DNA from: Ekhidna sp.
Lineage (GTDB): Bacteria; Bacteroidota; Bacteroidia; Cytophagales; Cyclobacteriaceae
Assembly (NCBI RefSeq): GCF_039960695.1
Contig: NZ_JBDVKP010000003.1
Span: forward strand, 6,010 to 70,009
Reading direction: 5' to 3'
DNA length: 64,000 nt
The position numbers and the translations under genes were made by a program. How positions within the stretch are numbered: the stretch's first letter is position 1; every line of letters begins with the position of its first letter. Under the pieces are notes generated by a model. The model had not been told where the DNA came from and searched no databases. It saw nothing but the letters and a program-made list of their open reading frames with translations. Positions 1 through 64,000 of this stretch are shown in pieces.

Positions 1-806
1 AGAACAAAGACGGTCTCAGAGGGAAGTTCAAAGTGATAGGTCAAATTGGTTTAGGCTTATTGGTTGGTTTGGTGATGGTTTTTCATGAAGATATTGTGGT
101 AAGAGACTTCTCTGGTGAAGCTTTCAAAGATGAGAACTCGCTGCTCACAACCATCCCATTTGTAGCCAACAATGAATTTCAGTATGATTGGTTACTACCC
201 GATTTTCTGACTGATTATGCATGGGTACTTTACGTATTTGTAGTGATTTTCATTGTTACAGCGGTATCCAATGGGGCAAACATCACAGATGGTCTTGATG
301 GCCTGGCAGCAGGAACATGCGCGATTATTGGACTTACATTGGCAGTATTAGCCTATCTATCTGGTAATGCCATTTTTGCCGACTACCTAAATATTATGTT
401 TATCCCCAACTCTGGTGAGTTGGTGATCTTTTGTACCGCTTTTGTTGGAGCTTGTATAGGCTTCCTGTGGTACAATGCCTTCCCGGCACAGGTATTTATG
501 GGAGATACGGGTAGCCTATCTCTGGGAGGAATCATTGCTGTCCTTGCTTTCGTCATCAGAAAAGAATTTTTAATTCCGATCCTATGTGGAATCATAGTTA
601 TAGAAAACTTATCAGTAATCGTTCAGGTGGCTTATTTCAAGTACACCAAAAAGAAATATGGTGAGGGAAGAAGAGTACTATTAATGTCTCCTCTTCATCA
701 CCACTACCAAAAAAAGGGAATTCATGAAGCCAAGATCGTAGGCAGATTCTGGATCGTGGGAATTCTCTTAGCCATTTTCACACTTGCAACTCTAAAAATC
801 AGGTAA
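1..806 (+). CDS. mraY: phospho-N-acetylmuramoyl-pentapeptide transferase MraY, 5'-truncated by the window edge
   Basis: The frame is open from nt 3 ([14 protein letters not shown]...), so the GTG at 33 is internal. Motifs [23 protein letters not shown] and PLHHHY are present. It sits at the head of the mur/fts cluster. Confidence 0.9.
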
Positions 807-1174
807 TGACAGTAACAGAAATTCATGAATTAAACGAAAAATTTCAGAAAAGCGCAGTACAGCTTTCTGAGCTTATTCCTTCTGGCTCCTTAGTACAAGC
901 CACCTCTATGTTGATTAGATGTGCTCGCAAAATTGATGATCAATTTTCGAAGCTATTATCAGCCAATACAGAAATGAAGTTTGGTCAGATTATGGGCACC
1001 CTGGAAGATGAAACAGATGAAGTATTGTTCATTCTAGATCAATTGGAGATTGCAAATAAGAAACAACAAATCAGCTTGATAAACGACTTCCTGAAGGACG
1101 GTTATGATCTGATAGCATTGTACTCAAAATGCTTTGATTACATCATTGATAAAAAGGTAAAAGAAGAAGAATAA
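806..1174 (+). CDS. 122-aa acidic all-helical protein of unknown function, possibly in the four-helix-bundle (23S rRNA IVS protein-like) family
   Basis: The ORF exactly fills the mraY-murD gap and is coupled at both ends (TAATG at 804-808 and 1172-1176). It has no TM segment or signal peptide. The central segment (IRCARKIDDQF...KFGQIMGTLEDETDEVLFILDQLEIA) weakly resembles four-helix-bundle proteins. Confidence 0.5.
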   Translation: MTVTEIHELNEKFQKSAVQLSELIPSGSLVQATSMLIRCARKIDDQFSKLLSANTEMKFGQIMGTLEDETDEVLFILDQLEIANKKQQISLINDFLKDGYDLIALYSKCFDYIIDKKVKEEE

Positions 1175-2553
1175 TGAATGAACGCATAGTCATATTAGGC
1201 GGTGGTGAGAGCGGCGTAGGTGCAGCTCTACTTGCTCAGCAAAAGGGCTATGAAGTATTCTTGTCTGATGGTGCAAGCCTGGCTCCTGAGCGCAAAAGAG
1301 TGCTTAAAACACAGCGAATTGATTTTGAAGAGGGAGGACATTCCGAGGAGCTCATCATGAATGCTACATTGATAGTGAAAAGTCCAGGCATTCCTGATTC
1401 AGCGCCATTAATACAGCAGTTAGTTGCAAAAGACATTCCTGTCATTTCTGAAATAGAGTTTGCCTACAGATTCATAGATAAGTCCAAGGTGATAGCTATT
1501 ACAGGTACGAATGGAAAGACCACTACTTCGCTTTTGACTTATCACTTGTTAAAAACAGCAGGTTACAAAGTAGCGCTTGGTGGAAATGTGGGCAGAAGCC
1601 TGGCTGGACTGGTAGCCGAAGGCGAATTCCACTATTATGTGGTTGAAGTAAGTAGCTTTCAGCTAGATGGAATTGCCAATTTCAGACCAGATGTGGCTGT
1701 GTTGCTCAATATCACGCCTGATCACCTGGATAGATATGACTATAACTTCAATAAGTACGTCACATCCAAGTTTAGAATCATTGAAAATTTAACGAACGAA
1801 CACGCATTCATTTACTGTGCGGATTCTGAGCCGGTATCGGAAGAAATAAGTCGCAGAAAGATTGAAGCGACCATGTTTGCCATGACAACTTCAAACAATG
1901 ATAAGCTCAGTGCATACCTAAAAGATGAGCATCTGATATTTAATTATCAGTTCAAAAAAGATGAAAGACATTACCAGATTCCACTTTCGGAAATCTCATT
2001 GATTGGAAAACACAACATGGTCAATAGCATGGCTGCTGTGCTAAGTGCACTATGCATGGAAGTGCCGATTGAAAAGGTATTAAAAGGGCTAAAGAATTTT
2101 AAAAATGCACCACATAGACTAGAGTTTGTCAAAGAAATAGATGGTGTCGCTTACATCAATGACTCGAAGGCGACCAACGTGGATTCTGTTTATTACGCGC
2201 TTGATGGCGTGAAGGGAAACATCATATGGATTGCTGGAGGTATAGACAAAGGCAATGATTACGCTCAGTTAGATGAGTTAGTACATGATAAGGTCAAAGC
2301 ACTTATATGCATGGGAAAAGATAATCAGGCATTGACTGGATATTTTGGGTCAAAGATCGATCAAATCACAGAGGTTGATAGTGCGAAGAAGGCAGTAGAA
2401 AAAGCTCAGGAATGGGCGGAAGAAGGCGATGTAGTTTTACTATCTCCGGCATGCGCCAGCTTTGATCTATTTAATAACTATGAAGACAGGGGCGATAAGT
2501 TCAAACGGGCAATAAGCAAGCTGAGTAAGAAATTAAAATTGAAAGAGGCATGA
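1174..2553 (+). CDS. murD: UDP-N-acetylmuramoylalanine--D-glutamate ligase
   Basis: It has an N-terminal GGGESGVGAA Rossmann motif and the Mur ligase P-loop ITGTNGKTTT. Position in the dcw cluster fits. Confidence 0.95.
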   Translation: MNERIVILGGGESGVGAALLAQQKGYEVFLSDGASLAPERKRVLKTQRIDFEEGGHSEELIMNATLIVKSPGIPDSAPLIQQLVAKDIPVISEIEFAYRFIDKSKVIAITGTNGKTTTSLLTYHLLKTAGYKVALGGNVGRSLAGLVAEGEFHYYVVEVSSFQLDGIANFRPDVAVLLNITPDHLDRYDYNFNKYVTSKFRIIENLTNEHAFIYCADSEPVSEEISRRKIEATMFAMTTSNNDKLSAYLKDEHLIFNYQFKKDERHYQIPLSEISLIGKHNMVNSMAAVLSALCMEVPIEKVLKGLKNFKNAPHRLEFVKEIDGVAYINDSKATNVDSVYYALDGVKGNIIWIAGGIDKGNDYAQLDELVHDKVKALICMGKDNQALTGYFGSKIDQITEVDSAKKAVEKAQEWAEEGDVVLLSPACASFDLFNNYEDRGDKFKRAISKLSKKLKLKEA

Positions 2554-3701
2554 ACGAAATAAAAAATTGGGCATATCGAAACCTGAAAGGTGACCCGGTA
2601 ATCTGGTTCATCGTTCTCATTCTTTCGCTATTTAGTATACTGGTGGTATATAGCGCCACCGGAAGTCTTGCTTACAAGATGATGGATGGCAACACCGAGT
2701 ACTACCTGATCAAGCATTCCATTCTTGTGATTGTAAGTTTAGGTGCGATTTGGCTGGCTCATCGAATCGATTATCGATACTATTCCAAAATATCAAAGTT
2801 GGTTTTATGGCTATGTGTTCCATTGTTGATATTCACATGGGCATTTGGAACCAATATCAACGAGGCTTCTCGATGGTTAACAATCCCTGTAATTAATCAG
2901 GCATTCCAGCCATCAGATCTTGCGAAACTGGCATTACTTGTCACCTTGGCCAGTATGCTGGCTAAACGTCAAAATTCCATTGAAGACTTCCAAAAAGCGA
3001 TCGTGCCCATGCTATTCTGGATAGGTTTGATTTGTGGATTAATCGCATTGACCAATTTCTCGTCGGCTATCCTGCTATTCCTGACGTGTATGTTGGTGCT
3101 ATTCATCGGACGCGTACCAATGAAGTATCTGGCAATGTTGGTTGTGATATGTGCCTCGTTTGGATCAGTAGCATTTATGATAGGCCAGCGTGGCGGCACG
3201 GCCATTTCACGGGTCGAAGACTTTATCAATAACGATACCCCATATCAGGCAAAACAAGCATATATCGCAATTGCGTCAGGTGGCGTAATTGGAAAAGGCC
3301 CTGGACAAAGTGATCAAAGAAACTTCTTGCCACATCCTTATTCTGACTTCATCTATGCTATCATTTTGGAAGAGTATGGGCTGATTGGCGGGATCACAAT
3401 TTTATTTTTATACCTCGCATTGCTTTATCGAGGCATGAAAGCAGCAGAGGACAATGATCGGGCATACGGAGGATTACTATCCGCAGGGCTCAGTTTTGCG
3501 CTAGTCATACAAGCGCTCGTGAATATGGGTGTAGCAGTAGGTTTAGGCCCAGTTACGGGATTGACACTTCCATTCATAAGTATGGGAGGTACCTCACAGC
3601 TTTTTGCTGGTTTAGCGCTTGGAATCATCTTAAGCGTGAGTAGGGGAGAGATTGATCAGTTTGGAAATACAATTGGTAACCAATATAAAGAAGCAGCGTA
3701 A
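2550..3701 (+). CDS. ftsW: SEDS-family peptidoglycan glycosyltransferase FtsW
   Basis: It is a multi-TM protein with EASRWLTIP, LPHPYSDFIYA and PFISMGGTSQL motifs. An ATGA overlap links it to the murD stop. Confidence 0.9.
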   Translation: MNEIKNWAYRNLKGDPVIWFIVLILSLFSILVVYSATGSLAYKMMDGNTEYYLIKHSILVIVSLGAIWLAHRIDYRYYSKISKLVLWLCVPLLIFTWAFGTNINEASRWLTIPVINQAFQPSDLAKLALLVTLASMLAKRQNSIEDFQKAIVPMLFWIGLICGLIALTNFSSAILLFLTCMLVLFIGRVPMKYLAMLVVICASFGSVAFMIGQRGGTAISRVEDFINNDTPYQAKQAYIAIASGGVIGKGPGQSDQRNFLPHPYSDFIYAIILEEYGLIGGITILFLYLALLYRGMKAAEDNDRAYGGLLSAGLSFALVIQALVNMGVAVGLGPVTGLTLPFISMGGTSQLFAGLALGIILSVSRGEIDQFGNTIGNQYKEAA

Positions 3702-3727
3702 TCGAGCAGGAACGAACATATCGGATA

Positions 3728-4807
3728 ATGATTAGCGGTGGAGGCACAGGAGGTCACATCTATCCTGCTATTTCAATTGCACAAGCGTTGAAGGACACAC
3801 TTCAACACGTGGAAATTCTATTTGTAGGTGCAAAAGGAAAGATGGAGATGGATAAAGTTCCGGCTGCCGGCTTTGAAATTGAAGGGCTTTGGATCAGTGG
3901 AATTCAGCGCAAAATCACTGCAGGAAATCTGATGTTTCCATTCAAACTGGTATCCAGCATTGTTAAATCCTACGGTTTACTCAAGAAATTCAGGCCTGAT
4001 GTGGTGGTAGGTGTAGGTGGGTACGCTAGTGGTCCATTGCTTTATGCAGCTACTAAGAAAGGAGTTCCAACCCTTATTCAAGAGCAAAATTCATACGCAG
4101 GACTTACCAATAAATGGCTAGCAAAAAAAGTAAATAAGATATGTGTAGCTCACGATGGTATGGAGAAATACTTCCCTGCTGATAAGCTCGTGGTGACTGG
4201 AAATCCAGTACGGAAAACAATCAAACTAAATCAGAACCGAAGAGGCGAAGCATTTAAGTATTTTGAACTTGATGCCGCCAAACCTACACTCTTAGTAATA
4301 GGCGGAAGTTTAGGAGCAAGGACACTAAATGAAAGCATTATCACTGGTCTGGAGAAATTGAAAAAAGAAGGCATTCAGCTGATCTGGCAATGCGGAGGAT
4401 TTTATCACGAAGAGATGAAGGAGCGTGCAGAAGGCAAGGGAGGAAAGGTAATTTTGAAAGACTTTATATTTCAAATGGATTTCGCCTATGCATGTGCAAA
4501 TGTGGTAATATCAAGAGCCGGCGCACTTTCTATCGCCGAGCTGATGCTCACAGGGAAGCCTTCCATTCTGGTACCTTCTCCTAATGTCGCGGAGGATCAT
4601 CAAACCATCAATGCACAAGCGTTGGTAGATAATGATGCAGCTGAAATGGTAAAGGATGGAGTGGCAATGGAAAGACTTGTGGACGAAGCGATCAAACTAT
4701 TAAACGACAAAAAAAAACAAGCAAAGCTTTCAAAAAGTATACATGCAATGGCGCACGAAAATGCTGCCGTTGACATTGCAAATGAAGTAATTAAACTCAT
4801 AGCCTAA
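3728..4807 (+). CDS. murG: UDP-N-acetylglucosamine--N-acetylmuramyl-(pentapeptide) pyrophosphoryl-undecaprenol GlcNAc transferase
   Basis: Motifs GGGTGGHIYPA, GGSLGA and EDHQTINA are present, and the dcw position fits. Confidence 0.95.
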   Translation: MISGGGTGGHIYPAISIAQALKDTLQHVEILFVGAKGKMEMDKVPAAGFEIEGLWISGIQRKITAGNLMFPFKLVSSIVKSYGLLKKFRPDVVVGVGGYASGPLLYAATKKGVPTLIQEQNSYAGLTNKWLAKKVNKICVAHDGMEKYFPADKLVVTGNPVRKTIKLNQNRRGEAFKYFELDAAKPTLLVIGGSLGARTLNESIITGLEKLKKEGIQLIWQCGGFYHEEMKERAEGKGGKVILKDFIFQMDFAYACANVVISRAGALSIAELMLTGKPSILVPSPNVAEDHQTINAQALVDNDAAEMVKDGVAMERLVDEAIKLLNDKKKQAKLSKSIHAMAHENAAVDIANEVIKLIA

Positions 4808-6237
4808 TGGAATTAAAAGAAGTAAATAGCGTCTATTTTATCGGTATCGGTGGTATTGGTATGAGTGCGTTGGCTCGCTGGTTCCATGCGAAGAAAATGC
4901 CAGTAGCAGGCTATGATAAGACTGAATCCGATCTGACAAAGCAGTTGGTAGAAGAGGGGATGGAAATTCACTATCAGGATCAACTGGATCTAATACCGGA
5001 TTCCTTTCTGGAAAAAGAAGGAACACTGGTGGTGTATACTCCAGCCATCCCTGCTGATCACATGGAATTGAATTACTTCCGCGATAATGGATTCGAGGTG
5101 AAGAAACGATCTGAAGTACTTGGTATGATCACAGCAAACCATTTCACTATAGCTGTTGCAGGTACTCACGGAAAAACCACTACTACTTCTATGATCGCTC
5201 ACCTTTTGAGCGTATCGAGGAAAGGTTGTTCGGCATTTGTAGGAGGCATCATGACCAATACAGGTACCAATCTCATGATTGGAGATTCCAATGCACCGGT
5301 AGTGGTAGAAGCGGATGAATACGACCGCTCATTTATGCAATTAAATCCGAACTATATCATCATCACCTCACTAGATCCGGATCACCTCGATATCTATGGG
5401 GACGAAACAGCAATGCTTGATACCTACGAAGAGTTTGTGAAGAAGACACCTAAAGACGGAAAAGTCTTGATGTACTCGGAAGCAGGATTTAAAATCAACC
5501 CTGGTAACAAATACACCTCATACGCGATTCGGAACGGTGATGCAGTGGCGGATGCACTCCGAATTGTGAATGGAGCTTTCGTATTCACTTATAGGTATGG
5601 CATGGAGAAAATTTCTGACGTTTATGTGGAAGTTCCTGGCTATCACAATGTTGAAAATGCACTTGCTGCAATTACAGTTGCATTGGATATGGGGATGGAG
5701 GGTAAAGAGATTCGTAAGCGCATGAAGACTTATTCTGGCGTAAAACGAAGGTTTGAATACGTATACAGAAGCCCACATATTACTTTGATTGATGATTATG
5801 CGCATCACCCCGAAGAGATTAAGGCCTTTTTGAAGTCTGTACGATCATTGTCTGGAAAACGAAAGATAACCGCAATTTTTCAACCACATCTGTATTCACG
5901 GACAAGGGATTTTAAAGCGGCATTTGCAGAAGCTTTAGACAAAGCAGACGAAATTATACTATTGGATATCTATCCAGCTCGTGAAGAACCCATTGAAGGA
6001 ATTACTTCGAAATCCATCTTCGAATTGATGGAAAATGAGAAAAAAGTAATGGTTTCCAAAGAGAATTTGTACGACGAGCTGGACAAGCACAACCTGGATA
6101 TTGTACTGACTATTGGAGCCGGTGATATTGATCGTGAGGTTCCCAAGATTACTAAATACCTCAAGAATAGGTTTGAACCTAAACTTGATGAAGATTCTGA
6201 GTCTGAAGAAAATTCTAAAGCCAACGAAGATGAGTAA
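4807..6237 (+). CDS. murC: UDP-N-acetylmuramate--L-alanine ligase, with an acidic C-terminal tail
   Basis: Motifs GIGGIGMSALA and GTHGKTTTTSM are present. The tail reads EPKLDEDSESEENSKANEDE. Confidence 0.95.
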   Translation: MELKEVNSVYFIGIGGIGMSALARWFHAKKMPVAGYDKTESDLTKQLVEEGMEIHYQDQLDLIPDSFLEKEGTLVVYTPAIPADHMELNYFRDNGFEVKKRSEVLGMITANHFTIAVAGTHGKTTTTSMIAHLLSVSRKGCSAFVGGIMTNTGTNLMIGDSNAPVVVEADEYDRSFMQLNPNYIIITSLDPDHLDIYGDETAMLDTYEEFVKKTPKDGKVLMYSEAGFKINPGNKYTSYAIRNGDAVADALRIVNGAFVFTYRYGMEKISDVYVEVPGYHNVENALAAITVALDMGMEGKEIRKRMKTYSGVKRRFEYVYRSPHITLIDDYAHHPEEIKAFLKSVRSLSGKRKITAIFQPHLYSRTRDFKAAFAEALDKADEIILLDIYPAREEPIEGITSKSIFELMENEKKVMVSKENLYDELDKHNLDIVLTIGAGDIDREVPKITKYLKNRFEPKLDEDSESEENSKANEDE

Positions 6238-6988
6238 GGAAGAGAAGAAAAATATGCTGATCTACTCGTTTAGTGGTTTGCTTCTACTAAGCCTAATCAC
6301 CTTTGCTGGAGTAAAGAACAATGGTCGCGTTATCGATAAAGTGAAAGTAGAAATCCTCGAGCATGATGGAATCTTCTTCACTGATCAGCTCGAAGTTGTA
6401 GATCTGATGACAGATAAAAGTGCGGATTACGTGATTGGTGTAGAGATGGGAAATTTGGAACCAAAGATCTTAGAGGAACGCGTGGAGGCCAATCCGTTTG
6501 TTAAGGATGCACAGGTATATAGAGACCTAAAAGGAAATCTTCAGGTCAAAGTGAAGCAAAGCAAACCAATCGCACGCTTATTCATCGATGGCATGAATGA
6601 TAGATACATCGATTCTGATGGTAGAGTCTTACCAGTCAATGCAAAGCATACAGCTCGCGTACCGCTAATGGAGACAGACTTTGAGTTTGGTTGGGAGAAA
6701 AATCTGAATGAGAGTAAGTATGGCACTCAAGTATTTGAACTATTGAAATACATCGAAAAGGATGCATTCTGGAAAGCACAGATAGCGCATATCTTCATTA
6801 AGAAGGATGGAGAGATAGAAATCTACCCACAAGTGACCAAGCAAGTTATAACGTTTGGAATGCCAGTGGATTTAGATAGTAAGTTTTCAAAACTGATGAC
6901 TTTCTACAAAGAGATATTACCCAAAAAGGGATGGAACACTTACGACAGAGTAAATCTGAAGTTTGAAAATCAAATTATTTGCGAATAG
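6230..6988 (+). CDS. ftsQ: cell division protein FtsQ
   Basis: It has a basic N-terminus, one TM segment (LIYSFSGLLLLSLITFAGV) and a POTRA-like body, and lies between murC and ftsA. The ATG at 6230 (MSKEEKK) overlaps the murC stop by 8 nt. I prefer it to the track start at 6113. Confidence 0.8.
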   Translation: MSKEEKKNMLIYSFSGLLLLSLITFAGVKNNGRVIDKVKVEILEHDGIFFTDQLEVVDLMTDKSADYVIGVEMGNLEPKILEERVEANPFVKDAQVYRDLKGNLQVKVKQSKPIARLFIDGMNDRYIDSDGRVLPVNAKHTARVPLMETDFEFGWEKNLNESKYGTQVFELLKYIEKDAFWKAQIAHIFIKKDGEIEIYPQVTKQVITFGMPVDLDSKFSKLMTFYKEILPKKGWNTYDRVNLKFENQIICE

Positions 6989-7012
6989 TAATCACCACGA
7001 AATAAAGAAATT

Positions 7013-8308
7013 ATGGAAGACAAAATCATCGTAGGATTAGACATAGGCACCACAAAGATTTGTGCCATTGTAGGTAAGAAAAATGAATACGGAAAGCTCG
7101 AAATTTTGGGCATGGGCAAGGCTGTGTCCGACGGTGTGATCCGTGGAATCGTAACAAACATTGACAAGACTGTCAGGGCCATTGAAAAGGCGATAGCGGA
7201 AGCTAGTGAGCAGTCTGGAATTGATATTGGTGTTGTCAATGTGGGTATAGCGGGTCAGCACATCAAGAGTGCTGTCCACCATGGTGGGATTACACGCGAA
7301 GACGCTGAAGGTGAAATAACGATTGAGGATCTGACCAGATTGAATAGTGATATGCATCGCATTGTCACGCCTCCAGGTAGCGAAATCATTCATGTGATGC
7401 CTCAGGATTATATCGTGGATTACGAAGATGGCATCATGGATCCGGTAGGAATGACGGGTGTGAAGCTAGAAGCCGACTTCCATATTATAACTGCACAGAC
7501 CAATGCAATCAACAACATAAACAAGTGTGTGAAGAAAGCTGGGCTCCAGATTGAGAATCTCATTTTGGAACCACTCGCGTCCAGCTTATCTGTTCTCAGC
7601 GACGAAGAAAAAGAAGCAGGAGTTTGTTTGGTGGACATAGGCGGCGGCACCACGGATGTGGCCGTATTCTATGACAACATCATCCGACATACAGCTGTGA
7701 TTCCTTTTGGTGGGAATATCATCACCTCTGACATCAAACAAGGATGCATGGTGATGGAGCATCAGGCAGAACTACTCAAAACTAAGTTTGGTAAAGCCAT
7801 TTCGGAAGAAGCAAGTCCAAATGAAATAGTCTCAATTCCAGGATTAAGAAACAGACCTCCAAAAGAAATCTCTATTAAAAACCTGGCGCATATCATAGAA
7901 GCCAGAATGGAAGAGATCATTGAGCTGGTACATACCGAGATCATTAGCTCTGGCTATAACAAGAAGCTAGCGGCAGGTATCGTGGTGACAGGTGGTGGAT
8001 CGCAGTTGACCAATTTGAGTCAGCTGTTTGAATACATGACCGGACTGGACGCACGCATCGGTTATCCAAACGAGCACCTGGGAAGAAGTAAAGTAGATGC
8101 AGCGAAGAGCCCAATGTTCGCGACCACCGTAGGTCTGGTACTATCTGGTTTCAAAGCATTAGATATTCGCCAGGCAAGGTATTCGGAAGCCCCATCTATG
8201 AAAGGGGACGGAAAGAAAAAAATGAAACAAGGCAACAAGTTCTTTTCCAACATTTTGGAGAAAACCAAAGGCCTTTTAATCGATGATTTTGATGATAAAA
8301 TAAACTAG
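7013..8308 (+). CDS. ftsA: cell division protein FtsA
   Basis: Actin-fold motifs GLDIGTTKICAIVG and LVDIGGGTTDVAVF are present. Confidence 0.95.
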   Translation: MEDKIIVGLDIGTTKICAIVGKKNEYGKLEILGMGKAVSDGVIRGIVTNIDKTVRAIEKAIAEASEQSGIDIGVVNVGIAGQHIKSAVHHGGITREDAEGEITIEDLTRLNSDMHRIVTPPGSEIIHVMPQDYIVDYEDGIMDPVGMTGVKLEADFHIITAQTNAINNINKCVKKAGLQIENLILEPLASSLSVLSDEEKEAGVCLVDIGGGTTDVAVFYDNIIRHTAVIPFGGNIITSDIKQGCMVMEHQAELLKTKFGKAISEEASPNEIVSIPGLRNRPPKEISIKNLAHIIEARMEEIIELVHTEIISSGYNKKLAAGIVVTGGGSQLTNLSQLFEYMTGLDARIGYPNEHLGRSKVDAAKSPMFATTVGLVLSGFKALDIRQARYSEAPSMKGDGKKKMKQGNKFFSNILEKTKGLLIDDFDDKIN

Positions 8309-8381
8309 TTGCAAGTCCCAAGCTATAAGCTTCAAGTTCAACCTTGAAACTTGCTCCTTGACACTTAAAACTTTTACAATT

Positions 8382-9941
8382 ATGGCAGAAAATATGTATC
8401 AATTCGACTTACCGTCACATCACAAATCCATCATCAAGGTGGTAGGTGTTGGAGGTGGCGGAAGCAACGCTGTTAATCACATGTACAGCCTGGGGATCCG
8501 GGACGTAGAATTTGTGGTTTGTAACACCGACCATCAGGCGCTGGAAAGCAGCGCGGTACCAAACAGGCTTCAGATAGGAAACAATCTGACAAGCGGTTTA
8601 GGAGCAGGGGCAAACCCTGAAAGAGGCAAGAATGCCGCGATAGAAAGCAAAGAAGAAATTCGTGACCTACTCTCGCAAGACACGAAAATGGTCTTCATCA
8701 CTGCAGGAATGGGAGGAGGTACCGGTACGGGTGCTGCTCCGGTAATTGCGCAGGTAGCAAGTGAGCTGGATATCCTGACTGTAGGAATTGTGACAGCACC
8801 TTTTGCTTTTGAAGGAAAGAAAAAAATGAAGGCAGCTGAGGAAGGAATCAAAGAACTGAAGAAGTATTGCGATACCGTACTTGTGATCATGAACGATAAA
8901 CTTCGTGAGATCTACGGCAATCTTTCCATAAGTGAGGCATTTGCTGAAGCCGATAACGTATTGACCACTGCGGCCAAAGGAATCGCGGAGATCATAACTG
9001 TACCTGGATATGTAAACGTCGATTTTGAAGATGTGAAAACAGTGATGAAAGGAGCAGGCCCGGCAGTGATGGGATCATCTAAAACAATTGGTGACAACAG
9101 AGCACGTAGAGCAGCTGAAGAGGCGCTCAACTCTCCACTATTGAATCAGCAGGATATTTATGGTGCTGAGAAGATTCTTCTTTCCATCATTTCGGGTGAG
9201 GAAGCGGAACTTCAAATGGATGAGCTTACAGATATCACAGATTACATTCAGGAGTATGCGGGTGATAATGCTGAAGTAATTTTTGGTCACGGCGTGGATG
9301 GTAGTTTAGGTGAAAACATTCGGGTCACGGTCATCGCAACCGGATTTGGAAAAGTAGCAGAAGATGGTGAGTACATCTCTAAAGAGGAGGAAGCTCGCAG
9401 ATTTGATCTGAACTCTCAACGGGAAATCGATGAAAACAAGCAGGTAGGAAATACTTCAGACTTCATGTTTGAGATCGAAGATACCAAAGACAAAGAAGGT
9501 GTTGAAGATTGGAACTATGAGTTTAGCTCATTGAAAGATGAGATAAAACGAGAAGTAGAAGAAGAGGAGCAACGCCACAAACGACCATCCGATCAGTCGT
9601 CTTTTGAATTCGATTTTACGAGTGGCTTTGATAAAGAGTATGAAGAAGACGTTCATGAAGAGGAGGTAAATATCGAAGATGCCTTTGATGCTTCACCAAG
9701 TTCTAAGCAAGTACGATTGGCACAGGAACGAGCAGAGCGTGAAGCAATGTTCACGAGTAAGAAGTTTGAAATGGAAACGGAGGAATTCAAGGAGCGACTG
9801 GATGTTCCGGCATACGAGCGCAAGCAAGTAAAACTCCAAAATGTTCCTCACTCTTCCGAGCGAAACATTTCGAAATTCAACCTGAATGAGGAAAATCAAA
9901 TTTTAGGAAACAATAAATTCTTGCACGATAATGTGGATTAA
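8382..9941 (+). CDS. ftsZ: cell division GTPase FtsZ, with a long acidic C-terminal linker
   Basis: Motifs GVGGGGSNAVNHM and GGGTGTGAAPV (tubulin signature) are present. I prefer the ATG at 8382 (MAENMYQF) to the TTG at 8358. Confidence 0.93.
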   Translation: MAENMYQFDLPSHHKSIIKVVGVGGGGSNAVNHMYSLGIRDVEFVVCNTDHQALESSAVPNRLQIGNNLTSGLGAGANPERGKNAAIESKEEIRDLLSQDTKMVFITAGMGGGTGTGAAPVIAQVASELDILTVGIVTAPFAFEGKKKMKAAEEGIKELKKYCDTVLVIMNDKLREIYGNLSISEAFAEADNVLTTAAKGIAEIITVPGYVNVDFEDVKTVMKGAGPAVMGSSKTIGDNRARRAAEEALNSPLLNQQDIYGAEKILLSIISGEEAELQMDELTDITDYIQEYAGDNAEVIFGHGVDGSLGENIRVTVIATGFGKVAEDGEYISKEEEARRFDLNSQREIDENKQVGNTSDFMFEIEDTKDKEGVEDWNYEFSSLKDEIKREVEEEEQRHKRPSDQSSFEFDFTSGFDKEYEEDVHEEEVNIEDAFDASPSSKQVRLAQERAEREAMFTSKKFEMETEEFKERLDVPAYERKQVKLQNVPHSSERNISKFNLNEENQILGNNKFLHDNVD

Positions 9942-10086
9942 AATCTGAAAGATTTTAATCCATCCCTCGTGAATTGAGGGATATGTTTCCAGCATCATGA
10001 GTTGATGATTGGGAATCTAAAAAAATGGTTAACGTAGGTGTTAGTCATACACGTGCCGGACGTGATCCGGTATTCTGCCAAGAATA

Positions 10087-10108
10087 AGCCCCGGCCAAGG
10101 TCGGGGCT
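10087..10108. terminator. candidate bidirectional terminator hairpin between the convergent ftsZ and acyltransferase genes
   Basis: A perfect 7-bp GC-rich stem AGCCCCG/CGGGGCT closes an 8-nt loop. T-rich tracts follow on both strands (TGATTGTTT on +, TTATTCTT on -). Confidence 0.55.
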
Positions 10109-10192
10109 TGATTGTTTAAAATAGGTAATTAAATAGCGTGAGGGGTGTTCTGTGAGATTGATTCAGCATCTTCGAGTAGTAAAGCTAGAAGC

Positions 10193-10924
10193 TTATTCCG
10201 CCGGATGATCTTCCCCAATAGCCACACCTATCTTCTTAACCAACACCTCCACTGAGTCATTTTCATAGTCAATAGCCAAAGGCTGACCAAACTTCAATGA
10301 AAGCTCAGTTCCTTTTTGTAGTTTCTTAAAGCCTGTTTTGTCAAACGCAGTTCGAAAACCATCTACCCGAACAGGAATTACAAGAGGTTTGTGTTGCTTG
10401 ATGAGGTGAGCTGTCCCCTTACGCACCGGCGCACCAGTTCGTGTAGTTCCTTGAGGAAAAGTGACCACCCAGCCATCCTTGATGGCCATACCAATGGATT
10501 TGGTATCGTCAGGGTTTACCTCTCGCTTAATCATCTCTTCACCTTTTCGCCACGTACGATCTACAGTGACAGCACCAGCTATCGCTAAAATGGGAGGTAA
10601 AATTCCTTTCTGCATTGTTTCTCGTGCTGCCACATAATAGACATTGACTTTAGGGTTTTTTAGAAAGCTCCAGTCATCAATAGAATCTATCTGTCCATTG
10701 AGTGCGGCAAACATGGCATGAAACATGGCAATCACATCCGTGAAAATCGTTTGGTGATTTGAAACGAACAGGACATTTTCGCCAGGAATTCCAGTCAATA
10801 CTTTAGTCCCAGAAACAACCACTTTATTAGGCTTCAGTAGGTACCAGAGAACCAAACGACCCACGGTCTGAAAGATCTTCTTCTTAATCCAAATGGGCTG
10901 ACCAAATACATTCCTTTTAGGCAT
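10193..10924 (-). CDS. lysophospholipid (1-acyl-sn-glycerol-3-phosphate) acyltransferase family protein
   Basis: It has an NHQTIFTD block resembling the acyltransferase H(X)4D motif (five residues lie between H and D here) and an FPQGTTR block resembling FPEGTR. Confidence 0.7.
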   Translation of the reverse strand: MPKRNVFGQPIWIKKKIFQTVGRLVLWYLLKPNKVVVSGTKVLTGIPGENVLFVSNHQTIFTDVIAMFHAMFAALNGQIDSIDDWSFLKNPKVNVYYVAARETMQKGILPPILAIAGAVTVDRTWRKGEEMIKREVNPDDTKSIGMAIKDGWVVTFPQGTTRTGAPVRKGTAHLIKQHKPLVIPVRVDGFRTAFDKTGFKKLQKGTELSLKFGQPLAIDYENDSVEVLVKKIGVAIGEDHPAE

Positions 10925-10989
10925 GATTATCTCAATTTCAGGATTCGAAATTAGTGAACCTACTTGTGAATGCGAGAAGATAAAAAGAA

Positions 10990-11011
10990 AACCCCGCTTT
11001 GCAGCGGGGTT
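10990..11011 (-). terminator. rho-independent terminator downstream of the first FtsX-type permease
   Basis: An 8-bp stem AACCCCGC/GCGGGGTT is followed on the minus strand by TTTCTTTTT. Confidence 0.7.
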
Positions 11012-11047
11012 AGCCCTAGTAGAGTAAGTTAGTGATCGGGCATTTCT

Positions 11048-13504
11048 TTATTCGGTGCGCAATGACTGCACCGGGTTTGTTTTTATTGTTCCCATTACTT
11101 TGGTGACGATGCTTAATAGCGCAAGCCCAACGACAAATGCAATCGGGATCACGATAAACCACCAGCCCAGGTCTATTCTGAAAGTATACTCTTGCAGCCA
11201 TCCGGACATGATCCACCAGGCAAGTGGTATACTAATTAGGCATGCAAAACCAACCAACATCATGTATTCCTTGGATAGTAGTAACAACAGGTTGTTGGCA
11301 GTGGCACCCAATACTTTACGAATGCCAATTTCTTTGGTACGTTGCTGAACACTAAATGAAGTCAGCCCAAATAATCCCAAACAGGCAATTAGGATAGCTA
11401 GTACAGAGAATCCGGTAAAGATTTTTCCAAAGCGGATGTCTTCTTTGTACTGCTCATCAAAAGCACTATCGAGGAAGAAGTAGTCCATTTGATAATCGGT
11501 AAACACATTGCCCCATTCAGCTTTCACGGTTTCCACCAGACCCGCCAACTGATCACTTTTTGAATCTGTATTGTTTTCATCAAGTCGGAGCTTAATGAAG
11601 TAATATTCTGTCCAGGAGCTTAGGATATAAGCAATCGGCGTGTAGTCATTGTGAAGGGACGTATGGTGATGATTTTCCATTACGCCTCGTATAGTCAATG
11701 GAGCATAAAACCCCTCGATTTCAGCGCCAATAGCGTCTTCCAGATTAGAGAAACCCAACATCTCTGCCAGTTTCTTATTTATCACCACATCGCCTTTGGT
11801 CCACGGATCATCACCTTTTCTTAGTTCTCTTCCAGCTATTACATCGATACCGAAAAATTGCGGAAAATCCAGGTCCATAGAAACAAGTCCGGTAGCTACG
11901 GTTGTTTCCTTTGACTGACTTTTTAAATAAAGACCAGCTTGCCACCCGACAGGTTCTCCTGGTATTTCACCCGCGTTGGTAATTTCTATGATGCCTGTGT
12001 AGCTCAATAACTCCGTTTTTAGGGTGTTGAATTTGGCGACATCTTCTCGGTCTTCAGAAGTAACATTGCCCGGAGGCGACTTGATAACCAGTATGTTTTC
12101 AATGTTGATTCCCAGGTCTGCCTCGCGCATATAGTTGATCTGGTTATATACCGTAATGGTTCCTGCGATTAAAATGAACGTGATCATAAACTGTACGAAT
12201 ACCATGCTCTTACGCATTTTCACGCCACCAACTTTTCCACGATTGCCAACCAGAATATTGACAATGTTCATGGTTTTTAGCAGGATGTAAGGATAAAAAC
12301 CGATAAGAAATGTACCTACTGCAATCAGCCCTGAGAGCAAAGCAAAGACTTGCATGTCAAGCAAGGCAGAAACCGGAAGTCCGGTCACTTCAATCAAATA
12401 TTTTTCCGCGGTTTGTGTCAATAGTATGGCCAAGCCAAAGGCGATGACATTCATTATAAAAGCCTCTAGGATGAATAACTGAGTGATTTGACGCATCGAG
12501 GAGCCCATGCATTTACGAATTCCCATCTCCTTCAATCTTTCCATGGTCCTTACAAGTGAAAGATTCATGTAGTTGATCCACGCAATCACAAGAATAATAA
12601 TTGCGATAAAGCTCAATACAAAAACAGTTTTACTGTCAACACTTTCTCCATATACCCATGGACTCTCTGCATTCAGATGTATGTCTGTCAGTGGTCTTAA
12701 ATAATAATCCACAGCATAACCGCTTGCTGCATAAGTCTCCTCAGAGTTTTCTTTGTGTAGTCTGGTAACGTCCTCCATTATTGCAGTTTGATCTGCATTT
12801 TCTTCTAGCAGGAGATAAGTGATAAGGCTACTCGATACCCAGCTGGTACGGGCTTTGGTATAATTATCCATGGATGGATAGGAGATGAGAAGCTCAAATT
12901 GAATGTGCGAAGCTTCAGGTATTTCCTCAATTATGCCTAAAAGCTCATATTCATGAGCTCCGGTATTTCCACTTAAGGTAAAAGTTTTGCCGATGGCTAC
13001 TTCCGGATCATCAAAATACTTTCTGGACGCCTCCAAAGTTAAGATGGCGGTCTGAGGTTCATCAAACCGGGTAGCGCTTCCGGCGATGAACTCATAATCA
13101 AATAGATCAAAAGTCCCTTTGTCCGCAATGAAAACACCTGGCTGCTCGAAACTTGCTAAGCGATCGCCATTTTTATAAATAATGGTGTTGTTGGCGTAGG
13201 TGTAATCATAAAAGCGTGCCACCTCTTTGACCAATGGGGATTGATCTCTTAAGGTTTCACCCATTAGTGAAGGTGCGGTAAAGGATTGGCCGAGCTCTTC
13301 ACCGTTTTTGTAAGCATCAGATTCCAGCCGATATATGCGATCCGCATTAGAATGAAATGCATCAAAAGAGGTGTGAAAGTTGACATACTGGGTGATAACC
13401 AGACAGGCAGCCATACCCAGCGCCAAACCAAAAATGTTGATGAAAGAAAAAACTTTGTTGTTACGGATTTGACGGAAAATCGTAATAAAATAATTTTTTA
13501 GCAT
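11048..13504 (-). CDS. ABC transporter permease, fused double FtsX/MacB-type (818 aa)
   Basis: It has an N-terminal TM, a large periplasmic domain, a TM bundle, a second periplasmic domain and a second TM bundle. The FtsX-like C-terminus ends ...NPVQSLRTE. It is a paralogue of 14942-17344. Confidence 0.8.
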   Translation of the reverse strand: MLKNYFITIFRQIRNNKVFSFINIFGLALGMAACLVITQYVNFHTSFDAFHSNADRIYRLESDAYKNGEELGQSFTAPSLMGETLRDQSPLVKEVARFYDYTYANNTIIYKNGDRLASFEQPGVFIADKGTFDLFDYEFIAGSATRFDEPQTAILTLEASRKYFDDPEVAIGKTFTLSGNTGAHEYELLGIIEEIPEASHIQFELLISYPSMDNYTKARTSWVSSSLITYLLLEENADQTAIMEDVTRLHKENSEETYAASGYAVDYYLRPLTDIHLNAESPWVYGESVDSKTVFVLSFIAIIILVIAWINYMNLSLVRTMERLKEMGIRKCMGSSMRQITQLFILEAFIMNVIAFGLAILLTQTAEKYLIEVTGLPVSALLDMQVFALLSGLIAVGTFLIGFYPYILLKTMNIVNILVGNRGKVGGVKMRKSMVFVQFMITFILIAGTITVYNQINYMREADLGINIENILVIKSPPGNVTSEDREDVAKFNTLKTELLSYTGIIEITNAGEIPGEPVGWQAGLYLKSQSKETTVATGLVSMDLDFPQFFGIDVIAGRELRKGDDPWTKGDVVINKKLAEMLGFSNLEDAIGAEIEGFYAPLTIRGVMENHHHTSLHNDYTPIAYILSSWTEYYFIKLRLDENNTDSKSDQLAGLVETVKAEWGNVFTDYQMDYFFLDSAFDEQYKEDIRFGKIFTGFSVLAILIACLGLFGLTSFSVQQRTKEIGIRKVLGATANNLLLLLSKEYMMLVGFACLISIPLAWWIMSGWLQEYTFRIDLGWWFIVIPIAFVVGLALLSIVTKVMGTIKTNPVQSLRTE

Positions 13505-13734
13505 GTCGAATTTGGTTTTGGATACTCTTTAAATGCCAATCTGTATGCCAAGGATTGTAAATACCAGATAATCAGTTATTTAAGTAAAATTCATCCAGAG
13601 ATATTGTGCGATAATGAACAAATATTTTTAAGATTCGAACAGAATATTCACATATCATCGTTCCAGTTGAGTATTTTCAAGTCCTTTATTTTGTTGGTCT
13701 TTTGATTTAGATCTAAATGAATGAAATTGGCACC

Positions 13735-14895
13735 ATGAAGAAGCTGATTATACTTTTCTGTCTAACACCGCTGGGATTGAATGCTCAAATAAAGTTTGAA
13801 AATTCATGGAAAGAAGCGACATCCAAAGCAAGGATGTCGGGTAAGCTTATATTCCTGGATGCGTATGCTGAGTGGTGTGAGCCATGTAAGGAGATGGAAG
13901 AGTACACATTCACCGATTTGGAAGTATCTAATTATTACAATTCCAATTTCATTAACGTTCACATGGATATGGAAGCTTATCCAGGTGTAGAGCTTGCAGA
14001 AGAGTATTCAATTGGAGTTTTTCCCTCTTATCTGTTTATCAATGGCAATGGAGAGGTGGTACATCGTGGATGTGGTGCCATGGATGCCAATCAATTTTTG
14101 AATTTAGGTGAAGATGCAATGGACGATAACGTAACCTTACTATCGATGGAAAATCGATTTGATCAAGGCGATCGATCAGCTGACTTTATGATCGATTATT
14201 TAGAATTGTTGGAAGATGCTTGCCTGGATGCAGAGCGGTTCGCTGCAGATTATTTGAATGGATTAGAGCTGAGTAACCTTGTAGAAGAAACGCCATGGGA
14301 GGTATTTGCTTCCTACCAATGGGATATTTACAGTAGAGAATTCCAGTACATGCTAAACAATCAAAAGATATACGAAGAAGCTTTAGGACAAAAGGTCGTT
14401 AATGCGAAGCTATACGATACCTACCTATCTCAATATCAGGAAGTATTTGAATCAGACGAACTCCATGATTTTGGAATGCGAGCATTACTTCACTCCTTCA
14501 AGGGGGCTTCATTTGCAGGAGCGGATACCTTGAGACTGATGATGAATCTCCACTATTCTGAGTACAAGGAAAATTGGAAGGATTATGCTGGATATGCGGT
14601 GGAACTCGTTGGTATGACTAATATAAGTGACCCAGAGCAACTCAACGAGCTGGCATGGAAATTTTACTTATTTGTACATAACAAAAGTCAACTGGAGATA
14701 GCCTCATCATGGGCAGCACAAGCGGTAGATCAGCAACCAGAGCCTTCTATCATTGACACATATGCTTCACTCCAGTTTAAACTCGGCAATAAGAAAAAGG
14801 CCATAGAGCTGGAAAAACGTGCACTAGCACTTGCCGAAGAACTGTATGATGATACTTCGCACTATGAGTATCAGCTGAAGAAATTTGAGAATTAA
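13735..14895 (+). CDS. secreted thioredoxin-fold protein with a helical repeat C-terminal domain
   Basis: It has the signal peptide MKKLIILFCLTPLGLNAQ and the CxxC motif WCEPCKEM in a thioredoxin-like N-domain. The track start at 13717 is also possible. Confidence 0.7.
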   Translation: MKKLIILFCLTPLGLNAQIKFENSWKEATSKARMSGKLIFLDAYAEWCEPCKEMEEYTFTDLEVSNYYNSNFINVHMDMEAYPGVELAEEYSIGVFPSYLFINGNGEVVHRGCGAMDANQFLNLGEDAMDDNVTLLSMENRFDQGDRSADFMIDYLELLEDACLDAERFAADYLNGLELSNLVEETPWEVFASYQWDIYSREFQYMLNNQKIYEEALGQKVVNAKLYDTYLSQYQEVFESDELHDFGMRALLHSFKGASFAGADTLRLMMNLHYSEYKENWKDYAGYAVELVGMTNISDPEQLNELAWKFYLFVHNKSQLEIASSWAAQAVDQQPEPSIIDTYASLQFKLGNKKKAIELEKRALALAEELYDDTSHYEYQLKKFEN

Positions 14896-14907
14896 GAAAT
14901 GAATAGA

Positions 14908-14932
14908 GAGCGCCTGATTCAATCAGGCGCTC
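14908..14932. terminator. bidirectional terminator hairpin between convergent genes
   Basis: A perfect 10-bp stem GAGCGCCTGA/TCAGGCGCTC closes a 5-nt loop. Confidence 0.6.
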
Positions 14933-14941
14933 ATTGTAATA

Positions 14942-17344
14942 TTATTCGTCTCTCAATGAATTGACAGGATTGGACAATGCTGCATTGATCGATTTGTAGC
15001 TAACCGCTACCATCGCCACAATAAGAGCTCCTAGCCCCGCAAATACATATACCAGCAGATTATCTATACCCCAAAGGTCAATCCTGTACTGGAAATCGCT
15101 AATCCAATTTTTTACGAAGTAGAATGCGATCGGCCAGGCAATAATGTTTGCCAGGATGATCAGCAATACAAATTCTTTCATTAGAAGCTGTACAATCTGA
15201 CGGATCGTAGATCCAAGTACTTTGCGCACACCAATTTCCTTTTTGCGTTGCTCTACCATAAAGAAGGAGAGGCCAAATAAACCAAGAGCAGATATCACGA
15301 TGGAAAGGCCAGTGAAGGTATTCACCAGACTGGCAAAGAGCTCGTCTGAAGCGAAGATCTCGTCAAATTCCTGATCGAAAAATTGATAGTCAAATGGATA
15401 ATTTGGAAAAATACTATTCCATTCAGCCTCAAGAAAGTCTAATGTGCCTCTGATATCTGTTGTACTCACTTTCACCACCAGTGTATTGTTTGGTCCGGGA
15501 TTGTAGAAAATCATCAGTGGTTCGATCTTGTGCCGCATACTGGAGAAGTGAAAATCTTTGATTACTCCAATCACTTTGCGGGTTGTATTATTTTGACCGA
15601 ATACCAGATTTTTCCCAACTGCCTCATCCCATCCAAGTGACTCCATCATGGCTTCATTGATGATAATTGATTCTTGCCGATCAGAACCAAAACTGGGGTC
15701 GTAATTTCTACCTGCAGCCATTTCCATTCCCATGGCATCTACATAATGCTCATCCATTGACATGACGCTTACAATCCACGGCTCGTCCTGATTGCCTCCT
15801 TCCACGTTTACTACAGACCTTCCAAAAGTATTTCCGGGCATGTTATTCGAGTAGGCTGTGGCGGTGATATTGGTGTTGCTCTCGAGGAGTTGTTTATAGC
15901 TATCCATTCCATCTGCAAGTCCGGGATCACCAATGTTGATATTTACTAGTTGCTCTTTTTCAAAGCCCAGGTGCTTGTTTTTGATGTAGTCTATTTGCTT
16001 TGATACAATGAGCGTTGTACAAATCATTCCAATTGCAGCTACGAATTGCAGTACCACTAGTGTTTTTCTGAGCCAAATGCCTTTTGAGCTTGTTTGAAAC
16101 CTGCCTCTTAAGATGTTTACTGATTTGATACTTGAAAGAATGAATGAAGGATAAACTCCTGCTAATACTCCAATTAGAATTGCGAGAAGTAAGTAGCCAA
16201 CAAGTAGTTGGGGTGTATTACTTACCAAAGTTGCAAATTCGATGTTTAAGCTTAAATCTGTTGAAGTAGTTATCATACCAACGACTCCCAGTGAAACCAA
16301 CATGGCAATAACAGCCATCAAAACTGATTCGATCATGTGCTGGCTTATCAACAAAGCCTTCGAACTACCAACCACTTTTCTTATGCCAACTTCCTTGGCT
16401 CTGGTAGTGGATTGTGCTGTGGTCAAGTTGACAAAATTGAAAGCTGCGATGAGCAGTATAAAGAGAGCGACTCCCGAAAGTGCATACACGTATACTTGAT
16501 CTCCTTTTTCAATATGATAGTAGTCAAACAAGATGCCGGCCGAACCAAGGTGGATTTCTTCTAGCGGTTGAAGTTGTGGGATCCAAAAGTCGTTCACATC
16601 ATTTGCGAGAGCGATATCAGCCATCTTTCTTTCTACTTCTAATTCATCTGCACCATCTGCTAATACAGCATAACCTAACATTCCCAAACCACCCCATGAG
16701 TCGATGTATTGAGCAAAGGAGGAATCAGACTGTGCCGGGTATAAAGACATTAGTGCGTCAAAACCTAGATGTGAATTCTGTGTGATATCGTCCATTAATC
16801 CTACCACTTGCCATGATTGATCATTGATGGTCAATACCTGCCCAATGCTTTCCTGATCCTGACCAAAGACTTTTTTAGCATAGGCTTCAGTGAGGATCAG
16901 TTTGTGCGGTTGATTAAACTTTTCAAGTGTTTCTTCACGGTTTCTGAGAGGTAGGTCAAAGATTTCGAAGAAATCATTTTCAACATACAGCGCGTACTCC
17001 GAATAGTATCCCTGATCATCTTTTTCCATGCGCTGCTCGCCGGCATACATCATCCGAGAAGCAATTTCTATCTCGGGAATTTCGGTTTCTGCTGCTTCTG
17101 GCATTCTTGGATTTGAGATTGCCACTTGGTTGCTTGTGACACCGAGCGCCTCGTCTATGGTCGTGAAACGATAGATCCTACTGGACTTGGAATGCCATCT
17201 GTCGTACGAAATTTCATTGTAAACAAATAGCGAGAGGATGACAAAAGTAGAGAAGCCTAAAATCAAGCCTAAAGCGTTGATTGATGTCGAAAGTTTGTTT
17301 TTCCTGAAGCTTCGTAAGGCAATGAGAATGAATGTCTTTAGCAT
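14942..17344 (-). CDS. ABC transporter permease, fused double FtsX/MacB-type (800 aa)
   Basis: Its architecture matches 11048-13504. The termini are homologous: MLKTFILIALRSFRKNK at the N-terminus and NPVNSLRDE at the C-terminus. Confidence 0.8.
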   Translation of the reverse strand: MLKTFILIALRSFRKNKLSTSINALGLILGFSTFVILSLFVYNEISYDRWHSKSSRIYRFTTIDEALGVTSNQVAISNPRMPEAAETEIPEIEIASRMMYAGEQRMEKDDQGYYSEYALYVENDFFEIFDLPLRNREETLEKFNQPHKLILTEAYAKKVFGQDQESIGQVLTINDQSWQVVGLMDDITQNSHLGFDALMSLYPAQSDSSFAQYIDSWGGLGMLGYAVLADGADELEVERKMADIALANDVNDFWIPQLQPLEEIHLGSAGILFDYYHIEKGDQVYVYALSGVALFILLIAAFNFVNLTTAQSTTRAKEVGIRKVVGSSKALLISQHMIESVLMAVIAMLVSLGVVGMITTSTDLSLNIEFATLVSNTPQLLVGYLLLAILIGVLAGVYPSFILSSIKSVNILRGRFQTSSKGIWLRKTLVVLQFVAAIGMICTTLIVSKQIDYIKNKHLGFEKEQLVNINIGDPGLADGMDSYKQLLESNTNITATAYSNNMPGNTFGRSVVNVEGGNQDEPWIVSVMSMDEHYVDAMGMEMAAGRNYDPSFGSDRQESIIINEAMMESLGWDEAVGKNLVFGQNNTTRKVIGVIKDFHFSSMRHKIEPLMIFYNPGPNNTLVVKVSTTDIRGTLDFLEAEWNSIFPNYPFDYQFFDQEFDEIFASDELFASLVNTFTGLSIVISALGLFGLSFFMVEQRKKEIGVRKVLGSTIRQIVQLLMKEFVLLIILANIIAWPIAFYFVKNWISDFQYRIDLWGIDNLLVYVFAGLGALIVAMVAVSYKSINAALSNPVNSLRDE

Positions 17345-17528
17345 AGTCTTTTGAGTTTGAGTCAGATCAAGCTAGCGACATTACTCGCTCAGAACAATAA
17401 TGGTTACATAAATGGATTTGGTTTGGGATGGAGGGTGTTAAAAAAATGTTAAAATAGAGATTGATCCTACAGAAGCAACCTTTGTCTAGCAATTGACATC
17501 AATCCAAGTAAATACAATCGAATTAGAA

Positions 17529-18194
17529 ATGGAAGAGGCTTTACGAATTATTCACATCGTTTCCGGAACTGTAGCTATCATTGTCGGCTTTGGTTCAATT
17601 CTTCCTAAGAAAGGAAGTAAATGGCACAGGTCGCTTGGAAAGGTTTTTTTCTACTCAATGCTAGTCATGGCTGGTCTCGCTAGTTTCTTGGCAGGAGTTT
17701 ATACTCACGAGAAGATCAACCTGGTCATAGGTTTATTTACGATGTATTTAGTTATTACAGCATACTGGTCAGCTAAGAATAGTCGTAATATTAAGAGCAT
17801 CAGCAGAGTGAGTGCTAGCATTTCTGCAATATTATTTGCTGCTTTTTTGTTTCTTTCAATCAATGCATATCAAAGTGGGGAGGCAATACTTGAAGGAGTA
17901 TATGTCGAGGCATTTTATGTATATCTGGTGTTGTCGCTTCTTGCCTTATCCTTAGATATTAAAGTTTCAATTTATGGTATAAAAGGAGCGCAACGAATAG
18001 CAAGACACCTGTGGCGAATGCTGCTAGCATTATTTATTGCTTCAGGGTCGTTATTTATGGGCCAACCTCAAGTTTTCCCAAAAGCAATTAGAGACTCGGG
18101 AGCATTAATTGCACCCGTCTTAATTGTAATCTTAAGCTTATTCTATTGGTTAATTAGGGTTTATGTGGGAAGGCGGTTTCGTGTAGGTAGATAA
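17529..18194 (+). CDS. integral membrane protein of unknown function (about 6 TM)
   Basis: The ORF is hydrophobic throughout. I prefer the ATG at 17529 (MEEALRIIHIVSG) to the TTG at 17493. Confidence 0.6.
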   Translation: MEEALRIIHIVSGTVAIIVGFGSILPKKGSKWHRSLGKVFFYSMLVMAGLASFLAGVYTHEKINLVIGLFTMYLVITAYWSAKNSRNIKSISRVSASISAILFAAFLFLSINAYQSGEAILEGVYVEAFYVYLVLSLLALSLDIKVSIYGIKGAQRIARHLWRMLLALFIASGSLFMGQPQVFPKAIRDSGALIAPVLIVILSLFYWLIRVYVGRRFRVGR

Positions 18195-18198
18195 AAAA

Positions 18199-18219
18199 AG
18201 CCTACTCACAGAGCAGGCT
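18199..18219 (-). terminator. rho-independent terminator of the sdhCAB operon
   Basis: An imperfect 9-bp stem (AGCCTaCTC/GAGcAGGCT) is followed on the minus strand by a T7 run, which is the complement of 18193-18199. Confidence 0.6.
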
Positions 18220-18240
18220 TCTAGTAAAGTTTCATCAAGT

Positions 18241-19002
18241 TTAGCTAATGCCGCTTTTGAGGTATTCTCGGTTCATTCGTGCAATATTTTCAAGGGAGAT
18301 TCCTTTTGGACATTCCACTTCACAAGCACCAGTGTTGGAGCAGTTTCCAAAACCTTCTTCGTCCATTTGCTTCACCATGTTTTGAACACGCTCTTTAGCT
18401 TCTACTTTTCCTTGTGGCAAAAGAGCAAGCTGAGATACCTTGGCGGATACAAATAACATCGCGGATGCATTCTTGCACGTAGCCACACAAGCACCGCATC
18501 CTATACATGTTGCAGCATCGAAAGCCTTGTCAGCATCATGCTTGTCAATAGGAATTGCATTCGCGTCTTGTGTATTACCTGATGTATTTACACTAATAAA
18601 CCCACCAGCATTCATCACGCGATCAAATGCACTTCTATCAACTACCAGGTCTTTAATTACGGGAAATGCTTTAGCTCTCCACGGCTCAACATACACGGTT
18701 TCTCCGTCCTTGAATTCACGCATGTGCAATTGGCAAGTAGTTATTTCCTCACCCGGACCATGTGCCTCGCCATTGATAAACATGGAGCAGCTACCACAAA
18801 TACCTTCGCGGCAATCGTGATCAAAAGCTACAGGCTCTTTGTCTTCGGCGATTAGTTGCTCGTTCAATATGTCCATCATTTCAAGAAAAGAGCTGTCCGG
18901 CGAAATGCCAGAAACCTGATAGGTTTCCATTTTGCCTTTTTCCTTATCGCTTTTCTGTCTCCAGACTTTCAGTGTTAAGTTCAATCCTTCTGTTGCTGAC
19001 AT
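18241..19002 (-). CDS. sdhB: succinate dehydrogenase/fumarate reductase iron-sulfur subunit
   Basis: Three Cys clusters are present: [22 protein letters not shown] and [14 protein letters not shown]. Confidence 0.93.
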
Positions 19003-19008
19003 AATATC

Positions 19009-21018
19009 TTATTTATAAGAACGTGTTTTCAGTTCTATGTTTTCGTATTTCAAATCCTCTTTGTGAAGCTTAGCTTTTGATGGTTCTCCTGTATATTCCC
19101 AGGCTGCCACATAGGTAAAGTTTTTATCGTCACGCATAGCTTCACCTTCTTCGGTTTTATATTCCTCTCGGAAATGACCACCGCAAGATTCTTTTCTTTC
19201 CAGCGCATCCCTCGCAAATAGTTCACCTAATTCCAAGAAATCAGCCACTCGGCCAGCTTTTTCAAGCTCTTGATTTATGCAGTCAGCAGTTCCCGGTACA
19301 CTTACTTCTTTCCAGAACTGCTCACGTATTTCCTTTATCTCTTCTATAGCTTCTTTCAAACCCTTTTCATCTCGAGCCATTCCTACTTTATTCCACATGA
19401 CTTTCCCAAGTCGCTTGTGGAAATAATCTACAGAGTGCTTACCCTTGTTGTTTATAAAGAAGTCAATTTGATCGTTTACAGCTTTTTCGGCTTCCTCGAA
19501 TGCTTTAGAGTCTGTAGAAATTGCACCCGTTCTGATGTCATCTGCTAAATAATCACCAATAGTATAGGGAAGAACAAAATATCCATCTGCAAGTCCTTGC
19601 ATCAAGGCAGAAGCTCCCAGTCGGTTGGCTCCATGGTCTGAGAAGTTTGCTTCACCAATGGAATAGCAACCTGGAATAGTTGTCATTAAATTATAATCAA
19701 CCCAAACACCACCCATCGTATAGTGAACCGCTGGATAGATCTTCATTGGTGTTTGATATGGATTATCAGCTGTAATCTTCTCATACATCTGGAAAAGATT
19801 GCCATACTTGGCTTCTACAACCTTGGTACCTAATTCTTTGATCTCTTTCTCTGAAGCGTTGTGATGACCTTTTATATTAGCTTCTTCCTGCCCATATCTC
19901 ATGATCGCCGAGCTGAAATCCAGGTAAACTGCTTCGCCTGTTTCATTTGTCCCAACTCCAAACCCTGCATCACATCGCTCTTTAGCAGCTCTTGATGCAA
20001 CATCTCTTGGAACCAGGTTGCCAAATGAAGGGTATCTTCTTTCTAAATAGTAATCACGATCTTCCTCTTTCAGGTCCGTTGGCTTCATTTTGCCAGCTCT
20101 GATCGCTTCGGCGTCTTCTTTTTTAGCCGGTACCCAAATACGCCCATCGTTTCGCAAAGACTCTGACATCAGTGTTAGTTTTGACTGCTGATCACCATGC
20201 TGAGGAATGCATGTTGGGTGGATCTGCGTGTAGCACGGATTGGCGAAAAAAGCGCCTTTTTTATGAATTTTCCATCCTGCCGATACATTCGATCCCATCG
20301 CATTTGTAGAAAGGAAGAACACATTCCCATACCCTCCAGATCCGATCACCACCGCGTGTGCTGAGTGTCTTTCTAATTCTCCAGTCACAAGGTTTCGAGC
20401 AATGATGCCCCTGGCTTTTCCATCGACCATTACCAAATCCATCATTTCATGACGATTGTACATGGTGATTTTTCCCTTTCCAATCTGACGGGACATAGCG
20501 GAATAGGCACCTAACAGAAGTTGCTGACCAGTTTGTCCCTTGGCATAAAATGTTCTTGAAACCTGGACGCCTCCGAATGATCGGTTATCCAGTAATCCAC
20601 CATAGTCTCTTGCGAAAGGAACTCCCTGCGCGACACATTGATCAATAATATTTGTGGATACCTCAGCCAATCGATAAACGTTAGCTTCTCGTGATCGATA
20701 ATCTCCACCTTTTACAGTATCATAAAATAATCGATAGGTAGAATCACCATCACCCTGATAATTTTTTGCGGCATTAATACCGCCCTGAGCAGCAATTGAA
20801 TGCGCCCTTCTTGGAGAATCCTGGTAGCAAAATGCTTTCACGTTGTATCCAAGCTCTGCGAGAGTTGCCGCAGCAGATCCCCCAGCCAGTCCCGTTCCGA
20901 CTACAATAATGTCAATGGAACGCTTATTGGCAGGATTTACAAGACGAATATTGTTTTTATGATTGGTCCACTTTTCAGCTATCGGACCTTCTGGTATTTT
21001 AGAATCTAATGTTGACAT
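19009..21018 (-). CDS. sdhA: succinate dehydrogenase/fumarate reductase flavoprotein subunit
   Basis: It has the FAD-binding motif [12 protein letters not shown] plus [14 protein letters not shown] and [10 protein letters not shown]. It is 669 aa, the Bacteroidetes type. Confidence 0.95.
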
Positions 21019-21030
21019 GCCTCTTATTTC

Positions 21031-21699
21031 TTAAAGGGAATTGACATAATGAAAAATGGCGATGAAGATGAATCCAACAGGAATCAAAATCGCGTAAGCG
21101 CGACCAATTTTTTGAATGGCCGGAGTGTATTTGTCGTGGTGAGCACCCGTTGATTGAAACGCAGATTGAAATCCGTGTAATAGATGCAACGCAAGAAACA
21201 CAAATGATAGACAATAAACTATTACGCGCCCTGGGCTGGTAAACATATGAACCACTTCGTCATAGTACCGGTTTGGATCCTCAGGTTTTACTTCAATGTA
21301 TTTGTAGTTCATTTCCGGAATCCAGAAGTCATAAAAGTGGAAACCAAGAAAGAATAGGATGAATAGTCCACTCCAAATCATGTTTCTGGACATCCATGAA
21401 GAATTGGCTGCTCCGTTATTCTTCGCATACTTCACTGCACGTGAATTACGATTCTTGATCTCAAGAATGAATCCCATGATAAAGTGGAAAGCCACTCCAA
21501 ACATAAGAATTGGCTGCATCACAAACTGTATGAACGGATTAGTACCCATAAAATGGGACAACTCGTTAAATGTCTCTTCACTAAAAACGGATGTGAAGTT
21601 GATACTGAAATGCTGCAATAGAAATATGATCAGGAATAGCGCAGAAAGCGCCATAGCAAATTTTCTACCAATGCTGCCTGAAAAAAGTTGCTTGCTCAT
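21031..21699 (-). CDS. sdhC: succinate dehydrogenase/fumarate reductase cytochrome b subunit (Bacteroidetes type)
   Basis: It is a 5-TM His-rich membrane protein immediately upstream of sdhA and sdhB. Confidence 0.8.
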   Translation of the reverse strand: MSKQLFSGSIGRKFAMALSALFLIIFLLQHFSINFTSVFSEETFNELSHFMGTNPFIQFVMQPILMFGVAFHFIMGFILEIKNRNSRAVKYAKNNGAANSSWMSRNMIWSGLFILFFLGFHFYDFWIPEMNYKYIEVKPEDPNRYYDEVVHMFTSPGRVIVYCLSFVFLALHLLHGFQSAFQSTGAHHDKYTPAIQKIGRAYAILIPVGFIFIAIFHYVNSL

Positions 21700-21724
21700 T
21701 TATTTAAGGTTATTGGATTTGTGC

Positions 21725-21732
21725 CAAAGGTA
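21725..21732 (-). promoter_or_regulatory. candidate Bacteroidetes -7 promoter box for sdhCAB
   Basis: The minus strand reads TACCTTTG, which matches TAnnTTTG. It lies 25 nt upstream of the sdhC ATG. Confidence 0.4.
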
Positions 21733-21921
21733 ATTTCAGAAAGCTTGTCTGACAATCTTAATTCTTTTTTTGACTGGTTCTAAATAATAATGTTCACTCA
21801 AGTAAGTAATAAAACATTAGACATTGTTTATAAAGAATAACTAATTGCGCACAATTCTTGTTCGGTATTTGTTCGTTGTGATTTAAAAGCCTTTAGTTTT
21901 ACAATGATTTAATTGGCTACT

Positions 21922-24741
21922 ATGAGATATCTAAGGTATTTACTCTTACTAATCTTCACTTCAGTTGTGGTTATTGCAAATGCCACACACATTAGAGCAG
22001 GTGAGGTTATTGCAAAAAGAGTCTCCGGCCTGACCTATCAGTTTACTTTTATCGGCTATCGCGATGTTGATGGTGTGCCTTTTGGCAACGGTACCTTTGA
22101 TTTTGGAGATGGTACCATTTTCGGAGGAGAAAATGGTGACACCATACCGTGGGAGAATATTGAGCTTATAGCTGAAGGTGTGGAAAAATGGGAGTTCACT
22201 TTAACCTATACTTATGCTGGAGGTTCTAATTACCTGGTCAGCTATAGAGAAGATTTCAGAAACGCAAACATTCAAAACATTGCAGGTTCAGTAAGTACTT
22301 CGTTTTATGTAGAGACCCTGGTTGTTGTTGACCCACTTATCGTAAATAGTACGCCGTTTTTCACAGTACCACCAATTGATCAGGGAGTAGTTGGTGGAAT
22401 TTTTGAACATAATCCGGGTGCATTTGATCCAGATGGTGACAGCTTATCTTATTACTTCACCACACCAAAGCAAGCTGAAGGCCTAAGCGTTAATGGATAT
22501 CAGCCGCTAATTGATCCAGCATTCTATGACAATTTTAATACGGGGAATCAAGCAAAAGATGGACCGCCAACTTTGACAATCAACCCGGTTAATGGAACTC
22601 TAGTCTGGGATGCACCAGGCGGAGCGACTATTCCAGACCAAGAAAACAGAGAATTCAATGTGGCGTTTGTGGTAGAAGAATGGAGGCGGATTAATGGACA
22701 ACTTATACGCCTTGGATTTGTAACCCGCGACATGCAAATCATAATTTGGAATTTTGAAAATGACCCTCCAGAATTGGAAATACCACCTGACACGTGTGTA
22801 GTGGCCGGAGAATCGATCTCTGCAATTGTAACAGGAACTGATCCAGATGGTGACCCTATAAAATTGGAGGCTTTTGGTGGTCCCTTTGAGATTACCCCTT
22901 CAGCTACCTTCACTCCAGATCCACCAATGTTCCAGGACTCCCCGGCAACACTCGATTTTCAATGGACAACTGATTGTGGTCAGGTGCGTATCGCGCCGTA
23001 TGAAGTTCAATTCAAAGCCACAGATGACCCAACCATCCCTGGCATATCTAACCCGCCAGGTCAGGTAAATTTTGAAACATGGCGCATTACAGTTGTTGGA
23101 CCGGCGCCAACAGGTTTAACAGTTGATTCACGTCCAGGAAGACGAATGCAGCTCGATTGGGATGATTATTCATGCCCAAACGCGGATTCAATTCAGGTTT
23201 GGAGACGAGTGGGTGAATTTGATATAGACCCAACATGCAATCCTGGAATTCCGGCAAATTCCGGTTATGAATTAATAGAAACCCTGGACGTTTCTGCAAC
23301 CTCTTTTCTTGATACAAATGACAATTTAGGCCTCTCTTCTGGCTCAAAATATTGTTATAGGTTAGTGGCCAAGTTCCCTTCTCCTGCAGGAGGTGAAAGT
23401 ATTGCCTCAGAAGAAGCATGTGATAGTTTGATAATCGACGTGCCAATTATTACCAATGTAGATGTAAGAGGGACAAGTGAGACAAACGGCCAAATTGAAG
23501 TCAAGTGGACGCCACCCTATCAAATAGATGCCGGGGCATTCCCACCAACATACACATATGAGGTGCTTAGAAAACAAGGTCAGGGTTTTGGCGGAGCATT
23601 CACATCTATAAGACCTCCTTCCACAGACACAACTTTTATTGATTCAGGATTAAATACAGAAGATATTTCCTATTCTTATCGGATTGTTCTTTATGATAAT
23701 ACCAATCAACCGGTTGACACTTCTCAGCAAGCATCATCGGTAAGACTTGAGCCCACACCTCTTGTTGGTGCCATTCGACTGAATTGGGAAGCAAACGTGC
23801 CATGGTCTAATAATGTGCAAGAATTCCCATACCATTACATTTATAGGGATAATGTGATCAATGGAGATTTAAGTACACTCCAACTCATCGATTCAGTTGA
23901 TGTTACGATGCAAGGACTATCCTATTTGGATGACGGGGCATTTAATGGCATAGATCTGGATGAAGAAATCGAGTACTGTTACTTCGTTACTACAAATGGA
24001 TCTTATGACAATGATTTATTACCCTCACCATTAATAAACAATTCACAAATTACGTGCGCACAACCGAATGATACAATTCCGCCCTGCGCACCAGTATCAA
24101 TCATATTCAATAGCAGTTTAGATTGTGAAACTCAGGCTGCATGTCAAACAAGGGGGGGTGTTTCGAGTGTTGGGTTAGTCAATGCATTTTCCTGGGAATT
24201 TGATGGAGATCCTTCATGTGATGACGATATACAGTTCTTTAGAGTTTATGCATCAAGCAATGGGGAAGACGGCGATTTTGTTTTATTAACCGAAACAACA
24301 GATACCGAATTTTTCCATAATAATTTAAATACCCTGGCCTATTGTTATTACCTCACAGCAATAGATCGATCCGGTAATGAGAGCCAAATTTCAGAGATAA
24401 TCTGCAATGATAATTGCCCCCAATATGTTCTTCCGAACGTTTTTACTCCAAATGGTGATAATAAGAATGAGACGTTCAGTCCAATGCAAACTCCTGGAAC
24501 TTGTCCGCGTTTTGTAGAACAAGTTGTTTTTAAGGTTTTTAATAGAGCGGGCACCGAGATATATAGTCACGATTCCTCTGAGCCAGAAAAAACCATATTT
24601 ATTGAATGGGATGGTACATTGAAGGGAGGAAAGGAATTACCAGCAGGAGTTTATTTTTACTCAGCAGAAGTGAAATTCGTGACGCTGAACCCTGAAGAGG
24701 CAATCAAAGTTATAAATGGGTGGGTTCAGATCATACGATAA
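21922..24741 (+). CDS. large secreted surface protein with a T9SS type-B (gliding-motility-associated) C-terminal sorting domain
   Basis: It has the signal peptide MRYLRYLLLLIFTSVVVIANA and repeated PDGD-containing Ig-like segments. The C-terminus reads CPQYVLPNVFTPNGDNKNETF...WDGT..GKELPAGVYFY. I prefer the ATG at 21922 to the TTG at 21913. Confidence 0.8.
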   Translation: MRYLRYLLLLIFTSVVVIANATHIRAGEVIAKRVSGLTYQFTFIGYRDVDGVPFGNGTFDFGDGTIFGGENGDTIPWENIELIAEGVEKWEFTLTYTYAGGSNYLVSYREDFRNANIQNIAGSVSTSFYVETLVVVDPLIVNSTPFFTVPPIDQGVVGGIFEHNPGAFDPDGDSLSYYFTTPKQAEGLSVNGYQPLIDPAFYDNFNTGNQAKDGPPTLTINPVNGTLVWDAPGGATIPDQENREFNVAFVVEEWRRINGQLIRLGFVTRDMQIIIWNFENDPPELEIPPDTCVVAGESISAIVTGTDPDGDPIKLEAFGGPFEITPSATFTPDPPMFQDSPATLDFQWTTDCGQVRIAPYEVQFKATDDPTIPGISNPPGQVNFETWRITVVGPAPTGLTVDSRPGRRMQLDWDDYSCPNADSIQVWRRVGEFDIDPTCNPGIPANSGYELIETLDVSATSFLDTNDNLGLSSGSKYCYRLVAKFPSPAGGESIASEEACDSLIIDVPIITNVDVRGTSETNGQIEVKWTPPYQIDAGAFPPTYTYEVLRKQGQGFGGAFTSIRPPSTDTTFIDSGLNTEDISYSYRIVLYDNTNQPVDTSQQASSVRLEPTPLVGAIRLNWEANVPWSNNVQEFPYHYIYRDNVINGDLSTLQLIDSVDVTMQGLSYLDDGAFNGIDLDEEIEYCYFVTTNGSYDNDLLPSPLINNSQITCAQPNDTIPPCAPVSIIFNSSLDCETQAACQTRGGVSSVGLVNAFSWEFDGDPSCDDDIQFFRVYASSNGEDGDFVLLTETTDTEFFHNNLNTLAYCYYLTAIDRSGNESQISEIICNDNCPQYVLPNVFTPNGDNKNETFSPMQTPGTCPRFVEQVVFKVFNRAGTEIYSHDSSEPEKTIFIEWDGTLKGGKELPAGVYFYSAEVKFVTLNPEEAIKVINGWVQIIR

Positions 24742-25136
24742 AACAGCCGGTCATACTGTTTGATGGTGTTTGCAATCTTTGTAATTCCTCTATCCAGTTC
24801 ATAATCAAGAGAGATAAAAAAAATAGGTTTTTATTCGCTTCTCTGCAGTCAGCGTATGCAAAGAAATACTTGACAGCTGATCTTATTAAGGAAGATCAAT
24901 TACAAAGCCTGGTGCTAATAGAAGGTGGCAGCATAAAAATCAAAAGTAGTGCTGCCCTTACCATCTCGAAAAGCTTATCAGGCCTATGGCCTTTGCTATA
25001 TGTATATATTATAATACCGAGATTCATCCGCGATTGGTTTTATGATTTAATCGCCAAAAACAGATATAAATGGTTTGGGAAGAGAGATCATTGCATGATT
25101 CCAACATCAGAATTGAAAAGTAGATTTATCGATTGA
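24720..25136 (+). CDS. thiol-disulfide oxidoreductase, DCC family (DUF393)
   Basis: It carries the FDGVCNLCN motif. It uses a GTG start and overlaps the upstream gene by 22 nt. Confidence 0.75.
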   Translation: MGSDHTIKQPVILFDGVCNLCNSSIQFIIKRDKKNRFLFASLQSAYAKKYLTADLIKEDQLQSLVLIEGGSIKIKSSAALTISKSLSGLWPLLYVYIIIPRFIRDWFYDLIAKNRYKWFGKRDHCMIPTSELKSRFID

Positions 25137-25146
25137 TTTGATTGCC

Positions 25147-25154
25147 TACTTTTG
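25147..25154 (+). promoter_or_regulatory. candidate -7 promoter box upstream of fabD
   Basis: TACTTTTG matches TAnnTTTG. The box ends 20 nt upstream of the fabD ATG. Confidence 0.4.
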
Positions 25155-25174
25155 CATAGAACAATAATTAACTT

Positions 25175-26053
25175 ATGAGCAAAGCGTACGTTTTCCCCGG
25201 ACAAGGGGCCCAGTTTTCAGGAATGGGGAAGGAACTTTATGATAACCATTCTGCAGCAAAAGAAATGATGGATAAGTCCAATGATATACTTGGATTTGAC
25301 ATTCAAAAAATTATGTTCTCTGGATCAGATGAAGAGCTGAAACAAACGAAGGTAACGCAACCAGCAGTATTCATTCACAGCGTGGTAGCGGCACTTACTT
25401 CAGATGATTTTAATCCAGATATGGTGGCTGGTCATTCGTTGGGAGAGTTTTCTGCGTTAGTAGCAAATGGAGTGCTCAGCTTTGAGGATGGTTTATCACT
25501 TGTGTCAAAACGAGCAAAGGCGATGCAAAAAGCATGTGAAATACAAGAATCTACTATGGCTGCAGTGCTTGGTTTAGCAGATGAGATTGTAGAGAAAGTT
25601 TGCTTAGAAACAGAAGGTGTTGTGGTAGCGGCAAATTACAATTGTCCAGGCCAACTGGTAATAAGTGGAGAAGTAGCCGCTGTGAATTCAGCGTGTGAAA
25701 AATTAAAAGCAGAAGGAGCTAAAAGAGCTTTGGTACTTCCTGTTGGTGGTGCATTCCACTCTCCTTTGATGGAACCTGCACGAGAAGAATTGGCAGAAGC
25801 CATTCAAAACACAAATTTCAGTCTACCAAAATGTCCGGTTTATCAAAATGTGGATGCGAAAGGTTATACAGATGTGGATAGCATTAAGAAAAACCTTGTT
25901 TTGCAATTAACCTCTCCGGTAAGGTGGACGCAATGCGTTCAAAATATGATTAGTGATGGTGCCACCAGTTTTACTGAATGTGGACCAGGTAAGGTGTTAC
26001 AAGGCCTTGTAATGAAGGTGGATAGAGAAATGACTGTTGCTGGTATTTCATGA
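25175..26053 (+). CDS. fabD: ACP S-malonyltransferase
   Basis: Motifs GQGAQFSGMG and AGHSLGEFSAL (active-site Ser) are present. Confidence 0.95.
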   Translation: MSKAYVFPGQGAQFSGMGKELYDNHSAAKEMMDKSNDILGFDIQKIMFSGSDEELKQTKVTQPAVFIHSVVAALTSDDFNPDMVAGHSLGEFSALVANGVLSFEDGLSLVSKRAKAMQKACEIQESTMAAVLGLADEIVEKVCLETEGVVVAANYNCPGQLVISGEVAAVNSACEKLKAEGAKRALVLPVGGAFHSPLMEPAREELAEAIQNTNFSLPKCPVYQNVDAKGYTDVDSIKKNLVLQLTSPVRWTQCVQNMISDGATSFTECGPGKVLQGLVMKVDREMTVAGIS

Positions 26054-26202
26054 GATTTACTAAAATCATATTGATTCTATTTTTAGGAACAATACTTATT
26101 GGCTCCGAAGGATGTCGCAAAAGACCCTCATCGTCACATCAAAAGAATAAAAAGAAAATAAAAAGAGGTAAGCCAATTCCTTGCCCAATCAAAGATTGTT
26201 AA
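26050..26202 (+). CDS. unlisted 50-aa ORF encoding a signal/lipoprotein-like peptide with a highly basic, Cys-containing tail
   Basis: I translated it by hand as MRFTKIILILFLGTILIGSEGCRKRPSSSHQKNKKKIKRGKPIPCPIKDC. An ATGA overlap links it to the fabD stop, and its TAA directly abuts the cmk ATG. It falls below the 60-aa cutoff of the ORF track. Confidence 0.5.
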   Translation: MRFTKIILILFLGTILIGSEGCRKRPSSSHQKNKKKIKRGKPIPCPIKDC

Positions 26203-26865
26203 ATGAAGATAGTAATTGCCATAGATGGCTATTCAGGTACGGGGAAAAGTTCTACTGCAAAACAAGTGGCCAAGCGGCTGGGTTATACCTACATAGATAG
26301 TGGAGCCATGTATCGAGCAGTTACTTATTTTTTTCTCGTTTCTAATGTTGATTTTAAAAACGAACGTATTGTTGAAGAAAACTTAAAAAGTTGCACGATT
26401 ACATTTGATGGCGTTTCCGTTTTATTGAATGGTGAAAATGTTGATCATGAGATACGAACAATGGAAGTCAATCAGCATGTGAGTGAGGTGAGCGCACTTC
26501 CAAAAGTCCGATCGAAATTGGTTGAACAGCAGCGAAAGATGGGAGAGGAGAAAGGTGTAGTAATGGACGGAAGGGATATCGGCACGATTGTGTTTCCTGA
26601 TGCAGAACTTAAGGTTTTTATGACAGCAGATATGGATATTCGTGCGGAGAGAAGGAGGATGGAGTTATCAAAAAAGGGCATTGATGAGTCCGCAGAAGTA
26701 ATCAAAGCCAATTTAAAACAGCGCGACAGCATTGATAGTACCAGAGCAGATAGCCCGCTCAAAAAAGCAGTCGATGCAAAAGAGATTGATACTTCTCATC
26801 TAACTTTGGATCAACAAATTGATAAAATTGTTATAATGGCTGAATCAATAATTTATGCGAGTTGA
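26203..26865 (+). CDS. cmk: cytidylate kinase
   Basis: It has the P-loop IDGYSGTGKSS and the motif DGRDIGTIVFPDA. Confidence 0.93.
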   Translation: MKIVIAIDGYSGTGKSSTAKQVAKRLGYTYIDSGAMYRAVTYFFLVSNVDFKNERIVEENLKSCTITFDGVSVLLNGENVDHEIRTMEVNQHVSEVSALPKVRSKLVEQQRKMGEEKGVVMDGRDIGTIVFPDAELKVFMTADMDIRAERRRMELSKKGIDESAEVIKANLKQRDSIDSTRADSPLKKAVDAKEIDTSHLTLDQQIDKIVIMAESIIYAS

Positions 26866-27745
26866 AATAGATGAGAATTCCGGATATTGCTTTGGAGTTG
26901 AATTCGCCATTCAGATGGCTGAAGATGAGATGTCTGAAGGGCAACAGCTTTATTGTCTCGGCGATATTGTCCACAATTCCATGGAAGTGGAACGACTGTA
27001 CAATAAAGGTCTGCGTACAATTACCAGAGAAGAGCTTAAGAATTTAACAGATTGTAAGGTGCTGATTCGAGCGCATGGAGAACCACCCGAAACCTATCAA
27101 ATTGCGATCAAAAACAACATTGAGCTGGTGGATGCTTCATGTCCGGTTGTGCTGAAACTTCAAAATAGAGTGAAGAATGCTTACGACTTGGTGAAAAGTA
27201 AAAATGGCCAACTAGTGATCTATGGAAAGCCTGGCCATGCTGAAGTTATAGGACTCACTGGACAAACGTCGAATGAAGCGATCATAATAACAGGAACTGA
27301 TGATTTGAAAAAAATTGATTTTTCAAGGCCAATCACACTTTATTCGCAGACCACAAAAAGCACAAAAGGATTTTACTCCATTAAAGAAGAGATAGAAAAG
27401 CGAATTGAAAAAGAAGGTCTCCTTTCAGTTGCCGATGATTTCAATCCAAATGATAGTATTTGTCGCCAGGTATCTAATAGAGAACCTCACATGGAGAAGT
27501 TTTCGCAAAAGCACAATGTAATTGTTTTCGTGGCAGGTCGGAAAAGTTCCAATGGGAAAGCCTTATATAATGTTTGCCTTTCTCACAATCCTCGTAGTTA
27601 TTTTGTGGAAAACGAAAAAGAGATTGATTTAACCTGGATCAAACCAGAAGATTCAATAGGTATTTGTGGAGCGACCTCTACTCCAACCTGGCTGATGGAA
27701 CAGGTTGCTGACTTTCTAAAAAATAATGAACCAGCCTTGGTCTAG
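26855..27745 (+). CDS. ispH: 4-hydroxy-3-methylbut-2-enyl diphosphate reductase
   Basis: Cluster cysteines appear in GYCFGVEFAI and ASCPVV contexts, and the motif VHNSMEV is present. Confidence 0.9.
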   Translation: MRVEIDENSGYCFGVEFAIQMAEDEMSEGQQLYCLGDIVHNSMEVERLYNKGLRTITREELKNLTDCKVLIRAHGEPPETYQIAIKNNIELVDASCPVVLKLQNRVKNAYDLVKSKNGQLVIYGKPGHAEVIGLTGQTSNEAIIITGTDDLKKIDFSRPITLYSQTTKSTKGFYSIKEEIEKRIEKEGLLSVADDFNPNDSICRQVSNREPHMEKFSQKHNVIVFVAGRKSSNGKALYNVCLSHNPRSYFVENEKEIDLTWIKPEDSIGICGATSTPTWLMEQVADFLKNNEPALV

Positions 27746-27832
27746 CAATCAATCCAAATCAGTTTCTATTTCATGAGCCGACGAATCAGCTATTTTATTG
27801 GAATTTTGGCGGGGGTTAAATCTGATATTGAT

Positions 27833-27840
27833 TAAGTTTG
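27833..27840 (+). promoter_or_regulatory. candidate -7 promoter box for the nqr operon
   Basis: TAAGTTTG matches TAnnTTTG. The box ends 34 nt upstream of the nqrA ATG. Confidence 0.4.
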
Positions 27841-27874
27841 CCTCGTTTTTTAGACGATCTCCCAAGTAAGAAAT

Positions 27875-29233
27875 ATGTCTCAGACAATTAAGCTGAAAAA
27901 AGGTTTTGACATAAACCTTGCCGGAAAGGCAGAAAACAAAACAATTGAAGTTACTCAGCCGGATACATTCGCGCTAAAACCAACGGATTTTAGTGGATTG
28001 AGCCGACCAAAGCTTGTCGTTAAGGAAGGTGATAATGTAAAAGCCGGATCACCAGTTTTCTTCGAGCGAAATGTAGAAGATATTCTCTACACCTCGCCTG
28101 TAAGCGGTGAGATTGTTGAAATCAAGCGAGCTGAGAAAAGAAAAGTACTCGAAGTAAAAATTTTAGCGGACAAGCAGGTTGAATTTGAAAAATTCAAAGC
28201 GTACGCAGCATCCGAAATAAGTAACCTTTCCAAAGAAGATGCGCTTGAGCAGCTAAAGAAGTCCGGCGGATGGACAAACATCATCCAAAGACCGTATGGA
28301 TGCGTAGCAAATCCTGAAGATAGCCCCAAGTCCATTTTTATATCCACATTTGACAGCAGCCCGCTAGCACCAGATTATTCATACGTGCTACAAGGTCAAG
28401 AACAGTACTTTCAAGCTGGTATTGAGGTATTGAATAAATTTACTGCTGGTACAGTCCATCTTAATGTCGATGGCAAAGCAGAGGTTTCTCAGCTATTCTC
28501 CAACACAAAAAATGTACAGCTAAATAATATCAATGGCCCTCATCCAGCCGGTAATGTGGGCGTTCAAATTCATCATATTGATCCAATAGCGAAAGGTGAT
28601 ATAGTATGGACTGTAAATCCAGTAGGTGTTGCCATTATAGGGAAGCTATTCATTGAAGGAATTTATGATACATCCAGGTTGGTGGCATTAACTGGTTCTC
28701 AACTTAAAGAGCGAGGATACGCCAAGATGTATTCAGGAGCATGCCTAAACAAACTTGTTGTCGAAGGTGATGATAATCGATTCATCTCAGGAAATGTGCT
28801 TTCAGGTGAAGGAGTAGGATCAGAAGGCTATCTAGGAAATTATCACAATCAAGTTACCGTGATCCCGGAAGGGAAGTACGAAGAGTTTTTGGGATGGATT
28901 ATGCCATCAACAAAAAAGTTAAGCTTTCACAAGGCATTTGGTATGCTGACATTCCTTAATGGGAAAGACAAAGAGTTTCAAGTTGATACCAATACGCACG
29001 GAGAGGAAAGGAATTTTGTAATATCAGGAGCATTCGAGGAAGTGATGCCAATGGATATTTTGCCTACTTACCTTTTCAAGGCGATTATGGCAGAAGATTA
29101 TGATGACATGGAAGCGTTGGGTATATATGAAGTGATTGAAGAGGATGTTGCGCTATGTGAATTTATAGATATATCTAAAAATCCACTTCAGGAAATACTT
29201 AGAGAAGGAATTGAATTAATTAAAGAAGGATAA
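27875..29233 (+). CDS. nqrA: Na+-translocating NADH:quinone oxidoreductase subunit A
   Basis: It has the NqrA-like N-terminus MSQTIKLKKGFDINLAGKA, is 452 aa, and is followed by nqrB-E. Confidence 0.9.
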   Translation: MSQTIKLKKGFDINLAGKAENKTIEVTQPDTFALKPTDFSGLSRPKLVVKEGDNVKAGSPVFFERNVEDILYTSPVSGEIVEIKRAEKRKVLEVKILADKQVEFEKFKAYAASEISNLSKEDALEQLKKSGGWTNIIQRPYGCVANPEDSPKSIFISTFDSSPLAPDYSYVLQGQEQYFQAGIEVLNKFTAGTVHLNVDGKAEVSQLFSNTKNVQLNNINGPHPAGNVGVQIHHIDPIAKGDIVWTVNPVGVAIIGKLFIEGIYDTSRLVALTGSQLKERGYAKMYSGACLNKLVVEGDDNRFISGNVLSGEGVGSEGYLGNYHNQVTVIPEGKYEEFLGWIMPSTKKLSFHKAFGMLTFLNGKDKEFQVDTNTHGEERNFVISGAFEEVMPMDILPTYLFKAIMAEDYDDMEALGIYEVIEEDVALCEFIDISKNPLQEILREGIELIKEG

Positions 29234-29239
29234 GCAGGA

Positions 29240-30430
29240 ATGAAATTTTTGCAGAACAAATTCGATCAGATAAAACCCCTTTTTGAAAAAGGAGGCAAAT
29301 TCGAGAAGTTCCATACCATCTATGAGGGTCATCGAACAATCTTTTTTGCTCCGGATATAATTACCGGGAAAAAAGGGACACAAATTAAGGATGCTACAGA
29401 CTTGAAGCGATTGATGTTTACAGTCATCATTGCTATGATTCCATGCCTCATCTTCGGTATGTGGAATGTGGGACATCAGCACTTTATCGCTACAGGAGTA
29501 GAGGCATCCATTCTGGATAAATTCTGGATAGGAATTTTGAAAGTAGTGCCAATCATGGTTGTTTCTTATGGCGTTGGACTTTTAACTGAATTCATATTCT
29601 GCGTGATTTACAATCGCCCGATTGAGGAAGGATTCCTCGTTAGTGGAATGCTGATCCCATTAATCATGCCTGCTACGATTCCACTTTGGCAAGTTGCTAT
29701 GGCAACTGTTTTTGCTGTAGTTATTGGCAAAGAAGTATTTGGTGGTACAGGAATGAATATTCTGAATGTAGCACTAACGGCAAGGGTCTTCCTATACTTC
29801 GCGTATCCTTCACAGATATCAGGTGATGTCTGGACTTATCTTGGGGATAAAACTCCTGTTGATGCATTTTCTGGCGCAACTATTCTTGCCTACGGAGCAG
29901 AAGCTGCAGCCAATGGAACAAACATGATGCAGCTTGCATCCAATCATTGGTATGCAGGTATGTTTGATTTTTGGAACATGTTTATAGGTATCATACCGGG
30001 AAGTATAGGTGAAACTTCGGTACTTATGTGTTTGATAGGAGCGTTCATTCTAATCGTAACCGGTGTGGGTAGCTGGAAAATAATGCTTAGTGTAATTCTT
30101 GGAACACTGGCCATGGGAGGTTTATTTAACCTCACTGGAGGTAATAGTTTCATGGAGATGCCAGCACATTATCACTTAGTGATAGGTGGTCTTGCATTTG
30201 GTGCCGTGTTTATGGCTACTGATCCAGTGAGCGCATCTCACACAGAACTTGGGAAATGGATTTATGGATTCTTGATTGGTGTTATAACCGTATTGATTCG
30301 AGTAGTAAATCCAGCATATCCAGAAGGAATTATGTTGGCGATCTTGTTCATGAATGTGTTCGCCCCACTTATTGATTTTTATGTTGTTGAAGCAAACAAA
30401 AAACGAAGATTAAAACGTGCGACAGTCTAA
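29240..30430 (+). CDS. nqrB: Na+-NQR subunit B
   Basis: It is polytopic, has an FMN-attachment SGAT context (DAFSGATILA), and is in operon position. Confidence 0.9.
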   Translation: MKFLQNKFDQIKPLFEKGGKFEKFHTIYEGHRTIFFAPDIITGKKGTQIKDATDLKRLMFTVIIAMIPCLIFGMWNVGHQHFIATGVEASILDKFWIGILKVVPIMVVSYGVGLLTEFIFCVIYNRPIEEGFLVSGMLIPLIMPATIPLWQVAMATVFAVVIGKEVFGGTGMNILNVALTARVFLYFAYPSQISGDVWTYLGDKTPVDAFSGATILAYGAEAAANGTNMMQLASNHWYAGMFDFWNMFIGIIPGSIGETSVLMCLIGAFILIVTGVGSWKIMLSVILGTLAMGGLFNLTGGNSFMEMPAHYHLVIGGLAFGAVFMATDPVSASHTELGKWIYGFLIGVITVLIRVVNPAYPEGIMLAILFMNVFAPLIDFYVVEANKKRRLKRATV

Positions 30431-31157
30431 TTTATATGTAATTCTATTTGCCGTTGGATTGACAGTGGTATTTGGAGGTGCACTTTCCCTTACCTCAGTA
30501 GGGCTGAAGCCATTGCAAGACAAGCAGGTGGAATTGGATACTAAGAAGAAAATCCTGGGAGCAGTGATGGATATTTCCACCATTGAAGATCCCAATGAAA
30601 TACTTAGAATCTACAGTGAAAGAGTGAAATCAATGGTTGTCGATATCAATGGAAATGAAGTCACAACTGATGATAAAGGAAATCCGATTGTTGCCGAGAA
30701 AGTAAACATCCAGAAAAACTCAAAACTTGATCCACAAGAAAGACAGTATCCGGTATTCATGTTTTTAAATGAATCGGGTAAGATTGAGTCTTACATTTTT
30801 CCAACGTTTGGTTCTGGCCTTTGGGATTGGATATCAAGTTATGTGGCTTTTGGCCCAGATCTAAATACTGTAAAAGGTATTGCTTTTGACCATAAAAGTG
30901 AGACACCAGGTCTTGGTGCGAGAATTACAGAAGAAACAGTTCAGAATAGATATGTAGGTAAAGAAATCTACAATGATCAGGGAGAACTAGTAAGTATCAC
31001 AATGGTGAAGGGTGAAGGAAACGCTGGATTAAATGAGCATCAGGTGGATGGTATGTCAGGAGCAACTATGACTGCTAAGGGCGTGAATGCTATGCTCGAA
31101 AAATATTTGGAATGCTACTCAGCATTCATTGATAAAATTAAATCTCAAAACAGCTAA
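30417..31157 (+). CDS. nqrC: Na+-NQR subunit C
   Basis: It has a single TM and the FMN-attachment motif DGMSGATMTAKG. It uses a GTG start overlapping nqrB by 14 nt. Confidence 0.88.
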   Translation: MRQSNLYVILFAVGLTVVFGGALSLTSVGLKPLQDKQVELDTKKKILGAVMDISTIEDPNEILRIYSERVKSMVVDINGNEVTTDDKGNPIVAEKVNIQKNSKLDPQERQYPVFMFLNESGKIESYIFPTFGSGLWDWISSYVAFGPDLNTVKGIAFDHKSETPGLGARITEETVQNRYVGKEIYNDQGELVSITMVKGEGNAGLNEHQVDGMSGATMTAKGVNAMLEKYLECYSAFIDKIKSQNS

Positions 31158-31160
31158 AAT

Positions 31161-31874
31161 ATGAGTACTGAAATCGCAGAAGTGTCAGAAGAGTCAGCTG
31201 TAGCATTAAATACAAAAGAGCCGTCGGAGCCATTATTATCCAAAAGGAGAAGACGAATTGTTTCTGATCCTCTAAATGAGGATAATCCAATTACAGTTCA
31301 GGTTTTGGGTATCTGTTCAGCCTTGGCTGTAACCGTACAGTTCAAGCCAACCATGATCATGTCTATTGCGGTAATCTTCGTAATTGTATTCTCAAATCTG
31401 ATCACATCAGTCATGAGAAAGATCATCCCTAACAGAATCAGAATTATTGTACAGCTTGCCATCATCGCAACGCTCGTTACACTGGTTAGCGAAGTGTTGA
31501 AGGCATATAGCTATGATATGTACAAAATCTTGGGAGCTTACGTTGGTCTAATCATCACCAACTGTATCGTCATGGGACGTCTGGAAGCTTTTGCTATGGC
31601 GAACAAGCCTTACGATTCAATTTTGGATGGATTTGGTAGTGGATTTGGCTATGCATGGATCATTCTTGTAGTTGCATTCTTCAGAGAACTACTTGGTGGT
31701 GGTACAGTATTCGTGGGTACACCACTCGAATTTGATGTTTATGGTTCGTTAGGAAGCCTTTTCGGTACAACACTACAAACAAATGGATTGATGGTAGACT
31801 CCATTGGAGCCTTCATCCTTCTGGGTATGATTATTTGGATTCAAAGAAGTAAAAACGGTTACGTAGAGCACTAA
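31161..31874 (+). CDS. nqrD: Na+-NQR subunit D
   Basis: It is an RnfE/NqrD-type 6-TM protein in operon position. Confidence 0.88.
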
Positions 31875-31900
31875 CCAGTCACTTAAGAAAAGATAGAATT

Positions 31901-32512
31901 ATGGAAGCGTTTAACATAGCGATCAAAGCAATTTTCATTGATAACATGATCTTTGCATACTTCTTAGGTATGTGCTCTTTTTTGGCCGTATCAAAGAAAG
32001 TAAAAACAGCTTTTGGGCTAGGAATGGCTGTAATCTTTGTTCTAACTATTACAGTACCTATCAACTGGTTGATTCAGGAAAATGTATTGAAAGAGGGAGC
32101 TCTTTCATGGATGGGAGCTGATTTTGCAAGTATTGATCTTACATTCTTGCAATTCATCATTTTTATTGCTGTGATTGCAGCAATGGTACAATTAGTAGAA
32201 ATGATCATTGAGAAATTTTCCCCATCTCTTTATGGATCTTTAGGTATTTTCTTACCATTAATAGCTGTGAACTGTTCCATCTTAGGTTCATCTCTTTTTA
32301 TGGTTCAAAGAGATTATACAATTGTAGAAGCCACCGCTTTTGGATTTGGATCAGGTACAGGCTTCTTTTTGGCGATCATTGCGCTAGCAGCGATCAGGGA
32401 GCGATTGAAATATTCACATGTACCAGATGGATTGAAAGGGTTGGGTATTACTATGCTGATCACTGGCTTAATGGGCCTTGCCTTCAAATCCTTCATAGGA
32501 GTTGCGCTATAA
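31901..32512 (+). CDS. nqrE: Na+-NQR subunit E
   Basis: It is an RnfA/NqrE-type 6-TM protein ([22 protein letters not shown]). Confidence 0.88.
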
Positions 32513-32533
32513 AAATTACAAAAATTTCATTAA

Positions 32534-32557
32534 AAGGGTGTCTAACACCCTTTTTTT
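32534..32557 (+). terminator. rho-independent terminator 1 after nqrE
   Basis: An 8-bp stem AAGGGTGT/ACACCCTT closes a 3-nt loop and runs into a T-run. Confidence 0.8.
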
Positions 32558-32570
32558 GTGTCTTTTCTTT

Positions 32571-32589
32571 AGGTGTATGACACCTTTTT
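32571..32589 (+). terminator. rho-independent terminator 2 (tandem)
   Basis: A 6-bp stem AGGTGT/ACACCT closes a 3-nt loop and runs into TTTTT. Confidence 0.55.
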
Positions 32590-32616
32590 ATTTACTAATA
32601 CAAAAACAAAAACATT

Positions 32617-33171
32617 ATGAAAAAGACTTTACTTACACTTTCTTTAGCACTAATCTCAGTTGTCGCTTTTAGCCAGGCTTCCGTTTCTTTAGGGATCAAA
32701 GCTGGTGCTAACTTTGCAAACACTAATATCTCCGGTTCAGAATCAATCACTTCTTTACACGCTGGTGCGTATGGCTTATTCAAGTTTGCTAGCTTGGGTG
32801 TACAACCAGAAGTATTGTTTTCTAAACAAGGCTCTAGCTTTACAGGAGGTAGCGAGGTAAACCTTGACTATGTAAATATTCCGGTAATGGTTAAATTTTA
32901 TCTTCCTGCAGGTTTGAACTTACAAGCTGGTCCACAGTTTGGAGTCCTGCTTAATGCTGAAGATGAAAATGGGACAGATCTTAAAGATGGACTTAAAAGT
33001 TCTGATCTTTCTGCAGCACTTGGTGCCGGATGGGATGCACCTTTTGGTTTACAGTTTTCAGCTAGATACGTATTTGGACTATCGGATATTAATGACGGTG
33101 TTGGATCAGAAGTGAAGAACAAAACTTTCCAACTTTCAATTGGCTACAGCCTATTCAAGTTAGGAAAATAA
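32617..33171 (+). CDS. small outer-membrane beta-barrel (porin-family / OmpA-like barrel) protein
   Basis: It has the signal peptide MKKTLLTLSLALISVVAFSQA, alternating beta-strand patterns, and a C-terminal ...SIGYSLFKLGK. Confidence 0.7.
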   Translation: MKKTLLTLSLALISVVAFSQASVSLGIKAGANFANTNISGSESITSLHAGAYGLFKFASLGVQPEVLFSKQGSSFTGGSEVNLDYVNIPVMVKFYLPAGLNLQAGPQFGVLLNAEDENGTDLKDGLKSSDLSAALGAGWDAPFGLQFSARYVFGLSDINDGVGSEVKNKTFQLSIGYSLFKLGK

Positions 33172-33197
33172 GAATTACAAAAGACTATCGAAGAGAG

Positions 33198-33224
33198 CCG
33201 GAGCAGTTTGCTTCGGTTTTTTTT
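33198..33224 (+). terminator. rho-independent terminator after the OM barrel gene
   Basis: A 7-bp stem CCGGAGC/GCTTCGG (one G-U pair) is followed by a T8 run. Confidence 0.7.
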
Positions 33225-33382
33225 GTGTGGTTGGAGTCATATCTGAATCAAAAGACTCAGATTTAATATTGGATAAGATGAGAAGTATCGCAAGAGCAAT
33301 ACCACCGAGGATAATCAATATCTGCTTTCGGTTGTTCATCGTTAGGTTTTGTACATAAAAACCGACCAGCAAAATACCCTTA

Positions 33383-34102
33383 TTACCTGTCGTTTAAAGT
33401 CCAATCGTATTCTTGAAATTGAAGATTGTATTGCTCTGGTACCTTATAGAATCGATACCTATTGACATACTTAATCAATGAGCCTGCATTGGAAATGAAT
33501 TGATCACTGTACCAATCAAAAATTTTGTTTAAAACTACAGTCTTCTTTTTTTCATCAACGAAAACGTAGTTTGGCCTGTCAATGATCAGTTCGGCACGGA
33601 ACTGTAATTGTTCTTGCAGCTTATCGGGATAAAAGGCATTATCGTAGAGAAAGGGACAGCTTCTGGCACCACAGCCAAGCGCAAAATGGATGCGTGGATC
33701 TTTTGTAGGCCCAATAAGCTTTGTGAATTCAATTCCGTCTAGTGTGAGCATTTCACCCGCAACATTGAATGTCTTTACTTTAAAAAATCCCTTTATGTCC
33801 ATAGGGCTATTCACCGGATAATTATCCGCAACTTGTTTGATTACCAGAATGTTGTAAGCATTGATATAAAATGCAGTCTGGTGATCTTGGGAATAAAGAC
33901 CGGGATTATATGTTCCAATGAGACTTATCAGCCTATCCAATTTTTCAGGATTCTGTTTTAGTTTTTCATAGTCTACTAAACCGAAAACTACCTCTTCTAA
34001 CAGGAAACTATTGAATTCTTTAAATATGGCTGTTGAATCATTTGTTTGTCCAAACAAGGATGCTGAAAATGTAACGCTTAAAATCAGTGCAATTATTCTC
34101 AT
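33383..34102 (-). CDS. DUF547 domain-containing secreted protein
   Basis: It has a signal peptide plus the motifs AFYINAYN and HFALGCGARSCPFL. Confidence 0.7.
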   Translation of the reverse strand: MRIIALILSVTFSASLFGQTNDSTAIFKEFNSFLLEEVVFGLVDYEKLKQNPEKLDRLISLIGTYNPGLYSQDHQTAFYINAYNILVIKQVADNYPVNSPMDIKGFFKVKTFNVAGEMLTLDGIEFTKLIGPTKDPRIHFALGCGARSCPFLYDNAFYPDKLQEQLQFRAELIIDRPNYVFVDEKKKTVVLNKIFDWYSDQFISNAGSLIKYVNRYRFYKVPEQYNLQFQEYDWTLNDR

Positions 34103-34206
34103 AGCCTACGGTGTTTTCTGGTATAAAAACGGTTTAAGGAAAATTAGTTAGACTCCTTTCATATTTTTCGTATGAAATGTATTCAGTAAGACATCCAATT
34201 TGATGT

Positions 34207-34839
34207 CTAATTAAAAAGCGGACCGAATACTTCTACAAAGGGATCTTTATTTACAACAGTATAGTAGAAAACAGCCCCTAACCATCCGTGAAAAATTCCT
34301 AGCACGTAAAGATTTCGATGCTTTAAAAAGATATAAGTGTAGAAGAGAGAGAGAATAAATGTGCCGATTATTAACCAACCGTATGGATAATGTAAAAGTC
34401 CGAAAAGGGCAGAGGTAGTAAGGATTATTACTTCATTGCTATATTTTTTTTGTGCTTGCATATTTCCAGCGACTAAAGACATTAACAGAAACTGTTGCAG
34501 GGTACCGAATATCGGGTAGGCCAGTAAAATAGGTATGATGTGCCAGTGGGGATTTATAGTATCTCTGAAAAAGCCAATAATAAAACATGCCAATATGGCC
34601 AAAATGCCAAAAGGGAGCACCTTCTTTAGGACTATTTGGAAGTTGTCTCTACGAAAGCCCCATTCTCTCAAAACATCAGGAGATTTCCTGATTCGCCAAA
34701 AAACATAAGACCCCCAGAAAGTAAACATGAGCAAGATGAAGACCAGTCGTTGATCGAGGATATCATAAAAAAGGAACTTCCCTAAAGCCGTGATGATCAC
34801 AGCTATTGTTTCAACTTTTTGAAAGTTAATTGAGCTCAT
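34207..34839 (-). CDS. CPBP-family intramembrane glutamic endopeptidase (CAAX protease/Abi-like)
   Basis: It is polytopic, with the motifs ALFGLLHYP and GIFHGWLG. Confidence 0.65.
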   Translation of the reverse strand: MSSINFQKVETIAVIITALGKFLFYDILDQRLVFILLMFTFWGSYVFWRIRKSPDVLREWGFRRDNFQIVLKKVLPFGILAILACFIIGFFRDTINPHWHIIPILLAYPIFGTLQQFLLMSLVAGNMQAQKKYSNEVIILTTSALFGLLHYPYGWLIIGTFILSLFYTYIFLKHRNLYVLGIFHGWLGAVFYYTVVNKDPFVEVFGPLFN

Positions 34840-34966
34840 ATTTAATGTTTAATCATTTAAGTACAAAAAAATCATTAATTAATGCAAAAAATAGTAATTT
34901 TTTGACGATATTTAAAGTAAGTAAGAGACTTCACCAGTTACCCCCTACCGCTAAACTCTTAAAGTT

Positions 34967-36286
34967 ATGAATAGTCGAATCACTTGGCTGACTAAAGCAA
35001 CTATCCGATCGGTATTTCTAGTTTTCACATTCCTGGCCTTTTCAGTTTTTATTTCATGTACTAGCGAAGAAGATCCACCTTTGCCAGATACGGACGATGA
35101 TGGCATTGTTGATGAAGATGATAATTGTCCGCTAGTAAGCAATCCTGATCAGCTAGATAGTGATGAAGATGGTATTGGCGATGCCTGTGAAAATGACGCT
35201 GACGGAGATGGTGTAGTCGATGATACTGACAACTGCCCGGATGTAGCTAATCCAGATCAGGAGGATACGGATGGAGATGGAATGGGTGATGCATGTGATC
35301 CGACAACCATATCACAGGATAAAGAACATATTCAGGCATCGATAGATGCCACGCTAGACTGCATATTGACCTTGGAAAACGGATTGGCGATAGAAACGCT
35401 ACTGACCGAATTCATGGGAATTTCAAATGGAGATACACTCAACCTTGAGTGGGTTAATGCACTGATCGATAGCTTAGCAGAAGCTGTGCCGATGACAGAA
35501 GAGGCTCGCTTTGATATTGATCTTTTTGAGGGCACATATACCTATAATCATGGTGAAGCTACCTGGACGCGAACAGAAGATCAGGAAGGAATGGTAATCA
35601 TTGAGTTTCCTTCTAGTCCGGACCAAACCACAAATAATGGAACTATTACATTGGGTAATTACTCAGATCAGGAAGTGACAATTGGCGAAAGTCCGATTTA
35701 CCTACCTAAAACTGTTAATGTTTCCTTGGTAGTGGATAACGAAGAAATAATTGCGGTGAATCTGGAGGGTGTTACCTATGCTTCGAATGCGGGATTTCAA
35801 ATACCTGTGGAGATCGATTTATTTGTTTACGTTAATCCATATTCACTTTCGATTGTGGTTGATCGAAGTTCTTCTACTGAATTTTCTCTAGACCTTGACT
35901 TTTCAGAGGATAGCGATTTGTGCTCCACTGGTATCCATGTAGACGCATCACTCGCAACAGATGATTTTGAAAACCTTACGCAACAAGACATCCTGAGTCT
36001 TACATTTTCATTTTATAGTAATGATCTCTCCATACAGTCATTGAATGGTATAGCTGAAGTTCTGCAAATCACTGACCCAACGATCAGTCAAATCAATGCC
36101 TTTGTGGATGTTGAGGTGCTTATCAGAGATTTAAAAGTGGCAGATCTCGTGCTGGAGGAGGGAGAGGGCGAGGAAGTGATAGTCGTTTTAAAATTTAAAG
36201 ATGGAACCACTGAAGATAGTGCCAATTATTATCAAGAATTTATTGAGGAATTAGAGGCGTTATTTACTTCCTATTTTGGAAGCTAA
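34967..36286 (+). CDS. lipoprotein with thrombospondin type-3 (Ca-binding) repeats
   Basis: A lipobox-like FISC is followed by DTDDDGIVDEDDNCPLVSNPDQLDSDEDGIGDAC and DGDGVVDDTDNCPDVANPDQEDTDGDGMGDAC. The C-terminal ~320 aa are unassigned. Confidence 0.75.
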   Translation: MNSRITWLTKATIRSVFLVFTFLAFSVFISCTSEEDPPLPDTDDDGIVDEDDNCPLVSNPDQLDSDEDGIGDACENDADGDGVVDDTDNCPDVANPDQEDTDGDGMGDACDPTTISQDKEHIQASIDATLDCILTLENGLAIETLLTEFMGISNGDTLNLEWVNALIDSLAEAVPMTEEARFDIDLFEGTYTYNHGEATWTRTEDQEGMVIIEFPSSPDQTTNNGTITLGNYSDQEVTIGESPIYLPKTVNVSLVVDNEEIIAVNLEGVTYASNAGFQIPVEIDLFVYVNPYSLSIVVDRSSSTEFSLDLDFSEDSDLCSTGIHVDASLATDDFENLTQQDILSLTFSFYSNDLSIQSLNGIAEVLQITDPTISQINAFVDVEVLIRDLKVADLVLEEGEGEEVIVVLKFKDGTTEDSANYYQEFIEELEALFTSYFGS

Positions 36287-36349
36287 CCCTCACTAAATGA
36301 CCTGTGGATGAAGTCAAAAAAACTAGCTAGATGGTTTATGGCTATTGGC

Positions 36350-36904
36350 TCATTTTGACCTGCTAAATTTTCTACGCATCCAAACTAAAAATATAGTCAC
36401 AATAATAGCCATAGTCACGGCTATACCATTAAACAATATGTCTTGCGGATCAAATACCCGATTAGGTAAAATTATTTGAATTGATTCATCCAGGACGCCA
36501 ATCAGAAATGCAATAACCCAAGCGAACAAAGCGGGCATGCGAATTCGATTTGCTTGTCGCGCTCTTTCGATAAGGGCTTTGTGAATAATTATGGTCAGCA
36601 CACTGTATTCTATTAAGTGACTCCTCTCAGGAGCGCCCAATCGGAAAATAAACATGACATAAACTGCGATTATACCTAGCAGGATTGATAATTCAATCTT
36701 GCTAGGTTTTGACTTCCATGCATGAATTAGGACCGCAATTGCAATCAGCAGCATGCCAAGCATGAAGAAAATAGCTTGTACATTTTGATTCCTCAGTTGA
36801 CTTGCGAGTGGCCGACCAATGAAAAGCGTAGATATGATGGCAGCAAATACAGCAAGAGCCCAGAGCCAAAGTCGTTTTTCTTTTGTGGATGTGAAAAGAG
36901 TCAT
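36350..36904 (-). CDS. VanZ-like family membrane protein
   Basis: It is a small protein of about 5 TM. The family call rests on overall pattern only. Confidence 0.45.
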   Translation of the reverse strand: MTLFTSTKEKRLWLWALAVFAAIISTLFIGRPLASQLRNQNVQAIFFMLGMLLIAIAVLIHAWKSKPSKIELSILLGIIAVYVMFIFRLGAPERSHLIEYSVLTIIIHKALIERARQANRIRMPALFAWVIAFLIGVLDESIQIILPNRVFDPQDILFNGIAVTMAIIVTIFLVWMRRKFSRSK

Positions 36905-36981
36905 GAGAATGAAAGTCGCGTAAAAGAGAATTAAATAAAATAGACCATTTGAATTGATCTAGCATAACTGCAGTCATGAGT

Positions 36982-38634
36982 TTAAAATTGAACCTGATTG
37001 ATTAGTGTTACTGTAAAGAGCGTGAGCAAAAACCAGCCAATAAAGCCTTGAATGATGCATGCGTATTTAGCCAAGCCAGTAGTAGGAATTCTGCCGAAAC
37101 CGAGTGTTACAAATGCATTTAAACTCAGAATCAATCCATTGATAAAGCTTACAATTATACCGGTTGAAAGCTTTAGGAATGGCTTGAAATACCTACCATC
37201 TTTATGTACAAGCTCTTTATAGTGTTCGATCATGGTGCGCTTACTTTCTTTGTCCCATTCCGATGGGAAGAAAAAATAGAAGATGCCAAATAAGACAATA
37301 ATGTAGATAGAAATAGAAATTGCTTTGGCAGGGTTCGTTCCATGATCGGTATAAAACCCCATCAATTTATTGAGCTGCCATCTGAAAAATGAATTGAAGT
37401 TTGAATACTGATCAAAATCCATTTTTAGAAACCTTTCCTCTATTTTTTGAAGTTCATCATAGATAGAATTAGCTGATCGAATGTTTCCGTTATGCTTCTG
37501 AATACTATACAATTGATAATAATTCCTTATTAATTGGTCATATGCTCGCTGGTTCAAGGGAGGCCTGATATCGATCTGTGGTTCAAAAAAACTTATAGGG
37601 TCTCCTAATCCTGTCTGAGTGTAAAAACTTTCCAGAGAATCCTGTGGAATGCCAATTGCTTCTGATTCATCTTCATTGAAATTTATATCTATTGTTTCTA
37701 AAAGTTTAAAATTGGAGAGATCACTCCATGTGATGGTATTTGAAGTTTCAGAAAACGACATGTCGCCAAAAGCAACGTACTGAATGTTGTTATCGATCAT
37801 TTGAAATTCTTTCCCAATACGCAGTAAACCAAAGTCCAGCAAGGATTCAAAGTGATTGTCCTGAATTGTCAGAATGTTAATATCGCCAGCAATCTCAACT
37901 GTTTGAAACTTGTCGTTGCTAATGAATCTATTTTCAATGATAGTTAGGCCATTTGCTAGCCCTTCGCTTGAAAAGCTGAGCTGATTTTTGTAGATGATCT
38001 GTTTGTTTGTCAGAGTATCAAAAAATTCTATACTTCCCGCGATAGGCATAAAAGTATTATTGGCGATATATAGAGATTGTCTGATTTCACTGGGAGCGAA
38101 TGATATATTTGAATGAAAGACGTTATTCTCTATGCCGCCCCTTGCAATTGAATTATTAAGAAATGTCACCTCATTGGAAAAAGTAGAGCCATCTATGATC
38201 AAGTTGTTTTTGTACCATAGTTGATCTCCACCAAGGGTGTTTCCGATGAATCCTGCAAACCCTTGAAAAGTACAGGAATTCAAGCTGAGAGTATAATTAA
38301 ACAAGTTGAATTCAAAAGAAGCAGCTCCTAAAATTACGTTCGTTAGATGAATGTTTTCGATGATGTTTGATTCAAAGTGTAAATACCCAATGAATATATT
38401 GTTCAGCTCAAGTGCTTGTATGGAGCAATCCTTGATATGGATCGTTTTAGGAATGGTGTCGTAATCAGCAAACAGTGTGGTTAGCTTGTCTCCAAGTGCG
38501 AAACCATTTAGGGTAAACTCATCATTTGATTTTTCATAGAGTTTTTGCAATTCTTCCAGCGATACTTCTTTGAGAGGCTGCGAAAAACAATCAAGAGAAA
38601 TAAATAGCAGGATGGATAAAATGAAAGATTTCAT
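36982..38634 (-). CDS. signal-peptide protein with a beta-helix/pentapeptide-like repeat domain fused to a C-terminal 2-TM pore-loop (K-channel-like) module
   Basis: I prefer the ATG at 38634 (MKSFILSILLFISLDCFSQ, a signal peptide) to the track start at 38775. The repeat body is rich in N, I and F. The C-terminus has TM-(FVTLGFGRIP)-TM, and TLGFG is encoded at 37093-37107. Confidence 0.6.
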   Translation of the reverse strand: MKSFILSILLFISLDCFSQPLKEVSLEELQKLYEKSNDEFTLNGFALGDKLTTLFADYDTIPKTIHIKDCSIQALELNNIFIGYLHFESNIIENIHLTNVILGAASFEFNLFNYTLSLNSCTFQGFAGFIGNTLGGDQLWYKNNLIIDGSTFSNEVTFLNNSIARGGIENNVFHSNISFAPSEIRQSLYIANNTFMPIAGSIEFFDTLTNKQIIYKNQLSFSSEGLANGLTIIENRFISNDKFQTVEIAGDINILTIQDNHFESLLDFGLLRIGKEFQMIDNNIQYVAFGDMSFSETSNTITWSDLSNFKLLETIDINFNEDESEAIGIPQDSLESFYTQTGLGDPISFFEPQIDIRPPLNQRAYDQLIRNYYQLYSIQKHNGNIRSANSIYDELQKIEERFLKMDFDQYSNFNSFFRWQLNKLMGFYTDHGTNPAKAISISIYIIVLFGIFYFFFPSEWDKESKRTMIEHYKELVHKDGRYFKPFLKLSTGIIVSFINGLILSLNAFVTLGFGRIPTTGLAKYACIIQGFIGWFLLTLFTVTLINQVQF

Positions 38635-38823
38635 TTGAGTGAGATTGGTAATGAAAGTTAACAGAATATTGGGAGTAAGTCTAGGAAGAAGTATTTGACA
38701 TCTTTTTATCTTCTCCATATACTCTTTGGGGAAGCCTTTCCACATAGCTAATTTATAAAGTGATCTAGCATACAATTCATTCGCTAGTAAGTAATTCAGA
38801 AGGCAACTTGCAGCAATTTGCTG

Positions 38824-39714
38824 CTATTTTACGGTAACAGCTTCCAAGGCTTTCACCCAATTTTCAACGGCCTTGTTACAGTTTTTATCTAGCAATTGAA
38901 TGATCTCTGAAATTTCGTAAACCGATTGCTCATTTTTTGGAAACATTTCTTCAAAAGTGGAAATGAAATCAGAACCGTAGCACTTATACAATGCATCAAC
39001 AAGAAAATAGAAATTACTATGATACCAAACATAATTTTCTACTCCCATCCCCATGTATACGTCATTAAAATCGGCTATTGTGGAATACTTGGGCTGATAA
39101 AAGTCTTTGTGTACCCGGTGAAAAAGCTCAAACTCTCTCAACGAAGATTCACTGTACTTCTTAAAAAAATTATAGGAGAAATAGGTTGCAATGAATTCGT
39201 TGGTCCAACGGTCAGGTGATTTTGCATTGGAAATTTGCGAAATGAAGTAATGTCCAAGTTCATGAATGGAGTAAACAACATAAAATGACTGGATCATTTG
39301 TGAAGGAGAAATTCCTGACTTTTTGAGATCCAGGTCAATTTGTTCGTAAATGTCAGCAAGTCCGTATACGTTCTTAAAATTATCGTAAGTCATTCCTGTA
39401 TTCATGAAAATCCATCCACTGCTATAAAACACATAACCAAAAGGAACTCTCTCACTTGGCCATTGGGCAGAATCTAATACAGCTAATTTTATATCGAATT
39501 GATCCAAACTTTCCTTCTCATAAAATCTTATTGCATCTGAAATTGTTTGCTGCAATTCAAGTGCTATAGTGTAGCTGCCGGGTGTATAAAATGTAGGCAC
39601 ATATCCATCAATCGTGTCAACTTTTAATTCGGCTATATATGAATCATAGAAGTTCTGTGAAAACGAACAAAATGGGACAAGAATAATTGCGACAGCTAGT
39701 GTGATCCATTTCAT
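38824..39714 (-). CDS. secreted putative zinc metallopeptidase (HExxH)
   Basis: It has the signal peptide MKWITLAVAIILVPFCSFSQ. The motif HELGH is followed 22 residues later by NEF, a gluzincin-like third ligand. Confidence 0.5.
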   Translation of the reverse strand: MKWITLAVAIILVPFCSFSQNFYDSYIAELKVDTIDGYVPTFYTPGSYTIALELQQTISDAIRFYEKESLDQFDIKLAVLDSAQWPSERVPFGYVFYSSGWIFMNTGMTYDNFKNVYGLADIYEQIDLDLKKSGISPSQMIQSFYVVYSIHELGHYFISQISNAKSPDRWTNEFIATYFSYNFFKKYSESSLREFELFHRVHKDFYQPKYSTIADFNDVYMGMGVENYVWYHSNFYFLVDALYKCYGSDFISTFEEMFPKNEQSVYEISEIIQLLDKNCNKAVENWVKALEAVTVK

Positions 39715-39861
39715 AATGCTTCATTTTATTGCATCGAGCACCCAGATCGGCGCTTGATTTTAATTTTTTTAGCAACTACTAAAATATCGGTTTTGCTTTT
39801 CACTTTCAAGTATCCCAGAAAAGGGCTGCAGGCTATATCGTTGTTAGCGAATGCTACTTAC

Positions 39862-40257
39862 TCACAGTTCTTCTACCAGTTGAATATTATTTCCACAGGT
39901 GTCATTGAAAACTGCAACTTTCACCGTTCCCATTTGAGTGGGTTTCATGCTGAATTCGACTCCCAATTCAATCAATCGGTCATGTTCATGTTGTACATCT
40001 TCAACGTCAAATTGTGTGTAAGGAAATCCAGCTTTCATTAATGCGTCTTGATAAACTTTGCAGGGCTCAAAGTGGTTTGGAGCTGGTTCTAATAATAATT
40101 CAGGCCCATCTTGCCATTCTGGTGAAACTAAAGTCAGCCATCGATTGCCACCTTCTAATGGAGTGTCGAGTTTCTTAATGAATCCTAACTTTTCAGTGTA
40201 GAATCTGAGTGCCTTTTCCTGATCCCGAACCGGGATACTTATAAGTGTTACCTTCAT
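39862..40257 (-). CDS. VOC (glyoxalase/bleomycin-resistance/dioxygenase) family protein
   Basis: It is 131 aa with the VOC pattern (MKVTLISIPVRDQEKALRFYTEKLGF...). Confidence 0.75.
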   Translation of the reverse strand: MKVTLISIPVRDQEKALRFYTEKLGFIKKLDTPLEGGNRWLTLVSPEWQDGPELLLEPAPNHFEPCKVYQDALMKAGFPYTQFDVEDVQHEHDRLIELGVEFSMKPTQMGTVKVAVFNDTCGNNIQLVEEL

Positions 40258-40288
40258 CTTGTTGATTCAAATTTGTCTATTTCAAAGA

Positions 40289-40693
40289 TCAGGAATCAGA
40301 AACTAAGTTGCTTCTCGAAAGTTGCTCTTTTTGAAATTGAACTGGTGTTTTTCCGGTTTTAGTTTTGAAAAGAACACTGAACGATCCCAGACTTGCAAAT
40401 CCAACGGCATAGCAAGTTTCTGTGACTGTCATTTTGTTTACCAAGTGATCTTTAGATTTTTCAATTCGTTTATCTATCAAATATTGTCTTGGTGTGAGGC
40501 CATAGTACTTTTTAAACAAGCGCAAGAGGTGATACTTAGAAATAAACTGAATTTGCGACAGTAAGTTGAGGTTCAAATCGATTTCATAATTGCAGTCGAT
40601 GTATTTGCGGATTGCAATTACAGCGTCGATTTGTACTTGATTTTTGTAAAGAACTTCGTGTAGCTTTTTAAGCTTTCTTTCGTAGAATGTCAT
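40289..40693 (-). CDS. AraC-family transcriptional regulator (short, HTH domain only)
   Basis: The AraC HTH is visible in ISKYHLLRLFKKYYGLTPRQYLIDKRIEKSK...AVGFASLGSFSVLFK. I prefer the ATG at 40693 to the TTG at 40723. Confidence 0.75.
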   Translation of the reverse strand: MTFYERKLKKLHEVLYKNQVQIDAVIAIRKYIDCNYEIDLNLNLLSQIQFISKYHLLRLFKKYYGLTPRQYLIDKRIEKSKDHLVNKMTVTETCYAVGFASLGSFSVLFKTKTGKTPVQFQKEQLSRSNLVSDS

Positions 40694-40964
40694 TTTAGTG
40701 GAGGTATTCCTGCGAACGTCCAAACATCATCCGTAAGCCAGACTTTTCTAATATCTATAAAAATATCTCATTGTATCAGCCTTTGCAAATGGCTCTGTTG
40801 GTGAGGCGGCTAGGTTTATCGATCATGGTGATTGTTCAGGATTTTTAGTGTCTTTACCTTATCACTAATCAAATATGACAGGGTACTTAATTTAATAGCT
40901 CAGAAGAGTTCTGGCATCATCTGACAAAAAATGTCTCAAACTGTATTGGAAAAAAGCCAAAAAA

Positions 40965-40993
40965 AACCCTCACCTGATTGTCAAGTGAGGGTT
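40965..40993 (-). terminator. rho-independent terminator of gene 41015-41389
   Basis: A 9-bp stem AACCCTCAC/GTGAGGGTT is followed on the minus strand by a T-run, which is the complement of the A-run that ends at 40966. Confidence 0.7.
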
Positions 40994-41014
40994 TCAAAGA
41001 ATGTTTTCAATGGA

Positions 41015-41389
41015 CTAATTGCTTGCTATTTCAGAATTTTCTGCCACTTCTGGCTTATGCAGACTAACTACAGTCAATACTGCAGCACCATTTAACCAAT
41101 AGTAGTTTGCGTCTAAACCTTCAAATGAAAATATGAAAGGTGCCAACACAAACACGATGCCTACAAGACCATCTACAATAAGATGTCCTTTGTAAGGAAT
41201 TATTTTATATACTCCTAACCTATGGTCGGTTAATAGTGTAAGTATAAAAGCTGCAATTCCTGTCACTACCGATAGTATCAAAGCAAAGGAGTTAGAAGTC
41301 CCCAACCCTAAAAGGAAGGGTAAAGCCATAAGTGCTACAGCTACCGGATAATCCAAATAAGCGTGTATATTTTTTGTTATGAATCTCAT
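41015..41389 (-). CDS. small 4-TM membrane protein of unknown function
   Basis: It is a hydrophobic 124-aa ORF with its own terminator. Confidence 0.55.
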   Translation of the reverse strand: MRFITKNIHAYLDYPVAVALMALPFLLGLGTSNSFALILSVVTGIAAFILTLLTDHRLGVYKIIPYKGHLIVDGLVGIVFVLAPFIFSFEGLDANYYWLNGAAVLTVVSLHKPEVAENSEIASN

Positions 41390-41488
41390 AGTTTTTGATT
41401 TGTTTTATCAATAAAATCGATAAGGCAAAAGTGGGTTAACTCTAAATCAATAAATATGAAGTAGTTCAAGAAATAAGGTTGATGTAGA

Positions 41489-42103
41489 TCAACTTTTTTT
41501 GGCTCTCTTATTTCTAATTCTGGATAAAAACTCTGTGGTCATTCCCAGGTAGGAAGCCAATGCGTACTGTGGTACACGCTGAACGAAGTTGGGAAAATTT
41601 GACAAAAAATTCTGGTAGCGTTCTTCAGCAGAATGGGTAAGATTAATAACGATTCTTCGGTGTTCGAAGGCAAGACCCTTTTCTGCCATTATTCTAAAAA
41701 AAGTTTCAAATTTATGGTTGACTTTTTTTAGCTCTTGCTCTTTGTTGAATTCAATTTGTAAGATCGTGCTGTCTTCTAATGCTACGATAAAAAGAGTTGA
41801 AGGATGTTGATAGATGTAACTATTGAAATCGGAGACCCACCAGTTTTCAATTGCAAATTGGAGTGTATGTTCTTGTCCGTCAGGCGCCAATGCATAGCTT
41901 CTGAAGGCACCTTTTACTACAAATACCCTGTGCTTGTTTGTGAAATTAGGTTGAACAATGAACTGCCTTTTTTTTACGTTGACTTCTTCAAAGTTTGATA
42001 CAAATTGTTTGGCTTCAATATCGTCTAGTGGAACAAATTTTTTCACATAGCTTATAAGCTGGTCTTTACTCATTATTCTATCTATTTGTTGTGATTGCGT
42101 CAC
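41489..42103 (-). CDS. Crp/Fnr-family transcriptional regulator
   Basis: It has a cNMP-binding-like N-domain and the C-terminal HTH QYALASYLGMTTEFLSRIR. The start is either the GTG at 42103 or the ATG at 42073. Confidence 0.75.
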   Translation of the reverse strand: MTQSQQIDRIMSKDQLISYVKKFVPLDDIEAKQFVSNFEEVNVKKRQFIVQPNFTNKHRVFVVKGAFRSYALAPDGQEHTLQFAIENWWVSDFNSYIYQHPSTLFIVALEDSTILQIEFNKEQELKKVNHKFETFFRIMAEKGLAFEHRRIVINLTHSAEERYQNFLSNFPNFVQRVPQYALASYLGMTTEFLSRIRNKRAKKS

Positions 42104-42201
42104 TGTGCAATTAGCAAGCTAAAGTCTGATCATAAACTTGCCGAGATAGCTCAATTTATCTACGTACCAAAGATACCTGAAGCAACGAGGTTTAAAAACA
42201 A

Positions 42202-42232
42202 AACCCCTCACCTGACTAGCAGATGAAGGGTT
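42202..42232 (-). terminator. candidate terminator of the suf gene string
   Basis: An imperfect 13-position stem (11 pairs) is followed on the minus strand by TTTTGTTTTT. Confidence 0.5.
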
Positions 42233-42256
42233 TTAACTAAAAGATTATTGCGTAAC

Positions 42257-42673
42257 CTAACAGAACTCAGCATACACTTGCTCGAGGTGATCAGCGATCA
42301 TCTCTGCAGATCTCCCTTCGATGTGATGTCTCTCTACCATATGAGCGAGCTCACCATCTTTGAACAGCGCAATCGCGGGAGAAGATGGAGGGAAGGGTAG
42401 TGTAAACTCACGTGCCTTCTGAGTTGCTTCAATATCAAATCCGGCAAACACTGTCGTAAGGTTGTCAGGCTTTTTATCAGATTTTTCAAGAGATAATAAT
42501 ACACCAGGTCGGCAGGTGCCAGCTGCACATCCACATACTGAGTTGATCACCAAAAGAGACGTTCCTTTGTGATCTGATAGGTGGCTTTCAACTGCATCAG
42601 CAGACGTCAATTCCTGAAATCCGTTTTGAGTAAGTTGAGCTTTCATCGGAGCTACTAATTCCGCAGGGTACAT
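42257..42673 (-). CDS. BrxA/BrxB-family bacilliredoxin (DUF1094)
   Basis: It carries the NSVCGCAAG redox motif and is 138 aa. Confidence 0.75.
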   Translation of the reverse strand: MYPAELVAPMKAQLTQNGFQELTSADAVESHLSDHKGTSLLVINSVCGCAAGTCRPGVLLSLEKSDKKPDNLTTVFAGFDIEATQKAREFTLPFPPSSPAIALFKDGELAHMVERHHIEGRSAEMIADHLEQVYAEFC

Positions 42674-42700
42674 ATTCGTTTTGTTTTTGTTTTTTACTTA

Positions 42701-43033
42701 TTACATAAAACCTAGCTCCAGCTTCGCCTCTTCAGACATCATGTCTGTAGCATAAGGTGGATCAAAGGTCAATTCTATATTCACATCGTTAACACCTTCC
42801 ACAGCCTTCACGTTCATTTCTATTTCGCTCGGAATACTTTCTGCCGCAGGACAAGAGGGTGAGGTCAGCGTCATCACAATCTCCACATTATTGATAGGGA
42901 GAATGTTGATTTCATAAATCAATCCAAGCTCGTAAACATCTACCGGAATCTCAGGGTCATAAACGCCTTTGATCGCACGGATGATGTCTTCCTTCAGTGC
43001 CAGTATATCGTTGTTTGATTTCGTTTCGCTCAT
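42701..43033 (-). CDS. SUF-associated Fe-S assembly protein (DUF59/SufT-like)
   Basis: It has DPEIPVDVYELGLIY and ...LTSPSCPAAE, and lies in the suf cluster. Confidence 0.8.
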   Translation of the reverse strand: MSETKSNNDILALKEDIIRAIKGVYDPEIPVDVYELGLIYEINILPINNVEIVMTLTSPSCPAAESIPSEIEMNVKAVEGVNDVNIELTFDPPYATDMMSEEAKLELGFM

Positions 43034-43461
43034 GATTCTTGTTTTGCTGTAAGCGCCAGCGCATACATTTTCATCTGCTTGATCATCGCTGCAAATCCAT
43101 TAGATCGCTGTGTTCCGATGAATCGATCCATTCCTATCTGCTTTGGAAAGTAGATCTCTGCATTCATAACATCTTGCGGCGGCGATTGATTCAACGTTCG
43201 CACCAATAAACTCACCAGACCTTTAGTGATGGCTGTATTTGAATCTGCCTTGAACTGTACTCGCTCGTTGTCGAGTTCGGCAATCATCCAGACTTTGGAT
43301 TGACAACCTTTGACAATATTGTCTTCTATGCGTGCTTCTTCCGGAAGCTCACTCAATTCGGCACCCAGCTCCATGATGTAATCCAGCGTCATTTCCATGT
43401 CGCCATCCAGCATGGCAAACTCTTCTATAATCTCCTCCTGACGTTTTTTGATTAAGTCCAT
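43030..43461 (-). CDS. sufE: cysteine desulfuration protein SufE
   Basis: It carries the GCQSKVW active-site context. An ATGA overlap links it to the next gene. Confidence 0.85.
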   Translation of the reverse strand: MDLIKKRQEEIIEEFAMLDGDMEMTLDYIMELGAELSELPEEARIEDNIVKGCQSKVWMIAELDNERVQFKADSNTAITKGLVSLLVRTLNQSPPQDVMNAEIYFPKQIGMDRFIGTQRSNGFAAMIKQMKMYALALTAKQES

Positions 43462-44699
43462 TAGTTGAAACGAGCTACAATTTTCTGCAAAGATTCACAG
43501 AAAACATCAATTTCTTCTTTAGTGCTGTAAACCGCAAACGAGGCACGCACAGTTCCATCTATCTCGAGGAAGTCCATCAGAGGTTGTGTGCAGTGATGTC
43601 CTGTTCGCACAGCTATCCCTTTCGCATCTAGCAACTGTCCCAAATCATATGGATGTACATTCCTAATCAGAAAGGAAATTACACTTGTTTTTTTATCTGC
43701 TGTTCCAATGGGCGTGAAGCCAGGAATGGATTTTAGCTTGCTGTTGGCATATTCGAGTAATTCGTGCTCATACGCTTGAATGTTTTCATGCCCAATTTCA
43801 TCGATGAAGTCCATTGCGAACTTGAATGCGATCACCTCGCCAATGTTAGGTGTACCAGCTTCAAACTTGTAAGGAATATCATTGAAAGTGGTGCCGTTGA
43901 AAGAGACGTCTTTGATCATTTCACCACCTCCCTGGTAGGGTGGGATGACTTCTAAAAGATCTCTGCGCCCATACAGTACTCCGACACCTGTTGGGCCGTA
44001 CATCTTATGACTCGAAAGTGCCAGAAAATCGCAGTTTAGATCTTGAACGTCTATTTTGATATGTGGAGCAGCTTGTGCAGCATCTATCATAGTGATGGCT
44101 CCCTGCGCAATAGCTAGCTCTATGATTTCTTTCACAGGATTGATGGTGCCTAAGGAATTAGAGACATAGTTGACAGCTACAAGCTTGGTCTTTCGATTCA
44201 AGAGTTTCTTATACGCGTCCAAAAGTATCTCACCTTTTTCATTGATAGGGATTACTTTAATGATGGCTCCCGTTCGTTCGGCTGCCAACTGCCAAGGCAC
44301 AATATTGGAGTGATGCTCTAGTTGCGAAATTAAGATTTCATCTCCTTTCTTAAGAAATTTCGAACCCCACGATTGAGCGACTAAGTTGATGCTTTCGGTT
44401 GTTCCTTTGGTAAAGATGATTTCATCAGCTTCTTCCGAATTAATGAATTGATGTACTCTTTCACGTGTCTCTTCAAATCCCTTTGTAGATCGCTCTGCCA
44501 GGGTATGAATGCCTCTATGAATATTTGCGTGATCCTTTTCGTAAAACTTAATCAGCGCATCTACTACACTTTTCGCAGTTTGGGAAGTGGCAGCATTATC
44601 AAAATAGATCAAAGGCTTTCCATTCACCTCCTGATTGAGAACAGGGAATTGTGCTCTGATTTTTTTAATATCTATGGCTGTGGTGGTAGAATTAGACAT
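43461..44699 (-). CDS. sufS: cysteine desulfurase SufS
   Basis: It has SSHKMYGPTGVGVLYG (PLP Lys) and RTGHHCTQP (active-site Cys). Confidence 0.93.
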   Translation of the reverse strand: MSNSTTTAIDIKKIRAQFPVLNQEVNGKPLIYFDNAATSQTAKSVVDALIKFYEKDHANIHRGIHTLAERSTKGFEETRERVHQFINSEEADEIIFTKGTTESINLVAQSWGSKFLKKGDEILISQLEHHSNIVPWQLAAERTGAIIKVIPINEKGEILLDAYKKLLNRKTKLVAVNYVSNSLGTINPVKEIIELAIAQGAITMIDAAQAAPHIKIDVQDLNCDFLALSSHKMYGPTGVGVLYGRRDLLEVIPPYQGGGEMIKDVSFNGTTFNDIPYKFEAGTPNIGEVIAFKFAMDFIDEIGHENIQAYEHELLEYANSKLKSIPGFTPIGTADKKTSVISFLIRNVHPYDLGQLLDAKGIAVRTGHHCTQPLMDFLEIDGTVRASFAVYSTKEEIDVFCESLQKIVARFN

Positions 44700-45880
44700 T
44701 ACATCAGTTTTTTATCAATCAAAGATTGAATTTCATTTCTTACTGATTCAACCTTTACATATTCCATTGTTTCCGAAGCAAATGCATTCAATATCATTGC
44801 TTTGGCACTTTTTTCGTTTATTCCTCGAGCCCTTAAATAGAAGATGGCATCTTCATCCAGCTGACCAGAGGTACATCCATGCGAGCATTTTACATCATCA
44901 GCCCAAATCTCCAATTGAGGCTTGGTGTGCAAAGTGGCATCTTCAGAAAGTAGGATATTATTGTTGGATTGGAACGCATTGGTTTTCTGCGCATCCTGTC
45001 TTACGTAGATTTTTCCATTGAAAACGCCAGTCGACTTTTCATCAAGGATTCCTTTATATAACTCATTGCTGTACGAGTTAGGCTTCAGATGATCTACAGA
45101 AGTATTATTATCGACGTGCGATTTCTTATCCAATAGGAACAGCCCATACATGTGACCCTCGCAGTTTTCGTCTGCTAGATTAATTGTCAGGTTGTTTCTT
45201 ACCATAGCACCTTCGAAAGAGAAGGTATTGTTATAGAAATGTGAATCTCTGGATACACTGGCTACTACTGTCTCATGACTAAATGTCTCTGCATTATAGT
45301 TTTGCACTTTGGTGTGATAACCAAATGCATTCTTGCCTACCGTAAATTCAATGTATGAATTGGTAAATGTCTTTTTTTCTTCGGGAGTAATTAGCTTTTC
45401 AACTATTCGAAATGTGTGGCCATCTTTCACATTCACCTTGATGCGAGGGTTAGATATGCCGTTTGTGTTGAAGTGGTAAATAAATACAGGATCTTCATAA
45501 CCAGATTCAATACTCACTTCCTCTTGAGCGTAGGCTGTATTTAATAAGCTGAACGGATCATGCAAGCCTTCCGTGACTGCTCTAATCTCCAATTTAAGCT
45601 TTGGTGAAATGTTTGAGTCCTTATTTGAAAGCACACCATTGATGAAAACCAGATGACTTCCATCTTCTTTATAAAGTTTACTAGTATCAACTTTACTTTC
45701 TTCTTTTGACTCAAATGAAACATTCTTTTCGAGTATTGAAGTGATGGATGTAAACTTATAAGCTTCAGATTTTTTGTGAGGCAATCCGATCTCATTGAGC
45801 ATCTTCAAAGCATCTTTCTGTGCTTGATTGCCGTGAGACAGATCCGTAAGGCTTGATAGTAACGTTGATTCGATCATCAT
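44699..45880 (-). CDS. sufD: Fe-S cluster assembly protein SufD
   Basis: It has SufD-type beta-helix C-terminal motifs (LSEDATLHTKPQLEIWADDVKCSHG). The ATG at 45880 forms an ATGA overlap with the sufC stop. I prefer it to the track start at 45907. Confidence 0.88.
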   Translation of the reverse strand: MMIESTLLSSLTDLSHGNQAQKDALKMLNEIGLPHKKSEAYKFTSITSILEKNVSFESKEESKVDTSKLYKEDGSHLVFINGVLSNKDSNISPKLKLEIRAVTEGLHDPFSLLNTAYAQEEVSIESGYEDPVFIYHFNTNGISNPRIKVNVKDGHTFRIVEKLITPEEKKTFTNSYIEFTVGKNAFGYHTKVQNYNAETFSHETVVASVSRDSHFYNNTFSFEGAMVRNNLTINLADENCEGHMYGLFLLDKKSHVDNNTSVDHLKPNSYSNELYKGILDEKSTGVFNGKIYVRQDAQKTNAFQSNNNILLSEDATLHTKPQLEIWADDVKCSHGCTSGQLDEDAIFYLRARGINEKSAKAMILNAFASETMEYVKVESVRNEIQSLIDKKLM

Positions 45881-46632
45881 ACTGTAGCAAGCTCTTCTTT
45901 GATCCAATCGTACCCTTTTTCTTCCAGCTCGAGTGCGAGACTTTTATCGCCAGACTTCACGATCCTACCTTTATAAAGTACATGCACATAATCTGGCACG
46001 ATATAATCCAATAAACGCTGGTAATGCGTCACGACGATGGTTGCGGTTTTGTCGGTCTTTAATGTATTCACGCCATCCGCCACTATTTTCAACGCATCAA
46101 TATCAAGTCCGGAATCAGTCTCATCCAAAATGGAGAGCTTTGGTTCAAGCATTGCCATCTGGAAGATTTCATTTCGCTTCTTTTCGCCACCGGAGAAGCC
46201 TTCATTTAGCGAACGGCTCAAAAGCGCTTGATCGATATCAACGAGCTTCATTTTCTCTTTCATCAGCTTAAGGAAGTGCACAGCATCTAGCGCTTTCTCA
46301 CCTCTCGCCTCCTTCACTTGATTAATGGCTGTCTTTAAAAAGTTTGTAGTTGATACACCCGGAATTTCAACAGGATATTGAAATGCAAGGAAGATCCCTT
46401 TTTGGGCACGTTCCTCAGGACTCAACGCTAATAGATTTTCATTTTCAAATGTGACAGACCCGCTTGTTACGTTGTAATCTTCTCTGCCTGCAAGTACAGA
46501 GGCTAGCGTACTCTTACCGGAACCATTTGGGCCCATTATGGCATGTACTTCGCCAGCTTTAACTTCCAGGTTGATACCCTTCAATATTTCCTTGTCCTCG
46601 ATTGAGGCGTGTAAATTTTTAATACTTATCAT
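45877..46632 (-). CDS. sufC: Fe-S cluster assembly ATPase SufC
   Basis: It has Walker A (GPNGSGKST), the ABC signature (FSGGEKKR) and Walker B (LSILDETDSGLD). Confidence 0.95.
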   Translation of the reverse strand: MISIKNLHASIEDKEILKGINLEVKAGEVHAIMGPNGSGKSTLASVLAGREDYNVTSGSVTFENENLLALSPEERAQKGIFLAFQYPVEIPGVSTTNFLKTAINQVKEARGEKALDAVHFLKLMKEKMKLVDIDQALLSRSLNEGFSGGEKKRNEIFQMAMLEPKLSILDETDSGLDIDALKIVADGVNTLKTDKTATIVVTHYQRLLDYIVPDYVHVLYKGRIVKSGDKSLALELEEKGYDWIKEELATV

Positions 46633-46649
46633 ACGTGTATTGAATTGTC

Positions 46650-48095
46650 TTATCCGACGCTACCTTCAAGTGTAAGCGCTAATAGTTTTTGTGCTTCTAC
46701 AGCAAATTCCATAGGTAGCTTGTTCATTACTTCTTTCGCAAAGCCGTTGACGATCAGTGCCACAGCTGTTTCTTCATCTATTCCTCTTTGTTGACAGTAG
46801 AAGATTTGATCTTCACCAATCTTAGAAGTTGTTGCTTCATGCTCTATTTGAGCAGATTTGTTTTTTATATCAATGTATGGGAAGGTGTGTGCACCACACT
46901 TATCTCCCATCAGAAGTGAGTCGCATTGTGAGAAATTTCGCGCATTTTCTGCTCGCTTCATCACCTCTACCTGTCCACGATAGCTGTTTTGAGATTTTCC
47001 TGCTGAAATTCCTTTTGACACAATGCGAGATCGCGTGTTTTTTCCCAGATGAACCATTTTGGTTCCTGTATCCGCTTGCTGGTAGTTGTTGGTTACTGCA
47101 ACGGAATAAAATTCACCCACCGAGTGGTCACCTTTCAAAATACAGGAAGGATATTTCCAAGTCACAGCCGAACCGGTTTCTACCTGCGTCCATGAGATTT
47201 TAGAGTGATCTCCTGAGCATATGCCTCGCTTTGTTACAAAATTGAAAATTCCTCCTTTTCCGTTCTTATCGCCAGGGTACCAGTTTTGAACGGTGGAGTA
47301 TTTTACTTCTGCATTTTTTGCTGCGTAAATTTCCACTACCGCGGCATGCAGTTGATTTTCATCTCGTTGAGGAGCAGTACAGCCTTCGAGGTAGCTCACG
47401 TAGCTATCATCGTCAGCTACAATAAGTGTTCTCTCAAACTGTCCCGTGTTAGCGGCATTAATTCTGAAGTAGGTGGAAAGCTCCATTGGGCACCTTACAC
47501 CTTTTGGGATGTAGCAGAACGATCCATCGGAAAAAACGGCGGAGTTTAATGCTGCAAAGTAGTTGTCATTTGCAGGTACAACTGAGCCTAAATATTTTTT
47601 TATTAATTCCGGATGTTCTTGGACAGCCTCACTAAATGAGCAGAAGATTACACCAAGTTCGGATAATTTTTCCTTGAAAGTGGTAGCTACAGAAACGGAA
47701 TCAATCACTGCATCAACAGCTACTCCTGTAAGCCTTTTTTGTTCCTGGAGGGAGATTCCAAGACGTTCGAATGTTTTAAGCAACTCCGGGTCTACCTCAT
47801 CAAGATTCTTCGGCTTCTTATCTTGCTTAGGAGCAGAATAGTACCTGATGGCTTGATAATCAATCTTGGGATAGTTGATGTTTGCCCAATTGGGCTCTTT
47901 CATCTGCTTCCATTGAGCAAATGCCTTAAGACGCCAGTCAAGTAGCCATTGTGGTTCTTCTTTTTTAGCTGAAATGAAACGAACAATATCTTCATTGATT
48001 CCCAAAGGAGCCTCGTCTGCTTCAAAATCAACAGACCAACCATGCTCGTATTCTTTGGAGGTAAATTCTTCTAATATTTGATCGTCAGTGCTCAT
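46650..48095 (-). CDS. sufB: Fe-S cluster assembly scaffold SufB
   Basis: It is 481 aa with highly conserved SufB blocks ([26 protein letters not shown]). Confidence 0.95.
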
Positions 48096-48195
48096 CTAAA
48101 ATACTTCGTTTCGGAGTGCAAAGGTACACCTTATTTATAGTAATTCTAAATAAGAACAAGGAAGATGGAAGAAGGTTCAGTGCTAAACACTTTTT

Positions 48196-48657
48196 CTAAA
48201 ATACGAGGTGTTTATTTACACTCTCTTCGAGTGAAATAAATGTCTCGGTACTCTCAATACCGTCTACTTTTTGAATTTTGTCATGCAATACATCCTTGAG
48301 GTGTGAAGTTCCTTTGCAATAGATTTTGCAGAAGATATTGTAGTTGCCAGTCGTATATCTGATGGTAGCTATTTCAGGAATTTCTTTTAGTTCGGATACT
48401 ACTCTATCATATAGCGAACTTTTCTCCAGGTAGATGCCTAAAAAGCATGTGATGTCATATCCCAGCTTTTCGTAATCAATTTTCAATGTGGTTCCTTTTA
48501 CAATGCCCATGTCTTCTAACTTTTTCATTCTGACGTGAACAGTCCCACCAGACACAAACACTTTTTTGGCAACCTCGGTATATGGCATCTTAGCATCCTC
48601 TGAGAGGATGTTTAAGATTTTAAGATCCACATTATCAATCTCATAATTTTTACTCAT
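48196..48657 (-). CDS. Lrp/AsnC-family transcriptional regulator
   Basis: It has an N-terminal HTH (LDNVDLKILNILSEDAKMPYTEVAKKVFVSGGTVHVRMKKLE) and a RAM/ACT-like C-domain. Confidence 0.88.
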   Translation of the reverse strand: MSKNYEIDNVDLKILNILSEDAKMPYTEVAKKVFVSGGTVHVRMKKLEDMGIVKGTTLKIDYEKLGYDITCFLGIYLEKSSLYDRVVSELKEIPEIATIRYTTGNYNIFCKIYCKGTSHLKDVLHDKIQKVDGIESTETFISLEESVNKHLVF

Positions 48658-48681
48658 ATATCACTTATTGATTTTGAAAAT

Positions 48682-48707
48682 TTCAATTTAAAACGTTTTA
48701 AATTGAA
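48682..48707. promoter_or_regulatory. perfect 26-nt AT-rich palindrome, a candidate operator in the lrp / tRNA-like divergent region
   Basis: TTCAATTTAAAAC|GTTTTAAATTGAA lies 25-50 nt upstream of the lrp start. Two more TTGAA..TTCAA inverted repeats flank it at 48674-48686 and 48731-48751. Confidence 0.45.
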
Positions 48708-48765
48708 TTAAATGTATTTATTCATGTAATTTATTGAATTATTTTCAATAAAAACATCATTATGC

Positions 48766-48773
48766 TACATTTG
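48766..48773 (+). promoter_or_regulatory. candidate -7 promoter box for the tRNA-like gene
   Basis: TACATTTG matches TAnnTTTG and ends 16 nt upstream of the acceptor 5' end. Confidence 0.4.
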
Positions 48774-48788
48774 AACCATCAAACATAC

Positions 48789-48935
48789 TGTAGAGTGGTG
48801 AAACTGGCAGACATGCCCTCCTCTCTCGGGGGTGGAGATAAGGGATAAATCCCGGTAAGTTCTCTCTCGGTCATGAACCGGGAGAGAACGTCTGGGACTA
48901 ACTGCTCCGTGGAGGTTCGAATCCTCCCTCTACAG
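48789..48935 (+). tRNA. atypical ~147-nt tRNA-like gene with a class-II body, a nominal CUC anticodon loop and a ~78-nt rod-like variable region
   Basis: The acceptor helix pairs 48789-95 with 48928-34, and U8 is present. The D-arm is GTG-AAACTGGCAGA-CAT (Leu/Ser-like). The anticodon stem CCCTC/GGGGG closes the loop CTCTCTC. The T-arm is GGAGG-TTCGAAT-CCTCC and the discriminator is G. The variable region contains a perfect 13-bp hairpin (48859-48889). No CCA is encoded. Confidence 0.6.
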
Positions 48936-48961
48936 CTTTGGGTTAATGTTGTTTATTTTAA

Positions 48962-48991
48962 GGTCTTGGTAGGGGTGCCAAGGCCTTTTTT
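48962..48991 (+). terminator. rho-independent terminator after the tRNA-like gene
   Basis: An 8-bp stem GGTCTTGG/CCAAGGCC (one G-U pair) closes an 8-nt loop and is followed by a T6 run. Confidence 0.75.
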
Positions 48992-49061
48992 ATTGACTAA
49001 TCCTTTTTCAGTAAAGAGCATACCTTATCTTTATCAGCTTTATAAATCAACAAGCCTTAAT

Positions 49062-50750
49062 ATGAAAAAACAACCATGGCATGCCAGCTACCCCGATGGT
49101 GTAAGCTTTGAGATAAACCCAGATAGCTATAGCTCTCTATCAGAAATGGTTGATGAGCGAATTGAGAAATATGGTGATCTCGTAGCATTTGAGAACATGG
49201 GAAAGGAAATGACTTTTTCAGAACTCGGACATGCCATCAATCAGTTTGCTTCGTATTTGCAGAATCATACGAATCTTAAAAAAGGTGACAGAGTTGCGAT
49301 TCAGATGCCGAATTTGTTGCAATACCCAGTGGTTCTCTATGGAATCCTAAAAGCAGGAATGGTGGTTGTAAATACGAATCCGTTGTATACGCCAAGTGAG
49401 ATGCTTCATCAGTTTAACGATTCTGGTGCTAAGGCTATAATAATTGTTGAAAATTTTGCCGCAAATCTGGAAGAGATTCTGAATGAGACTCAGATAGAGA
49501 CCGTTATACTAACCAAGATTGGAGATTTAATTGGAGGCTTAAAGGGGAGTATCGTAAATTTTGTTGTGAAGAACATCAAGAAGATGGTGCCGGCCTACAG
49601 CCTTCCCAATGCTATTGCACTAAAAAATGCATTAAAGCTTGGCACTCAAAAGGCGCCAGATAAAGTAGAAATAGAAAGCTCTGAATTAGCATTCCTTCAG
49701 TATACAGGCGGAACTACTGGGGTATCGAAGGGAGCAATGCTTACGCATAGAAATGTGATTGCGAACATGGAACAGGTTTGTGAGTGGATGCTGCACGGTG
49801 GTCTGGAAGAAGAAAAAGAGATTTTCATTACAGCCTTGCCTATGTATCACATCTTCGCATTGACATGTAATGCACTTATGACTGTTCGGATCGGAGCGAG
49901 AAATGTACTCGTTACCAATCCTCGGGATATGAAAGCATTTCTAGGAGATCTGGGCAGACATCAATGGTCCATACTTACTGGCGTGAATACTCTTTTTAAT
50001 GGATTACTCAACCAACCAAAATTCAAAGATCTGGATTTTTCAAAAGTTAAATTCTCCTTTGCTGGTGGAATGGCACTCCAAAAGTTTGTGGCTGAAAAAT
50101 GGATGGAAGTGACAGGAACTCCTGTTTCAGAGGGTTATGGTTTGACCGAAACTTCGCCTGTTCTTACTGCCAACCCGCTCAGGAAAGATGCAGAACCAGG
50201 ATATATAGGTATGCCGATACCAAGCACGGAAGTTATTATTTTGGATGATGATGGCAAAGAGGTGAAGACTGGAGAGCGTGGAGAACTGTGCGCTCGCGGG
50301 CCTCAGGTGTTTCAAGGATATTGGAATAGACCCGAAGAAACTAAGAATTGTTTCCACGAAGATTGGTTTAAAACTGGAGATATTGCTGTGATAAACGAAC
50401 AAGGACTCTTTAAAATAGTTGATCGTAAGAAAGAGATGATTTTGGTCTCTGGTTTCAATGTTTATCCGAATGAAATAGAAGATTGCATTGCACTTCATGA
50501 GAAGGTGTTGGAGGTAGGAGTAATTGGAGTGCCGGATAAAAAATCGACTGAAGCAGTTAAGGTCTACATCGTAAAGGCAGACCCGAGCCTGACAGAAGAG
50601 GAGATAACAGAACACTGTAAGGAAAACCTAACAGGATATAAGCGACCAAAGTACATAGCCTTTACAGATGAGCTGCCAAAATCAAACGTTGGTAAGATTC
50701 TTCGAAGAATACTGAAAGAAAACGATTTAAAAACAAATACTTACGACTAA
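49062..50750 (+). CDS. fadD: long-chain-fatty-acid--CoA ligase
   Basis: It has the AMP-binding motif LQYTGGTTGVSKGAMLTH plus GYGLTETSP and WFKTGD. The ATG at 49062 (MKKQPWHASYPDG) is the real start. The track start at 48873 reads through the tRNA-like gene and its terminator. Confidence 0.9.
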   Translation: MKKQPWHASYPDGVSFEINPDSYSSLSEMVDERIEKYGDLVAFENMGKEMTFSELGHAINQFASYLQNHTNLKKGDRVAIQMPNLLQYPVVLYGILKAGMVVVNTNPLYTPSEMLHQFNDSGAKAIIIVENFAANLEEILNETQIETVILTKIGDLIGGLKGSIVNFVVKNIKKMVPAYSLPNAIALKNALKLGTQKAPDKVEIESSELAFLQYTGGTTGVSKGAMLTHRNVIANMEQVCEWMLHGGLEEEKEIFITALPMYHIFALTCNALMTVRIGARNVLVTNPRDMKAFLGDLGRHQWSILTGVNTLFNGLLNQPKFKDLDFSKVKFSFAGGMALQKFVAEKWMEVTGTPVSEGYGLTETSPVLTANPLRKDAEPGYIGMPIPSTEVIILDDDGKEVKTGERGELCARGPQVFQGYWNRPEETKNCFHEDWFKTGDIAVINEQGLFKIVDRKKEMILVSGFNVYPNEIEDCIALHEKVLEVGVIGVPDKKSTEAVKVYIVKADPSLTEEEITEHCKENLTGYKRPKYIAFTDELPKSNVGKILRRILKENDLKTNTYD

Positions 50751-50752
50751 GA

Positions 50753-51694
50753 ATGAAGTTAAAAATTACCGCCTTATTACTATTAATCAGTGCTACATCA
50801 TTCGCTCAAAATGTCACTCAAGACACCACCTATTGGCGTATTGGTGGCACGAGCTCATTGACATTTTCCCAAGTTTCACTGACCAACTGGGCAGCGGGAG
50901 GCCAAAACTCAGTTGCGATAAACTCCAACTTCAGCATATTCGCTAATCGAGTGAAGGGTAGAGGAAAGTGGGAAAACTCTATGGATTTGGCCTATGGGTT
51001 GATCAAGCAAGGATCGGCAGGTTTTAGTAAATCTGACGATCTTATCAACATTGTGACTAAGTACAGCTACAAAGTAAAAAAAGACAATGGTAAGTGGTTT
51101 TATAGTGCGCTTATGGATTTTAGAACCCAATTTTATGAAGGCTTTGATGGGGAGGATAATTTCATCTCAGACTTTATGGCTCCTGGTTATTTAACTATTG
51201 GTCTTGGTATTTCATATGATCCAAGTGATAAGCTAAGCTTTACATATCAACCGCTCACGGGTAAATTCACTTTTGTGAGCGATCAGGATCTTGCAAATGC
51301 TGGAGCCTACGGTGTGAATCGTGCTGTATTTGCTGGAGATGGCGTAACCATTATAACCCCGGGAAGTAAGAGTAGAGCAGAATTTGGTTCATTCTTTAGA
51401 GCCAAATACAAGAATGATATTTTCGAAAGCAAACTCGAACTCTTTACCGGATACACCGAAAATGTAGGTGAAGTAGACGTGAATTGGCAAAATGCACTTG
51501 TGTTACAGTTAACCAAGGTTTTGTCTATGAATGTATTTACCCAATTGATCTATGATAAAGACATTGAAATCGGAGCGGATGATAATAGTGACGGAACGAT
51601 TCAGGAAAGTGAAGTAAAACCTCGGGTTCAATTCAAAAGTGTACTCGGTGTAGGACTCACCTATAAGTTTGGAAAAAAGAAACCACAACAATGA
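50753..51694 (+). CDS. DUF3078-family outer-membrane beta-barrel protein
   Basis: It has a signal peptide and the hallmark LTFSQVSLTNWAAGGQNS. It starts 2 nt after fadD. Confidence 0.6.
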   Translation: MKLKITALLLLISATSFAQNVTQDTTYWRIGGTSSLTFSQVSLTNWAAGGQNSVAINSNFSIFANRVKGRGKWENSMDLAYGLIKQGSAGFSKSDDLINIVTKYSYKVKKDNGKWFYSALMDFRTQFYEGFDGEDNFISDFMAPGYLTIGLGISYDPSDKLSFTYQPLTGKFTFVSDQDLANAGAYGVNRAVFAGDGVTIITPGSKSRAEFGSFFRAKYKNDIFESKLELFTGYTENVGEVDVNWQNALVLQLTKVLSMNVFTQLIYDKDIEIGADDNSDGTIQESEVKPRVQFKSVLGVGLTYKFGKKKPQQ

Positions 51695-51781
51695 TTTAAC
51701 AAGATATCTGACCGTATCAGAAATATTTAAATTAACCTTGTCGCCTCAAATCAAAAAACAAAGTTTTTAAAACAGAATAGT

Positions 51782-52759
51782 ATGCCAGAGTTTAATGTAG
51801 GGGATAATATGATTTACATATTCCCAATTTTACTTCTTTTCATGGTCGTAGAGTATAAAGTGGCCAAACACGATTATGAGCTTAAGGATTCTTTAGCAGG
51901 ATTTGGAATAGCCTTAGGAGCTGCATTTATTTCATTCTTCACAAAGGCCTTTACTGTTGCTGTCATCTTTCAAGGTATTTTCAACTTTTTTGAACCCTTG
52001 CGGGCTGAGTATCTGGGGTACACGACTATTGGATGGGCATGGTGGGTCTGGATTCTTGCAATCATAGCCGATGATTTTAATTTCTATTGGCATCACAGGT
52101 GGAGCCATACCATTAGATTGCTATGGGCTGCTCATGTACCGCATCACTCATCAAAAAATTATAATCTGGCAGTGAGTATTCGAAACGGATGGTTTATAAC
52201 ATTTTACAAGCCTATTTTCTGGTTATGGATGGCGGTTATTGGCTTTGAGCCAATCATGATCGGTTCTGCTTTGATCATTAATGCCACTTATCAGTATTTC
52301 TTACATACCAAGTTGGTAGGTTCTTTGGGCTTCTTCGGTAAAATTTTCAATAATCCTCATGTTCATGCGGTGCATCACTCTAGCAATATTGAGTATTTGG
52401 ATAAAAACCATGGTGGGATTTTGCTGATTTGGGATCACATATTTGGGACATGGCAGAATACAATAAAAGGTGTAAATCCACATTACGGTATTTTGAAAAG
52501 CCCGGATACCTACAATCCAATTAAACTCAATACCCACATTTTTGTTGATATTTTCAATGATGTCAAAAAAGCTAAGAGTTTCAAGGAAGTATTCATGTAC
52601 ATCTTTGGCCCTCCGGGATGGAGTCCTGATAACAGCTCGCTTACTGCAAAGCAAATACAAGAACTATATTATGCTGGCAAAATATCAGCTGATGCTCAAT
52701 TTGAAGGAGTAAAGATAAATGAGGCTAATGAAGGTAAGTCTTCTGAAAAGGCGGCCTAA
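51782..52759 (+). CDS. sterol desaturase / fatty-acid hydroxylase family membrane protein
   Basis: Three His boxes are present: HHRWSH, HVPHHS and HAVHH. Confidence 0.8.
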   Translation: MPEFNVGDNMIYIFPILLLFMVVEYKVAKHDYELKDSLAGFGIALGAAFISFFTKAFTVAVIFQGIFNFFEPLRAEYLGYTTIGWAWWVWILAIIADDFNFYWHHRWSHTIRLLWAAHVPHHSSKNYNLAVSIRNGWFITFYKPIFWLWMAVIGFEPIMIGSALIINATYQYFLHTKLVGSLGFFGKIFNNPHVHAVHHSSNIEYLDKNHGGILLIWDHIFGTWQNTIKGVNPHYGILKSPDTYNPIKLNTHIFVDIFNDVKKAKSFKEVFMYIFGPPGWSPDNSSLTAKQIQELYYAGKISADAQFEGVKINEANEGKSSEKAA

Positions 52760-53643
52760 GCTTCTGGTTGAGATTTGATGTGAACATCACGTTGAGGGAA
52801 TGGAATTTCTATTCCCTTTTCTTTGAACTTCTCAAAAATCGCAAAGTAGAGCTCTGTTTTTAGCCTTCTAGGCTTATCCGTATGAGTTGACGTCCAAATA
52901 GCCAAAGTAAAGTTTAATGAGCTATCTCCAAATTCATCAAAAAAGACATGAGGTGAAGGATGTTTTAATGCATGTTCATTTTCCTCTGCTACGTCCATCA
53001 ACACTTTACGAACTTCTTCAGGATCTTCTTGATAGCTGACCCCAACCGGAATATCAAAGCGGATGTTTCGATCGTTGTGACTCCAGTTTATAACCCGTGA
53101 GGAAATGAATTCAGAGTTTGGGACTATGATAGAGACGTTTTCGTTTGTGAGAATCGTGGTGGCTCTAACTGAAATATTGATAACGTCACCTTCTGTATCC
53201 CCAACCACGATGCGGTCACCTACTTTTATAGGCTTTTCAAAAAGAATAATGATACCAGAAATAAAATTGTCTGTGATATTCTGCAATCCGAATCCAATAC
53301 CAACGCCTAAAGCTCCTGCTAATAAGCTTAGCGAACTCATGTCTATGCCAGCACTTTGAATAATGAAGATGGATCCAATGAACATGATCATTACCCTGGT
53401 GATCAGTCCGATGGAATTTCTCGCCCCTTTTTCCATATTGGCTTTCACCAATATTTTATTAACCAGAAGATTCCTGAATCGCTTGGCTAAAAATGTCAGG
53501 ATAATGAAACTGATAAGAAAATAGAGAATGGTGCCTAAGGTGATTTTACTATCGCCAAGATTGAATAAGTTGGTAGTAAATATTTCACCGACTCTGGTGA
53601 GGAAGTCGATGATCTTATCCCATACGGTTTGTAATGATTCCAT
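52756..53643 (-). CDS. mechanosensitive ion channel (MscS family)
   Basis: TM helices are followed by the beta-domain IKVGDRIVVGDTEGDVINISVRATTI. Confidence 0.85.
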   Translation of the reverse strand: MESLQTVWDKIIDFLTRVGEIFTTNLFNLGDSKITLGTILYFLISFIILTFLAKRFRNLLVNKILVKANMEKGARNSIGLITRVMIMFIGSIFIIQSAGIDMSSLSLLAGALGVGIGFGLQNITDNFISGIIILFEKPIKVGDRIVVGDTEGDVINISVRATTILTNENVSIIVPNSEFISSRVINWSHNDRNIRFDIPVGVSYQEDPEEVRKVLMDVAEENEHALKHPSPHVFFDEFGDSSLNFTLAIWTSTHTDKPRRLKTELYFAIFEKFKEKGIEIPFPQRDVHIKSQPEA

Positions 53644-53702
53644 TAAGCATTATTGTTGGAGTAAACCTAGCTCAGAACTTTGACAAAATGAATTGCGCTA
53701 CC

Positions 53703-55811
53703 TCAGAACTTGAGTCTGAGCATTGCCTTTATCTCGGAAGCAGTATCTCCGAAGGATGTATCTAACGATGACCCGATTGCATTAGCTACTCCAAATGCAC
53801 CAGGAAATGTAGTCTGCGCATATCGTATCCAAATAGAAACATTTTTGACGGGATCATATCGTACCATGGCATAGGTTCTGATGCCTGACCCATTGTAAGC
53901 AGGAATGGAGAACGCGTAGAGCACGTCACTTTCATAGACATACTGGGCATTATCAAAATCGTCCGTTTCGAAAAGTGCCATACGCGTATTGAACTTCAAT
54001 TTCCAAACGTTAAAATTCACATCCTGAACGATAGCAAACCCCTTCGTGAATATATCATTCTCATCTTGAGTGCTGCTTTGTACTTTCGTTTTCAACTTCA
54101 GCCAGGGACGTAGCTCATAATCGATGTTGAAAATGTAATTGCGTTTGATTTGATCCGCAAGAATGTTCAGGTTTTCATCGCCTACTGTTATTTGTCTGTT
54201 TTGCTGACGAGCTTGAACATACATGGAAATCTGCCGAGTAGGGAAATGAGAATATCTAACCAACCATTCTTGACCAACAGAAGGGGCTTCCGTACGGAAC
54301 TTTAACCATGGAAACTTAAATCGATCGTAATAAGCATTAAGTTTATGCCTTCTATTTGGTTTAACAGAGACACCCCAATAGGTGCCTTTTTCGTTGATAT
54401 TTCGAGAATTTTCAGAGAACGCATTTCCATAGAATGAATGGAAATCTCGAGCATAGTTTCGCAGCACCATGGCCATATCTACAGTTCGTGAAAGGCTGGC
54501 TACAAACCCAGCGACAGCTCCAATTCCACCACTCTTTGATCGAGCTGCTTCTCCGAAAAATGTAAAATTTTGCCAGGTATAATGTCCATAGGCTGATGTG
54601 ATATAATTGTGGTCACCTTTAAATTCAAATTGATTGTAGTTATTGGGTTTTCGTTGCAGTGGCTTGCTGTACTTACTATTGAGTCCGGAGACACCAAGGG
54701 TAAATCTTCGGTGAGGTGAATATTCAATAACTGCACCAATAGATTGTTCTTTTATTTGATCTTTCGTGGCTAGTTCTTGTGATGTCCGGTGGAAGCCCGT
54801 GTTTTGTATTGAGTTTACAAACTCTTCAAAATCAGAAAAAGTGGTGTCTGTTTGAATATTTCCATCTTGTTTAATGTTGGAGTAAAAGAGCGTTAACTCT
54901 AGATTTCCCTGCTTTCTTGTGATGCCTGCTCCACGAAAAAAACCTGCTTCAAGTACCGAGGTGTATGGGCGTAAACCTAAACTATTTCTTTTGGTGGTAT
55001 TCACAGTTTCAGCACCCTTACCGGCATTAAAACCGGCGCCAAAAACGACTCCTTGTCCAATTTGCATCTGAAAATCACCTAACATGATTCTTTCAAACCC
55101 GAACTTATTTTCCAGCATTAGATGATACGAATAGAAGTCAAAACCCTTCTTGCCATCATCAAAGCTGAATCTCTCACCATTATCCTTTTCAAAAGTAAAC
55201 CCAAGGCTAAAGTCATTGCGATGACTAGTTCTGAATCTGCCGTAAATTTTGTTTTGAGATCCTTGATATCGAGTAGGAGGTGTAGTGACGGTGTCTACTA
55301 CAATATTGTCCTGATCGAGGATGAATGTTGTGTCTAAAGGTGTGGCTGCGGTGTAGCCAATTTGCTCTTCAAGGCGGCGCGAAAAGCGAAGCAAGAAGTA
55401 GTTGTTTTCTTCAGTAAGCATCCGTTTTAGCAATGGTCTTGTATCGATTAACGATTCTTTCATCGTGACAAAGGGAAGGAGTAATCGAATGGTTTCCAGG
55501 TCTATTTCCGGCACAGCCTGCAATTCGTTGATAGATAGAAAATCTCCAAAACGATCTCTGTAAATGAAGAAATTTGATAGTTGTGCCGGATTTAAAACAT
55601 AGAGTGAAGCTAGCTCTTCAGGTTCTACGTTATTCAGGTTTAGCTTATTGCTATAATAGAGTAGAAGGGATTCGTAAATGTCTTCATAGGAAACATCTTC
55701 ATCCTGAACCTGAAACAATCTTTCTGCAAAATCTTCCAGATTTATTTCTTCATTTTGTCCGAGTACAACAAGACGAGATGCAAGAAATAATATGGTTAGC
55801 CATTTCTTCAT
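53703..55811 (-). CDS. outer-membrane protein with an N-terminal ComEA-like helix-hairpin-helix domain fused to a ~580-aa predicted beta-barrel
   Basis: It has the signal peptide MKKWLTILFLASRLVVLGQ and the HhH-like segment ELASLYVLNPAQLSNFFIYRDRFGDFLSINELQAVPEIDLETIRLLLPFVT. An aromatic-rich alternating body ends in ...AMLRLKF, a beta-signal. Confidence 0.6.
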   Translation of the reverse strand: MKKWLTILFLASRLVVLGQNEEINLEDFAERLFQVQDEDVSYEDIYESLLLYYSNKLNLNNVEPEELASLYVLNPAQLSNFFIYRDRFGDFLSINELQAVPEIDLETIRLLLPFVTMKESLIDTRPLLKRMLTEENNYFLLRFSRRLEEQIGYTAATPLDTTFILDQDNIVVDTVTTPPTRYQGSQNKIYGRFRTSHRNDFSLGFTFEKDNGERFSFDDGKKGFDFYSYHLMLENKFGFERIMLGDFQMQIGQGVVFGAGFNAGKGAETVNTTKRNSLGLRPYTSVLEAGFFRGAGITRKQGNLELTLFYSNIKQDGNIQTDTTFSDFEEFVNSIQNTGFHRTSQELATKDQIKEQSIGAVIEYSPHRRFTLGVSGLNSKYSKPLQRKPNNYNQFEFKGDHNYITSAYGHYTWQNFTFFGEAARSKSGGIGAVAGFVASLSRTVDMAMVLRNYARDFHSFYGNAFSENSRNINEKGTYWGVSVKPNRRHKLNAYYDRFKFPWLKFRTEAPSVGQEWLVRYSHFPTRQISMYVQARQQNRQITVGDENLNILADQIKRNYIFNIDYELRPWLKLKTKVQSSTQDENDIFTKGFAIVQDVNFNVWKLKFNTRMALFETDDFDNAQYVYESDVLYAFSIPAYNGSGIRTYAMVRYDPVKNVSIWIRYAQTTFPGAFGVANAIGSSLDTSFGDTASEIKAMLRLKF

Positions 55812-56617
55812 TTCTTGAATGAATACGCGACAGATATCTCATGTATGTTTCCTAGCTTGGAATCGTTGGAAAAGCCGTAATCAAACTTTAGATTTTTTGG
55901 ATGAAACCCAACACCAAAGGCACCTATGAAAGGCTGAGTGCTAATGCCCGTTCTGACGAATACTTTTTCAACTATTCTATACTCGATACCAGCTTTAAAT
56001 ATTTCATCAAAATCGAGATCTTTTTCTACTTCGAGGTTAAGCATCAATTCATCGCTCGGACGATAAGAGAAACCTCCTTTCATGATCGTTGGAATCCGTT
56101 CGCCTGTTTCCGAATCATATTTTGCTTGATTGAGATTGAATATGTGTGCACCAAATCTTAGTTGTGAGGTGATTTCAGCAATACCACCAAATTGAATAGC
56201 AAGTGCTCTGCTTGTACCAACAGTAGCTATGTTGTATTGAAGTAAATCAAGGCCTAGCGAAAGACTTACCATTTGAATCTTGTTTCCAACAGCCAGATGA
56301 ACACGCTGCTCGCTGTAGATGTCATCACCGAACTTGTAGAAACCAACACCTGCATTTCCAATATCTGTAGCGTATACAGCTCCCGCTCCCACCACTTGAA
56401 ACTGACTTACACCATAGCGATTTTGATAAGATGCGAATGCAGCATGGTTTTCCAAACGTCCCAGTCCTCCAATGTTATTGAACAAACTAAACTCATCTCC
56501 AAGCGTCAATGAAGCACCAGCCATCCCGGCACTTCTACCACCTAGGTTAAAGGAACCTACCTGAGCATGAGAAGAAAAAGAGATTGCTACCAGCAGCAGC
56601 AGCAGGATACGTTTCAT
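55808..56617 (-). CDS. PorV/PorQ-like (FadL-fold) outer-membrane beta-barrel protein
   Basis: It has the signal peptide MKRILLLLLVAISFSSHAQ and the motif GGRSAGMAGASLTLGDEFSLFNN. Its C-terminus is ...ISVAYSFKK. An ATGA overlap links it to the downstream HhH-barrel gene. Confidence 0.45.
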   Translation of the reverse strand: MKRILLLLLVAISFSSHAQVGSFNLGGRSAGMAGASLTLGDEFSLFNNIGGLGRLENHAAFASYQNRYGVSQFQVVGAGAVYATDIGNAGVGFYKFGDDIYSEQRVHLAVGNKIQMVSLSLGLDLLQYNIATVGTSRALAIQFGGIAEITSQLRFGAHIFNLNQAKYDSETGERIPTIMKGGFSYRPSDELMLNLEVEKDLDFDEIFKAGIEYRIVEKVFVRTGISTQPFIGAFGVGFHPKNLKFDYGFSNDSKLGNIHEISVAYSFKK

Positions 56618-56672
56618 AGTTGCAAAGTATGCATTTGGCAACTTTAATTCAATAATCGTAAATTAACTAGTC

Positions 56673-57290
56673 ATGAAAATTCTATCTGCCATCACTTTGG
56701 GATTGACTACATTTTGCTTAGATGCTCAACAAACAGATACTGTGAGATTTGAAAATGGAAGTATAAAGGCTTTTGGAGGGATGACTGATGCTGGGAAATT
56801 TGGAAAATGGACGTATTACTATCCAAATGGAGAGCTCAATAGCTTGCTCAACTACACCAAAGGTTTGTTGGATGGGCATCAGGAGTATTATTCATTTGAC
56901 GGGAAACTCATTGGCCTGGAATATTATCAAAGTGGGCTCATGACGGATTCTGCTTCCTATTATTATCCTACAGGTCAAATTGAAAAACTAGGAGTCTATC
57001 AAAATGGATTGTATGAAGGAGAGTGGAAGTTCTATTATGAAAATGGAAACTTAAAGAGATCAGGTTTTTACAAAGAAGGACTTCCAAATGGACAGTGGTC
57101 TTTCTATTTCGAGAATGGGAATCTTAATCAGCAAGGCTTATTAAGTGATGGTTTGGAAAGTGGTTTGTGGAAATACTACAATGAAGATGGAAGCCAGCTT
57201 TATGAAGGCAACTGGAAAAATGGGGTGAAATCCGGGCAATGGTATTTCTTCAAAAAAGGAAAGAAAAAAGAGTGGAAAAAATTTGATTAA
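56673..57290 (+). CDS. MORN-repeat protein (YwqK-like)
   Basis: It has a signal peptide and about 7 tandem G-x-W-x-x-Y-Y-x-N-G-x-L repeats. Confidence 0.7.
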   Translation: MKILSAITLGLTTFCLDAQQTDTVRFENGSIKAFGGMTDAGKFGKWTYYYPNGELNSLLNYTKGLLDGHQEYYSFDGKLIGLEYYQSGLMTDSASYYYPTGQIEKLGVYQNGLYEGEWKFYYENGNLKRSGFYKEGLPNGQWSFYFENGNLNQQGLLSDGLESGLWKYYNEDGSQLYEGNWKNGVKSGQWYFFKKGKKKEWKKFD

Positions 57291-58702
57291 AAGAGGGATA
57301 GGAGATTTACAAAAAAGAATGTCTCATCCTGAGATGTCTGTGACAGCTCGAACCTAAAAGTCAAATCATTCACAACGACCAAGTCAACACCAGTTCCAAA
57401 GCTGTACAGGTATTGATCTGAAAGTAAATCACTACCATCATAATTTGGGTAGCCGACGGCATACCCTTGATCAAAATATATTTTACCGTAAATAGTAATA
57501 GGAAACGTTTGAAATTGTCTCACAGGCATGACTTTGCTGATGTCATATTTTCTACCCAAAAGTCTATGTTTAAACTCATTGCGTTGTAATATATAGGAGC
57601 TTGCTTCAATGATTCGCAGGTCATAGCCTCGGAGCACCTCTTTGAGGAAACCAACAGAGGAATAGTTGAAGTAACTTCTGTCTTTAGCTGGAAATGTACT
57701 TAGTCCGGAAATGTCCGCGACTAAATAGAAATTATCTGTAAACTCCCAATACTTGGTCAGGTTCAATCGAGCTCTCCAGAAATCCACATCATCATTATAA
57801 ACACCTATCCCGTGCTTGAATAACCCGACCTGATACCATTCACCATTTGTAGGATAGTTTCTGTTATTACGTTTATCCCAAACATAAGTGTAGCCCAGCC
57901 AAAGGTGTTGTTGCTGTGTTTTGCTGTTGCCCAGATAGTTTGGGTTAATAGCGGCGATCGTATCTGCGACATCCAGCCGCACATGGCCAAGCGTCGTGAA
58001 ATGAAAAGAATAAAAAGAGCTTCTATAGGAATGGCGGATGGTGGTTTTGTAGGCTCTTCTTAAGACATCATCCTCGGAAGAGGTGAAACGCCTGATGTTA
58101 TCTCTGGTGATAACAGGCACATTCTTTGTCTCGAAATAGCTGCTACTGATGCGTAATCCATTCCGTTGCTTTTTGTCTATGTATGGAACACTGTAAATCA
58201 CGTTGACCACAGTCTCAAACCCTGTTTGGAGCCACAGCCTGAGAATTTCACCTCTACCTCTGAAATTAAATTGCGTAAGTTTTATGCCATAGTTGACCCG
58301 ACTTAGATCTCGATCTCTATTGACCCACCAATCGTTGAAGTTTCTATCTACCAATCTGAAAATGGGCAACGGGTAAAAGTACCAACGTTCATCTACCGTG
58401 ATTTTGATATCAGTAGATCCGTTTGAAGTATTGATCAATTCCAAGAATACTTCATTAAACAGGTTTGTATTGTAGATTCGATTGCGATCCCACACGAACA
58501 TACTGTCCAGCTGATAACGTTTGTAAGTGCGCCCTTTTTCGAAGCTGAGCTCGCGAGTAATCATTTGAGGTCTGGTCTTGTAGTTACCCTCAATGGTAAT
58601 CTCCTTAATAGTAAGCACCTCAGTAGAGTCTTGCTGACAGTAGAGCAACTGATAGCAGCTGATGAAAACGAAAATTAGCAGGAATCTTTTCAATACAATC
58701 AA
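57287..58702 (-). CDS. POTRA-domain Omp85/BamA-TamA-like outer-membrane protein
   Basis: It has a signal peptide, the POTRA segment IKEITIEGNYKTRPQMITRELSFEKG, and a C-terminal barrel ending ...VNLLSLF. Confidence 0.65.
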   Translation of the reverse strand: MIVLKRFLLIFVFISCYQLLYCQQDSTEVLTIKEITIEGNYKTRPQMITRELSFEKGRTYKRYQLDSMFVWDRNRIYNTNLFNEVFLELINTSNGSTDIKITVDERWYFYPLPIFRLVDRNFNDWWVNRDRDLSRVNYGIKLTQFNFRGRGEILRLWLQTGFETVVNVIYSVPYIDKKQRNGLRISSSYFETKNVPVITRDNIRRFTSSEDDVLRRAYKTTIRHSYRSSFYSFHFTTLGHVRLDVADTIAAINPNYLGNSKTQQQHLWLGYTYVWDKRNNRNYPTNGEWYQVGLFKHGIGVYNDDVDFWRARLNLTKYWEFTDNFYLVADISGLSTFPAKDRSYFNYSSVGFLKEVLRGYDLRIIEASSYILQRNEFKHRLLGRKYDISKVMPVRQFQTFPITIYGKIYFDQGYAVGYPNYDGSDLLSDQYLYSFGTGVDLVVVNDLTFRFELSQTSQDETFFFVNLLSLF

Positions 58703-58771
58703 TCAGAATTTTTACCACTATTCTTAGCGGCTAACGTGCAAACTGAATGATTTTTTGGTGCGCTTGCAAAT

Positions 58772-59011
58772 TTGCTTGGTACTTTTGCTGCTGTGAACCG
58801 CATCCTTAAGAAAATCCTCATTTTCCCGATCTTGGTGTATCAGTACTCGATCTCGCCACTGTTTCCACAGTCTTGTAGATTCACTCCTACATGCTCGCAG
58901 TATGCGAAAGAGGCCATCCAGAAGTATGGGTGGAAAGGTTTTATAATGGGACTAAAAAGAATCAGCAGGTGTCATCCATGGGGGGGAAGCGGGTACGATC
59001 CGGTAGACTGA
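58772..59011 (+). CDS. yidD: membrane protein insertion efficiency factor YidD
   Basis: It carries the [11 protein letters not shown] motif. The start codon is uncertain: either the TTG at 58772 or an in-frame GTG a few codons downstream. Confidence 0.85.
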
Positions 59012-59014
59012 TAC

Positions 59015-59851
59015 TTACTCTTTTACAATTGTTGCATTTAAAATTCTCACATCCTCAAGCGGCCTATTTAGCGGATTGGTAGCCACAGCAGCTATAGAGT
59101 CGATTACAGCAAGTCCTGAAACTACCTCTCCAAAAACCGTATAGTTCTGATCCAGGTGCGGAGTTCCTCCAATGGTTTCATAAACTTCACGATGTTCTTT
59201 CGGAATTTGATACTTTTCATAGTCTTCATAGTCTTTTGCCAGTTCATAAAACCGACTGTTTATACGGTTGATTGTTCGCCAATCTTCATTTTCAAATGCA
59301 ATTAACAAAGAGTCTAAGTCTGCTCTATACGCTGAGTCGTGAATGATATGATATTCAGCTAGCCAACCATTGATTCGAGTTTCTGCCTGGTTGAGCAAAC
59401 TGTCGTTGAATACCTTGCCCTGCACAATGTAGAATTGGGTGCTACTGGAAACTCGACCCGGATGGCCACCGCGCGCGGCAGCAAGCACACCTTTCTTGTG
59501 AAAAAGTTTTGAAGTGATTTCAGCTGGCACATTGTATGGAAGATCGCCGTTTCCTAACGTGTCGCCAGGCTGAGCAGTTTTGCTATTAGTATCACCACCT
59601 TGTATCATGAAGTTTTCAATCACACGGTGAAAGAGTAGACTATCCAATACGCCATCATTTACAATCTTGATGAAATTGTCTCTATGTAGAGGTGTTTCAT
59701 TGTAGAGCTGTAAGACGATCTCGCCTTTTGTTGTAATTAGCTTAATTTTTGTAAGCGGAGTAGTTTGGGTTTCTTTTTGATTTGGTGAACATGCAATTAG
59801 AAGTACAAGGAAAAGAATGGTTAGGTATTTCATGGTTTTGGACGTTTTCAT
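59015..59851 (-). CDS. peptidylprolyl isomerase (cyclophilin type), lipoprotein
   Basis: It has a lipobox-like LLIACS and the motif FHRVIENFMIQGGD. Confidence 0.88.
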   Translation of the reverse strand: MKTSKTMKYLTILFLVLLIACSPNQKETQTTPLTKIKLITTKGEIVLQLYNETPLHRDNFIKIVNDGVLDSLLFHRVIENFMIQGGDTNSKTAQPGDTLGNGDLPYNVPAEITSKLFHKKGVLAAARGGHPGRVSSSTQFYIVQGKVFNDSLLNQAETRINGWLAEYHIIHDSAYRADLDSLLIAFENEDWRTINRINSRFYELAKDYEDYEKYQIPKEHREVYETIGGTPHLDQNYTVFGEVVSGLAVIDSIAAVATNPLNRPLEDVRILNATIVKE

Positions 59852-59887
59852 GAGGAAGATAGGGATTTTAGAAAACTAAGTCTGATG

Positions 59888-60361
59888 TTATTTCTCGAAG
59901 ATTTGGATCCTGTTTCCATCAGGATCTGTAATTATGATCATTTTCTTACCTGTTAATGGATCAGAAACGATATTTCCAGAGAAGCTAGCTTTTGATTTCT
60001 CCAGATGGTCTATCCATTTTTCAAAGTCGCTCACTTTAAATCCAATCTTGAAAAATCCATTCATTCGGGTCTTCTTTGTGAAGTTTGGAAGTACATCTTT
60101 CGGTTGAACTGCCCGATCAAGTTGAATCAGCTCTAACAAGATTCCATTTCTATTTAGATTCGATTGCCTGAAACCACGTTCTTCTGAGTCAACCCTGTTT
60201 TGAATTTCAAATCCCAGTACTGTTGAGTACCAATTAATAGAAGAGTCTATATCGGCAACAATGATTGCGGAGAAATAGGCATCCAAAGTAAGTTCTGGTT
60301 TTTCCTGAGCATAACCCAGATAGGAAGTACAAAGTATCGCAAGAGTGAATATCTTTTTCAT
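59888..60361 (-). CDS. secreted VOC-family protein
   Basis: It has the signal peptide MKKIFTLAILCTSYLGYAQ and a VOC fold pattern. I prefer the ATG at 60361. Confidence 0.65.
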   Translation of the reverse strand: MKKIFTLAILCTSYLGYAQEKPELTLDAYFSAIIVADIDSSINWYSTVLGFEIQNRVDSEERGFRQSNLNRNGILLELIQLDRAVQPKDVLPNFTKKTRMNGFFKIGFKVSDFEKWIDHLEKSKASFSGNIVSDPLTGKKMIIITDPDGNRIQIFEK

Positions 60362-60399
60362 GTTGAGTGAAGTCACCCTTCAATATATATCGTTTTCAC

Positions 60400-62226
60400 T
60401 TAAAGCTCCTCCAGCTCTTCTCGATACCCACCACTCAAAATAGGGAATCGATACCATGAGCGAGGATCAATATTGAAGTCATCGTAGTGAAAGCTTGGCG
60501 CATAGCGCTCGCGCTTCCACTGATTTCTTGTCCAAAGTCGATAGAACTTTTTGATCCAATCTTTGAGCCTTTCAGAAGCATAATCCGCTTCTAACGATTT
60601 GAAAACTTGCGTTGGCGATTGACCGTTAAGGATTGCTTCTCTTTCAATTTTCACCAGGACTTCATATGGCATCAAGTCTTCCTCATCTGTCTGATGTTGA
60701 TCTTCCGGTCTAAGTTCAGCCGTTGGGGTTAGACTGTTTACGTCTTTTAATCCCGAAAATTCTAACTCATTTTCTGCATACTTCAACCATTGAAGCACAA
60801 AGTGCTTATCTACACCGGCAATGGGAGAGATGCTCCCGCTCGTATCTCCATCCATCGTTGCGTAGCCTACATCTCCTTCGCTACGGTTCGAGGTGGCCAA
60901 CAATAGTTTGCTTTCAAGATTGGCCAGCATCCATATGATAGGAGAGCGCGCACGCGCCTGGATATTTTGAAGGGTAATATCATCTTGCTTCCAGGTGAGT
61001 TTCCTTCCAATAGCATCTTCTATTGTGGAACGATATTCATTCACCTCACTATCAATGTTCCAATTGTAAAACGTAGCACCTAAACTAGCAGCAAGATTTT
61101 TTGCGGAATTGAATGTTGCTTCGGAGGAGTTTCCAGTAGCCTGATATGCTGTTGTAAGTAGTTGTTTCGTAATTTCTTTTGCGGTCTCACCGGCTAAATC
61201 AAAACCCAGTTTTCTTTCCAGTCCTTCTTTCCCTAGTTGTTTCAGTCCTGTACGTATAGCAAAGCTCACCAATGTGGCAATTGAGCTAGAGTCAGCGCCA
61301 CCACTTAGCGATAAAACGAATCCTTTACTTCCACTTTTTCTGCAATAGTCAAATAACGCTAAAGATGCAGCGTGAGCAAATTCTTCATTTTGATTTTTAT
61401 AATCTTCCTTGATATTAGCTACAGAAGTATTGGTGTCAAAGTCTACATCAACTGCAAGCAAACGATAATCGTGAAACCAAAGCCGATGGTTTCGGCCAAT
61501 CAAGTTTCCTTTTTGAGCAATGAGCACGTCACCATCATAGATCATGCGGCCAGCTTCATTGCCTAGTAGATTGGCATATAAATAGACACAATCAAATTGT
61601 CTGGAGCTTTGGGTGACCAAATTTTCCCGAAATTGTGCTTTTTTGAATGCAAAATGCGAAGCGCTTGGATTGAGCACCAGGTCTACCTTTTTAGTGAGAT
61701 GCCCACATGGCCGATCAGGTTGCCAGGCATCTTCGCAAATCTCAAAACCGATAGAAATATTTTGAATATCGCATGTGATATGCCCCAAAGGATACTCTTT
61801 GCCATCTATCTGAATACGTGTTACTTTCTCTGAAGGCCAGGGTGAAAACCATCGAGGTTCGTAGTGAACTCCATCGTTGGCAAGCTTTTGTTTGGCGTAA
61901 AGTCCAAGAATTAAACCATCCGAAAGGAGGCATGTAGTATTATAAATTCGGTCTTCAAATCGGACCGGTAGTCCTACAGTGACTGCTATTCCCTTTGAGT
62001 GAGGTATTATTTCCTTCAGTTTTTCGAGTGCTGTTTCAGGCAACCATTGACTCAGGAACAAATCTTCACAACCATACCCTGTGATGCACAACTCGGGTAG
62101 GCACAGAATATCTACACCTTCTTTTTTGGCATCCTCAATAGCGGAAACAATGTTGCGAAGGTTAATGGTCCAATCGATGGGTGTCTGATTGAGACATGCA
62201 CCAGCTAGTTTCAGTTTGCGACTCAT
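60400..62226 (-). CDS. nadE: glutamine-dependent NAD+ synthetase
   Basis: It has an N-terminal CN-hydrolase domain (FEICEDAW) and a C-terminal PP-loop (LSLSGGADSS). Confidence 0.9.
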   Translation of the reverse strand: MSRKLKLAGACLNQTPIDWTINLRNIVSAIEDAKKEGVDILCLPELCITGYGCEDLFLSQWLPETALEKLKEIIPHSKGIAVTVGLPVRFEDRIYNTTCLLSDGLILGLYAKQKLANDGVHYEPRWFSPWPSEKVTRIQIDGKEYPLGHITCDIQNISIGFEICEDAWQPDRPCGHLTKKVDLVLNPSASHFAFKKAQFRENLVTQSSRQFDCVYLYANLLGNEAGRMIYDGDVLIAQKGNLIGRNHRLWFHDYRLLAVDVDFDTNTSVANIKEDYKNQNEEFAHAASLALFDYCRKSGSKGFVLSLSGGADSSSIATLVSFAIRTGLKQLGKEGLERKLGFDLAGETAKEITKQLLTTAYQATGNSSEATFNSAKNLAASLGATFYNWNIDSEVNEYRSTIEDAIGRKLTWKQDDITLQNIQARARSPIIWMLANLESKLLLATSNRSEGDVGYATMDGDTSGSISPIAGVDKHFVLQWLKYAENELEFSGLKDVNSLTPTAELRPEDQHQTDEEDLMPYEVLVKIEREAILNGQSPTQVFKSLEADYASERLKDWIKKFYRLWTRNQWKRERYAPSFHYDDFNIDPRSWYRFPILSGGYREELEEL

Positions 62227-62948
62227 TGGCCTAAGTTAAGTTGCTCGTAGGTCTTTTGAGCGGCATCTTGCTCTGCTTTTTTCTTACTGAAGCCAAAGCC
62301 TTTAGACATGGCTTGATCATTAATGAAAACTTGTGCAGTAAATTTCCGATCTTCTTCATCAATAATCTCAAATCGTAAATCTTTGTTTTCTTTTTGAGAC
62401 CACTCTAGCAAGCGACTCTTAAAATTTGTGATTTTAGAAATAAGCTCATCCAGATCATAATGTGGCTTTACAAGCTTTTTGATTACAAATTTTTTGCTGT
62501 ATTCAAATCCATGATCTAGATATACGGCACCAATTAATGCCTCCATGCAGTCTCCATAGACGGAGCGATGTGCCCGTGAGTTTTGATTGTATTGAACGAG
62601 TTCTTTAAGTCCAATTTTTTGCCCCAGTCGATTCAGGGATTCACGATTCACAATCTTGGCCCTTATCTCTGTTAGAAATCCTTCTTCTTTGAATGGATAC
62701 GTCATGTAGAGATATTCAGCTACAATCATTCCCAGAATGGCATCTCCGAGGTATTCCAGTCGCTCATAGGAGTTTTTTATTCCTTGCTCGTTTACTGAAG
62801 CTACGCTACTGTGGCGCATGGCTTGATTATATAAGGCAAGGTTGATAGGAGATCTACCAGTAATCAATCGAAAAGATTGTCGAAGTTTTTTTTCGGATTT
62901 AAGAGAATTAAGAAGTCGGCCCGATAATCTTTTCGGAAACGAAGACAC
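62223..62948 (-). CDS. rnc: ribonuclease III
   Basis: It has the ERLEYLGDAILG signature and a C-terminal dsRBD. Confidence 0.93.
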   Translation of the reverse strand: MSSFPKRLSGRLLNSLKSEKKLRQSFRLITGRSPINLALYNQAMRHSSVASVNEQGIKNSYERLEYLGDAILGMIVAEYLYMTYPFKEEGFLTEIRAKIVNRESLNRLGQKIGLKELVQYNQNSRAHRSVYGDCMEALIGAVYLDHGFEYSKKFVIKKLVKPHYDLDELISKITNFKSRLLEWSQKENKDLRFEIIDEEDRKFTAQVFINDQAMSKGFGFSKKKAEQDAAQKTYEQLNLGQ

Positions 62949-64000
62949 TAGCCGTTGTATTTGCCGATGATGATTGAGGTGTTATGACCACCAAATCCAA
63001 ATGTGTTGCTCATGGCAATATTCACTTCTCTTTCTTGCGCTTTATTAAAGGTAAGATTTAGATTCGGATCTATTTCCGGATCATCAGTGAAGTGATTAAT
63101 CGTTGGAGGAACGATTCCTTTTTCTATTGCCATCAGGCAAGCGATAAATTCCACCGCCCCTGCGGCACCTAATAGGTGTCCGGTCATTGACTTGGTAGAA
63201 CTGATGTTCATTTTTTCAGCATTACCTCCAAAAACACGCTGTGCAGCTTTGATTTCTCCTGCATCTCCAAGCGGAGTAGATGTTCCGTGCGTATTTAGAT
63301 AATCAATTTTATCTGCTGTTAGCCGTGCATCCTCAAGTGCATTTTTCATTACGAGCTCTATGCCTGTTCCTTCAGGGTGTGGCTGTGTGATGTGATAGGC
63401 ATCTGCAGACATGCCGCTTCCAAGTATTTCTCCGTAAATTCTTGCTCCTCTCGCTTTGGCATGTTCTAATTCTTCAAGCATGATTGCCCCGGCTCCCTCA
63501 CCCAACACAAATCCATCTCTGTCTTTGTCATAAGGTCTGGATGCGGTTTCTGGAGAATCGTTTCTCTCCGAAAGAGCTTTCATTGCATTGAACCCTCCGA
63601 TTCCAGCTTGAATTACACCCGCTTCAGATCCTCCAGTCAGGATTGCATTTGCCTTCCCAAGTTGGATGTATGAATATGCGTCTGTAATTGCGTTGTTTGA
63701 AGAAGCGCATGCAGAAACGGTGGCAAAATTTGGCCCCATGAATCCATATTTAATGGATAAAAGCCCCGGTGTAATATCCGGTATCATCTTAGGTACAAAG
63801 AATGGATTGAATCGTGGAGTCCCATCTCCGTTGGCAAAGTTTATCATTTCATCCTGAAATGTGCTAAATCCACCAATACCGGATCCCCAGATTACACCGA
63901 TGCGAGTTTTATCAACCCTATCAAGATCCATTCCTGAGTCTTGAATAGCCTGCTCGCCAGTAACCATCCCATATTGGGTGTTGGGATCCATTTTCCGGGC
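62948..64000 (-). CDS. fabF: beta-ketoacyl-ACP synthase II, N-terminus beyond the window edge
   Basis: It has the active-site Cys (SACASSNNAI) plus HGTSTPLGD and GHLLGAAG. The frame stays open to nt 64000 (..ARKMDP..). Confidence 0.93.
   Translation of the reverse strand, partial: ARKMDPNTQYGMVTGEQAIQDSGMDLDRVDKTRIGVIWGSGIGGFSTFQDEMINFANGDGTPRFNPFFVPKMIPDITPGLLSIKYGFMGPNFATVSACASSNNAITDAYSYIQLGKANAILTGGSEAGVIQAGIGGFNAMKALSERNDSPETASRPYDKDRDGFVLGEGAGAIMLEELEHAKARGARIYGEILGSGMSADAYHITQPHPEGTGIELVMKNALEDARLTADKIDYLNTHGTSTPLGDAGEIKAAQRVFGGNAEKMNISSTKSMTGHLLGAAGAVEFIACLMAIEKGIVPPTINHFTDDPEIDPNLNLTFNKAQEREVNIAMSNTFGFGGHNTSIIIGKYNG

Follow-up and report, generated by a model that had tools for sequence, protein, structure and literature searches.

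Several RNAs are known that borrow the shape of tRNA or divert it from decoding. tmRNA couples mimicry of the tRNA elbow to a G3-U70 pair, pseudoknots and a tag reading frame, whilst YrlA, another elbow mimic that is sometimes phage-borne beside tRNAs, ends in a Ro-binding stem. tRNA-Sec has an 8/5 acceptor/T branch, a 6-bp D stem and the anticodon UCA. Non-proteinogenic tRNAs, such as the Staphylococcus tRNA-Gly used in cell-wall synthesis, are of normal size and are detected as tRNAs, and tRNA-like folds act as processing modules in MALAT1-mascRNA, the MHV68 tRNA-miRNA units and the bacterial 3'ETS-leuZ. Decoding tRNAs themselves almost always carry a purine at position 37. Allo-tRNAs have, by definition, an acceptor/T branch of 8/4 or 9/3 (Mukai et al. 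2017, PMC5389517).

Here we describe a conserved gene for an RNA in the shape of tRNA whose extra arm is structured and unusually large; the family of which it is part is also large and is found across Bacteroidota and their phages. The gene lies on the forward strand of a 64,000-nt stretch of Ekhidna sp. DNA (hereafter the window), where its tRNA-shaped body of 147 nt occupies positions 48789-48935; features below are on this strand unless stated. Model R1 scores the body at 167 bits (it also gives true tRNAs 24-38 bits), all helices covary, and ARAGORN, which finds no tRNA in the native sequence, calls a tRNA(ctc) once the arm is shortened in silico. The fold of 149 nt reaches -65.2 kcal/mol (z = -4.0), a value equalled by 0 of 200 shuffles. 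Each element that a first-pass annotation had read in the sequence was found in its place: the 7-bp acceptor stem TGTAGAG/CTCTACA (48789-95/48928-34), the discriminator G (48935), U8, the D arm GTG-AAACTGGCAGA-CAT (48798-48814), an anticodon-like arm (48816-32) with stem CCCTC/GGGGG and loop CUCUCUC (48821-27), and the T arm GGAGG-TTCGAAT-CCTCC (48911-27). The core holds both U8 and G9, and the D stem is 3 bp long. All that a tRNA L-shape requires is kept (7/5 acceptor/T branch, U8, A14, G18G19, U48 and the T loop UUCGAAU), and the cloverleaf with its 7-bp acceptor stem, 5-bp T stem, U8, G18G19 and a T loop of the form UUCRANY is conserved in 172 relatives. No support was found for conservation of the annotation's eighth acceptor pair, C48788-G48935: G73 is constant, whereas of 171 sequences 109 have C at position -1, 37 have U and 25 have A. 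The anticodon loop, which it called non-class-II, does have the stem and loop it described, and the description can be refined in that the loop matches that of tRNA-Asp.

The anticodon and T stems are separated by 78 nt (48833-48910). The long arm begins 1 nt past the anticodon stem and forms a structured domain (48834-48908) that covaries and whose architecture is kept among relatives. From its base, P1a (48834-37/48905-08) is followed by a 4-nt bulge, P1b (48842-43/48902-03), a conserved internal loop in which GAUAAA (48844-49) faces CUAA (48898-901), P2 (48851-55/48892-96) and an apical 13-bp hairpin with the loop CAUGA (48859-71/48877-89). The region had been drawn at the outset as an interrupted rod of three helices, with compensatory changes in the 13-bp and 5-bp helices as the proposed check; all three helices lie where they were drawn and all three covary, with double changes in 12 of 13 apical pairs and in 5 of 5 pairs of P2. 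P1a and P1b, taken together, are 93% paired, with double changes in 6 of 7 pairs (77 variants). Family-wide, one architecture is common to arms of 38-112 nt: in place of the variable loop stands a rod-like domain that covaries and contains a conserved internal loop. This loop (GAU.../...UAA) may be a UAA/GAN motif, and it is not known to fit any K-turn consensus.

We count 172 distinct relatives, each 107-182 nt long, in Ekhidna, Marinoscillum, Hymenobacter-type and Flavobacteriales-type loci, metagenomes and phage contigs. They were drawn from 93 genome stretches, at least 120 metagenome stretches and at least 26 viral stretches, and neighbouring regulators carry names from Flavobacteriales and Hymenobacter. 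Across 70 distinct homologues, 95.6% of cells were paired, as compared to ~50% in slid controls, and double changes were present in 23 of 42 pairs. Covariation was observed in all seven helices, including the three of the giant variable arm, and pairs 4-7 and the T stem covary in the set of 172. The acceptor end is fixed: U1-A72, G2-C71, G73 and C74 are each present in 172 of 172 sequences, and U3-A70 in 170. All members found have U at position 37, and the loop C-U-N-U-C-U-C is fixed, with U35, C36 and C38 in all 172 sequences, an invariance imposed in part by the metagenome and viral pattern searches, which held the 3' half of the D loop and the anticodon arm constant. Viral members retrieved by a D-arm-only pattern have an anticodon stem that covaries around an unchanged CUGUCUC loop, and this loop recurs in members found without a loop constraint. 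Position 34 is G in 127 sequences, A in 24 and C in 21, the window copy being among the last.

The structure is under selection. One early explanation had been a decaying tRNA gene, or one broken by a palindromic or mobile insertion, and the silence of tRNA detectors on the element, together with a few clearly degenerate paralogues (second copies in loci L017 and L039, plus L080), would suit it. Against it, the conservation of the element at orthologous positions far exceeds that of its flanks, every helix shows compensatory changes, the supposed insertion included, the family is spread over orders and phages, and a search of the 64-kb window for a second copy of the apical hairpin found none, the hairpin occurring once. 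With the arm helices conserved through compensatory changes in 70-172 relatives, this explanation is refuted and we give it practically no chance. A repeat or MITE insertion, or a pseudogene, was likewise rejected: the window holds just one copy, and the changes among orthologues are compensatory, not random.

That this is not a standard bacterial tRNA, as first proposed, holds. Its 78-nt variable region (38-112 nt family-wide) lies outside the canonical limit of ~21-25 nt, and in place of a purine 37 and a lineage-stable anticodon the family has U37 throughout and G, A or C at position 34. The checks suggested with ARAGORN and Rfam returned no call of the element as a known tRNA, tRNA-Sec or tmRNA. 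Rfam 15 at gathering thresholds gave no match over the whole window, and in E-value mode nothing relevant at the locus and 16 diverse loci; RF00005 at E<=1 gave no match even for the 107-nt members, as against 55-71 bits for neighbouring true tRNAs, and ARAGORN called no gene in 107-nt members. A full-text literature search did not find a described RNA of this kind, so that the family is absent from Rfam and from the literature searched.

Individual classes were weighed in turn. tRNA-Sec was rejected, with RF01852 giving 15.8 bits against a threshold of 47, and this on a different, shifted alignment. The family RNA resembles tRNA-Sec and the GatCAB-route tRNA-Asn and tRNA-Gln as a special-purpose scaffold whose variable arm is enlarged and whose discriminator is G73, and it too bears the GatCAB-licensing pair U1-A72 and an identity-like fixed acceptor end. 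It departs from tRNA-Sec in its 7/5 branch, 3-bp D stem and GUC or CUC loop followed by U37, and from this group as a whole in an arm of 38-112 nt with its own conserved internal loop and in the lack of genomic linkage to a conversion enzyme. tmRNA was also rejected: pair 3-70 is U3-A70, not G3-U70, and the ARAGORN tmRNA search of the window was negative. The two share tRNA-elbow mimicry. ARAGORN does find a tmRNA in one phage locus (L114). The elbow mimicry is common to YrlA as well, but the family RNA ends in an acceptor stem. Non-proteinogenic tRNAs are similar in being tRNA-shaped, presumably chargeable and equipped with features expected to bar ribosomal decoding, and differ from the family RNA, which has a giant structured arm and U37. 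Allo-tRNAs, like the family RNA, join a long variable arm and G73 to an anticodon unfit for class II; the suggestion that the element is a recoding tRNA of this type found no support, given a covarying 7/5 branch, a far longer arm, a pyrimidine (always U) at position 37 and a lineage-dependent position 34.

A genuine decoding tRNA, charged by SerRS or AspRS and reading GAN codons in recoding or regulated mistranslation, is nonetheless what some features would lead one to expect. The cloverleaf is complete with all tertiary-pair nucleotides, CCA is encoded 3' of G73 in 53 of 172 sequences, and in phage contigs the RNA gene stands within tRNA arrays, beside genuine tRNA-Asp and tRNA-Asn. Serine identity rests on a long variable arm and G73, independently of the anticodon (PMC9976931), and of what SerRS reads (a long variable arm in the correct orientation, G73 and G2-C71) G73, G2-C71 and a long arm are there. 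Set against these are U37 in every member, an arm 2-5 times the length of any decoder's, the rejection of 107-nt members by both ARAGORN and RF00005, and the normal tRNA-Asp(gtc) that phages bearing the RNA already have. Moreover, since position 34 is G, A or C by lineage, an RNA that is the same in all else would shift between reading Asp and Glu codons. We regard a decoding role as very doubtful.

Divergent from the RNA gene, and at constant distance from it, lies a gene for an AsnC-like regulator of the Lrp/AsnC family (48196-48657, reverse strand), which heads sufBCDS (sufB at 46650-48095, reverse strand), and this synteny recurs in essentially every genome locus; the flanks of homologues are syntenic rather than mobile. 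The best NCBIfam match of the protein is the AsnC equivalog, at 166 bits as compared to 53 for Lrp, a score below the cutoff of 227. In 49 of 106 metagenome matches the AsnC-like start codon and the RNA 5' end are 122-199 nt apart, and about half of the metagenomic copies have no AsnC neighbour. Around extra copies no common functional theme was found (a TonB-like protein, an IS3 transposase and a rhamnosidase were seen), and amongst isolated, annotated phages the sole match was unannotated, in a 636-kb uncultured phage.

Judging by its sequence, the locus is a stand-alone gene with its own promoter and terminator, and looks expressed. The -7 box and the stem-loop plus T-run terminator noted at first are both present. 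The box, TACATTTG (48766-73), is set 15 nt ahead of the mature-like 5' end; it is a putative promoter element of Bacteroidota type, and TA(C/A)ATTTG occupies the equivalent position in the Ekhidna-clade loci listed. Two palindromes, TTGAATTATTTTCAA (48734-48748) and TTGAAAATTTCAA (48674-86), conserved in most Ekhidna loci, fall inside the 131-nt divergent control region shared with the AsnC-like gene and are, by their resemblance to the Lrp/FFRP site shape, candidate AsnC/Lrp operators. Downstream, an intrinsic terminator (48962-48991; called by the scan at 48960-91) consists of a covarying stem (48962-69/48978-85; 97.9% paired, double changes in 7 of 8 pairs over 35 variants), an 8-nt loop UAGGGGUG (48970-77) that never varies across those 35 variants, and a U-run (48986-91).

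A terminator ahead of a co-oriented gene might also signal a cis-acting leader or attenuator, for instance a sensor that mimics tRNA and uses the terminator as expression platform, and fadD does begin, co-oriented, ~75 nt past the terminator in Ekhidna and many relatives. We looked for a conserved co-oriented downstream gene across lineages and found none: the next gene is mostly convergent, otherwise unrelated, and because it is usually convergent the RNA is not a leader. Extra copies also stand in arrays without a following coding gene, and the fold has no alternative antiterminator pairing, which makes control of fadD in cis extremely unlikely.

A conserved, large family that usually sits beside the gene of an amino-acid-sensing regulator looks like a working tRNA mimic, not a broken tRNA. 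On balance we think it probable that the RNA is such a mimic, matured by tRNA enzymes, recognised by protein, probably aminoacylated, non-decoding and AsnC-controlled, and fused in this clade to an sRNA-like tail; of the three explanations first offered, a neofunctionalised tRNA-derived RNA comes closest. Since the L-shape elements are intact, tRNA maturation enzymes could handle the RNA, and the transcript would be matured by RNase P and 3' processing. Its fixed acceptor end and C-U-N-U-C-U-C loop would be read by one or more tRNA-binding proteins, most likely an aminoacyl-tRNA synthetase. With U always at position 37 and with position 34 drifting among G, A and C, the role would be that of a tRNA mimic or amino-acid carrier, not of a decoder. 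Transcription may be under the divergent AsnC-like, amino-acid-sensing regulator. The arm of 38-112 nt could, for its part, hinder synthetase or EF-Tu binding.

Identity elements allow a more specific proposal. The strong aspartate determinants are G73, G34, U35, C36 and C38, to which bacterial tRNA-Asp and AspRS add G1-C72 and G2-C71 (PMC9976931). In the family, G73, U35, C36, C38 and G2-C71 are present throughout, G34 in 74%, and pair 1-72 is U-A; the window copy, with C34, has four of the five strong determinants. For GatCAB the determinant is U1-A72 and the antideterminants are G1-C72 and U20a (PMC9976931); U1-A72 is found in 172 of 172 sequences, and the D loop is of class-II type. The family might then be given over to carrying aminoacyl groups, without decoding, for the tRNA-dependent synthesis or sensing of amide amino acids, and be switched by the AsnC-like protein, a proposal that we consider speculative and quite unlikely. 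AspRS would charge the RNA via G73 and the G/U35/C36/C38 loop; GatCAB, accepting it because of U1-A72, would then yield Asn on an RNA held off the ribosome by U37 and the giant arm. The divergent layout resembles that of E. coli, where asnA sits divergent from asnC as the RNA gene does from the AsnC-like gene. Some Bacteroidetes encode AsnRS, GlnRS and GatCAB and no Asn synthetase (PMC4206432), and a carrier of this kind would, if true, explain both the retention of GatCAB in some Bacteroidota despite AsnRS and GlnRS and the presence of the RNA among the tRNAs of jumbo phages.

In the Ekhidna/Marinoscillum clade the transcription unit is predicted to include the downstream 25 nt and the terminator loop. 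The single-stranded, U/G-rich 3' tail CUUUGGGUUAAUGUUGUUUAUUUUAA (48936-48961) is unpaired in the centroid structure and was recovered in 116 copies, invariant in the Ekhidna, Marinoscillum and 'Cyclobacteriaceae' relatives examined, in a genome-stretch pattern search that fixed the tail and the terminator loop in advance; in loci retrieved by synteny the tail is unchanged while the flanks diverge. A coding tail or tmRNA-like tag was rejected: AUG-UUG-UUU-AUU is always there, yet stop position and frame are unconserved. As in the known tRNA-like processing modules, a tRNA-like fold here directly adjoins a conserved, functional-looking RNA that 3' processing could free, and under the favoured mimic reading such processing of the body would release the tail and terminator hairpin as a ~55-nt sRNA-like molecule. 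The wider family differs from those modules: it mostly lacks the tail, having an A-rich spacer and terminator instead, and it has sequence-invariant recognition sites beyond a mere cleavable shape. The tail pattern was absent from viral contigs.

The tail might itself be the effector in this clade, the body serving mainly as a processing and stability module cut off by RNase P and RNase Z, so that a freed U/G-rich sRNA would pair with mRNAs, codons 6-13 of the AsnC-like gene being the candidate. The layout of single-stranded segment, hairpin and U-run is typical of sRNAs, and the tail and terminator loop are invariant amid diverging flanks. In lineages very near Ekhidna (regulator 86-93% identical) the tail is kept whilst the body is reduced to an acceptor/T minihelix, whose stems covary, or has given way to an unrelated hairpin; within the clade, therefore, the body may be dispensable and the tail the effector. 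In 77 of 77 loci, 20-22 of 23 nt of the regulator mRNA at +16 to +39 are able to pair with the tail. In five of the Marinoscillum and 'Cyclobacteriaceae' loci tested the duplex reaches -21 to -23 kcal/mol, a value equalled by 0-1 of 300 shuffles, and it is the best in its locus in four of the five.

Elsewhere the pairing falls away. In Ekhidna it is weak, at -11 to -13 kcal/mol and equalled by 88-144 of 300 shuffles. Over the regulator start region in the window, where the candidate site lies at 48619-48641 (reverse strand), the best tail duplex gives -10.8 kcal/mol in another register (+36), equalled by 134 of 300 shuffled tails. Within the window there are 10 equally good sites. Searches of the 64-kb window for tail targets by k-mer complement and ungapped scans gave nothing outstanding. 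The target's four-fold synonymous sites show no pairing constraint, the 3' flanks in other clades have no complementarity to the regulator mRNA, and most of the wider family has no tail to pair. A mere processing handle, moreover, needs no invariant loop, invariant acceptor end or conserved arm motif. We hold a tail-centred function to be unlikely, if still worth taking seriously; as a general rule the pairing was rejected, since only certain lineages show it strongly, Ekhidna shows it weakly and other clades do not have it, and it stands as a clade-specific candidate.

Mimics of tRNA as such are already known; this one would be very widespread in bacteria, occurring in Flavobacteriales, Cytophagales and their phages, jumbo phages included, and is overlooked by standard tRNA finders and Rfam. 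Annotation pipelines leave the RNA gene blank or overlay it with spurious ORFs. It combines a new structured domain grafted on the variable loop, a fixed, identity-like acceptor end, a loop like that of tRNA-Asp in all but position 37, and a conserved genomic pairing with an AsnC-like amino-acid sensor. If it is charged, a major phylum would be using aminoacyl-RNA in a new way outside the ribosome, and the puzzle of a 'redundant' GatCAB in organisms with AsnRS and GlnRS may become testable. If uncharged, it would be a regulatory tRNA decoy of a new kind, governed by feast/famine control, and, in the Ekhidna clade, a natural tRNA-sRNA fusion of a kind documented mainly in eukaryotes and herpesviruses. 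As a minor observation, two segments may resemble parts of 16S rRNA: the anticodon arm CCUCCUNUCU its 3' end in Bacteroidota, and the tail UUGGGUUAA helix 35.

Direct reading of the sequence at 48789-48935(+) reproduced exactly the anatomy claimed in the first-pass annotation: a 7-bp acceptor stem with U8 and G9, a D arm (GUG-AAACUGGCAGA-CAU), an anticodon-like arm with a 5-bp stem around the loop CUCUCUC, and a 78-nt variable region between this stem and a textbook T arm, with G as discriminator and no CCA encoded in the window copy. A promoter-like box (TACATTTG) lies 15 nt 5' of this tRNA-like RNA on the same strand, and a terminator scan placed a hairpin and U-run 3' of it (48960-48991, +). 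A 149-nt segment of the RNA has a predicted fold of -65.2 kcal/mol (z = -4.0), and the apical hairpin of the variable arm occurs only once in the window. No known family was matched: ARAGORN called neither tRNA nor tmRNA in the 64-kb window, native copy included, and Rfam 15 gave no match there at gathering thresholds. Once the variable arm was shortened in silico, ARAGORN called tRNA(ctc), hence the body is a genuine cloverleaf, and nothing but the arm keeps it from being detected. A permissive Rfam search returned tRNA-Sec as the sole related match (15.8 bits, threshold 47, alignment shifted), and on phage loci the Rfam tRNA model recovered neighbouring tRNAs at 55-71 bits and missed the tRNA-like RNA. 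R1, our covariance model of the tRNA-like body, scores the window copy at 167 bits.

Arm size, R37 and model matches all set the RNA apart from canonical tRNAs, bearing out the earlier view that it is not a standard bacterial tRNA. The allo-tRNA-like reading found no support in the 8/4 or 9/3 branch test, and tRNA-Sec, tmRNA and a pseudogene or MITE likewise failed on their defining tests. The RNA would be a variant within the known tRNA mimics, and our literature search found no earlier description of such an RNA. Closest in way of working are the special-purpose tRNAs (tRNA-Sec, amide tRNAs and cell-wall tRNAs); tRNA-linked released RNAs offer a further functional likeness in the window's clade.

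The 153-aa protein of the neighbouring divergent AsnC-like regulator gene, 48196-48657(-), places the window in Ekhidna (Cytophagales). Gene order is constant in the loci retrieved with this regulator, with AsnC/Lrp-sufBCD on one strand and the tRNA-like RNA on the other; locus L004 carries a 23S-rRNA-IVP family gene between sufB and sufC. Alignments of these loci dispose of the suggested decaying tRNA gene, since the RNA is conserved far above its own flanks and its long hairpin shows compensatory changes. Searching GTDB species genomes with a pattern of terminator loop plus tail (the U/G-rich segment at 48936-48961) yielded 93 stretches, all from Ekhidna, Marinoscillum, and 'Cyclobacteriaceae', Roseivirgaceae or Flammeovirgaceae MAGs. 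In almost all species of the clade one copy diverges from the regulator gene; some genomes add further copies in tandem, in arrays free of genes. Across 70 distinct bodies, 95.6% of cells are paired versus ~50% in slid controls, with double changes in 23 of 42 pairs. The covariation sought among homologues was present in every helix (three covarying pairs in the acceptor, two in the arm base, one in the T stem), and double changes affect 5/5 pairs of P2 and 12/13 of the apex in the variable arm. The RNA is a conserved, covarying unit that, as read from its promoter-like box and terminator, looks independently transcribed.

Sister lineages, with regulators 86-93% identical, retain the tail and have the body cut to an acceptor/T minihelix or swapped for another hairpin. 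Directly 5' of the invariant tail at L080:230-324(-), a 95-nt 'tRNA-Phe(aaa)' called by ARAGORN is a degenerate family member (R1, 54.9 bits). An IS3-type transposase pair (HTH_Tnp_1 and rve) is inserted between RNA copies in a 'Cyclobacteriaceae' MAG (L021:2705-4005).

The variable arm ranges from 38 to 112 nt across the family on a single plan: a base of P1a (4 bp), a 3-5-nt bulge and P1b (2-3 bp), an internal loop formed by RAUAAA (5' strand) and CUAA (3' strand), then P2 and an apex of free form, with a mini-hairpin (UGGGUUGACCA) in one subfamily. Across 77 variants, pairing in P1a plus P1b stands at 93%, and 6/7 pairs show double changes. The GAU/UAA internal loop may resemble the UAA/GAN motif.

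A wider pattern, comprising D loop and anticodon arm, matched at least 120 metagenome stretches and 26 viral contigs. Only 8 of the 126 matches listed have the Ekhidna-type tail; most listed show an A-rich spacer with a terminator, and in some a gene or tRNAs come next. Among the 172 distinct sequences collected (107-182 nt), U1-A72, G2-C71, U8G9, G73 and C74 are universal, U3-A70 occurs in 170 and U48 in 169, part of this invariance being imposed by the search pattern. Covariation is seen in acceptor pairs 4-7 and in the T stem, CCA is found at positions 74-76 in 53/172, and position 34 varies among G (127), A (24) and C (21) but is not U in any sequence. A viral scan with the D arm only, which removes the pattern bias for the anticodon arm, showed a covarying anticodon-like stem (CCCUC/GGGGG, CCUCC/GGAGG, CCUUC/GAAGG, CCCAC/GUGGG) around a constant CUGUCUC loop. 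The same D arm occurs in genuine phage tRNA-Leu genes, which identifies the scaffold as tRNA-Leu (class II) type. GC-rich viral contigs L255, L262, L267 and L269 carry a different ~95-nt tRNA-like element (GGCAGGGUGCUGAAAGCGGCAGACAUAACAUCUGUGCGGCCAGGUUCAGCCCAAUGUGGUAUCGCCCAGCCCUGCC; variant in L280, L317, L319 and L328), with the D-arm motif in common and an acceptor-like closing helix, GGCAGGG/CCCUGCC.

A divergent regulator, with 122-199 nt between its start codon and the 5' end of the RNA, accompanies 49 of the 106 metagenomic matches listed with enough upstream DNA, versus 0/23 viral matches; the next gene 3' is usually convergent. These regulators share 42-82% identity with that of the window and are named AsnC (Flavobacteriales) or Lrp/AsnC (Hymenobacter) at source. 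Regulators from three distant lineages score best, by a wide margin, against the AsnC equivalog model of NCBIfam (153-172 bits, below its cutoff of 227, versus 47-55 for Lrp). On phage contigs the RNA sits inside tRNA arrays, e.g. Ser(gct) - RNA - Gly - Ile, and on a 183-kb viral contig (L114:5970-10340 = L247:7002-11372) it has a tmRNA and nine tRNAs close by, Asp(gtc) and Asn(gtt) among them. The tmRNA tag reads VDSKVAVA*, and a further, odd tRNA nearby received a 2-nt 'anticodon' call. In the window, 131 nt separate the regulator start codon from the RNA and contain two AT-rich palindromes, 48674-48686 (TTGAAAATTTCAA) and 48734-48748 (TTGAATTATTTTCAA), kept in most Ekhidna loci, which look like Lrp/AsnC-type operators common to both divergent promoters. 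A mechanical ORF list stretches fadD upstream over RNA and terminator (48873-50750, +) because it takes an in-frame ATG as the start; fadD really begins with the methionine of MKKQPW, at 49064. A 116-aa gene called over the RNA in L006 (2040-2390; no Pfam match) is probably spurious.

Both the acceptor end and the anticodon-like loop are sequence-fixed. We posit that tRNA enzymes would mature the RNA and that proteins would read these two sites, making it a mimic or carrier that does not decode and is controlled by an AsnC-type regulator; this seems somewhat probable to us, and is favoured because a decoding role sits poorly with U37 and with a position 34 that drifts. Published identity sets contain the same nucleotides as those fixed here: G73, G34, U35, C36 and C38 are strong Asp determinants, U1-A72 licenses GatCAB, a long arm with G73 is the Ser signature, and G73 excludes LeuRS and TyrRS (PMC9976931). 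A sharper version, Asp charging followed by amidation, appears quite improbable to us, and the window copy has C34 rather than the G34 of the Asp set. In E. coli, asnA is placed beside asnC, and the tRNA-like RNA gene would hold asnA's place. What makes this version attractive is that some Bacteroidetes possess AsnRS, GlnRS and GatCAB and lack Asn synthetase (PMC4206432).

The most invariant stretch of all lies outside the body: the 25 nt that follow the discriminator (UUUGGGUUAAUGUUGUUUAUUU) together with the 8-nt terminator loop UAGGGGUG. The terminator stem covaries (97.9% paired, double changes in 7/8 pairs, alignment A5), and in the centroid fold the tail is an unpaired segment between body and terminator. 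The tail can pair with 20-22/23 nt of regulator mRNA, over codons 6-13, in 77/77 loci, and in five of the tested Marinoscillum-type loci this duplex reaches -21 to -23 kcal/mol, is equalled by 0-1 of 300 shuffles and, in four of the five, is the best in the locus. Tail-mediated antisense control could therefore be a clade-specific rival or addition to the mimic or carrier role, but we consider it unlikely: Ekhidna duplexes (-11 to -13 kcal/mol) are no better than shuffles, the best in the window over the regulator start region (-10.8 kcal/mol) uses a different register, the window as a whole has ten equally good tail sites, and such complementarity was not seen in other clades.

Further sRNA-like units lie between tandem RNA-plus-tail copies at L032:120-800, 1040-1480 and 1790-1980 (also L102:7300-7400). 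Their 5' parts differ and they have one common 3' module, UUAUUUGAAUCUG, a GC-rich hairpin (..CGGUUCGGCG..CCGAUGC..) and UUUUUCUUUUUAUA; they look like a second paralogous sRNA family with the same terminator module. In another clade (L116, L121, L134, L148, L157, L170 and L207), where no AsnC gene was found in the retrieved loci, the 3' flanks carry a related but distinct tail (GCAGGUUAUUUUGGGUUUAUUGUUAAUUGACUAAAG) and then a hairpin, suggesting that such U/G-rich tails may have more than one origin or have diversified repeatedly.
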